A stretch of DNA of 64,000 nucleotides from Zootoca vivipara (Eukaryota). The first letter of the stretch is position 1. The number at the start of each line of letters is the position of its first letter. This document shows positions 1-64,000 of this stretch, in pieces. A program made the position numbers and the translations under genes. The notes beneath the pieces are model-generated. The model saw nothing but the letters and a program-made list of their open reading frames with translations, was not told the origin of the DNA and did not search any database. Where the stretch lies: NCBI RefSeq assembly GCF_963506605.1, contig NC_083279.1:101308001-101372000 (forward strand), in the 5' to 3' direction.

Positions 1-177
1 CGACTCACAGCTCAGTAGTGGGAGGACCTGGGTGGGAGCAGAATGTGTGAATGTGTGTCCACAGAGCATGCGCTGGATGCTTCTGGGCAGGGGGAGGCAG
101 TGGCTGCTCACCTGGCTGATGCTTGCACTTCCTCCTGTTTTCTCACAGGGCCACCAAGAGAGAAACATCTCCCCACC

Positions 178-1131
178 ATGGCAGCTGTCAATCGCTCCAG
201 CTTCACCATCGCCAAGTGCATCCTGGTTGGCGTGGAAGGCCTGGAGGAATCTCAGATGTGGATCTCCATCCCCTTCTGCTTGATGTTCCTCCTGGCTCTT
301 CTGGGCAATGGCCTCCTCCTCCTCGTCATCGCCAAGGAGCGCAGCCTTCATGAGCCCATGTTCCTCTTCCTGGCCATGCTGGCTGTGGCCGACGTGACTC
401 TGTGCACCACCACCATGCCCAAGACCCTCGGCATCTTCTGGTTCCACGCCCGGGAGATCGCCTTTGGGTCCTGCGTCACCCAGATGTTCATCATCCACTT
501 CCTTTTCGTAGCCGAGTCGGCCATTCTCCTGGCGATGGCGTACGACCGGTACGTTGCCATCTGCGACCCGCTGCGCTACGCCACTGTGCTGACGCCCTCG
601 TGGATCCTGAGGATCTTGGCAGCTGCGGTGGTGAGGGCCTTCTGCCTGATGGCCTCCTTGACCTTCCTCCTACTGCGGCTGCCCTTCTGCGGCCGCAACG
701 TCATTTCCCACACCTTCTGTGAGCACATGGGCATCGTTAGGCTGGCCTGCGCCGACATCACGCTCAATATCTGGTATGGGCTGACCGTGGCTCTCTTGAC
801 CACGGGGGTCGACACGGTTTTGATCGCCGTTTCGTATGCTTTGATCCTCCGTGCCGTCTTCCGCCTCCCGTCCAGAGACGCTCGGGCCAAAGCCCTGGGC
901 ACCTGCGGCTCCCATGTCTGCGTCATCCTGATGTTTTATGTCCCAGCCTTCTTCTCCATCTTTGCGTACAGGTTTGCAGCCAACAGCATCCCTCGCCCCG
1001 CTCACATCCTGCTGGCCAACGTCTTTGTCACTGTGCCCCCTATGCTGAACCCCATTGTCTATGGGGTGAAAACCAAGCAGATCCGTGAGTGCCTGGTTCA
1101 GCTGTTCTGGCGGCCTGGGAAGTGGCGCTGA
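178..1131 (+). CDS. Class I olfactory receptor, OR52 family (317 aa, single coding exon)
   Basis: Motifs [64 protein letters not shown] at 178 has Kozak context (accATGG) and follows a splice acceptor (ttttctcacag, ending 148). Confidence 0.95.
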   Translation: MAAVNRSSFTIAKCILVGVEGLEESQMWISIPFCLMFLLALLGNGLLLLVIAKERSLHEPMFLFLAMLAVADVTLCTTTMPKTLGIFWFHAREIAFGSCVTQMFIIHFLFVAESAILLAMAYDRYVAICDPLRYATVLTPSWILRILAAAVVRAFCLMASLTFLLLRLPFCGRNVISHTFCEHMGIVRLACADITLNIWYGLTVALLTTGVDTVLIAVSYALILRAVFRLPSRDARAKALGTCGSHVCVILMFYVPAFFSIFAYRFAANSIPRPAHILLANVFVTVPPMLNPIVYGVKTKQIRECLVQLFWRPGKWR

Positions 1132-1785
1132 GGATTCCAGGCACGTGTTCAATTATTTTATTTTATTTTTGCCTGTTGTTGTTGTTGTTGTTGTTGTTTA
1201 CAATCAAGCACTGTGTAAATTTTATAAAATAAATGAAATGAAATTTAATTGGGATGGAGCTGTTGCTCAATCTGCAGTATCAACAAACCACCACATCCTT
1301 TTTACCGGTATTACAACTGGGTTTTTTGCTGATTTTTTCGTGCAATTGTCAATAGAAAGACAGCTTAAAATGCAAAAGGTATGACTAAAAACAACATTAA
1401 AAAAATCAACAAAATGCAGGATAATGAGACATCATAAAGGAATTTTTGCATACACTGTACATGAAACCCGCTTCAGATTGGAATTGGATAAATTATAACC
1501 CACTGGTTTATTACTGTTATTGCAGCTATTTCATTACTAATTGTTTCTCTGAAAGAGTCAGATTGTAATGGGTCAAAAATTATGATGCTGATAAGACGCA
1601 TTCATACAAGCCAGACCATATTATATGCTGAAGGCACATCTATAGGCTTCATTATCCGTTTGTACAATAAAATCATGCCCAATAGCATGACAATGGTTGT
1701 GATCTTTTTATTCCCTTGTCCCCTTGGTCTTATGAGAGCATTTTTCTAATAGTTCCGTTCGCCACACTGCATATCCTACCCACGC

Positions 1786-2036
1786 CATGGGTAGGCAAAC
1801 TAAGGCCCGGGGGCCGGATCCGGCCCAACCACCTTCTAAATCCTGCTCACAAATGGTCGGGGAATCAGCGTGTTTTCACATGAGTAGAACATGTGCTTTT
1901 ATTTAAAACTCATCTCTGGGTTATTTGTGGGGCATAGGAATTTGTTCATCCCCCCCCAAAAAAATATAGTCTGCCCCCCCACCAGGTCTGAGGGACAGTG
2001 GACCGGCCCCCTGCTGAAAAAGTTTGTTGACTCCTG
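1786..2036. mobile_element. Non-autonomous hAT-type MITE
   Basis: Ends catgggtaggcaaact...agtttgttgactcctg; same family as 58571-58820. Confidence 0.75.
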
Positions 2037-4178
2037 AGTCCTACGCTCAGAATGGTGTCTGTTCTGCAGCCTCTCATCAGCAGGCGGTACTAAAGAAAAG
2101 CTCCCTGGGCAATTGCTGAAGGTGGGAAATTGAGGACCTGCAGGGTCTCAGCACCCCTCAAAGGCAGCGCATGACCCTGCCATCACCCTGTGCCAATAAC
2201 TCTCCCTGCTCTCTCCCTCTCTGACCTCTGCTCTTCTCCACAACCACATTTCAAAATTCATGGAGGGGGAAAGGGCTATTGATGACTCCTAGCCAGGATG
2301 GCTCTGCTCTGCCTCCACGTCTGGAGGCAGCGATGCTTCTGAATGCCAGTTGCTGGAAAACACAGGAAGGGAGAGGGCTCTTGAATCCTGCCTGAGGGCT
2401 TCCCATTGGGGCAACTCGTTGGTTCCTGCCTGCGCACTTTTTCCAGAAAAAGACCTGCCAGAACTCACCACGAACTTCTCCCTTGTTCTCTTATAATGGC
2501 CATGGCACCCACCCGAGAGGGGCCGGAACTGAGTTCCAGCTGAGGGGGGTGGGGAACAACCCTAGTTACTTTGAGAACAGGATACTGGACTAGATGAACC
2601 ACTGGCCTGATCCAGCAGGCTCCTCCTAGGTTCTTATGTAGGTATCCTGCCTGGATGCCACCTTTGCCTGGCACTCTCTTTCGCCAATCCTTGGTGCTCG
2701 TCTCTCCCTCCATCGCACAAGGGCTCTGCTGGCAGCCTTAGGGAGAAGGTGTTGGCACGGACAGGGAAAGTCAAGGGTGGGGTGGGGGGTGGGCAGGGGT
2801 TTCCATGGCAATCTGGAGGACTCCCATCCCTTGGCATGTGAACGCCAAAGCAGCAGGCAGGAAGGAAGGAAAGAGCTCAGCCAGGTCCTGTTAATCTTTA
2901 ATTCGGAGCCTGGATGCCCCAATGCTGGAATTCCCAGTCCGGAAGCATTGAGACCAGCATTTCTGCCCGTTCTCTTCCTAGCAAAGACACTTCCTCACCT
3001 CCTGCTGCTCAAGGTGAGCCAGCTGGCCTTCGCCCACGAAGGAGAGTCCCTGAGAACATCCTGAAAGTAAGTGCTGCTTCTTCCTTTGCTTTCATGCCCA
3101 GAAAACTCAAGGTGCTTAAACAGCTGCCCCTCGGGCTTGTTCTATCCTCACCGCAACCCTGCAAGGTAGGCTTAGTTTTTCTGTCAGGCATGGCAGAGGT
3201 CCCAGGACACTGGCAGAGCTCTCACATTCCCTTCCCAAAGCCCAGTGCCTTACTTACCGGTTTTGGAAAGGGCACCGAATGTTGTTGAGGGCCACAGAAA
3301 GGCCACCCTTGGGCTGCGTGTTGGACTCCCCTGAGCTAGATGGACCAAGAGGCTGGCTCCCTATCCGTTAGCTTCCTACATTCCTATGTTTGGTGGAGAG
3401 AGGATGACTGGCCCGAGATGGGGAGCAGACAATTCTTGGCCCTGAGAAACAGGGACCTGGGGCACCAGGGTTCAGATCCCCACTTGGCCGTGAAGGTCGC
3501 CCACTGAGCAATGACAGTGCAGCGGCACCGAGATCCTTCCCGTTGTGGCTCTGCTGCCAACTGATGAGGACACTCAGGGCAGGAACAAACTTCTGCGAGG
3601 CTGCGCTGTGTGTGGCCCTGGGAATGGAATGTAGGACCATGAAAGCATCATCGTTTGTCACGTGCAATGATGGGATTAGTCCTGAGCTATGGAGAGACCT
3701 ATTCAAAGCCACCTTCTGGTGCTGGGTGGAGTGAAGGGCTGGACTCAAGCCTGGCTGAATTAACCGAGAAAGCAGAGTTTGCCTTCCTTGCATGAGGACC
3801 TCAGAAGAGTCCGGCAGCTGAAACAGGCCTAAGAGACCCAACTAGACGCTGCACAGAGAAGCAGGCCAAGATGGCAACATGGGGGCCCCAAGGGAGGCTT
3901 ATAATTCTCCTAGGATTTATTCTTTGTGCCTCTCAGTGACCGGGGTGGGGGGTGGGGTAAGAGGGCAGGGAGTGCAGAACTTGTGCCTTGGCCCTGTTTC
4001 CAGGACACGTCTAGAACAGCCTGGGGCACCCAAATAATTATTTCGTTAATCATTTTTAAAAGCTGTGCAGAGAACTGAACACGTAAATGCGTCTTGTGCT
4101 TCTAATTTCTGGACATCCCTCCCTCCCTTCCAAAAGGCTTGCCCAAAGGCTGCCTCTGCTCCCTGATGTAACAACAGG

Positions 4179-4211
<33 letters not shown>

Positions 4212-4407
4212 TATCACTGGGGTCAGAAGCAGCAGGTGGGGAAATACCAAGCGCCAAGAGAGCCCAGAGGTGTGAGAAGGTCCAAGGCGAGACCAAGATT
4301 GGCAGCTATCAAAAGAAAGCTTGTAGCTCTGAGCAATCAGGATCAGGAAGCTCTTCACACTGGCTTTCCACAGAGCTACCAATTTGGCTTGCTGAAAGAG
4401 AGTAACA

Positions 4408-4845
4408 GAATCATAGAATTGTAGGGTTGAAAGGGACACCAAGAGTCATTTAGCCCAACCCCCTGCAATGCAGTTGACCATCCAACCTCTGCTTAAAAGC
4501 CACCAAAGAATGAGAGTCCACTGCCAATAGGCTTTGACAGTCAAAAAGTTCTTCCAAATGTTTAGCCAGAATCTCCTTTCTTGTCATTTGGATCCATTAG
4601 TTTGGGTCCTGCCCTCCAGAACAGCAAAAAGCCAAGCTTGCTCCGCCTTCCATGTGACAGCCCTTCAGATATTTGGCTAAACATCCCCAGCTGTTCCTCA
4701 TAAGGCTTGGTCTCCAGACCCCGGATCATCTTGGTTGCCCTCCTCTGCACAACTTGAAAATATCCTTCTGAAACTGGGGTGCCCAGAACTGGACACCAGA
4801 GTCAATGTGGGGCCTCACCAAGGCAGAATACAGGGGTGCTATTAC
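4408..4845 (-). mobile_element. CR1 LINE 3' fragment
   Basis: agaatcatagaattg tail; translates [18 protein letters not shown]. Confidence 0.8.
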
Positions 4846-5126
4846 CTTTTTTTAACCAAATAATTTTTATTAGTTTTCCAATTTTGTAAACAAATTCACA
4901 ACAAATTAATTCAAATTTAACACAAATTTAAAGATTTGCATTACACACACACACACACCCCTTCCAAGATGCTACTTCTCCTTCCCTCTGTTACTGCTTA
5001 CACTCCAGTGGTGCTATTACTTCCTTGATGTGGTCCTGTGGGCTATTGGTTTTGTAACATTTCTCTCTTTCTCTCTCCCTAGGAGCAGGAGACACCAGCG
5101 GAGAAGACCTGTCGCCTCCCGTCATC

Positions 5127-6086
5127 ATGGCTGCTCTCAATGACAGCAGCTTTGACCCCGTCACATTTGTCCTGACCGGCATCCCTGGCATGGAGGAATC
5201 CCACGTGTGGATTTCTGTCCCCTTCTGCCTCATGTACGTGGTGGCCCTCCTGGGGAACTCGTTCCTCCTCTTCCTCATTGCCACGGACCGCAGCCTTCGC
5301 CAGCCCATGTGCCTCTTCCTGGCCATGCTCTCTGTGGCGGACCTCCTGCTGTCCACGGTCACCGTGCCCGAGATGCTGGCCATCTTCTGGTTCGGCTCCA
5401 GAAAGATCTCCTTTGACGCCTGCATTGCCCAGATGTTCTTCACCCACTTCAGCTTCATCGCGGAGTCCACCATCCTGCTGGCCATGGCCTTTGACCGCTA
5501 CGTGGCCATCTGCGACCCGCTGCGCTACATGGCCATCCTGACCCCTTCGGTGATTGGGAAGGTGGCCCTGGCAGCCGTGGTCAGGGGGCTGTTCATCATG
5601 TCCCCACCCATCTTCCTCCTCAAGAGGCTGCCCTACTGCGGCCACAGCACCATGCAGCACACCTACTGCGAACACATGGGCATCGCCCGCCTGGCCTGCG
5701 GAGACATCACCATCAACATCTGGTACGGCTTCACGACCACCCTCCTGTCCTCAGGGGTGGACGTGGTGCTCATTGCCTTGTCGTACGGCTTGATCCTCAA
5801 GGCCGTCTTCCAGCTCTCCTCCAAGGAGGCCCGCCTCAAGGCTCTCCGCACCTGCGGCTCCCACATCTGCATCATCCTGATGTTCTACATGCCCGCCTTC
5901 TTCTCCTTCCTCACCCACCGCTTTGGCCACAACATCCCCAGCTGCATCCACATCCTGCTGGCCAACCTCTATGTCATTGTTCCTCCCATGCTCAACCCCA
6001 TCGTCTATGGGGTGAGAACGAGGCAGATACGGGAGCGAGTCTCCCATGTGTTCTCGCGGACAGGAAGGGGGAGGTGCTGCTGCTAG
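5127..6086 (+). CDS. Class I olfactory receptor, OR52 family (319 aa)
   Basis: [50 protein letters not shown]; pyrimidine-rich acceptor (ctctccctag) about 45 nt upstream of ATG. Confidence 0.96.
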   Translation: MAALNDSSFDPVTFVLTGIPGMEESHVWISVPFCLMYVVALLGNSFLLFLIATDRSLRQPMCLFLAMLSVADLLLSTVTVPEMLAIFWFGSRKISFDACIAQMFFTHFSFIAESTILLAMAFDRYVAICDPLRYMAILTPSVIGKVALAAVVRGLFIMSPPIFLLKRLPYCGHSTMQHTYCEHMGIARLACGDITINIWYGFTTTLLSSGVDVVLIALSYGLILKAVFQLSSKEARLKALRTCGSHICIILMFYMPAFFSFLTHRFGHNIPSCIHILLANLYVIVPPMLNPIVYGVRTRQIRERVSHVFSRTGRGRCCC

Positions 6087-7138
6087 GCGGCAGTGCTTGG
6101 AGCATCAGCCCCCCCCCCTGAGATATGCCTGAGATATGAAGACCCTCCTTCATGAGAGAAGGAAGGTGGGCTGCTGAGAAATTGGGTGAGCAGGAAGCTA
6201 AGGTGAAATTCTTACCTGGCTCTCTGCTCTCAGTTTCATAGAGCTGGGAAAAGTCCAGAAAAGGGCAACCGAAATGATCGAGGGGTGAAATGACTCCCCA
6301 ACAAGGAAATGTAGCAGCTTTTGTGACTTTTTAGTTTACGAAAAAGAAGAGTAAGAGGTGCCATGATAAAATTATATGTGGCATGGAGAAAATGGATAGG
6401 GAAACGTTTTTCTCCCTCTCACCTAACGCGATGGAGATCTAATAAAGCTGAATGCTGGAAGATTCGTGGCAGATAAAAGAAATGACTTTTTCGCGCAGAG
6501 TTGAACCGTGGAACTCACGCCCACAAGATGGAGTGATGACCACCAACCTATAAGAGGATTAACCAAATTCACGGAGGAGAGGGCTATCCATGGCTCTGCT
6601 CTGCTTGCACAATCAGAGGCCCCCATGCCTCTGAATCCTGGTTGCTAGAAACCACAGGTGTGGAGAGGGCTCTTGAGCTCGGATCCTGCTTATGGCTTCT
6701 CATTAGGATACCTGGTCAGCCACTGTGAGAACAGAACATGACACAGACCTAAGCCGGCGATACTGAAAGTCCGTCGTTGGGAAGCATCGTCGTTAAGTGG
6801 TAGAGCACCTGCTTGGAATGTAGAAAACTTAAGGAACTGGGGGGGGGGGGAGTGTCACGGAGTTCAGAGAATCCCATTTTATGGTTTTGACATTGTTTTT
6901 GTGTACAATTTTCTTTGTTTGTGGTTGTTATTGTATTGGTTATTGTGTGTTTTTGTTTTGTTTTTGTTATTTTTGTTGAAAATTTAATAAAAAATATTAT
7001 ATATATAGATAAAAGAAGGCCCCCGTTTCAATTCCCAAGGGCACTTCCAGGCTGAAACCCATGACAGCCACTTCCAGTTGGGGCAGCAGAAGGAACAACC
7101 CTGAGCTGCGTGGCACAATGGTGTGACTCAAGAGAAGG

Positions 7139-7657
7139 TAAAGGTAAAGGGACCCCTGACCATTAGGTCCATTCGCAGATGACTCTGGGCTTGTGGCGTT
7201 CATCTCGCTTTACTGGCCGAGGGAGCCAGCGTACAGCTTCCAGGTCATGTGGCCAGCATGACAAAGCCGCTTCTGGCGAACCACAGCAGCGCGCGGAAAC
7301 GCCGTTTACCTTCCTGCCGGAGCAGTACCTACCCGTATATTTCGGTGTATAAGACGACTGGGCGTATAAGACGACCCCCAACTTTTCCAGTTAAAATATA
7401 GTTTGGGATAGACTCGCCGTACAAGAAATACGACCCGGCGTATAAGATGACCCCCGACTTTTGAGAAGGTTTTCCTGGGTTAAAAAGTAGTCTTATACGC
7501 AGGAATATACTTGCACTTCATGCTTTCGAACTGCTAGGTGGGCAGGAGCAGGGACCAAGCAAAGGGAGCTCACCCTGTTGCGGGGATTCGAACCCCCAAC
7601 CTTCTGATCGGCAAGCCCTAGGCTCTGTGGTTTAACCCACAGCGCCACCCGCGTGGC
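7139..7657 (-). mobile_element. Sauria SINE with nested MITE
   Basis: (aaggta)n tail and cagcgccacccgcgt head; 14-bp TSD gactcaagagaagg at 7125-7138 and 7658-7671. Confidence 0.88.
7333..7510. mobile_element. Tc1/mariner-pogo-like MITE inside the SINE
   Basis: Terminal inverted repeats (TIRs) ccgtatatttcggtgtataagac / gtcttatacgcaggaatatac; internal gcgtataagacg repeats; follows a TA. Confidence 0.7.
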
Positions 7658-8814
7658 GACTCAAGAGAAGGCAGCTTCTAATGTTGAATCGGTAGCCGGG
7701 TGATTTTCTGGGCGGACCCACACTCTACATTCAAAGCACATTCAACACCCATTGAAAGCACATGACTCCCCCCAAATAATCCCGGGAAGCGTTGCTTGTG
7801 AAGGGTGCCTTGCAAAAGGGAAACCTCAAGAGCTCCGGTTGTAACAGTTGAGTTGAAAAGGACCCTGGCAGTACATTCAAAAACAGCATGTTGGCTTGGG
7901 TTTTAGTTTCAGGACGTTCTTCACAACTCTGACATTTTGGATGTGGTGGGAACCTTTGGGGAATGCGAGGGGGGAATTCTGGACTGGGGTCAAATGGATG
8001 GATGGGCCTTTCAGCTTATGCTAAAATGTGGGCTACATGAAAATATAACCAATAAGATGCAACACACCCATGCTCTTTTATTTTATCTGTTTTTATTGTG
8101 TTTTATTTTATTTTATTTCGTAATTAAATTTGTATACCGCCTTCCCTCCAAAGATCACAGGATGGATCACAGCATAAAAACAGAAAATGAGAAGGCAAAA
8201 TACATAATAAAACAAACACAACCCAGCAACCCCCCCCCAAACACACGTAAAAGACCATAGAATGTTAATGAGCCCAGGGCCTGGTTGAAGAGGGACGCTT
8301 TCTCCTGGCACCTAAAGGTATGTAACAAAGGCACCCGGCGAGCCTCCCTGGGGAGAGCATTCCACAAGTGGGGAGCCATTGCAGAAAAGGCCCCGTTCTC
8401 GTGTTGCCGCCCTCTGGACCTCTTGTGGGGGAAGCAGATGAGGAAGAGTCTCAGCTGATGATCACGGGGTCCAGGTCAGTTCATAGGGGGAGAGGTGGTC
8501 CTAAGCCCTTTGCGCCTCTGTCCATATGGTGTACACCAGGTAAGAAAGCGAGGGAATTCGGGTTGACATTTCTATTTGATCCACCTTGTGTTCAGCATGC
8601 TGGCAGTTACTGCAGTATTTTCTTTTCCAGATCTGTATAAATATTTGTTCAACCTCAAAAATACCCCGCTGTACTTATGCTGCATGTCATACTCCAGATC
8701 TGCATTGACACTGGATAAAACCTTAGAAATGTAGGGTTGGAAGATACACCAAATGCCATCTAGCCCAACCTCCTGCAATGCAAGAATCACAATAGTAATG
8801 ACCTCCAAGGAAGG

Positions 8815-9390
8815 AATCATAGAGTTGGAAGAGACCACAAGGGCCATCCAGTCCAACCCCCTGCCAAGCAGGAAACACCATCAAAGCATTCTTGACATAT
8901 GTCTGTCAAGCCTCTGCTTAAAGACCTCCAAAGAAGGAGACTCCACCACACTCCTTGGCAGCAAGTTCCACTGCCGAACAGCTCTTACTGTCAGGAAGTT
9001 CTTCCTAATGTTGAGGTGGAATCTTCTTTCTTGAAGTTTGAATCCATTGCTCCGTGTCCGCTTCTCTGGAGCAGCAGAAAACAACCTTTCTCCCTCCTCT
9101 ATATGACATCCATAACCTCCCAAGAGAGTCCTTTCCACAGCTCCAACTGTTAGAAAGGTCTTCCTCAAACTTAGTCAGAATCTCCTTTCTTGTAACTTGA
9201 ATCCGTTGGTTGCAGTCCTACCCTCTAAAGCAGGAGAAAACAAACTTGCTCCCTCCTCCATGTGACAGCCCTTAAGATATTTTAAGATGTCTCTCCTATC
9301 CCTTCTCAGCCTCCTCTTCTCCAGGCTAAACGTCCCCTGCTCCCTCATAAGGCTTGGTCTCCAGACCCTCAATCATCTTGGTTGCCCTTC
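8815..9390 (-). mobile_element. Two adjacent CR1 3' fragments
   Basis: Both translate [22 protein letters not shown]; gaatcatagagttggaag tail. Confidence 0.85.
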
Positions 9391-9490
9391 TCTGTTATCA
9401 TCTTTCTCTCATTGTTGGGGGAGGAATTCTGGGCTGGGTTGGGCTACCGAGTCCCTCTTGGGTCACTGGGCCTAAGGCAGTTGCATCTAG

Positions 9491-9510
9491 CGACCTCAGC
9501 GCTGACATCA
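9491..9510 (+). promoter_or_regulatory. Tandem CRE-like octamers upstream of ubiquilin-like A
   Basis: CGACCTCA-gcgc-TGACATCA about 180 bp before the ATG; same arrangement before the other two ubiquilin genes. Confidence 0.55.
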
Positions 9511-9691
9511 CAAATCACGGGTTCCACACCAGAAGGTTGTGTAGGGCCTCTGGGCTGGGGGAGGGAGGGGGTGTCAAGAAGAGGGACCCCACAGCTTGCG
9601 TGGTGACAGAGCAAAGGACCACTTTGGAGTGCGATGAGAAGCCAAGCCTGACTTGAGTCTTTGCTTCTTGCTCTCAAATCTTGGCAGCATT

Positions 9692-11188
9692 ATGGTCGAA
9701 AGCCAGAGAATCCCGGGGGTCGACCTCAGAGCCGCCGAGCCCCAGGTTGTTCGGATCATCGTGAAGACTCCGTGGCAGAAGGAAGAGTTTCTGGTCCACA
9801 GGGATATGTTGGTGCGAGAATTCAAGGAACATGTTGCCAGGCATTTCTCCTCTTCTCCTGACCAAATTGTGCTGGTGTATGTCGGAAGGATCTTGAAAGA
9901 CCACAAGACCCTTGGCCAGCATGGCGTCCACCTAGACCACGACGCAACAGTCTACGTGGTCGTCCGGTCTCCCCGGGGGCGCCCATCCAGGCAGGCTTCC
10001 GCCAGCCCTACCAGCACTGCCCCAGATCAGAAGCCTCCTCGGGGAGGTGCTTTCGCCAGCGACGGCCTCCGGGAGCTGACCGCCAGCCTGGGCCTCAACA
10101 CGGCCAACTTTTCAGAGTTCCAGAGCCAGCTGATGTCCAACCCAGACATGATGGTGCAACTGCTGGAGAACCCCTTTATCCAGAGCAAGCTCTCCAGCCC
10201 TGACCTGATGAAGGAGCTGGTCACCAGCAACCCGCAGGTGCGGCAGGTGATGCAGAAAGCCCCTGAGATCAGCCACGTCTTCAGCTCCCCAGAAGGAATG
10301 AGGTTGGTGGTGGAACTGGCAAGGAACCCAGCGGTTGTGAGGGAGTTCATCAAATCACCTCCCCAGGCTGCCACTTGTCCTGGAAGCGTCCCTGGCGGAG
10401 ACAACAACAGTGTCCTTCAGGGTGCATTCCCTGAGGCACAAAGGGGACTAGGGCAGAAGGCCATTCCCAAGCGCTGTGGGGCAAGCCCCTTGCCAGGATC
10501 CCTGGGGGGCCACCCACCCACCTTTGACCACGGTGAAAGGCTTGAGCGGGCCCGAGAGAGGCTGCCTTCTCCCAGACCTTGGCCTCCAAAGCCTGGTGCC
10601 CAGAACGGCAACGATCCGAGCAACGAGGAAAGCGGCGCCTTCAGAGGAGAGACAGGACAACTCGCCTCGGCTACTGTGAGGAACCTCCTCCACCAAATCA
10701 TAAAGCACCTCATGCAGAACCTGGCATCTGGCAGCCCCTCCAGGAGCAGCCCCAACCCGGAGGTGGTGGCCAAGATGGTCCGCAGGAACACCTCCGTGTC
10801 CAGGAGCCCCCGGGGGCAGGCGGCCCCACAGGTCCCAGACCTCCTCCAGCAGATTCAAAGCACAGACATCCTGTTGGCCAACTGGAGCCCCAAGGAGATC
10901 CAGGGGCTGGTAGAAATCCAGCAGAGGCTGCAGGCCCTCGCCACAGACGAGCCGGCAGCGGAGAGGCGAGGCAGATCCGAGCGGCCTGCGCGGAGGGCGC
11001 ACTCCATCACTTCCCTCTGCGACGTCCTGCCCCCCGTCTCCAGGGCAGGGCGCCAGGATGTCACCGCCCAGCAGATCTTGGAGACTCTGGTGGGCGCTGA
11101 CTTCTTAGCTGGCATGAAGACTGCCAGCCGCCTGCGGGGCTCGTCTGCGCAGCCGTCCTCCAAGCAGAAGCGGACGTACAAGCTCTGA
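9692..11188 (+). CDS. Intronless ubiquilin-like protein A (498 aa): UBL and STI1-like regions, no canonical UBA
   Basis: UBL VRIIVKTPWQKEEF...QIVLVYVGRILKDHKTLGQHG; ubiquilin-typical LGLNTANFSEFQSQLMSNPDMMVQLLENPFIQ and PEISHVF; AATAAA at 11302-11307. Confidence 0.9.
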   Translation: MVESQRIPGVDLRAAEPQVVRIIVKTPWQKEEFLVHRDMLVREFKEHVARHFSSSPDQIVLVYVGRILKDHKTLGQHGVHLDHDATVYVVVRSPRGRPSRQASASPTSTAPDQKPPRGGAFASDGLRELTASLGLNTANFSEFQSQLMSNPDMMVQLLENPFIQSKLSSPDLMKELVTSNPQVRQVMQKAPEISHVFSSPEGMRLVVELARNPAVVREFIKSPPQAATCPGSVPGGDNNSVLQGAFPEAQRGLGQKAIPKRCGASPLPGSLGGHPPTFDHGERLERARERLPSPRPWPPKPGAQNGNDPSNEESGAFRGETGQLASATVRNLLHQIIKHLMQNLASGSPSRSSPNPEVVAKMVRRNTSVSRSPRGQAAPQVPDLLQQIQSTDILLANWSPKEIQGLVEIQQRLQALATDEPAAERRGRSERPARRAHSITSLCDVLPPVSRAGRQDVTAQQILETLVGADFLAGMKTASRLRGSSAQPSSKQKRTYKL

Positions 11189-11880
11189 GGCGGAGGGAGA
11201 GGACGGAAGCTGAGCCATCCGCAGAAGGGAGGCTGGGCGGACTCCTGCAGCTGCTGTGCCGATGCGGGAGCTCTGCAAAGGCGTGGATTACATGGTTTGT
11301 GAATAAAAGGCTTTAAATCTTTCAAAAAGTCTCCTCTGTTGGCTTGGGGTAGGGAGGTGTGCCCTCCAAGCACCCCAATTTCCCAGGGACGGTCCTGGAA
11401 TTAGGAAAGTCACCCCAGCTTCTGATTGGATCCCAGAATGTCCCTAGTGCCCCTGCCGGTGCTGTCACCACCAAGCCCATTGCCTCTCTGTGGCCTCTCC
11501 TCCCTTGGGTAGATCATGGCAGCTGCTGAAGAGCGGGGGAGGATGAAGAGAGGCCACCACTGCTAAGGCCCTGCCTGCATGATGCACCAGCTCTGGGGTG
11601 CAGGCAGAAGGCAGAGCCGCCCTGGGCATAAAGAAATGGGGAGTGGAGCACAAGGAGTCTTGACTTTTTTATTTAAAAAAAAGGAAAGGAAAGAAATGAT
11701 TTGTGTGTCCGCATCTAAATTTATTTATCAGTGTGCGTTTTTCTTTTTGTAAATCTACCAAAGAATAAAATGGGGATCAATGGGTTTTCTCACGACGGTA
11801 GAGGGTGTGTGTGTACTGTGTCCTGCTGCTGGTGGGGGGATGCTTGCAAGCTTCCTCCTTCAGATAGGAAATGCTTGGGG

Positions 11881-11882
<2 letters not shown>

Positions 11883-11926
<44 letters not shown>

Positions 11927-12007
11927 TATTATTTATACCGCGCCCATCTGGCCAGGTTCCCCCAGCCACTCTGGGCAGCTTCCAACAAAATATTAAAATA
12001 CAGATAT
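11883..12007 (-). mobile_element. L2 LINE 3' end with (TAA)n tail
   Basis: tttataccgcgcccatctggccaggttcccccagccactctgggc matches the 3' end of the L2 at 43895-44765. Confidence 0.8.
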
Positions 12008-12390
12008 CCCATTGCCTCTCTGTGGCCTCTCCTCCCTTGGGTATATATGGGATATCAACGAGGGTCATTTGGGTGTGTGTGAGAAAAGTCCCTATTTTCA
12101 TCTGAGGAATGTTGGGGGTATGGTATGGATGCAATTTGTTCTCGGTTTTCTTGTTTCATCTTTTTGTAAAATGTTTTGAGGGTGGGTTTAAAAACAACAA
12201 CCACCACAACGATCAAGCGGTGTACATTTTTTTTTAAAATGAAACAAACCATTAAACAAAGTCTATAAGAACTTAAAAAGCTCCTGCTGGGCCAGGCCAA
12301 AGAGGGGGCCATCTAGTCCAGCAGCCTCGTCTCAGCGGCCAAAGTGCTTCGGCTCCTAGGAGCTGGGAATCCCTATGGCTTCAAGGCTGC

Positions 12391-25429: not shown

Positions 25430-25523
25430 CAAAATAAAAAAATTCTTTCAGTAGCACCTTAAAGACCAACTAAGTTTTTATTTTGGTATGAGCTTTCGTG
25501 TGCATGCACACTTCTTCAGATAC
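25430..25523. mobile_element. Penelope-like element terminal fragment
   Basis: cagtagcaccttaaagaccaactaag...gagctttcgtgtgcatgcacacttcttcag; related fragment at about 53012-53085. Confidence 0.65.
25486..25523 (-). ncRNA. Minimal type I hammerhead ribozyme motif (Penelope type)
   Basis: Minus strand reads GUAU-CUGAAGA-A-GUGUG-CAUG-CACAC-GAAA-GCUC-AUAC: stem I GUAU/AUAC, both core boxes, stem II, palindromic AGCU in place of stem III. Confidence 0.65.
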
Positions 25524-26186
25524 TTCTTCTTGGATGTTAGGGGTTAGCTTTCTGCCAGCCGCTTTGGGCACAACTCACCATGGGAAAGCGGCATGCAAGT
25601 AAAATCAAGCAATCCAACAAGCCTAGCAGAGGTTGCCTGGCCTAATAAGCAAATTCCCAAGAACAGAAGAGGAGCGCTGCTCTTCTCACAGTGTTCTCAA
25701 AGCGTCCTGTTCTCACGGCGACCACCCAGAGCCCCGTGGAAAACCTGCAAGCAAAACTCCAGCACAGGAGCAGCAACGCTCTCCTCTCCTGTGGCTTCCA
25801 GCAACTGGGATCCAGAAACATTGCTGCCCTCAAAGGTGGAGGACAGAGTACAGCCATCTTGGCTGCTCACCACTGAGAGCCCTCAACTCCTCCACAAATT
25901 CATCTAATCCTCTTTTCAAGCCATCCATGTTGGTGGCCGTCACTGCCTCCTGTGGCAGGGAGTTCCACAGTTTAAATCTGTGCTGTGTGAAGAAGGACTT
26001 TCTTTTCTCTGTCCTGAATCTTCCAGCGTCCAGGTCGTTGGATGTCTTTGAATTGAGCAACTTAAAGGCGCTCCCCCACCCCACCCTGCATCACCCCAGT
26101 TAAGTGCACCACTGCACTCCCCTTTATTGGGGAGGGGGGCACCCATGGAGGCCTTGCCCACCGGGGCCTCCCCTCCCAGTTCTCTG

Positions 26187-26206
26187 TGAGGTCAGCGGTG
26201 ACCTCA
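26187..26206 (+). promoter_or_regulatory. Paired CRE-like octamers upstream of ubiquilin-like C
   Basis: TGAGGTCA-gcgg-TGACCTCA within the palindrome ctgtgaggtca..tgacctcacag. Confidence 0.55.
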
Positions 26207-26532
26207 CAGTCCCGGCAGCTTCACAGAAAGGCCAGGTCCTCTGGCAGCAGCAGAGGGGAGAAGAGGAAAATGAAGGTGCCTGCCAGGTTGTGAGCAAGCG
26301 GAAGAAGAAGGCAACATCTCGCTGTTATGTGCGCTCTGGCCTTGGCTAGTGTTGAGACAAAGGGGGGCAGCAGCAGACCACTGGCCCCTTCCCACCTCTC
26401 GCATCCCCTACGGGAACAAGTGGCGGCAGCAGCGGCGGCAGCAGCAGCAGCAGCAGCATCGCCGCCACACCGGAAGGAAAGGAAGACGCCCCTCTTTGCT
26501 CCTTCTTCCTGAACCTCTGCTCCTCAGCAGCC

Positions 26533-28377
26533 ATGTCGGAGAGCAAGAAGCCCCACGGGGCTGCCGCCGGCACCCGTGTCATCAAGGTGACCGTCAAGAC
26601 CCTCAAGCGCAAGGAGCACTTTGAGGTGGCTGAGAGCACCCTTGTGCAGGACTTCAAAAAGCTCATCTCTGAGCGCTTCAAGATGCCCCTGGAGCAGCTG
26701 TCGCTCATCTTTGCTGGCGAGATCCTCAAGGACCAGGACACTCTGGCACAGCACAAGATTGTCAGTGGGTCCAAGGTGCACCTCTTCATCAAGTCGCAGA
26801 GGAGGCTGCCGGGGAACCCCGTGCCCTCCCCGGGAAACACCGGCCCCGCTGCCTTCCTGGCCGTGCCACCCGCAAGCATGCTGCTCTCCAGCGAGGCCTC
26901 CTCGGAGCATAGCCTTGAGCTGTCCGAGTGGAACAACCAGCCGGAAGAGCTGATGGCTTCCTGCCACAAGCTGGTGGCGCAGACCATGGAGAACCTCTTG
27001 CTTCAGATGGTCACTCTGAACCTGGATGCCTCCACCTTGAACAACAACCCGCTTCTCTTGGGCTTCCTTGTTGGCATCACTGGCATGAACGTTCTGGGCC
27101 TGAGCTCCATGGACGTCTCTGACATTGTGGGTGAGGCCCATGAACAGGACATGACCCGCCAGGAGCTCATCAGCGAGGTGATGCAGCACCCTTTTGTGCA
27201 GAACCTCTTTGGCGACACAGAGCAGGTCAGGCAGATGATCATGTCCGTCCCGCAGGTGCAGCAGCTGGCCGAGCAGAACCCCGAGATCAACCACATCCTC
27301 AACAACTCCGAGTTCCTGCGGGAGATGATCGACGTGGCCACCAGCCCGGCGGTGATGGACGAGATCATCAGGAACCACGACCGAGCCCTCAGCAACCTCG
27401 AAAGCATCCCAGGTGGGTACAGTGCTTTGCAGCAGCTCTACAATGACATAGAGGCCCCCATGCTGAACGCGGTCCAAGCCCAGTTCCAGGGCAACACGTT
27501 TGCCCCGTCAGAGAACAAGCCCCCTTCTGGGGGGATCAGCCCTCTGGCCCGGACAGAAAACAGGGAGCCCCTGCCAAACCCCTGGGCTCCTCAGTCCAAC
27601 AACAGTGGCGGCGACAATTTCTGCAACGGTGACCTCAATGGTACCAATAACGATGCTGGTCAGGGCTACATCCTGCTTGCTTTAGGCCCTGGAGTCCAGC
27701 CTGGGCTGAGCAAGTCCGAAAGCATCCAGAACATGGTTCACCAACTCACGGAGAACCTGGAGTTCATGCAGAACATGTCCAATGCCCTCTCGAAGCCCGA
27801 TGGGCCTACTCAGTTATTCCTCAGCCATTGCAACTCCCCCGAGAGTAACGATGCTTCTCTGCCTCAAGGGTGGGTGCAGCAGCTCCCTGCCAAACTGGAG
27901 AGGTCAGAGGCGGCTGCCCTGCTGACCAACCCCAGAGCGGTCCAGGCTCTCCTCCAGCTGCAGATGAGCCTGCTGACCCTGACCAGAGAAGTGCCTGACT
28001 TCCTCCAAGCCTTGACGGACCCGGACGTTGAGCCCGAGAGCATGGAAGACTCCGATGAGGGAGAGAGCCCGTCCTCGGAAGCAGGGAGCCTCATCTCCGC
28101 TGATGAAAGCCTGGAGTTGGAAAGCAGCGAATCCAAAGCAGAAGAGAGAAGACGGGGAAGAAGAAGAAGAAGAGGAGGAAGAGAGGAGGAGGAGGAGGAG
28201 GAAGATGAAGACGAAGAAATGGATCAGCAAGCTCCAGTGGTCCTCTATCAGATGCAGCTGCAGCAGCTCCAAATGATGGGCTTCCAGAACCAGGAACTGA
28301 ACCTGCAAGCTTTAATTGACACAGATGGAGATATTGGTGCAGCGGTTGAAAAGCTTACGAACTCTCGTGCATCCTAG
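26533..28377 (+). CDS. Intronless ubiquilin-like protein C (614 aa; UBL-STI1-UBA; UBQLN3-like by position)
   Basis: UBL IKVTVKT...[17 protein letters not shown]; [24 protein letters not shown]; [12 protein letters not shown]; [37 protein letters not shown]; gccATG start; ATTAAA at about 28550. Confidence 0.95.
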
Positions 28378-28685
28378 CAACAGATTTACCTTTGCCTCTT
28401 GTAGGGTCACCTGACACACTAAAGTCAGCATGGTGGATATTACAATGGCCTCGCTTCAGTGCTCCTTTACTCAGGCTGGGTTTGCTTAGGGGTGAGGGGG
28501 CTCTGCTTCTAAGAGTCGGGGAAGGAAGAACCAGCGGGGGATGCCTTACATTAAAAAACCATCCGCAGCAGATGCCTGAAAGCCACCGAGGAAGTAGGTG
28601 TCTGTTGCATCATCACCTTCGGGGCCCCTTCTGGCTCCCTCGGCCTTAGGGGGATCCACCCGAGCTGTGCAGAGAGCCCTTAGCC

Positions 28686-28821
28686 CAGGCATCCCCAAAC
28701 TGTGGCCCTCCAGATGTTTTGGCCTACAACTCCCATGATCCCTAGCTAACAGGACCAATGGTCAGGGATGATGGGGATTGTAGTCCAAAACATCTGGAGG
28801 GCCGAAGTTTGGGGATGCCTG
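28686..28821. mobile_element. hAT MITE (136 bp)
   Basis: TIR caggcatccccaaact; 8-bp TSD CCTTAGCC. Confidence 0.9.
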
Positions 28822-30262
28822 CCTTAGCCCCTCTTGGCCTCCTGCTGGCCTCCTGGAACTTGGTGGACAGTGCTAGAGGGGATTGGGGCACAGGCTCTGC
28901 TTGACCCAGGATGTCCTCCAGCACTTTGGGACTCCAACTGGGAAGCTGTGGTGCTGGTCTCAGCCGGAGCTCTGGAGCTGCCCCTGGCCGCCTCTTTCTC
29001 TCTCCTTCTGCTTGGCTTATTTCTTTCTGGAACAGAGCACTAAGCTACCCAGGGCCAAGAGTTTCAGTGGGCCTAGTGGGCAAGGGCTTCAGTTCCTCTT
29101 GCCCACATCCCTTTGGGGGGCTGTGTGGCTGGACACACAAAGCTGCTGCAGTGAGCAGCTTAGCTCCCTCAGCTGTCTTAGTTTGCTGGTGCCTTTTCCA
29201 CGCTGCAAAACTCCCTGCTTGTGCAGACCCTCTGCGGGGGCTCAGGACTGGGTGGGGAGCTCAGCGCCAACCAGGGTCTGGGCTTTGAACATCTTCCCAT
29301 GAAAGGGGGGTGGGGTGGGCATATCCTTTGGGCAAGTCCCGCTCATGTTGGCATCTCTGCACAGAAAGAAAAGCCCCCAACGATTCACAAAAAGGGGTCT
29401 GGGCCCCCAGCTGGGCTCCTGTGATGCTCCATCCAAGGCAGAACCAGCCGATCCATGTAACATATGCTTGAAGGAGGCTTTTGATAAACTGGAGTGGCCT
29501 TTGCTGTGAGCGCCACTGCTTTCTCTTGCAGCGGACAATTCCTGGGTATCAGATTGGGCTTCTTAATCTGTTTTTTCGCTTTGGACTGTAGGCAGTCATG
29601 TGGCGTCAATCCTCAAGTTGCATGACAGGTCAGAGCGTGCGTGTCACAGGCAGTCAGGTGGTGCTTATTTCCCACAGGTGGGTGAGAAAAGGATGCTGGA
29701 CCAGATGAGTTATTGGCCTGATCCAACACAACTCTGTAGCTCAGTGGTAGAACATCTGCCCCACGTTCCATGCCCGGCCCCTTTGGGTAGGCTTGGGAGA
29801 GACTCCTGTATGAAATTGGAGAGAGTCGCTGCCAGTCGGCGTAGACAATAATGAGCTAGAGGGACCCACTGGTCTGGCTCAGTATAAAGTAACTTCCTAT
29901 ATCCCTATGGATCAGGTCAGTGGCCCATCTAGTCCAGCATCCTGTTCTCACAGTGGCCAGCCAGATACCTGCAAGAAACCCACAAGCAGGAGCCGACCAC
30001 GAGAGCCCTCTCCCTGCCTGGGGTTTCCAGCAACTGGCATTCAGAAGCATTGTTGCCTCCAACTCACAGCCACTGACAGCCATCTGCTCCAGGAATTTGA
30101 CTAACCCTCTTTTAAAGCAACTACTGTAGGTTGGTGCCCATCTTCCCTGTTTAGGGAAGCTTTTAATGTTTAATGGATTTCTGTATTTTAGAATTTGTTT
30201 TTTTGGAAGCCGCCCAGAGTGGCTGGGGGAACCCGGCCAGATGGGCGGGGTATAAATAATAA

Positions 30263-30312
<50 letters not shown>

Positions 30313-31012
30313 CTCTGCCTCCTGCGGCAGCAAGTTCCATAGTTCAGCATGAAGAAGAACTTTCTTTTGTCCTGAATCTCCCAGCATCCCACTTTATTGG
30401 ATGTGCAGGTTTGCTATGTTATGCAGCTGTCTGATACCCTGATGCCTATACCCTGATGCCTCCCAACTGCAGCCACTCTGGCGTCACGACCATTGCTCTG
30501 CAGTTCATCCTGGGCAACGGTGGCTCTCACACACATGCCTGGTGGGGTGGTCCTATCCCTGCTTGCCTGCGGACAGCCCCTCCACCCTGAAACAGCTGCT
30601 TCCCAGAAACAGCAGCCTACATAACAAAGATACGAACATGGGGGGGGGGACAGACCCAGCAACAAGCCCAGGTGCCAACATGGTCGCCATATCCACTTAG
30701 GCAGGCAAAGGCGATGCTTTTACAAGAGCATTTAGAACGGCAGAGTTGCAAGGGACCCCAAGGTTCATCTAGTCCAGCCCCCTGCAATTCCAGGGCCAGG
30801 GATGCACCTGCAAACAGCAGCCTCCTTCATTCTACATAGAGCAAACAGGCCAGTCCCTGCCCTAAAAAACAAATGCACCCCAAACTTCATAGGAGGTATC
30901 GATCTGTTCATTTCATAAAATCTACACACCACTTGATTGTAATAAAACAAACCCCAAACTGGTTTACAAAAGATAAAACAATAAAATCAAGCAAAAATTA
31001 CAACCCTAACAC

Positions 31013-32197
31013 TTTGTTTGTTTGTTTAGTCGCTTAGTCGTGTCCGATTCTTCATGACCCCATGGACCAGAGCACGCCAGGCACTTTGGTCAGACTCATG
31101 TTTGTAGCTTCGAGAACACTGTCCAACCATCTCGTCCTCTGTCATCCCCTTGTCCTAGTGCCCTCCATCTTTCCCAACATCAGGGTCTTTTCCAGGGAGT
31201 CTTCTCTTCTCATGAGGTGGCCAAAGTATTGGAGCCTCAGCTTCAGGATCTGTCTTTCCAGTGAGCACTCAGGGCTGATTTCCTTCAGAATGGATAGGTT
31301 TGATCTTCCTGCAGTCCATGGGACTCTCAAGAGTCTCCTCCAACACCATAATTCAAAAGCATCCATTATTCGGTGATCAGCCTTCTTTATGGTCCAGCTC
31401 CCATACATCACTACTGGGAAAACCATAGCTTTAACTACACGGACCTTTGTCGGCAAGGTGATGTCTCTGCCTTTTAAGATGCTGTCTAGGTTTGTCATTG
31501 CTTTTCTCCCAAGAAGCAGGCCTCTTTTAATTTCGTGACTGCTGTCACCATCTGCAGTGATCATGGAACCCAAGAAAGTAAAATCTCTCACTGCCTCCAT
31601 TTCTTCCCCTTCTATTTGCCAGGAGGTGATGGGACCAGTGGCCATGATCTTGGTTTTTGTTTTTTGTTTTGGTTGAGCTTCAGACCATATTTTGCGGTCT
31701 TCCCTTTCACCTTCATTAAAAGGTTCTTTATTTCCTCCTCACTTTCTGCCATCAAGGTTGTGTCATCAACATATCTGAGGTTGTTGATATTTCTTCCGGC
31801 AATCTTAATTCCGGTTTGGGATTCATTCAGTCCAGCCTTTTGCATGATGAATTCCTCATATAAGTTAAATAAGCAGGGAGACAATATACAGCCTTGTCGT
31901 ACTCCTTTCACAATTTTGAACCAATCAGTTGTTCCATATCCAGTTTAAGAACTTGCCATAGTTTGCTGTGGTCGACACAGTCAAAGGCTTTTGCCTAGTC
32001 AATGAAGCAGAAGTAGACGTTTTTCTGGAACTCTCTAGCTTTCTCCATAATCCAGCGCATGTTTGCTATTTGGTCTCTGGTTCCTCTGCCCTTTCGAAAT
32101 CCAGCTTGCACTTCTGGGAGTTCTCGGTCCACATACTGCCTAAGCCTGCCTTGTAGAATTTTAAGCATAACCTTGCTAGCGTGTGAAATGAGTGCAA
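31013..32197 (-). mobile_element. BovB (RTE clade) LINE 3' fragment, frameshifted RT
   Basis: Translates GVRQGCILSPCLFNLY, INNLRYVDDTTLMAES, DAFELWCWRRLLRVPW; short-repeat tail. Confidence 0.93.
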
Positions 32198-32521
32198 GGC
32201 TGTGATCCATGAAGGGGAACCTTAACATACAAAAGTTAAAACACTAAAAGAGATTAGAATCGCCTCAGTTTTCTAAACATCTGTGTTGGCTTATCTAAAA
32301 TTGGAATTATTTTTTAGCAGTCACTGAGAAGAGCACAGAGAAGGCCCCTGCTTCATCTCAATAGGCAGGGAGTTCCAAAGCGTAAGCGCTGCCACACTGA
32401 AGGATTCAGCTCCTACAAATGCAGAACAGGTTTTGTGAGGCACCTGTAGTGGTGTCAATTCCACCAAGGCAAACTCGTAGATAAGCTGGTCCCAAGTTTA
32501 AAGAGGCTTAAAGAGAGAATA

Positions 32522-33514
32522 ATAGAATCATAGAGTTGGAAGAGACCACAAGGGCCATCCAGTCCAACCCCCTGCCAAGCAGGAAACACCATCAAAGCAT
32601 TCTTGACATATGCCTCTGCTTAAAGACCTCCAAAGAAGGAGACTCCACCACACTCCTTGGCAGCAAATTCCACTGCCGAACAGCTCTTACTGTCAGGAAG
32701 TTCTTCCTAATGTTTAGGTGGAATCTTCTTTCTTGTAGTTTGAATCCATTGCTCCGTGTCCGCTTCTCTGGAGCAGCAGAAAACAATCTTTCTCCCTCCT
32801 CCATATGACATCCTTTCATATATTTGAACATGGCTATCATATCACCCCTTAACCTTCTCTTCTCCAGGCTAAACATACCCAGCTCCCTAAGCCGTTCCTC
32901 ATAAGGCATTGTTTCCAGGCCTTTGACCATTTTGGTTGCCCTCCTCTGGACACGTTCCAGCTTGTCAGTATCCTTCTTGAACTGTGGTGCCCAGAACTGG
33001 ACACAGTACTCCAGGTGAGGTCTGACCAGAGCAGAATACAGTGGTACTATTACTTCCCTAGATCTAGATGCTATACTCCTATTGATGCAGCCCAGAATTG
33101 CATTGGCTTTTTTAGCTGCTGCATCACACTGTTGACTCATGTCAAGTCTGTGGTCTACCAAGACTCCTAGATCCTTTTCACATGTACTGCTCTCAAGCCA
33201 GGTGTCTCCCATCCTGTATTTTTTTTGCCCAAGTGTAGTACTTTACATTTCTCCTTGTTAGAATTCATCTTGTTTGCTTTGGCCCAGTTGTCTAATCTGT
33301 TTAGGTCATTCTGAAGTGTGATTCTGTCCTCTGGGGTATTAGCCACCCTTCCCCATTTGGTGTCATCTGCAAACTTGCTCAGGATGCCCTCAAGCCCATC
33401 ATCCAAGTCATTGATAAAGATGTTGAATAAGACTGGGCCCAAGACAGAACCCTGTGGCACCCCACTAGTCACTACTCTCCAGGATGAGGAGGAGCCATTG
33501 ATGAGCACCCTTTG
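32522..33514 (-). mobile_element. CR1 LINE, about 1 kb of 3' portion (RT C-terminus)
   Basis: [44 protein letters not shown]. Confidence 0.95.
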
Positions 33515-33966
33515 GCCCAAAAATGGAAACAACAAGTAGTACCAATGAAAGAAGAGGGGCAGATGAAGACGGTGGACTTTGCAGAACTGGTGAAGCTGAC
33601 AGGAAAAATCTGAAACCAGCATGATCAAGTATGGGCAGAGTAATGACTGGAGTAAATTCATACGATATCTGAAAGATCATTGTAAGCAATTAACATCACT
33701 AGCAGGGTTGTCTGAAGACTTGTAATGAGAATTTTCTATCTTTCTCTATTTATTTAAATTTTTGAGATATTCTGTAATGAGTGTAATTAGAATTGGAACA
33801 TGCTTAAATTGCAATGATGAAAAGGTTAATTTTGAAAAGCCATGAGGCGGGCGGGAAGGAATTTGACAGGCTCTAAGAGCCAAGGCGGCATAGTGGATAA
33901 AGATGATGTGAATGTATAATATTAAATGGAAAATAAATAAAAATTATATTAAAAAAGAAAAGAAAA
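33515..33966 (+). mobile_element. Degenerate L1/Tx1-like LINE 3' end
   Basis: A-rich degenerate coding tail ending in AATAAA and an A-rich run; similar relics near 13900-14180 and 50580-51020. Confidence 0.45.
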
Positions 33967-34109
33967 CATCACTTCAAATGTCACCATCCACACCTGCCTC
34001 AGGTGGAGAGAGTCTAGTCCCAGGAGCATCACCTGGGAAGGAAGTACTCATTTGACCTCATTGTTGCTGTTAGTCATTATATGGCCACCCACCAATCAAA
34101 TTCTTGGAC

Positions 34110-34473
34110 CAGCGGTTCCCAAACTTTTTCAGGCCGCCATCCCCTTGGTTCCATAAACTCACCCCCAGTGCCCCCTGCCCTGTAAAAAGCACCATTCAGA
34201 ACAGTGGTTTGCAAGACCCACCAAGGAAGACAATAGCACAATGAAATTCAAGACAGTGACAATTCATTGCACATTTATTCGAAATCCAGTTGATCAACAA
34301 AACTGATGAACTTCCCAATTAGCTAAGCACTGCAGACCCCCTGTTTTTCAAAAGCCAAGCCATGGACCCCCTACTTTTGAAAATGTTCACATCTCGGTGC
34401 TAGTTTTTGTTATGTGAATGGTGCCACAGACCCTCCTGGGAGGGTTACGTGGACCACCAGTTGGCAACCACTG
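34110..34473. mobile_element. hAT-type MITE
   Basis: TIRs cagcggttcccaa / ttggcaaccactg. Confidence 0.65.
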
Positions 34474-34960
34474 GTCTAGGCAGTTCAGGAAAGAATAGAA
34501 CACCTGGATGAGTGAAAGGTTGACTGCTGCACTGGACCCCAAACCCTTGGCAAGAGGCTCCTGGAGAGAGTGGGGAGGGGAGTTGAAAGGAGACCTAAGC
34601 AGGATGACAGCGAAGGAAGGCAGGCAGGCTTCACCTAACTGGAACCGATAGGAACTAGAAATGCAAGTAGGCAATCATGCATATAAGCGGCATATAAATA
34701 AAATGATTGTAAATATAATTAATGATGATGCAAAGCAATGTGGGGTTCCCCCCCTTCTCTTTTGACAAGCAGCCTTGATCATTTGTTCCCATGTGGAAGA
34801 ATACAGGACTCAGAGCATCATGCAGACTGCCCCCCCCAAAAAAACACCCCTACAACAATAAATGAAAATACATGTGTGCATTGATTTGCAAAACAAAATG
34901 ACTTATGTCAGTGGGTGTACAGTCCAATGGAGTCCATGGTCATTTCTTAATAAGCATAGC

Positions 34961-35106
34961 CAGTGCTTTTTTTCTGGGGGGACGCAGGGGGGCGCATACC
35001 CCTAAACATTTTGTGAATCTAAGTTTGGCCTTATTAAGGGGCAGTATTTCAACATGAGTAGGAAAATGAGAGTACCCCTAAACATGTTTTTAGGGGGAAA
35101 GCACTG
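34961..35106. mobile_element. hAT MITE
   Basis: TIR cagtgcttt; 8-bp TSD AGCATAGC; relative at about 20156-20361. Confidence 0.85.
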
Positions 35107-35500
35107 AGCATAGCCAAATGCTGTCTCTCAGGTACATTAAACAGTCGCTAAACACCCACAGATTTTTCTCTATGAACTGGGGCTGTCCTTTCTGGTCTCG
35201 AACTACTCCACCCCCAACTAGGGCTGGAGCACATGAACGAACTTGCCACATGGATCAGTCCCACCAGGCAAAGGTGAGTGCAAAGTGGATGACGAGATTC
35301 TCTCCATGCTTCTGTGGTCAATGACAAGATGGGTGAGCAAGGAAGGGAAGGGAAGGGAAGGGAAGGGAAGGGAAGGGAAGGGAAGGGAAGGGAAGGGAAG
35401 GGAAGGGAAGGGAAGGGGGAAGCCTGTTTACCACCTTGAGCTCCTTGGTGAAAAAGCTGGGCTGTCACTGCCTCATGGTTCAGGTCGCTGCCATTCCATG

Positions 35501-36445
35501 TCAGAACTTCCTCCGGTGGAAAGCCTTTCCAAATGCCTTGAGGATCTCCTTGGTCTTGATGCTGTAGATGATGGGGTTCAGCAGCGGAGGGACCAGGAGA
35601 TAGACGTTGGCCATCAGGGAGTGAACCAGAGGGGGAGCATTCCTGCCAAACCGGTACACCATAGACAGGCCGATCATTGGGGTGTAATAGATCACGACGG
35701 CACAGATGTGGGAGACGCAGGTGTTCAGGGCCTTGAGGCGCCCTTCCTTGGAGGCCATGCTCAGCACGGTCTTGAGGATCATCGTGTAGGACAGGACAAT
35801 GAACAGGGAATCGAGGCCGAATGTACAGAGCAAAACAAAGAGCCCATAGAGGCTGTTGACGGTGGTGTCTGCACAAGGGAGCCGGATTAAATTGGGGTGC
35901 AGACAGTAAGGATGAGCAAGCACATTGGACCTGCAAAACGGCAGCCTCCTCAGGAGAAGAGGCAGCGGGGCCAGCAGGATAATGCTCTTTGCGGCAATCC
36001 CTGAGCCTATCATGGCAATCCTGAAGTTGGTCAGGATGGTGGTGTATTGCAGAGGGTTGTAAATGGCTATGAAGCGGTCCAGGGCCATCGCCCAGAGGAC
36101 CCCTGAGTCCATGATGGAGAAGCAGTGGATGAAGAACATCTGGCTGAGGCACGCATCCAGCCCAATCTCCCTGGAATCAAACAGGAGGACTCTCAGCACT
36201 GTGGGGAGGGTAGACAGGGAGACCCCCAGCTCACTCACAGCCAGCATGCAGAGGAAGAGGTACATGGGCTTGTGGAGGCTCCGATCCTTCACAATCACTA
36301 GGAATACAGCACTATTCCCCAAGACAGCAACCGCGTAGGCAAAGCAGAAAGGGATGGAGACCCCGATATTTCCGGCCTGCAGTTCTGGGATGCCCGTGAG
36401 GAGGAACGTAGAATGGAGGGAGCTTTGGTTACTGAGCAGCTCCAT
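35501..36445 (-). CDS. Class I olfactory receptor, OR51 family (314 aa)
   Basis: LHKPMYLFLCML, MALDRFIAIYNPLQY, HPYCLHP, KALNTCVSHICAV, PPLLNPIIYSIKTKEI. Confidence 0.95.
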   Translation of the reverse strand: MELLSNQSSLHSTFLLTGIPELQAGNIGVSIPFCFAYAVAVLGNSAVFLVIVKDRSLHKPMYLFLCMLAVSELGVSLSTLPTVLRVLLFDSREIGLDACLSQMFFIHCFSIMDSGVLWAMALDRFIAIYNPLQYTTILTNFRIAMIGSGIAAKSIILLAPLPLLLRRLPFCRSNVLAHPYCLHPNLIRLPCADTTVNSLYGLFVLLCTFGLDSLFIVLSYTMILKTVLSMASKEGRLKALNTCVSHICAVVIYYTPMIGLSMVYRFGRNAPPLVHSLMANVYLLVPPLLNPIIYSIKTKEILKAFGKAFHRRKF

Positions 36446-38085
36446 GGTGAGTGATCAAGTTCTCCAGTTCAGCAGCACCTGGATGGACATAAGGGAGGAA
36501 AAGGCCTCATCATCAACATGGGAGCTTCATAAAATCATGGGAATGTAGAGTTCTGCGGGATCCCAAGGGCCATCTAGTCCAACCCCCTGCAAGCAGACAT
36601 CAGAGCTAGGGCATCCAAACTCTCTTTCCAATGAAGGACGTCCATCACCTTCCAAGGGAATCCATTCCACTGTTGAACAGCTCTCACTGTTTACTCAGAA
36701 TCTCCTTCCATGCAATTTGAATCCATTGGTTTTGGTCGTGCTCTCTGGAGCAGCAGACACCAAGCTTGCTCCATCTTCCATGTGGCAGCCCTTCAGGTAT
36801 TTGAAGATGGCTCTCATATAATAATAATAAATATCACCTCTCTGTCTTTTATTATCCAGGTTAAACATACCCAGCTCCCTCAACCATTGTTCCTAAGACT
36901 TGGTTTCCAGACCCTTGAACACCTTGGTCACCCTCCTCTGCTCACTTTCCAGCCTGTCAAGATCCTTCTTAAAATGTGGTGCCAAGAACTGGACCCAGTA
37001 TTCCAGGTGTGGTCTGACCCAGGCAGAAGAGATAGAGTGGGACTATGACTTCCCTTGACCTGGACACTAGACTTCTGTGGATGCAGCCTAAAATAGCATT
37101 CGCTTTTTTGCTGCTGCCTCACACGGTGGACTCGTTTTACACTGGTGGTCTGCTAAACCGCCTAGATTCTTTTTCCATGTACTGCCTCAGTTGCTTAGGT
37201 TCTGCAGCTCCTTATTCTGCCAGATTTGTGGCATGTCTATATCATTCATTCATTCACTGCATTGATTGTTTTCTTTCTTAAATTCCATAGCCCACCTTTT
37301 GTACAACAAGAAAAGGTAATGAACCCACAAGGTGACATGCATTAAGGCCTCATCCCGGCTCCCTTTTGTGCTGAGCTTCCCAGGTACAATTCTGCTCTTC
37401 CAAGCTCCATGTCTAAGTGGGGGTGGCTGTTTTTTGTCCTGGTGCTTTCAATGGGAAAAGCCATGCTTTACCAGTGAATCAGAGGAAACAGCAATCCATT
37501 TGCTTTGATTCAGCAGTGAAACACAAGTTTTTCTTGGGGGAGGGGGGGGGGAAGCCAGGACACACGAGAAGAAACCTTGCTCAGACATGGAATTTTAAAA
37601 CCTGGGCCTGGATAAAATCTGGATAAGCCCTAATCCTGAAGCATCTCAATGCACCCTCTTTTTAAAATCCCAGTAAATAATGGGCACCAACAGACATTCC
37701 AGAAGCCGCTCTGGAAGGGGAGGCAGAAGATCTGCTCTGCTCCGCAGGAATTTGGAGGAGCCTTGTCCCTGAGCTCCATCATCTTGGGAGAAGCCGGGGG
37801 GGGGGAATCATTTCTAGCTGGGGCAGCAGGTACACAGGATTCATTATTATTTTTTAAGAAAGTGGGCACACCTGGCCCATTTGACCCCCTACCTGCCACT
37901 TGAAACACTCCAGGTTCTCTATTATGGCAATTCTGGGCTCGTCTACACTTCTGCTTGTCCTGTGTCTCGAAAGCCCAGGTCAGAGTGGATGAGCCCTGAA
38001 TCCTGGATCAATATCCCCGAAACCAGAAGGCAGTTTGTGGCAACCTTCTCTGATGAAGAACAAGTTCCACCTGGAGCATAAAAAG

Positions 38086-38199
38086 ACCCACCTGGATGGA
38101 AGCGTTTTAGTCTCTGCTGGCAGCCAGGAGAAAGATCCAGTCATGTCAGAGGCTCAGCTGCGTAAAGATTTATGCTGCTTCCTTGAGAATCCCTGGAGA
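38086..38199 (-). promoter_or_regulatory. Putative promoter and non-coding exon 1 of the OR51 at 35501-36445
   Basis: EBF (O/E)-like TCCCTGGAGA 38190-38199, CATAAA 38169-38174, donor CAG/GTGGGT 38086-38094; conserved in paralogous blocks. Confidence 0.55.
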
Positions 38200-38635
38200 G
38201 GAAGGAGAGATGCGGGGCCACCAAGGGGCACTAAGTCAAGGGAGGCATTTCTGCAGTGCACAGAACTAGTGCTGAGCACCATCCGCCCTCAGCAAACTAG
38301 GTCACAGCAGCTGCAACGGTGCAATTACTGAGTTCCACAGTCTTACCTGTATATTTTAAGCACTGGCTATGTGAAGTGACTAATTAGCTGCAATAGTATA
38401 TTGATGGTTGCACCAAGAGAAATATGAATGTTGATTTTGTTTATAAGGAAACCCCTGGTGGATCAGGCCAGTGGCCCATCTAGACCAACATCCTGCTCTC
38501 ACAGGAGCCAACCAAGATGCCCCAATGAGCAACCCTCAAGCAGGACCTGAACACGAGCCACTCTCCCCACCTGTGACGTCCAACCTTTGGTGTTCAGATG
38601 CACACCGCCTCTGACAATGGAAATAGGAGGTAAAC

Positions 38636-39125
38636 GGTAAAGGTAAAGGAGCCCTGGACAGTTGTTGTTTAGTCGTTTAGTCATGTCCGACTCTTCGTTA
38701 CCCCATGGACCAGAGCACGCCAGGCACTCCTGTCTTGCACTGCCTCCTCATGTTCGTAGTCCAGTCAACTCATGTTCGTAGTCCAGTCAAAGGTGACTAT
38801 GGGGTTGCAGCACTCATCTCGCTTTCAGGCCGAGGGAGCCAGTGTTTGTCCACAGACAGCTTTCCAGGTCATGTGACCAGCAAGACTAAACCGCTTCTGG
38901 TGCAACGGGACACTGTGACGGAAGCCAGAGTGCACGGAAACGCCATTTACCTTCCCACCACAGTGGTACCTATTTATCTACTTGAACTGGTGTGCTTTTG
39001 AACTGCTAGGTTGGCAGGAGCTGGGACAGAGCAACGGGAGCTCACCACCATCGAGTGGATTCGAATCGCTGACCTTCCAATCAACAAGCCCAAGAGGCTT
39101 TAGACCACAGCGCCACCTGCATCCC
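38636..39125 (-). mobile_element. Sauria SINE with nested BovB-type 3' end
   Basis: ggtaaaggtaaagg tail, cacagcgccacc head; gtttagtcgtttagtcatgtccgactc insert at about 38662-38755. Confidence 0.8.
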
Positions 39126-39618
39126 ATGTAGCATAGCCATCATGATTCAGCATAACCAGTTCTGATGACCCTCAGGGTCCCTTCCAATTCCACAATTCCA
39201 AGAATGAACAGACTGTTTGGTTTCCGAGGAAGATGAATCTGAAGACTACTTGGACATAGACTTCAGTGTGCTTCCTAGACTGAAAACCAGAAGAGAAGCC
39301 TGAGTGAGGCCACCTTCTTCTCTCTGGTAACATAGACTGGAATGAATGTGTGGTGCTACTGAGCTAGCTATGACTAATAACCAGGATAGCCATGTTTCCC
39401 TTCACGGTCGGAAGCAGCGTGAGCTACAGAGTGAGCTCCTCTCCAGTATTATTCTGTCATAACATTGTGCATCATAATTTAAGATGAAGTGGGCTACTCA
39501 GGAAGAAGCTACTCTTGTCTCTGGGTGTGCATCTGTTTGTGAGCACCTCCCCCCATGGACAAACAAGGTCACAGCAGCTGCAACAGTGAGATTACAAAGT
39601 TGCACTCTCAAATCTATA

Positions 39619-39863
39619 CAGTGGACGCTTGGGTTGCTAACGTGATCCGTGCGGGAGTCATGTTCGCAACCCGCAGTGCCGCGTCTGCAAACTCGCAGGT
39701 TGAGATTCGGCGCTTCTGCGCAGGCACAAAGCACGATTTAGCGCTTCTGCGCATGCGCAAGTGCCGAAACTCAGAAGTAACCCATTCTGGTACTTCCGGC
39801 TTCGGCACAGTGCGCAACCTGAAAATGCGCAACCTGAAGCATCTGTAAACCGAGGTATAACTG
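39619..39863. mobile_element. Tc1/mariner-type MITE
   Basis: TA-cagtggacgcttggg...cgaggtataactg-TA; interrupts a sequence that is contiguous in the paralogous block near 38345. Confidence 0.75.
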
Positions 39864-41556
39864 TATATTTTAAGCATTGTTTACATGAGGTGGCTAGTTA
39901 GATGCAGCACTCTGGGATGTATTCATGGTAGCGCTAAGAGAAATAATAATATGGATTTTATTTATTTGTCTGTTTTGTTTATGAATTGCTTCCTATGAAT
40001 AATCTTGAAATGATTTCACACAGATATATTTCACATACATAGAGAAGCTGTAAAAACACCCATGCATTTAAATAAAATGAACATAATTCTATATACCAAA
40101 AGATTTTCAAATCTTATGCAGATACCGATTGGGAGAAAAATCTCTATCTTGAAGGCTTGTTGGAAGAAGAAAGTCTTCAACAGGTGCAAACACACACACA
40201 CACACACACGATGTCATGTGTGTCTCGAGAGGCATTCCAGTGGGCAGGGCCACCACAAAGAAGGCCTGATTCAGATCTTAAATGGAACAGAAAAGGTATC
40301 TCCGGCTACAGAGTGTTGTGATGGGATGATATAATCTTTTAGGTATACTGGTCCCAAGCTGTGCAGGGTTTGTACAGCACTACCAATGCTTGGTAAGTTT
40401 GCCTGGTAAGAGGAGAACAGAAGAGCATCTCCATCGCATCAGGCCAGTGGTCCATCTAGTCCTGCATCCTGTTCTCATGGTGGCCAAGCTGATGCCCCCA
40501 AGAGAGCACAACTGCCCTCTCCACTCCTGCAATTCATGTATTCAGGAGCATACGGCCTCTGACAGTGCATGAAGGACATACAGTAGCCCTCGTGATTCAG
40601 GTGTGAGAACACAGGTAGGAGGGTGTTCAGTGGAAATGGGCCTGAAGACCAGTTGGGCTTGGACTTCACTGTGCTCACTGGACTGAGAATCAGAAGAAGA
40701 AATTCATAAAACTGCATCATTTTGATGATTTCATTTTCTTTTGAGTCTAGCTAAACTGAACAAGTCTGTGCCTGGCTACCTTTTACAACACAGAACCAGT
40801 TGCTTTCAGGTACTGTATGTGGTGAAAGTTCTTCCCAGAACACTGAAAAGAACAAACTTTTAGCATCTATGGTGTCCTTTGTATGCATGAAAAGAGAACC
40901 GGCTAGGCATGGTGATTGGGACTCACCTTGAATTTTTTTGTAGATCGATGAAAGAGGATATTGGGAGACATTGAATGAATAGGAAAATTAGTCAGTTTTA
41001 ATAAAAAGACCACAATGAAAAAAGATTATATATAATCATTATGATGAGAGCTGATCTGAATTGCTAAATGATTCTGAATGGTTTGGGGTGATGGCGTTGA
41101 GGTGCAACTGCTAAGATTGCTGTGATCCTTTAAGTAGTGAATAGAAACCATGTGTTTGATCTGGAAATGTACAAGAAACATTGGTTTACATGTGGTTCTC
41201 TGAAGCCTCCTTATATTTGTCTCTCTCTCTGTGTGTGCATTTGTATTTTCACTCGGTGCCTGCATCTTTTCCCCCTGACTTTCTAGGAGAGAGACCTCCA
41301 GTCTAGAAACCCCTTTTAAATTTATCCAAAACTACAGACCATCTTCCTCTATGGTACTATTCTGCCATTACTTGATGCATCATAATTGAAGACGGGACGG
41401 AGAGCTAATGAAGAAGCTACTCTGTCTGTGTCTGCATCTGTTTCTGTGTTTAAAAAGTTCACATGTACAACCAGATGGTCGCCCAATTTCTCTCTTCTGA
41501 ACTTGAGAAGGCATAAACACTCTGGGAGATGTTGGTACACGCTTTGCCAATTCAGA

Positions 41557-42504
41557 TCAGAACTTCTTATGAGAAAAAAGCCTGCCCAGGGCTCTGCGGA
41601 TCTCTTTGGTTTGGATGCTGTAGATGATGGGGTTCAGAATCGGAGGAACCAGGAGGTAGATGTTGGCCATCAGTGAGGGCAGCATCGGGGAATTGTGCTT
41701 GCCAAACCTGTGTGCCACGGACACACCGATCATTGGGGTGTAATAGAGCACAACGGCACAGATGTGGGAGACGCAGGTGTTCAGGGCCTTGAGGCGGCCT
41801 TCCTTCGAGGCCATGCTCACCACGGTCTTGAGGATCATCATGTAGGACAAGACGATGCACAAGGAATCAAGGCCAAATGTGGAAACTACAAAAAACAGGC
41901 CATAGAAGCTGTTGACAGTGGTGTCCGCACAAGGGAGATGGATCAAATTGGGGTGCAGACAGTAAGGGTGAGCAAGGGTGGTAGACTTGCAAAATGGCAG
42001 CCTCCTTAGGAGGAGAGGCATTGGGACCATCAGGAGAACACTCCTCAAGGCAATCCCAGATCCCAACAAAATGATCCTAAGGTTTGTCAGGATGGTGGTG
42101 TATTGCAGGGGGTTGTAAATGGCTATGAAGCGGTCCAGGGCCATCGCCCAGAGGACCCCTGAGTCCATACAGGAGAAGCAATGGATGAAGAACATCTGGC
42201 TGAGGCACGCATCCAGCCCAATCTCCTTGGCATCAAACAGGAAGACTCCCAGCACTGTGGGGAGGGTAGAGATGGAGACCCCCAGCTCACTCACAGCCAG
42301 CATGCAGAGGAAGAGGTACATGGGCTTATTATGTAAGGTCTGATCCTTCATGATCACAAGGAGAACAATGCCATTCCCCAAGACAGCAATGACGTAGACA
42401 AAGCAGAAAGAGAAGGAGACCCAGTTATTTCTGTTCTCTAGTCCTGGGATGCCAGTAAGGACGAATGTGGGATGGAAGATGCTTTGGTTATTTTGTGGTC
42501 CCAT
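41557..42504 (-). CDS. Class I olfactory receptor, OR51 family (315 aa)
   Basis: Paralogue of 35501-36445; start MGPQNNQS follows the acceptor at 42538-42539. Confidence 0.95.
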   Translation of the reverse strand: MGPQNNQSIFHPTFVLTGIPGLENRNNWVSFSFCFVYVIAVLGNGIVLLVIMKDQTLHNKPMYLFLCMLAVSELGVSISTLPTVLGVFLFDAKEIGLDACLSQMFFIHCFSCMDSGVLWAMALDRFIAIYNPLQYTTILTNLRIILLGSGIALRSVLLMVPMPLLLRRLPFCKSTTLAHPYCLHPNLIHLPCADTTVNSFYGLFFVVSTFGLDSLCIVLSYMMILKTVVSMASKEGRLKALNTCVSHICAVVLYYTPMIGVSVAHRFGKHNSPMLPSLMANIYLLVPPILNPIIYSIQTKEIRRALGRLFSHKKF

Positions 42505-42767
42505 GGTGAGTGATTGGGCTCCCCCATTCAGTAGCACCTGGATGGACATAATCAGGAAAGAAAAAGGCACCGTCATCAACATGGAGCCTTGATTGTTTTG
42601 GTTCTGCATTCCCAAATGCCATCTATATTGGTGGCCCGGGCTATAATTAAAATCAAATTATAATTATAATCTGCTTGTGTTCATTAAATTATGCAACATA
42701 TCTTTTGGTCAGCAAAAAGGTGAAAGATCCCTCAAGGGGACACCTTTGAATACTGAAACATCACAAT

Positions 42768-42813
<46 letters not shown>

Positions 42814-42818
<5 letters not shown>

Positions 42819-43054
42819 GTACCTCTACTTACGAATTTAATGCGTTCCGAATGCACATTCGTAAGTCGAAAAAATGTGTAAGTCGAATCCCATTGGAATG
42901 CATTGGGAGAAAAAAATTCGTAAGTAGAAGCAAACCTATCTAAAAATTCGTAAGTAGAAAAAATCCTATCTAAACTGCATCCAAGATGGCGGACGGAACT
43001 CCATTCGTAAGTAGAAATATTCGTAAGTGGAGTTATTCATAAGTAGAGGTACCA

Positions 43055-43057
<3 letters not shown>
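42814..43057. mobile_element. Tc1/mariner MITE flanked by (TA)n
   Basis: TIRs agtggtacctctactta / taagtagaggtaccact; internal ttcgtaagt repeats. Confidence 0.85.
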
Positions 43058-43104
<47 letters not shown>

Positions 43105-43308
43105 TGCCATATATTTGGGCAAGTTGTTTGTTTGTTTGTTACGCATTTGGAAAGCTCTTTGTCTATCCTAACCAAATTTGGCAGGATGCTTTCTGAGATA
43201 AAGGAACAGTTTTTCATCTACTTTTGGTCACAAGGAGATGCCATTTTAAATCAAGATGGTGGACTAAGGCTTCCAAAACTGCCCTGATTCAACCACTGCT
43301 CTGTTATA

Positions 43309-43492
43309 CAGTCATACCTCAGTTTGAGTACGCCTCGGTTTGAGTACTTTCAGTTTAAGTACTCCGTGGACCCATCTGGAACAGATTAATCCACTTGCCA
43401 TTACTTTCAATGGGAAAGTTCACTTCAGGTTAAGTACGCCTCAGGTTAAGTACAGACTTCCGGAACCAATTGTGTAAACCGAGGTCCCACTG
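43309..43492. mobile_element. Tc1/mariner MITE
   Basis: TA-cagtcatacctc...gaggtcccactg-TA. Confidence 0.7.
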
Positions 43493-43894
43493 TATATCCC
43501 CTTCTGGACTTGCTCTGGACATCAGAACAGTCTGTGAACACAGCCATGTCTGCATTGCACAGGGAATGTCTGACGCTTCACCCAACTGTGTACAAACACT
43601 ATAGCTCTCAAGCACATTCTTCCCCTCCAAGAATTCTGGGCCCTCACAGTCTTACCATTCCCAGCAACCCTTTCCAAACCACAGCACCTTCCGGATACCT
43701 TGGACTACATCTCCCATCAGCCACAGTGAATCATGTGCTGCTATCTGGAACAGAATCTGCAAATAGAAGGACATCTCCCTGCTGACCGTGATGCTACTGA
43801 TGGTGCAAAACATCTTGGGGGGACCAGATTCGGGGGAAACTGTTCTATGCAAATAGAACGATATTGAAGCAAGCAAATAAATGGACAGCTCAGA

Positions 43895-44765
43895 TTGAGA
43901 TTGAATCCTGACAAGACAGAAGTACTGTTTGTGGGGGGCAGGAGGCGGGCAGGTGTGGAGGACTCCCTGGTTCTGAATGGGGTAACTGTGCCCCTGAAGG
44001 ACCAGGTGCGCAGCCTGGGAGTCATTTTGGACTCACAGCTGTCCATGGAGGCGCAGGTCAATTCTGTATCCAGGGCAGCTGTCTTCCAGCTCCATCTGGT
44101 ACGCAGGCTGAGACCCTACCTGCCCGCAGACTGTCTCACCAGAGTGGTGCATGCTCTGGTTATCTCCCGCTTGGACTACCGGTACTGCAATGCGCTCTAC
44201 GTGGGGCTACCTTTGAAGGTGACCCGGAAACTACAACTAATCCAGAATGCGGCAGCTAGACTGGTGACTGGGAGCGGCCGCCGAGACCACATAACACCGG
44301 TCCTGAAAGACCTACATTGGCTCCCAGTACGTTTCCGAGCACAATTCAAAGTGTTGGTGTTGACCTTTAAAGCCCTAAGCAGCCTCGGTCCTGTATACCT
44401 GAAGGAGCGTCTCCACCCCCATCGTTCTGCCCGGACACTGAGGTCCAGCTCCGAGGGCCTTCTGGCGGTTCCCTCATTACGAGAAGCCAAGTTACAGGGA
44501 ACCAGGCAGAGGGCCTTCTCGGTAGTGGCACCCACCCTGTGGAATGCCCTCCCACTAGAGGTCAAAGAGAACAACAATTACCAGACCTTTAGAAGGCATC
44601 TCAAGGCAGCCCTGTTTAGGGAAGCTTTTAATGTTTGATGGATTTCTGTATTTTAATGTTTGATGGATCTCTGTATTTTAGAATTTCTGTTTTGTTGGAA
44701 GCCGCCCAGAGTGGCTGGGGGAACCCGGCCAGATGGGCGGGGTATAAATAATAAATTATTATTAT
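43895..44765 (+). mobile_element. L2 LINE 3' portion (young, open frame)
   Basis: RLNPDKTEV, LVISRLDY, QNAAARLV, HITPVLKDLHWLPV; (TTA)n tail. Confidence 0.92.
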
Positions 44766-45733
44766 TAAATTATTACTAACAGAGTCGGTGTACACACCAG
44801 AGTGTACACTCTGTGCATGGTGGCCACTCAGATCGATTTTTTGCATGCTCATCCACAGATGAGTACCTTCAATTGATACTAAAATGAAGAAGAAAAATGC
44901 CCAAACAATGCATTTTGGTTCCTCCCTATCTCGTCCTTGAGCCTGAGCTTCCACAGCCAAGACCCACCTTGGGCATGATGGGCAGCAACAACAGCAGGCA
45001 TGTCCTATTTCATTCTTTTGCTAATAATGCTCTTTTAAATGTGCACTCTTATGTTTGACTTCCTTTAGTGACATTCCATTTTGATTTTTTTAAGATAAAA
45101 CTTTTGTTTCCAGTTAAATATGCTGCTTTGAATGTATTCTTGACTTCCTCCTGGGTTGTTTTATTTGATCTTTTAATTTAGGTTGTAAAGCACTTTGAGA
45201 TTTTCTTTTTCCTGAAAGTATAAAGCGGTGTGGATATGAAATAAGTTATCATCATAATAATATCCCTGCAGTGTTGAGAGGAAGCAATGGGGTGACCTGG
45301 TCAGGCCTTGCAATGGCTCCCATGTTTCCCAATTCATCCAGCGAGTCCCTGGCTCCGTCTCGCCTCTCTTCTTGCCTGGTTCCACCTGAAGTCTTTCTGT
45401 GGCAGCAGGTGAGCATCTAAGGCCACTGGTGCAGGTGAACAGAACAGAACAGAACAGAACCACCTCCCCATGGAAAGCAAGCATGCCAGGGATAAGGGCA
45501 CCTTCTCCACAACTTGCTAGATTTCCACATATCAGGATTTGTTTGTTTTAAGGACTCTGGACTCTGACTCATTTGATCCTCCACCTGCCCTCTCAAATGC
45601 TTCGCATAGCCATACCTCAGCAACACTCTCCATTACAGCAACTGGATCCTGGATCATTACCCCTAAAGCCAGAAGGGAACCTGTGACAAGCTTCTCTGAT
45701 GAAGAACCAAGTTCCGAAATGGAATATAGAAGG

Positions 45734-45847
45734 ACTCACCTGGACGGAAACACTTTGGTCTCTGCTGGTGGCCAGGAGAGAGATTCAATCCTGCCGGAGG
45801 TTCGGCTGCAGGAAGATTTATGCTGCTTTCCCAGGAATCCCTGGGGA
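45734..45847 (-). promoter_or_regulatory. Putative promoter and non-coding exon 1 of the OR51 at 41557-42504
   Basis: Consensus EBF palindrome TCCCTGGGGA 45838-45847, CATAAA 45817-45822, consensus donor CAG/GTGAGT 45734-45742. Confidence 0.6.
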
Positions 45848-47580
45848 GGGAGGAAACGAGACTTTCTTCCTGCAGCTCTCTGGGACTCCTGAGGAGACCC
45901 AAAGGAGACTCTTCCGCTGCAGTGGGCAGGGCAGGTGCTGAGCACCACCTTCCCCCAACAAACTAGGTGCCAGCAGCTGCAGCCTCACCAGCAGTAGCCA
46001 AGGCTGTGAACCAGCTCTGTGTGTTTCTGTGTGTGGCAAGACTGGAGGAGAGGAAAGCAAAGCAAAGCAGGCAGAAAGGTCATAAAAGAAGTGAACAAGA
46101 GTGGGATTCCAGCCTTTTATTGCCTGGCTTACACATATTATAAGGAGGGGTTATGTGAAGTGCTTAACTGACAGCAATACTTTACATTTAGTTACACGCA
46201 GGACACACACTTCATGCCGCCCTCTAGTCCATAGGCCTAAATGGGTCCTCCATGGCTCCCTATTGGGCCATGATGCTGAATAAGCCACCTGTCCATGTTT
46301 GACATCAGGTACAGGGCAGGTAAAGGTGCAGCTATGCCAAAAGGAGGCTTGACAGACACTGCTGATAGATCCCCTGTGCAAAGCCTCGCAGAGGCTCTTG
46401 TCGGCGCTCGCAAAATTATTATGACTATTAGTTTACACTCCCTTCTTCCTAAGGTCCCAGGATAAGTGAGAGCACTGAAACACAATATTTTAAAAAACAA
46501 ATTAAAACAACCTCCAGTTTCACATTTATTATGCTATTTTTGTGATATACAAATGACATGAGAAAACTTGGTGCTGTATACTTCTCTGTATAACATCATT
46601 CTTGTTCATAAAACCCAATACAGACAACAACAGCCCCCTCCAGTTCTTTTGCCTTTGCCTACACAGTCTGAGTTCACAATACAAGGGCAGAAGCAGGATG
46701 CCTGGTATCAACTGTGAGACATCTGGGGGTGGGGGTGGGAATGGAGAAGGAAGTGGCTCTGACTCTGAGATGGGCACCTTGGAAGGAAAAGCAGCAGCAC
46801 TGGGGTTGGTGTGTGTGGCTCACGAAAGGGAAAAAGAGAAGCCAGAGAGTTTGAACTAAGGCAGGAAGAAGCCCCAAATGGAACTGAGCATCAGAAAGTT
46901 AAGCCGGAGGAGTTGAGACGGGTGGCAGATTTGGGACAGGCAAGAGGGGTGCAAAATCCCTGGCGCTGAGTGTATTATTACCCCATTCCTCAGTTTAATT
47001 TAATGCAGAGACAGTGCAAAGCCTGTGAAGAAATTGACAACCATCGCATCTCGCCCAGCGATTAATCTTTTAGAATTAAAAACAAATTCTGAAGATGTGC
47101 CTAGCAACACATCTCAATTATTGGGACCAGAACCTGCAACACCTACAGAGAGGAAGGCCAAGAGAGCCCTGGCTTAACTCCTTTTGAATGACTTTAGGGA
47201 TGCAACATAAGAGGTCTTTGGGACATTGTCAAAGATATGGGGGAAGTATTATTATTAAATTTAGATACCACCCTACACCCGCAGGTCTGAGTACCGTAGA
47301 TGCTCGGAAGTTGATGTTTCCACAGAGTCAGGCCATGTGACCCAATGCGCAGACCCTCTGCAGAACACTCCTTTCTAGTACCATTTCACAATGGCATGAT
47401 GCATAACAAGTAAAGAATATAAATACGAGCTTGTAAAGAATCTACTCTGTGTGTGCATGTGCTTTAAAAAATGCCAATGGCTTCTAAATGGGAGGAAAAC
47501 CAAATGGTCACTCAACTTCCTTCTGCTGAGCTTGAGAAGCCATAAAGGCTCTTGAGGATATCACAACACACTTTAACACT

Positions 47581-48528
47581 TCAGATCAGTCTCTGTTGAG
47601 ACAAAAACCTTCCAAAGGCCTTGCGGATCTCTTTGGTTTTGATACTGTAGATGATGGGGTTCAGAATTGGAGGAACCAGGAGATAGATGTTGGCCATCAG
47701 AGAGTGCAGCATTGGAGAATTATGCCTGCCAAACCTGTGCGCCATGGAAACACCGATCATTGGGGTGTAATAGAGCACGACAGCACAGATGTGGGAGACG
47801 CAGGTGTTCAGGGCCTTGAGACGGCCTTTCTTGGAGGCCATGCTCAGCACGGTCTTGAGAATCATCACGTAGGAGAAGACGATGCACAAGGAATCGAGGC
47901 CAAATGTGGAGAGCACAACAAACAGACCAGTTTGGTTATTGATGGTTGTGTCTGCACAGGGGAGCTGGATTAAATTGGGGTGCAGACAGTAAGGATGAGC
48001 AAGCACATTGGACCTGCAAAACGGCAGACTCCTCAGGAGAAGAGGCAGTGGGGTCATGAGGAGAACGCTTCTCATGGCAATCCCAGATCCCAACAAAATA
48101 ATCCTAACGTTTGTCAGGATGGTGGTGTATTGCAGAGGGTTGTAAATGGCTATGAAGCGGTCCAGGGCCATCGCCCAGAGGACCCCTGAGTCCATGATGG
48201 AGAAGGAGTGGATGAAGAACATCTGGCTGAGGCACGCATCCAGCCCAATCTCCCTGGCATCAAACAGGAAGACGCCCAGCACTGTGGGGAGGGTAGAGAT
48301 GGAGACCCCCAGCTCACTCACAGCCAGCATGCAGAGGAAGAGGTACATGGGCTTATGCAAGGTCTGATCCTTCACGATCACGAGGAGAACAATGCCATTC
48401 CCCAAGACAGCAACCGCATAGGCAAAGCAGACAGGGATGGAGACCCCGATAGATCTGGCCTGCAGTCCTGGGATGCCAGTGAGGAGGAATGTGGGGTGGA
48501 AGGTGCTTTGGTTACTGAACAGCTCCAT
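47581..48528 (-). CDS. Class I olfactory receptor, OR51 family (315 aa)
   Basis: Third intact paralogue with the same motifs; acceptor at 48562-48563. Confidence 0.95.
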   Translation of the reverse strand: MELFSNQSTFHPTFLLTGIPGLQARSIGVSIPVCFAYAVAVLGNGIVLLVIVKDQTLHKPMYLFLCMLAVSELGVSISTLPTVLGVFLFDAREIGLDACLSQMFFIHSFSIMDSGVLWAMALDRFIAIYNPLQYTTILTNVRIILLGSGIAMRSVLLMTPLPLLLRSLPFCRSNVLAHPYCLHPNLIQLPCADTTINNQTGLFVVLSTFGLDSLCIVFSYVMILKTVLSMASKKGRLKALNTCVSHICAVVLYYTPMIGVSMAHRFGRHNSPMLHSLMANIYLLVPPILNPIIYSIKTKEIRKAFGRFLSQQRLI

Positions 48529-49375
48529 GGTGAGGGATCAAGTTCTCCCATCTAGCCGCACCTGGATGGACATAAGGAAAGAAAAAGACACCACCATCCA
48601 CATGGGAGCCTTGCTTGCTTTGGTTCTGCATTCCCCTGTGATGTGGAATTGTTGGCGTGCCCCTACCGTTCATGAGCTATATTTATTCTGATCTTATTTA
48701 TCTGGTAGCTCACCTTTTGGCCACCAAAAGAAAAAAGTTAAAGAAGCCATACAGTGACAGCAATTAATATGGAAGCATCACAAAGAACTGTCTTTTTAAA
48801 AACTCAATAAATCTAGCACTTTTTTTTGGGGGGGGGGGAGTTGCTTGTTTGTTTGCTCTGCATTTTGACCCCTCTTAACATGTTTTAACCAAACTTTGCA
48901 GGATGGTTCCTGAGATTAAGGAGTGGGTTTTCCTCTATGGTTGAATACCATAGACCAAAGAGCTATCACAAGGAAGGTGGGGCAAGCTTGTTTTCTGCTG
49001 CTCCAGAAGGGAGGGCCTGAATCAATGAATTCAAATGACAAGGAAGGAGATTCAAACTAATACTTCGGAAGATGGTAGGAGCTGTTCAAGTGTGGAATGG
49101 ATGACCTCAAGAGGTGGTGGACTCTCCTTCATGGGAGGTTGAAAAGAACACCTTCTCCCCAACATACCAATTTTCTACATTTCAGAATATCTTTTAAGAG
49201 ATGGAGGACTTTGGGCACATTTGATCTTCCACCGGTCATCACAAATGCTTCAGAATGGCCACCTTTGACAATTATAAAATCATAGAATCATAGGCACCTG
49301 TAGTGGTGTCAATTCCACCAAGGCAAACTCGTAGATAAGCTGGTCCCAAGTTTAAAGAGGCTTAAAGAGAGAATA

Positions 49376-50004
49376 ATAGAATCATAGAGTTGGAAGAGAC
49401 CACAAGGGCCATCCAGTCCAACCCCCTGCCAAGCAGGAAACACCATCAAAGCATTCTTGACATATGCCTGTCAAGCCTCTGCTTAAAGACCTCCAGAGAA
49501 GGAGACTCCACCACACTCCTTGGCAGCAAATTCCACTGCCGAACAGCTCTTACTGTCAGGAAGTTCTTCTTAATGTTTTGGTGGAATCTTCTTTCTTGTA
49601 GTTTGAATCCATTGCTCCGTGTCCGCTTCTCTGGAGCAGCAGAAAACAACCTTTCTCCCTCCTCCATATGACATCCTTTCATATATTTGAACATGGCTAT
49701 CATATCACCCCTTAACCTTCTCTTCTCCAGGCTAAACATACCCAGCTCCCTAAGCCGTTCCTCATAAGGCATCGTTTCCAGGCCTTTGACCATTTTGGTT
49801 GCCCTCCTCTGGACACGTTCCAGCTTGTCAGTATCCTTCTTGAACTGTGGTGCCCAGAACTGGACACAGTACTCCAGGTGAGGTCTGACCAGAGCAGAAT
49901 ACAGTGGTACTATTACTTCCCTTGATCTAGACGCTATACTCCTATTGATGCAGCCCAGAATTGCATTGGCTTTTTTAGCTGCTGCATCACACTGTTGACT
50001 CATG
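49376..50004 (-). mobile_element. CR1 LINE 3' portion, near-identical to 32522-33141
   Basis: Almost the same translation; also shares about 84 bp of flank (49292-49375). Confidence 0.93.
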
Positions 50005-50143
50005 ACTCATATGGCACACTCTATACCCCAACAAGGCTGTCCATTATAGGAATTGGATCCTGGAGCAATATCCCCGAAGCCAGAAGGAAGCTTGTGCCAA
50101 CCTTCTCTGATGAAGAGCAAGTTTCAAACTGGAAAATAAAAAG

Positions 50144-50253
50144 ACCCACCTGGGTGGAATCTCCTTGGTCTCTGCTGGTGGTTAGGAGATCCAGTTCTGC
50201 CAGAGACTCCGCGGCAGAGAGATTTATGCTGCTTTCTTGGGAATCCCTAGAGA
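50144..50253 (-). promoter_or_regulatory. Putative promoter and non-coding exon 1 of the OR51 at 47581-48528
   Basis: TCCCTAGAGA 50244-50253, CATAAA 50223-50228, donor CAG/GTGGGT 50144-50152. Confidence 0.55.
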
Positions 50254-52352
50254 AGGAGGAGATGAGACTCTTTGGCAGGAGCTTACAGAGAACCCAAGGG
50301 GCACCAACCCAAAGGAGACTCTTCCACAGCGGGCAGGACTGATGCTGAGCTCCCTCCTTCCTCAACAGAGCAGGTTGCAGCAGCAAAAACAGCAGTCAAG
50401 GGGGTGGACCAATTTTGTGTTTGTGTGTGGCAAGGGAGAAAACGATAGAGGGGGAGAATGACATAACAGAAGAGGAAAACACTGGGATTCTAGGTATTTA
50501 TAATCTGTTTGTAATTAAAAATGTGAGGTAATGTGAGGTGATTAATTAACAGAAATAGGCTACACTTGCTGGCATCCATCTGTCTTTTTTTTAAAACAAA
50601 AAATATATTGTTTATTGATTTTCCTTCATATACATACTATATTACATTTTACTTTTTACTTTTTTACATTTCTCCTTCCATTCTTCCGTCTTCTGTCTTC
50701 TTTGTGTCAGTCCTTAATTTTCGCATTGTCTTTTTTCGTTCGTTCAAACTTGACTCTTTCTTTCACATTTTTTTTAATAAGGTGTCTTCTCGCATATATA
50801 CACCTATAATTTATCTGTTTGTACAATAGCTGCAAATTCACCTGTTCAAACCGAATATATCATAATCCTACTGCTTTATCCCTGTTATAATACAATAAAA
50901 ATAAATGAGATATTTGTATTCACGTTATGAGATGTTGTTTCAATTCTACTGGTCTTTCTACATTCAACACATCTTACCAATATAGTCCATACATTATTCC
51001 ATTCTTTTTGAAATGAGACAATGGAGTGCACCTCTGGGGTGAAGTCAATCCACTGGATTAGCAGCACCAGAGTGACCTCTTCAGGGTGCAAGCCTGGGTA
51101 GTGTGTTCGGAGGTCCTGGGCTACCCAGACAACAACACCTTTTCGGACTTGTTAATGTGGTCCAAAGGAAAGCAGAGCAAGACGTTTGGCCCCAGCTTGG
51201 CTGCAGGAGTTGCCGGAAGGAGGCTTACAAGACACCACCCAACTGTCTTAGGGACTCCAGATTTGTGTGGGGTTTACTCTTGAGCCTTTTCCTCTCCTGA
51301 AAATGTCCCTCAAGGCAGCAGAGGTTTAAGATCAGAGTTCTCCTTCTCCTAGATGCGCTGCCTTCCCAGGTGAATGAACCCGGCCTGCCCTTCTCTTCCC
51401 TCTACAGCATGTGCAGCTATCGGTATATTTTGCCCACTGTGGGGCTTGAACCCACGTCCATGCAGTGAACATTTGGACACCTACCTAGGAAGGCATCACA
51501 AGTGAAACCTTATATGGTCTTAAACTGTGGAGAACTGAGAGTTTGGTTACAATTAAAACAAGCATTGCATATTGCTTTATCGTTTATTGGCAAACAACCC
51601 AGATGGGTGGGTACAAATAATAAAATTATTATTGTTGTTGTTATTATTATTATTATCTTGTCTACATGTGAAATGCCGGTGATGTCACAGAGCAAGCTGG
51701 TCAGTACATACCATACAACCCCAATTTCCACATTGCTGCAAGGTTCAGGATACGGCCTCAGCAGTGTGGCATGAGCCAGAAGGAGTGGGCAGCCACAGCT
51801 GCAGTGCAATGGTCTCCCAGTGGGCGCTTTGTGAGTTAATGGTGGCACTGCCCCTCTGAGCCATCTGTCGTGAGGCCACTGGCCACGCTTGGGCCACAAA
51901 AGCATTGCTGTGGCCTCCAGAAAACTCCTCCACCACTTTTCCCTCGGTTGTGGTTGCAGCACCAAGAGAAGCCCAGCTTGAGACACAGATGCCCTACCTT
52001 GCAGTCCAGCAGGTGAATGCCAGGAAAGAGGAGGGAGGGAGGGAGGGAGGGGAAACACTGTGTGGGGCAGGGGCTGGAGCCCAAACCCCCAAGCTCAAGT
52101 TCAACAGACTATCATCACACTGTATCCAATCTCCCAGAGGCAGCGCCCCCTGAGGAACAAAATGCAGAACTACACTGTGACAACAAACCTGTACAAACAT
52201 AGATAAAGGAAGATATTCTGTGTGTGTGCTTGAGTTTTTCAGAAATACCAATAGATTCTGCAAATGTGCACAACAAAATGTTCATTCATGTACTGAGCTG
52301 GAGAAGCCATAAACCCTATTGGGGATGCCATTGCGCTCTTTGCCATTCCAGA

Positions 52353-52966
52353 TCAGAACTTCCGTAGACACAAAAATCTGCCCAGGGCTTTGAGGATCTC
52401 TTTGGTTTTGATGCTGTAGATGATGGGGTTCAGAATCGGAGGAACCAGGAGGTAGATGTTGGCCATCACCGAGGGCAGCATTGGAGAATTGTGCTTGCTG
52501 AATCTGTTTGCAATAGCCAAACCAATCACGGGAGTATAATAGAGCACGACGGCACAGATGTGGGAGACGCAGGTGCTCAAGGCTTTCAGGTGCCCTTTCT
52601 GGGAGGTTATGTTCAGCACAGTCTTGAGATTCATCACATCGGACAAGAGGATACACAAGGAATCAAACCCAAGTGTGGAAACGACGCAAAGCAGGCCAGT
52701 TTAGCTGTTCCATGTCTGTGCATGGAAGCCGGATTAAATCGGGGTGCATGCAGTAAGGGTGAGTGAGCACATTGGACCTGCAGAATGGCAGCCTCCTTAG
52801 CAGAACAGGGAGTGGGGCCATCAGGAGACCACTTCTCACGGCAATCCCTAATCCTATCCACATAATCCTAAAGTTTGTCAGGATGGTGGTGTATTGCAGG
52901 GGGTTGTAAATGGCCATGAAGCGGTCCAGGGCCATCGCCCAGAGGACCCCTGACTCCATGCTGGAG
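52353..52966 (-). pseudogene. OR51 pseudogene (5' third missing, frameshift and premature stop)
   Basis: Begins at MESGVLWAMALDRF; frameshift and TAA near 52700-52712; C-terminus KALSTCVSH...PPILNPIIYSIKTKEI retained. Confidence 0.92.
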
Positions 52967-53011
52967 TCTCCTTTTTCCTGTCTTAAGTTCACATTCTCAC
53001 TTCATTTTTAG

Positions 53012-53320
53012 TTACAGGTAGGTAGCCGTGTTGGTCTGCTATAGTCAAAACAAAATAACAAAATTCCTTCCAGTAGCACCTTAGAGGGCCTTCTTGGTGG
53101 TGGCGCCTGCCCTGTGGAACGCCCTCCCAACAGGTGTCAAAAAGAAAAACAATTACCAGACTTTTAGAAGACATCTGAAGGCAGCCCTGTTTAAGGAGGC
53201 TTTTAATGTTTAATAGATTCTTTTATTTCATTTTGCTGTTGGAAGCCGCCCAGAGTGGCTGGGGAAACCCAGCCGGATGGGCGGGGTATAAATAATAAAT
53301 TATTATTATTATTATTACTA
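53012..53320 (+). mobile_element. Penelope-like fragment fused to an L2 3' end
   Basis: ttacaggtaggtagccgtgttggtctg...cagtagcaccttagag joined to gggccttcttggtggtggc...gcggggtataaataataaa. Confidence 0.65.
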
Positions 53321-53330
53321 TTACTATTAC

Positions 53331-53420
53331 CATAGCTGCCAAGTTATCCCTTATTTTAAGGGATTTTCCCTTATGCTGAATAGGCTTCCTCGCGAGAAAA
53401 GGGAAAACTTGGCAGCTATG
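53331..53420. mobile_element. 90-bp MITE
   Basis: TIRs catagctgccaagtt / aacttggcagctatg; ctattac on both sides. Confidence 0.8.
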
Positions 53421-53799
53421 CTATTACTATTACTATTATTATTATATTATATATACAGCCTGAGTGGAGGATGGAGGAGCTCACAGCATCGACACCCCAA
53501 ACAAATCTTGCTTCTCCATTGGTCACAGCTCTGGGTCTCCAGTGTCCAGTGTAGCTCTTGCAACCTCTCTCATATTTTTGGAATGTGGATATAAGGGCAC
53601 TTGAGTGGCCAGCGAAGGCCATTGCCTTCAGCAACAGGGTCTCTTAGATTCTCACCCTCCCTGGGTGCAGGACCCCTGAGGATTTGGAGGGACGCAGGGC
53701 ACCATCCAGACTGACACACACACACACACACACACACACACCACACCACACCACACCACACACAAGTCCGCAAGAGATTTGGAAATAGTGTTTTCTGGA

Positions 53800-54471
53800 T
53801 GGTGGGACAGAGCAGGCAGGAACACCCCACCCTTAAGCCAAGGCCACCCCTTGGGAGATGGCTACATGCCCCTCCATCCATGGAAGGCTCTTTTCATAGG
53901 CTGTGGATCAGACGTGAGGAGGAGGTGCTGCCTTCTACTGGTCTCAGCCCTGGTCCATCTGGACGTGTCAGAGTTCACGGAAGATCTCTTGGACAGGTGT
54001 GCTCCCTGCTGCTGGTGGTGGTACTGCTCTATGGGCAAGGGAAAGAGGGAGGGAGGAGAAGCTGCCCCATTGCTGACAGAGGGGGAGAGCGTGGGGAGGC
54101 AGGAATGCAGCAGGAATGAGAGAGGAGCAGCCAAGTTGCAGTAGAAGCCTGAGCTCCGAGAACAAGGATAAGGAAGGGGGGAGTTCAAGGGGGAAGACAC
54201 AGACTGACAGATTCAGAGGGAAGGGAGGGCCACTGGAAATAGCCCATCCCATGATGCGTAGGCTTGCAAGAATTAATGAGAGGCATGAACAGGAAAGGAA
54301 GCGAAGGGGGGCTTTAAATGTGGGAAGACTCAGCAACAGCTAATTTGGAAGCAGGCGCTGAGTGACTGAGCTCCAGAGTGGTTTGTGTGTTTTGATCAAT
54401 AAACCTGAGTTCATTGCTGCCGGAGTAGCCTCGCTTCTTTGGGGGAGACCCAGCCATTACACCCGCTGACA
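53800..54471 (+). mobile_element. Possible solo LTR (boundaries uncertain)
   Basis: TATA-like tttaaat (about 54313), AATAAA (about 54398) and CA-ending terminus; no exact TSD established. Confidence 0.4.
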
Positions 54472-55105
54472 CTGGGCCTTGACTGGCTTAAGAAACCATT
54501 GTAATTAAGTACTATATAGAAATTGCCTAAATGAATATGTATCGCAGGTAAACGGAGTCTCTGTGTTTAGAAGCCATACCTCTAAATAGTGTATGTAGGA
54601 ATAGGGGTGTAGGAAGAGAAGCCTTTGCCCCATCACGCACAGTGCTGGAGCAGCTTTCCAAGGTTTCAGCCGACACCTTTCCAGCTTTGCCTGGAGATGC
54701 CAAGATTAGAACCCAAGAACCCAAGATGCTCTGCCACAGAGCTGGAGACCAGAGGAAGGGCTGCAGAGACACCCAGAGAGCATCCAGCCTTCCAAAAATT
54801 ATTCACAATTATGTCTCAGTATGATAAACACCCATTCAGTCATTCATTCATTCAGTTTTTTTATTACACTAATGTGCTACCTTTTCCTCCAAGGAGATCA
54901 AAGTGGTGTGTATGATCCTCCTCATCCTCCCAATTTTATTCCCACAACAACCCTGCAAGGTAGGTTAGGTTGAGGCCGAGGCAGTGACCAGCCCCCAAAG
55001 ATTGCACCCGGGGAGCTTCGTGGCCGAGTGGGGGGGGATTTGAACCCTGGTCCCTCCCAGGTCCTAGTCAGACGCGCAAAGACCGGTTCGATTTGCGTTT
55101 GCCAA

Positions 55106-56038
55106 TCACGAAAACATCTTGGCGATCCCCTTCCGGATCTCTTTGGTTTTGACGCTGTAGATGATGGGGTTGAGCAGCGGGGGGACGAAGAGGTAGACGT
55201 TGGACATCATGATGTGGACCACGGGAGGGGCGCCCTTCCCAAATCTGTGCAGGACAGAGACAGCGATGATGGGGACGTAGAAAGAGAGGACCGCGCAGAT
55301 GTGCGAGACACAGGTGTTGAGGGCCTTGCGCCGCTGCTCCCGTGATGCGATGCTCAAGACGGTCTTCAGGATCATGGTGTAGGACAGAACAATGAAGGTG
55401 GAGTCCAGGCCGTAGGTGAAGAGGACGGCAAAGAAGCCATAGATGTTGTTGACAGTGATGTCGGCACACGCCAGGCGCATCATGTCCGGGTGGAGGCAGT
55501 AGGAGTGGGACAGGATGTTGGACTTGCAAATGGGCAGCCGCTTGATGAGGAACGGGAAGGGGAAGAGCATGACAGTGCTCTTCAGGACAATGGCCAAGCC
55601 GATCCGGGCGATCCGGGGGTTGGTCAAGGTGGACGAGTACCGGAGAGGGTTGCAGATGGCGACAAAGCGGTCGAAGGACATGGCTAGCAGGATCCCGGAC
55701 TCCATGAAGGAGAAGGAGTGGAGGAAGAACATCTGGGCCAGGCAAGCGTCAAAGAGGACATCACTGAGGCCAAAGCAGAAGATGGCGAGCACCGTTGGGA
55801 GGGTGGAGAGGGAAACCCCCAAATCGTTGAAGGACAGCATGCACAGGAAGAAATACATGGGCTCGTGGAGCCGCCGGTCCCTCCTGACGATGGCGAGGAT
55901 GGTGCAGTTGCCAGTGATGGAGGCAGCGTACAGCAAGCAGAAGGGGATGGCAATCCACAAGTGGAACTGCTCCAGGCCTGGGAAGCCGGTGAGGTGGAAG
56001 GTGGCAGGCTGGAAGCGGGTGAGGTTGAGCTCTTCCAT
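55106..56038 (-). CDS. Class I olfactory receptor, OR51I-like (310 aa)
   Basis: FHLTGFPGLE, LHEPMYFFLCMLSFNDLGVS, MSFDRFVAICNPLRY, HSYCLHPDMMRLAC, MMSNVYLFVPPLLNPIIYS; acceptor ccttcttgtttcctttccag at about 56066. Confidence 0.95.
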   Translation of the reverse strand: MEELNLTRFQPATFHLTGFPGLEQFHLWIAIPFCLLYAASITGNCTILAIVRRDRRLHEPMYFFLCMLSFNDLGVSLSTLPTVLAIFCFGLSDVLFDACLAQMFFLHSFSFMESGILLAMSFDRFVAICNPLRYSSTLTNPRIARIGLAIVLKSTVMLFPFPFLIKRLPICKSNILSHSYCLHPDMMRLACADITVNNIYGFFAVLFTYGLDSTFIVLSYTMILKTVLSIASREQRRKALNTCVSHICAVLSFYVPIIAVSVLHRFGKGAPPVVHIMMSNVYLFVPPLLNPIIYSVKTKEIRKGIAKMFS

Positions 56039-56231
56039 GCGCACCTTCGTGGGCTTTGGATTTCCCTGGAAAGGAAACAAGAAGGACCAGGAGGCTTCTG
56101 GCCATGGGACAACGGAGAGGGAAGCACATGGCAGGAGAGGAGAGTGAGAGGAGAGGGGAGACTCCATCAGTGAGCGGCTGAGAAGAGGGTCAAGTGGGAA
56201 ACATTGGAGTGACTGCTGCAAGGGTCTAAAA

Positions 56232-56367
56232 CAGGCATCCCCAAACCGCGGCTCTCCAGATGTTTTGGCCCACAACTCCCATGATCCCTAGCTAACAGGA
56301 CCAGTGGTCGGGGAAGATGAGAATTGTAGTCCAAAACATCTGGAGGGCCAAAGTTTGGGGATGCCTG
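56232..56367. mobile_element. hAT MITE (same family as 28686-28821)
   Basis: TIR caggcatccccaaac; 8-bp TSD GTCTAAAA. Confidence 0.9.
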
Positions 56368-56866
56368 GTCTAAAATATAAAGACAAGGGAACTCAAGAGA
56401 AAATCACGAGTGGAAATCCTGGGATGGGTGGAAGGAAGGAAGGAAGGAAGGAAGGAAGGAAGGAAGGAAGGAAGGAAGGAAGGAAGGCGGGCGCAGTGGG
56501 TGGCAGGGGTGGCACTGGGGGGATACAGGGCACTAAAGCCTCCCAGGTGCAATCTCCCCTCCAACGGCTCAACAACTGTAGGCGATCTCTCCGCCCCAGG
56601 CGCCAGTGGGGTTTGCTATGCCAATGCGCCTCTGCTCCAAATCTGGAGGTGGGGCATGAAAAGGACCAGAAGCTCTCACAGCACACTCAGAAAATAATAA
56701 AGACAGTGTGTATTGAAAACCATAAACTAGGGACAAAGAATCGTAGAATTGTAGGGTTGGAAAGGTTCCCAAGGGTCACCTAACTCAACGCACGGCAATG
56801 TAGGAATCACAGCTAAAGCACTCATGAGGGGTGGCTATCCAACTTCCACTGAAGGAGAGTCCACGA

Positions 56867-57324
56867 CAGTGCCAGATTTATGTATAAGCTAAACAAGCTC
56901 TAGCTCAGGGCCCCACTCTCTTGGGGGACCCCCCCCCAAAAAAAATAAAGAAAGCAACAACTGGATGTACATTTCCAAAATATAAGATAAAAAGCAAATA
57001 AAATAAACCCTACATAAAATAAACCCTACAACCGTGTTTTGTGTTGTGTTGTCCTGTGATGTAAGTCATGGGCCCCGCCTGCTCCCTAAAATATCCCTGG
57101 TTTGCTCATTTCTCTATATAGGGTGCCTCCATTCTGCATGGACTGGTTGCAAGGCAACATGTGCAAATGGCTTTAGATACCTATTAGGTCCATAAATTTC
57201 CACATAGCATATATTCAACACAAAAAACAGCGACAATTTGTTGTTGACGAAGGACAGCTGGACATATAAAGGGCCCCATTCCCTTCAGGAGCTGAGGGCC
57301 ACATCAATCCTAAATCTAGCCCTG
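56867..57324. mobile_element. hAT-type non-autonomous element
   Basis: TIRs cagtgccagattta / taaatctagccctg; degenerate TSD gtccacga/gtccttga. Confidence 0.7.
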
Positions 57325-57383
57325 GTCCTTGACCTTCCTAGGAGGTCCATTCCATGGTCCAGAGGCTCTTGCTATCAGAGTGT

Positions 57384-57459
<76 letters not shown>

Positions 57460-57774
57460 GTGGGGACCCCGTTAGCCAAAGTAGCACAACAAATGACTGG
57501 CCTCCGCAGGTCACTGGCCAAGCACAGCATAAGGTGTTTAGGACTTGACCGTAAAGCTGAACCATATTGCCAGCCAGAGCATTTCCCAGTGGTTCTCATC
57601 ACGCCAAAAAGGTAGACGTGGAACTGAAAGCGGCTGCTAGCGCTTGTGAACCTGGAAACCTGCATTTTTCTGTCTTTCTGACATCAGCCAGGAGGTGGCA
57701 GTAGATGGCAGGCAGTGAAGGCAAATCCAGCCACCAGCCCCCCCCCAAACAGATCTGCTTTTTCTTAAAAGTGG

Positions 57775-57820
<46 letters not shown>

Positions 57821-57919
57821 TTTTATTTATACCCTGCCCTCCCCAGTCAAAACCGGGCTCAGGGCGGCTCACACCAATAAAATTACAATAGAATAGATAC
57901 TTTATTTAGAATAGAATAG

Positions 57920-58160
57920 ATACTTTATTGTCATTGTACATAGTAGAATGAAATTTAATGCCATCCCATAAAAAACAAAATAAAAACACAATTACAGCCC
58001 CCCACACACACACACATCGACACCCATTCCAACTCCCCGGGATCATATTATTTAGTTACTGTACAGCATTTAAGATGGTTATACAGTAGCTCTCTATTTC
58101 TTCTTGCTCTAATTGTTCTGTATCTCTTGCCCGAAGGCAGCGGTGCAAAAAGACTATATA
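57920..58160 (-). mobile_element. Rex1/Babar-like LINE 3' fragment
   Basis: Translates LFAPLPSGKRYRTIRAR; (ctatt)n tail. Confidence 0.6.
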
Positions 58161-58570
58161 TAGTGGGAGGGAATAGGAAAGTCTGGATGCTGGTGGGCAG
58201 GCGGGTGGGGGAGAGGGGGGGTGGCGCCACTATAGCTCAGTCAGTGGCGAGGGTTTTGAGCAGAGCAGAGGCTGCTCGGCCATCAGGCATGGATGCTTCA
58301 GCGGAGATTCCTGCACCACACTGGGTCCAGCTAGATGCCCCTTTGGTGTCCCTTCCAACCCTCCAGTTCAGAGAGAGAGAGAGAGAGAGACAGAGACAGA
58401 GAGAGACAGAGACAGAGAGAGACAGAGAGAGAGAGAATGGACTTCAGGCATCTGCTTGAAGATGATAAGTGTAGAACCCAGCGACACCCCCACCCTCCTG
58501 ACAGCCGGAGAAGAAAATTCTAGAACGGTAGAATTTCAGAGTTGGGAGGAAGGCAAAGAGTCATCTAGAC

Positions 58571-58820
58571 CAGGGATCCCCCAAACTAAGGCCCGGGGGC
58601 TGGATGCGGCCCAATCACCTTCTAAACCTGGCCCACAGACGGTCCGGGAATCAGCATGTTTTTACATGAGTAGAATGTGTTCTTTTATTTAAAATGCATC
58701 TCTGGGTTTTTTGTGGGGCATAGGAATTCGTTCATATTTTGTTCAAAATATAGTCTGGCCCCCCACAAGGTCTGAGGGACAGGGGACCGGCCCCCTGCTG
58801 AAAAAGTTTGCTGACCCCTG
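58571..58820. mobile_element. hAT MITE
   Basis: 8-bp TSD ATCTAGAC; ends cagggatcccccaaact / agtttgctgacccctg. Confidence 0.88.
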
Positions 58821-60219
58821 ATCTAGACCCTGCAATGTAGGACTCACAGCTGATTTCTGGGGTGGGGGGGTTCAACCCTGATCTGCTCAGGAGCCTTGGT
58901 TGAGAGGGAGGAGGGGAAAAGGCACCGCCTGTTTCTGAATCCTCAGCCTCATAGAATTGTAGAGTTGGAGGGCACTCCAGAGGCCATCTAGTCCCACCCC
59001 CTGCAATGCATGAATCCTACCCACAGCGGTCTCTGGGTGGGCTTGAACCACCAACCTTCTGGTTAACACCCAGGCGCTCTGACCCATTGTACCACATAGG
59101 ACTTTCCCTCCGCAGCCCGGAGGGGAGCCCACCCCACGGCTTGAGAACCAGCAAAGCTTGGGTCGGCCAGAGCTCAGGGAGAGCAGAGGCAGGAGGTGGC
59201 TCTCTCTTGGCTCTTGGAGGTGAGAGACCTGGTTTGGGGAAGGCACAGCTAAATCTGCAAGAGCAGCTTAACTGAAGCTCCCTTCCAAGGGTGAAACCCA
59301 CCAGCTGCCCCCCAGATGCTGAGCAGGGATGAGCTGAGGGACTGGACAGCTAACAACCATCTTTGGAAGAAGAGATCATTTGGGCAGATGCCTCTTCTTT
59401 TCCCAGCATAGAAGGGACCCCCAGGGTCATCTAGTCCAACCCCCTGCAATGCAGGAATCTCAGCTAAAGCACCCCTGAGGGATGGCCGTCCAATCTCCAA
59501 GGAAGAAGAGCCCACCCCTTCTGGTTCTTATCCTCAGAAAGTCCTTGCTGGTGTTTAGTCAGATCCTCCTTTCTCATCGTTTGGACCCCTGCCCACAACA
59601 TGGGCCTGGCCTGCCCCACAAGTCCAAAGGCCCACTGTGGCAGAGGAGGAACTCTGTTCAACTGCAGGTCTGGTGGTGGTGGGTTCCTCATTCCTTCATT
59701 GCGGGGGTTGGACTAGATGACCCTTGGGCTCCCTTCCAACTCTACAGTTTTAGGGTTCTATCCTTCAGCATCTGCTCCCTTACCTGGAAGGTTGAGCACC
59801 CCACTCTGCCTTTGCCAGGAGAGTCTCTGCTGCCTGTCCAGAGCCCTTCCTTCCTTCTTTGTCTGCGGCAGGAGAGACCGAAGGGACAGCTGGGAGGAAG
59901 CTCTTATGCACAGGCTCACCTGGCGATGCTCCAGGGGCTCTGGGGCTGCTGCTGCCCCACATGGGACCACCCTGGAGCCCAGAGTTTAGAGGGTGCTAAG
60001 AATAAACTTGCAGAATTCTTTTTAAAACAACACCACCACCCTCGGGCCCCAGTGCTGCAGAGTTGTCTTTGATGCAGGTGTATGAGAAATGATACCTGAT
60101 CCAAAGCTTAGAAATGCGGGACGGCAATTCTCACATTCTGTTTCCACACATAGATCCATGTTCGTGCACCCAGTCAAAGGAGTCTGGTCTGCTTTGTCGT
60201 CCTCGCCATCAAATGCCAG

Positions 60220-60665
60220 GTTCTGCACTTAGGCAGGAAGAACCAGATGCACAAATATAGCAGTGTGGAAAGGATCTAGCGGTCTTGGTGAAGCACAAGC
60301 TTAACATGAGTCAACCGTGTGATGCAGCAGCAAAAAAGGCTACTCTAGGCTGCATCCACAAAAGTCTAGTGTCCAGGTCAAGGGACATAATAATACTACT
60401 CTGTTCTGCCTTAGTCAGGCCACACCTGGAATACTCTGTCCAGTTCTGGGCACCACAATTTAAGAAGGATGTTGAGCAGCTGGAAGGTGTGCAGAGGAGG
60501 GCAACCAAGACGATTGAGGGTCTGGAAACTAAGACTTAGAAGGAGCAGTTGAAAAAGCTGGGTTTTTTAAAGCAGAGGTTGTATTCTTTAGCTGTGAATC
60601 CTGCATTGCAGGGGGTTGGACTAGATGACCCTTGGGTCCCTTACCACTCTACCATTCTACAGTTC
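60220..60665 (+). mobile_element. CR1 LINE fragment
   Basis: [21 protein letters not shown]. Confidence 0.85.
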
Positions 60666-62086
60666 TGTGAGAGAGCCCTTGGCACACCCAGGAGCTGCTT
60701 GCACATGCGCGAGAGGCACATTGCCTTGTGCCAAGGCCATCGCAGCTGTTGTCAGATATCCGACCGCAAGGGTGTCTTTATATCTGAAATGGCCTGCTTG
60801 AGTCTCTCCCTGCTGCCCCACCCCAAGTGGAACATGGGGGGTGGGGGTGGGGAGTATTGGTTTGCATGTGTTTTCCTTGTTTCTATCGTGCACTTCGTGT
60901 TTTTATGTTGTGAACCTCCCTGAGATCAGTGGGTGAAGGGCAGTATAGAAATTTCATAAGTAAGAATAAATAATGTTCCACATTTGCTGCTCTTCCTTGT
61001 GGTCTTCTCTGGGGCCATGGGAGAGGAAAGCAAGCCCCCCATCTCTTTGTCCTGCAAAAAAAAAAGGGCAACAGGTGCCCAGCCCTTCCACCCACAGCCA
61101 GCTGCTCAGTTACTCTGCACACGCTCAGGGGAACTCTAGCTCTCAGTCCTTTGGATAGGAGACTCTAGCAATTAATTATGGTATGCACAACAGACACGCA
61201 GAATATCCCACAGCTGTTTAAATGTCTCGCCCAGTGGTGATTTGTGGGGGGCAAGAGAATGCAATCATGTCACTGAGGAGGGGGGTGCATGTCTGGGAGA
61301 CCCCCGGAGACCTGGTCCTCTTGAATGAATATAAATTCCATTGATACATTTATATCCCAGCTTTCTCTCCAAGCAGCTCAAGCTGGTGTAGATGCTTCTC
61401 CTCCTCACAACAACAACAACAACCCTGTGATGTAGACGAGGCTGAAAGGCAATGGCTGTGCCCACCCCCACGGCCCCACCCCCACCCCCAGCGGAGATCA
61501 CATCCAGGGAGCTTCATGGTTGAGTGGGGATTTGAACCCAGCTCCTAGTCCGACGCCCTAATCACTACACCCCTCTGCCTCTCAATGACTCTCTTTGTGC
61601 CAGGACTGGGCTTCACAGCACAGCAAAGAGGTCCTGGGGCTTCCTGGAGGGGCACCCCCCTCCCTCCCCCAAGGACGCTGGAAAGGAGATGGGGCAGCTC
61701 CAGTTGGCCAGGCTACAGCTCTCTCCCCAACATATGGGGGGGTCCGTCCTTAAACCTCAACTCCCTGGAGGTGGGACCTGCCGCCATTCAGGAACACCAC
61801 CGCCCCATAGAATTGTGTTGAGTGTGCAGTGCGGGAACTTGGGGGGCTTCCAAGAAGGCTGGCTTATATTCCCTCAAGCTCCCTAGTGCAACCACATTGG
61901 GGGGAATTCTTGCAAGGGGTCAATCAGGCAAGCCCCCCCCCTCTCCAACCCTTCTGAAACCTCCAAGTCCAAAGGCAGGATCTTCCGCCCTGCAAGGGTC
62001 ACCTCTCCCGTCCTCCCCACCCCACCCCACCCCCAAGGTCCCCCCCAAAGACACGCGGGAGCCGGCTCATCTTGCAGGGAGTGAGG

Positions 62087-62092
62087 TTTATT
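62087..62092 (-). terminator. Polyadenylation signal of the beta-type globin gene
   Basis: AATAAA on the minus strand about 110 nt after the stop codon. Confidence 0.75.
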
Positions 62093-62203
62093 AGCTAGTG
62101 GCCCCGTGTCGGGGGTCTGGCAGAGGGTTTCCCCGCGAGGGAAGGCGCTGGTCTGGTCGGCAACTGGGCGCCCGCGAGGCAGCTGCTCTTCCTCAGGGGG
62201 CGC

Positions 62204-62332
62204 TCAGTGGTACTGGCGGGTCAGGGCGTGCGCCACCACGTTGGTGAGCTTCTGGAAGGCGGCGTGGGCGGCCGGAGTGAACTCCTTCCCGAAGTGGGAG
62301 GCCAAGCAGATGAGGAGGATGTTGCCCAGGAG
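62204..62332 (-). CDS. HBB: Beta-type haemoglobin, exon 3 (exons 1-2 lie beyond the window)
   Basis: Exactly 129 nt after the acceptor tcttctcttgcag: [42 protein letters not shown]. Canonical beta-globin exon 3 length and C-terminal YH; the specific paralogue is not determined. Confidence 0.95.
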
Positions 62333-62825
62333 CTGCAAGAGAAGAGAAGAGAGGCGCTGGCTGGGCGGAGGGGCTGCGAAGGGGAAGGGAGCCGCCAGGC
62401 GGGGGGCACAGCAGCAGAGGCAGCCGGGATGGGAGGGGGGCACCCCCTTCTTCCCCCACCTTTCCTCAGAGGCTGCTACGATGGTGCCACGCGTGGATTT
62501 CGCCCTGCGCAGCCAGCCACGCAAGTTCTGCAACGGGGTTTGGAAAGGGCGCTGGGCGCGGGAGACGGGGATTCCGAAGCCCGAGCTCAGGGAGGGGGCT
62601 CCAGGCTTGAGCGGGGCCAAGTCACAACCAGACACCCATAGAACTGTAGAATTGTAGAGCTGGCTGGGAGGTCACCCCCAAGGGTCATCTAGTCCACCCC
62701 CCAATGCAGGAATTGCTGCTAAAGAAGCCCTGGCAGATGGCCCTCCAACCTCTGCTTAAAAACCTCCTGTGAACGATAGAACCATTGGGTTGCAGAGTTG
62801 GAAGGGAAGCCAAGAGCCATGTAAT

Positions 62826-62827
62826 AC

Positions 62828-62880
<53 letters not shown>

Positions 62881-63705
62881 TATTATTTATACACCGCCTA
62901 TCTGGCCGGGTTTCCCCAGCCACTCTGGGCGGCTTCCAAGAAAACATTAAAATACAGAAATCCATCAAACATTAAAAGCTTCCCTAAACAGGGCTGCCTC
63001 CCTCTGGTGGGAGGGCATTCCACAGGGTGGGTGCCACTACCGAGAAGGCCCTCTGCCTGGTTCCCTGTAACTTGGCTTCTTGCAATGAGGGAATCGCCAG
63101 AAGGCCCTTGGCGCTGGACCTCAGTGTCCGGGCAGAACGATGGGGGAGGAGACACTCCTTCAGGTATACTGGACTAAAGCCGTTTAGGGCTTTAAAGGTC
63201 AGCACCAACACTTTGAATTGTGCTCGGAAACATACTGGGAGCCAATGTAGGTCTTTCAGGACCGGTGTTATGTGATCTCGGCGGCCGCTCCCAGTCACCA
63301 GTCTAGCTGCCACATTCTGGATTAGTTGTAGTTTCCGGGTCACCTTCAAAGGTAGCCCACATAGAGCACATTGCAGAAGTCCAAGTGAGAGATAACTAGA
63401 GCATGCACCACTCTGGTGAGACAGTCCGCGGGCAGGTAGGGACTCAGCCTGTGTACCAGATGGAGCTGATAGACAGCTGCCCTGGACACAGAATTAACCT
63501 ATGTCTCCATGGACAGCTGTGAGTCCAGAATGACTCCCAGGCTGCGCACCTGGTCCTTCAGGGGCACAGTTACCCCATTCAGGACCAGGGAGTCCTCCAC
63601 ACCTGCCTGCCTCCTGCCCCCCACAAACAGTACTTCTGTCTTGTCAGGATTCAACCTCAATCTGTCAGCCACCATCCATCCTCCAACCGCCTCCAGACAC
63701 TCACA
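62826..63705 (-). mobile_element. L2 LINE 3' portion inside globin intron 2
   Basis: Same family as 43895-44765 (RLNPDKTEVLFVG, HITPVLKDLHWLPV); (TAA)n tail. Confidence 0.92.
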
Positions 63706-64000
63706 CAAGTCCAACCCAACCCCTAAAGCACTCTGATTTGTGGCTCCACATTTTGCAGCCAGTTTGCAAAGAAAAAGACAGTTCAGAAAAGTTTTCTTGA
63801 CAAAGACCCTTCTTCCTCTTGCAGGAGGTTGGACTAGATGGCCCTTGGGGGTCCCTCCCAACTCTGCCATTCTATGATTCTCCTCGCTGCTCTGCTGAGT
63901 TAAGGAGCAGCCTGAGGACCACTGGCTTATTGGCCCCTGTGGTCTGGATGGGTCCTTATCTCCTCGCTCACATGCCTCCTGCTTCCTTCTGGTCACCACA

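Follow-up and report, generated by a model that had tools for sequence, protein, structure and literature searches.

Three intronless ubiquilin genes in the olfactory receptor cluster next to beta-globin of a lacertid lizard are probable sauropsid members of the UBQLN3/UBQLNL group

The mammalian ubiquilin genes UBQLN3, UBQLN5, and UBQLNL are arranged in tandem and are testis-specific, and mammal-specific tandem duplications have been proposed for the UBQLNL group (Marin 2014, PMC4230246), a mammalian expansion to which the original prediction for the present DNA had also referred. Three ubiquilin genes in a 64-kb stretch of the genome of Zootoca vivipara (the window, meaning the whole stretch that was analysed) raise the question of whether such a cluster is older than mammals, whether it arose twice, or whether the lizard genes are recent copies or relics. 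The predicted squamate source of the DNA was correct, the genome being that of a lacertid.

The ORF listing and its translations place three uninterrupted ubiquilin open reading frames, designated U1, U2, and U3, on the + strand of the window:

9692-11188, + strand: U1, single-exon ubiquilin paralogue, 498 amino acids, with UBL and ubiquilin STI1-type domain, without UBA
18280-19626, + strand: U2, single-exon ubiquilin paralogue, 448 amino acids, with UBL and STI1-type domain, ending before the UBA
26533-28377, + strand: U3, single-exon ubiquilin paralogue, 614 amino acids, with UBL, STI1-type domain, and UBA

The prediction of three long, open, single-exon ORFs on one strand at these positions was thus borne out by the ORF listing, Pfam, and tblastn, and tblastn detected no further ubiquilin locus anywhere in the 64-kb window. 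Their predicted strong divergence is also evident, with pairwise identities of 24-29%. UBQLN1 has many exons, and in tblastn the alignment of each ORF with UBQLN1 formed one unbroken HSP, single HSPs spanning residues 15-476 of bird UBQLN1, which indicates that the coding regions of U1, U2, and U3 lack introns. For U2, an alternative in-frame ATG at 18229 would yield 465 amino acids and coincides with the start that is annotated for Lacerta and Podarcis.

All three proteins contain a UBL (Pfam PF00240, ubiquitin; 1e-10 in U1, 8e-15 in U2, and 1e-16 in U3), whose top PDB matches are the UBL structures of UBQLN1/2/3, and the ubiquilin-1-like domain PF23195 (3e-26, 1e-11, and 3e-26, respectively), with scores of 91, 45, and 92 bits that all exceed the cut-off of 27. 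The UBA of U3 was weak in Pfam (18.7 bits, under the cut-off), but a phmmer comparison with PDB sequences matched it to the UBA structures of UBQLN1/4/2/3 at 6e-10 to 6e-9 (UBQLN1 UBA 2jy5, E = 6e-10), and its MGF loop is retained. A PDB sequence search gave no UBA match for U1 or U2, and the alignment shows both to be truncated; judged by sequence, U1 and U2 are UBA-less derivatives and the UBA is kept only in U3. The C-terminal tail of U1 is basic and is conserved across squamates.

The remaining genes of the window are the following; for olfactory receptor (OR) genes marked 'cluster names', the name was taken from the sources of cluster members with >= 90% identity:

178-1131, + strand: OR52-like gene (52Z1P/52H1/52B2-like; Pfam 7tm_4, cluster names)
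5127-6086, + strand: OR52B2-like gene (Pfam, cluster names)
14980-15933, + strand: OR52B2-like gene between U1 and U2 (Pfam, cluster names)
35501-36445, - strand: gene of the OR51I2-like group, first OR downstream of U3 (Pfam; 76-81% identical to 51I2-like ORs)
41557-42504, - strand: OR51I2-like gene (Pfam, cluster names)
47581-48528, - strand: gene of the OR51I2-like group (Pfam, comparison with the OR51 group)
52353-52992, - strand: frame-broken OR pseudogene of the OR51 group
55106-56038, - strand: OR51I1-like gene (cluster names)
62204-62332, - strand: beta-type globin exon 3, ending RQYH followed by a stop (Pfam Globin, 23 bits)

OR52-like genes are located upstream of and among the ubiquilin genes, and OR51I-like genes and beta-globin exon 3 lie downstream. 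The two OR groups of the window share only 42-50% identity, so that the predicted position at the OR52/OR51 boundary holds, and the predicted globin linkage is confirmed by exon 3, exons 1-2 being outside the window. Read from the globin side, the order is globin exon 3, the 51I1-like gene, the OR51-group pseudogene, three 51I2-like genes, U3, U2, a 52B2-like gene, U1, a second 52B2-like gene, and the 52H1/Z1-like gene. In human, the order is HBB...OR51I1, OR51I2, OR52D1, UBQLN3, UBQLNL, OR52H1, and comparison with the published table shows that the window and the human UBQLN3/UBQLNL region are colinear (PMC3484066). This colinearity indicates that at least the founder ubiquilin is older than the split between mammals and sauropsids.

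For each of the three genes, full-length orthologues were found in turtles, crocodilians, birds, and about 20 squamates ranging from geckos to snakes, which answers affirmatively the question of presence in other reptiles and argues that U1, U2, and U3 are neither recent retrocopies nor pseudogenes. The roughly 20 squamate orthologues of U1 share 50-95% identity with it, those of turtles about 40%, and alligator and Rhea also possess one; U2 orthologues occur in squamates, turtles, alligator, and tinamou, and those of U3 in all sauropsid groups. In alligator, Eublepharis, and Elgaria, a single chromosome carries the orthologues of all three genes, those of U1 and U3 share a chromosome in Malaclemys and Rhea, and in Phrynocephalus the orthologues lie within 26 locus tags. 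In the databases, these genes are named 'ubiquilin-1-like'.

Among the approximately 20 squamates, the proportion of orthologues that carry the window residue is 0.75-0.92 for the UBL and STI1 domains, against 0.38-0.50 for the least conserved 30-residue bins, with conservation peaking in the two domains and in the motif NPKA.QA..Q.EQGLQ.L. The fast evolution of the linkers, the loss of the UBA in U1 and U2, and the zero RNA read depth of U3 in three runs of the species (tissue not given) would be expected if the ORFs were decaying or non-functional relics that are open by chance. We regard this as highly improbable, since ORFs of 448-614 codons stay full-length in about 20 squamates and in archelosaurs, conservation is focused on the UBL, the STI1 domain, and the motif, the promoter module described below is conserved, and poly(A) signals are located 114-524 bp beyond the stop codons. 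It is instead very likely that U1, U2, and U3 are old, constrained genes at the locus orthologous to that of UBQLN3 and UBQLNL.

Phylogenetic trees were inferred with a small mammalian sample that lacked UBQLN5. In the maximum-likelihood (ML) tree, U1, U2, and U3 form one clade with mammalian UBQLN3 and UBQLNL (UFBoot/SH-aLRT 100/99) that excludes UBQLN1/2/4 and, relative to the split between UBQLN1 and UBQLN4, falls with UBQLN1; support for this clade was 99 in a quick tree and only 65 in a second taxon set. U1, U2, and U3 each form a clade (100/100) containing squamates, turtles, a crocodilian, and birds, and the triplication is therefore at least of crown-sauropsid age. The same tree bears on the idea that the genes arose recently and independently, in squamates only, as retrocopies of UBQLN1 or UBQLN4 and came to lie in the OR cluster by chance, as their intronless coding regions and the database naming might suggest. 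Both the tree and the taxonomic spread contradict this reading: the genes fall outside squamate and other sauropsid UBQLN1 and UBQLN4, each has turtle, crocodilian, and bird orthologues, identity to bird UBQLN1 and snake UBQLN4 is just 28-39%, and the locus is colinear with the human one (PMC3484066). Its probability is therefore close to nil.

Within the group, the ML tree recovers U3 as sister to UBQLN3 (93/86; 97 in the second taxon set) and U2 as sister to UBQLNL (96/93; 94 in the second taxon set), and FastTree, the quick tree, and the second taxon set gave identical pairs; U1 has no mammalian partner in these trees, from whose sampling UBQLN5 is absent. The pairs would be long-branch or convergence artefacts if the amniote ancestor had possessed one intronless ubiquilin that was duplicated separately in sauropsids, giving U1, U2, and U3, and in mammals, giving UBQLNL, UBQLN3, and UBQLN5, in keeping with the mammal-specific tandem duplications of Marin 2014 (PMC4230246). 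With the first taxon set, neither a mammals-only clade (p = 0.148) nor a sauropsid-only clade (p = 0.15) was rejected by AU testing. The partition trees conflict, the C-terminal half weakly placing UBQLN3 together with UBQLNL (58) within U2, and a simple count of exclusive derived residues, biased by the small mammalian sample, gave 12 for UBQLN3 and UBQLNL, 6 for U3 and UBQLN3, and 4 for U2 and UBQLNL.

Against such parallel duplication, a clade of U1, U2, and U3 was recovered in none of the tree analyses, no residue state in the count is exclusive to the three, and the sauropsid-only clade was rejected in the second taxon set, from which long-branch rows had been removed (p = 0.0215). Moreover, gene order agrees with the tree pairs, U3 and UBQLN3 lying beside OR51I genes with U2 and UBQLNL next, near-identical motifs that UBQLN1 lacks are found in alligator and turtle U2 and in marsupial UBQLNL, and the residues common to UBQLN3 and UBQLNL could be explained by gene conversion between adjacent mammalian copies. 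We consider separate expansion from a single gene unlikely. Both possibilities named in the original prediction, an amniote-age cluster and parallel expansion from one retrogene, are compatible with the evidence, which favours the former through colinearity, clades, and ML pairs; rejection of parallel expansion by the AU tests was not consistent (p = 0.15, 0.15, and 0.02).

Human UBQLN3 has a single coding exon. Like U3 (614 amino acids), UBQLN3 (about 650) combines UBL, STI1-type domain, and UBA, and each is the ubiquilin closest to the OR51I genes and globin. The two share only about 39% identity over the N-terminal 60%, and U3 possesses a segment of about 40-50 residues before STI1 (ELMASC...NLDAST) and an acidic tract preceding the UBA that UBQLN3 lacks. 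U3 is most likely the best candidate orthologue of UBQLN3. U2 and UBQLNL are both the second ubiquilin gene counting from the globin side and share the motifs QLVLVFVGRILKD and LLPWLTP.LWGLG in the UBL and C-terminal regions. UBQLNL of marsupials and mustelids retains a UBA, whereas U2 of turtles and alligator stops at the edge of the UBA and squamate U2 stops farther upstream; a further difference is that in the lizard U2 and U1 have an OR52 gene between them. U2 most likely represents the best candidate orthologue of UBQLNL.

A candidate counterpart of U1 is UBQLN5 (mouse 4931431F19Rik), because the tandem cluster of mammals contains UBQLN5 as a third gene besides UBQLN3 and UBQLNL (PMC4230246); the UBL of UBQLN5 (PDB 1wx8; 1wx8 and 1vej cover only the UBL and UBA domains) gave near-equal scores with U1 (51.8 bits), U2 (60.0), and U3 (50.7). 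'UBQLN6' was reported from a few reptiles and birds as a divergent ubiquilin of sauropsids in which UBL and UBA are both present (PMC4230246), and since U3 alone has both domains, U3 is probably this gene, matched by description and domain content. 'UBQLN6' was described as a gene born separately in sauropsids, retained by only a handful of species, and without kinship to the UBQLNL group (PMC4230246), whereas orthologues of U3 occur across all sauropsid groups, and U3 lies at the UBQLN3/UBQLNL locus together with two more paralogues.

The position of the lizard trio at the same OR/beta-globin site as UBQLN3 and UBQLNL suggests that the cluster most likely dates to the first amniotes. The UBQLN3/UBQLNL group, including U1, U2, and U3, would descend from one UBQLN1 copy that lacked introns, was for that reason most likely a retrocopy, and would have landed between OR52 and OR51 genes next to beta-globin before mammals and sauropsids separated. 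To our knowledge, a poly(A) remnant or target-site duplications would not be expected to last about 300 million years. Tandem duplication of the founder may have followed around the origin of amniotes, and U1 would be a third old lineage whose mammalian counterpart was either lost or is UBQLN5. In the fullest and more tentative version, which we hold to be possible at somewhat under even chances, the amniote ancestor had at least three UBQLN1-derived intronless ubiquilins at the OR52/OR51 boundary, with promoters that shared paired CRE-like sites; sauropsids kept three for > 300 million years, two of which turned UBA-less, and in mammals UBQLN3 and UBQLNL persisted, the third gene being either lost or remodelled as UBQLN5. 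On this version, the 'mammal-specific' spermatid ubiquilin system would be an ancestral germline proteostasis module of amniotes. The published 'mammal-specific expansion' would need revision, with U1, U2, and U3 as new sauropsid members of a known group.

From its domains, U3 is predicted to be a complete shuttle factor that contacts the proteasome through the UBL, hydrophobic clients through the STI1-type region, and polyubiquitin through the UBA. U1 and U2 would still interact with the proteasome and with clients, but their loss of the UBA would deprive them of ubiquitin-chain binding, and they could act as ubiquitin-independent holdases or competitors. Upstream of the three genes, the following elements are present:

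9491-9510, + strand: CRE-like octamer pair CGACCTCA and TGACATCA, spaced by 12 bp and located about 190 bp before the U1 ATG
17929-17960, + strand: three CRE-like octamers with a 12-bp period, upstream of U2
26187-26206, + strand: inverted CRE-like octamer pair TGAGGTCA and TGACCTCA, spaced by 12 bp and located about 330 bp before the U3 ATG

Only four CRE-like octamer pairs with 12-bp spacing occur in the 64 kb, all of them upstream of U1, U2, or U3, with 0.33 expected. This common promoter module suggests co-regulation by a factor of the CREB/CREM/ATF type. By analogy with the mammalian genes, expression would most likely take place in post-meiotic male germ cells, and a role of the three genes in testis has roughly even chances. 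The combined explanation, namely selected, functional genes of the UBQLN3/UBQLNL group in an amniote-age tandem cluster derived from a UBQLN1 copy and with a testis role, is reasonably probable. A testis-specific divergent duplicate of a housekeeping ubiquilin is also found in Drosophila (CG31528; PMC4230246), whose independent origin makes it a functional analogy only.

Our results show that U1, U2 and U3, the three single-exon ubiquilin open reading frames of the Zootoca vivipara window, are intact and old ubiquilin genes without introns, apparently under constraint, and that they occupy the locus holding UBQLN3 and UBQLNL in human. The original prediction had placed three long ubiquilin frames on one strand, and ORF searches and translations reproduced its coordinates exactly:

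9692-11188, + strand, U1, open frame of 498 aa
18280-19626, + strand, U2, open frame of 448 aa
26533-28377, + strand, U3, open frame of 614 aa

A further in-frame ATG of U2, at 18229, matches the start annotated for Lacerta and Podarcis. Since tblastn aligned each gene to bird UBQLN1 in a single unbroken HSP, from residue 15 to ~476, the coding regions are intronless. With several ubiquilin queries, tblastn returned these three ubiquilin loci and no others in the window. The divergence that had been claimed among them is reflected in pairwise identities of 24-29%. An ORF between U2 and U3 (21694-22506, + strand, 270 codons) was rejected as a gene, having no Pfam match; its translation is low-complexity S/F/L/P and stems from a CT-rich simple repeat.

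A ubiquitin-like (UBL) domain and a ubiquilin-1-like (STI1-type) domain, PF23195, were detected by Pfam in all three proteins, and a UBA domain in U3 alone, with a sub-threshold score. In a PDB sequence search, the U3 UBA matched the UBA structures of UBQLN1, UBQLN4, UBQLN2 and UBQLN3 (E = 6e-10 to 6e-9), and U1 and U2 gave no UBA match. Judged from the domains, U3 would be a full UBL-STI1-UBA shuttle, and U1 and U2, which lack a UBA, could bind the proteasome and hold clients but would not recognise ubiquitin chains. In squamate U1, a conserved basic tail, LRGSSAQPSSKQKRTYKL, occupies the C-terminus (window 11090-11185) in place of a UBA, and it is missing from turtle, alligator and bird U1. 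Lacertid U3 carries an expanded arginine-rich, then glutamate-rich low-complexity tract immediately before the UBA (28146-28223; 24 protein letters not shown), and at this site non-lacertid squamate U3 has a shorter acidic run only.

The genes are surrounded by seven intact olfactory receptor (OR) genes and one broken one, named in five cases after proteins in the same 90% cluster, and a globin exon lies near the end of the window:

178, OR, 52Z1P/52H1/52B2-like (cluster names)
5127 and 14980, ORs, 52B2-like (cluster names)
35504 and 47584, ORs, 76-84% identity to the 51I2-like gene
41560, OR, 51I2-like (cluster names)
52353-52992, - strand, frame-broken OR pseudogene of the OR51 group, flanked by two intact OR51-like genes
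55109, OR, 51I1-like (cluster names)
62204-62332, - strand, beta-globin exon 3 with CAG acceptor, LLGN...FGKEFTP...RQYH and stop codon (Pfam Globin, 23 bits)

As the OR52-like and OR51-like groups share just 42-50% identity, and given the cluster names, the OR52/OR51 boundary falls at U3. The original prediction was thus right about this boundary, with U1 and U2 interleaved with OR52-like genes, and the proposed globin link is borne out by the typical exon 3; exons 1-2 fall outside the window, on the far side of a repeat-containing intron. All three ubiquilin genes face the globin end of the window, and the copy closest to it is U3, the one with a UBA. The 3' end of the globin exon faces the ubiquilin/OR side. 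Human beta-like globins are transcribed away from the UBQLN3 side, and relative to that orientation the lizard beta-type globin appears inverted.

Read from the globin end, the window contains globin, the 51I1-like gene, the broken OR, three 51I2-like ORs and U3, followed, away from globin, by U2, a 52B2-like gene, U1, a 52B2-like gene and the 52H1/Z1-like gene. In the human ENCODE region, the order is HBB ... HBE1, OR51B4, OR51B2, OR51B5, OR51B6, OR51M1, OR51Q1, OR51I1, OR51I2, and then OR52D1, UBQLN3, UBQLNL, OR52H1, OR52B6 and TRIM6 (PMC3484066). The lizard window and the human UBQLN3/UBQLNL region are colinear, and the order U3 then U2 agrees with UBQLN3 then UBQLNL, as predicted by the tree pairings described below. 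Beyond lacertids, synteny was judged indirectly, from shared records, locus tags and one fused gene model. In alligator, Eublepharis and Elgaria, one chromosome-scale record carries the orthologues of all three genes, and in Malaclemys and Rhea one record carries those of U1 and U3; in Phrynocephalus the three have locus tags _019600, _019610 and _019619, and one bird gene model fuses a U3 orthologue to an OR domain.

Relatives of each paralogue were collected by word-index searches, and all those counted are full-length. U3 relatives occur in all squamate groups (62-97% identity), turtles (~49%), alligator (45%) and many birds (40-46%); U1 relatives in squamates (50-95%), turtles (~40%), alligator and Rhea; and U2 relatives in squamates (49-94%), turtles (46%), alligator (45%) and one tinamou (39%). 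A precomputed UBA domain is present in several U3 relatives and absent from every relative of U1 or U2. Constraint was measured as the share of orthologues that have the same residue as the window, over about 20 squamate species per gene. This share is 0.75-0.92 across the UBL and STI1 domains and a C-terminal NPKA.QA..Q.EQGLQ.L motif, and 0.38-0.50 in the 30-residue bins with least conservation. Because the frames stay open from geckos to snakes and conservation is concentrated in the domains, these sequence patterns argue for purifying selection on all three genes. Elgaria multicarinata has three U3-like proteins (P0006, P0014, P0033) on one chromosome, which suggests a lineage-specific U3 duplication in anguids.

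The cluster had been said to be generally regarded as a mammalian expansion, and the only whole-family ubiquilin study found in the literature searched indeed calls it mammal-specific (Marin 2014, PMC4230246). There, UBQLNL, UBQLN3 and UBQLN5 are tandem, testis-specific genes born after the mammal-sauropsid split, with UBQLN1 as the probable source of UBQLNL, monotremes possess UBQLNL only, and the expansion is linked to the sperm biology of eutherians. The 'UBQLN6' sequences, few and divergent and known from a handful of reptiles and birds, are treated as a separate, patchy sauropsid birth unrelated to those genes (Marin 2014, PMC4230246).

For the phylogeny, mammalian sequences were retrieved with a profile from 1.84 billion representatives and then through cluster look-ups. 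UBQLN3 was sampled from manatee, two rodents and wombat, together with an echidna 'ubiquilin-3-like' protein, and UBQLNL from mustelids and two marsupial lineages. The best 150 representatives included no UBQLN5, its PDB entries cover the UBL and UBA domains only, and all trees lack it. The main tree was built in IQ-TREE under LG+C20 (PMSF) from 46 rows and 573 columns, with support given as UFBoot/SH-aLRT. U1, U2 and U3 each form a 100/100 clade containing squamates, turtles, a crocodilian and birds, and our results show that the triplication is older than crown sauropsids. The three genes, UBQLN3 and UBQLNL group together as a single UBQLN1-derived clade, the U-group (100/99), which lies with UBQLN1 and not with UBQLN4 across the split between those two (100/99). 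Within it, U2 is sister to UBQLNL (96/93), U3 to UBQLN3 with the echidna gene included (93/86), and U1 joins the U2/UBQLNL pair (83/79). The pairings were identical in FastTree and in a quick search, and were repeated with a second taxon set, in which three long-branch rows were removed and eight others added (U2+UBQLNL 94, U3+UBQLN3 97). The monotreme gene (Tachyglossus aculeatus P0280, and P0264) groups with therian UBQLN3 at 100/100, and UBQLN3 therefore dates back at least to crown mammals.

An amniote-age cluster or a parallel expansion had been proposed, a reading supported by the colinearity with human and by the single U-group clade. In topology tests on the first taxon set, a mammals-only clade was 11.5 lnL units worse (p-AU 0.148) and a sauropsid-only clade 13.1 units worse (p-AU 0.15), and on the second set a sauropsid-only clade was 24.4 units worse (p-AU 0.0215), these p-values being optimistic because the groups were named after seeing the tree; taken together, the tests are mixed. 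A clade of U1, U2 and U3 was recovered in none of the analyses. Partition trees gave U2+UBQLNL from the UBL (93) and U3+UBQLN3 from the STI1 block (61), and the C-terminal half joined UBQLN3 weakly to UBQLNL (58), inside U2. A crude count of exclusive shared residues (UBQLN3-UBQLNL 12, U3-UBQLN3 6, U2-UBQLNL 4, U1+U2+U3 0) counts neither way, because it is biased by unequal group sizes, the mammalian groups being small; gene conversion between adjacent mammalian copies could be the source of the UBQLN3-UBQLNL sharing. Turtle or alligator U2 and marsupial UBQLNL share a near-identical motif in the UBL (letters not shown), where UBQLN1 has QLVLIFAGKILKD, and a near-identical C-terminal AP.LLPWLTP.LWGLG, where UBQLN1 has APGLIPGFSPGLGGLG.

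We favour duplications before the mammal-sauropsid split, with U3 corresponding to UBQLN3 and U2 to UBQLNL; U1 may be either the UBQLN5 counterpart or a lineage lost in mammals. U1-U3 add new sauropsid members to a gene group already known, and their position and phylogeny revise the published mammal-specific view. Because NCBI already annotates the genes as 'ubiquilin-1-like', the gain lies in interpretation and not in a new kind of gene. On the favoured reading, the origin of the UBQLN3/UBQLNL cluster shifts back to the amniote ancestor, and this earlier origin weakens explanations resting on eutherian-only sperm features.

Upstream of the genes, 190-350 bp 5' of the start codons, are CRE-like octamers (TGACATCA or TGACCTCA, with one mismatch tolerated), paired at a spacing of exactly 12 bp; the perfect CRE, TGACGTCA, was not found in the window.

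9491-9510, octamer pair at 9491/9503, upstream of U1
17929-17960, three octamers at 17929/17941/17953, upstream of U2
26187-26206, octamer pair at 26187/26199, upstream of U3

The whole 64 kb contains four such pairs, all at ubiquilin genes, against 0.33 expected from Markov simulations, and the promoter module seems to have persisted where most protein similarity among the paralogues was lost. Each stop codon is followed by a poly(A) signal, at 11302, 20150 and 28550. By analogy and from the promoter motif, expression of U1-U3 would be co-regulated, probably post-meiotically in the male germline. In three same-species RNA-seq runs (tissue not given, ~6% read each) over 24400-30399, depth on U3 was zero and reads fell only on dispersed repeats flanking it, which excludes broad, high expression of U3, nothing more, and has no bearing on testis. 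The natural UBA-less ubiquilins U1 and U2 and the conserved promoter module offer experimental handles.

At least one agamid, Phrynocephalus, encodes a fourth, very divergent ubiquilin (P0361, JRQ81_019626) on the same chromosome, at most 26 locus tags from U1-U3, and the unnamed sequences P0369 and P0230 group with it. Queried with the iguanian fourth paralogue and with a copy from Gopherus, tblastn found no fourth ubiquilin locus in the lacertid window, and hence no counterpart of the agamid gene. A Gopherus flavomarginatus protein (P0274, 544 aa, 'ubiquilin-1-like') forms a long branch in FastTree, close to the U-group base; it is not U1, U2 or U3 and may be another old paralogue.
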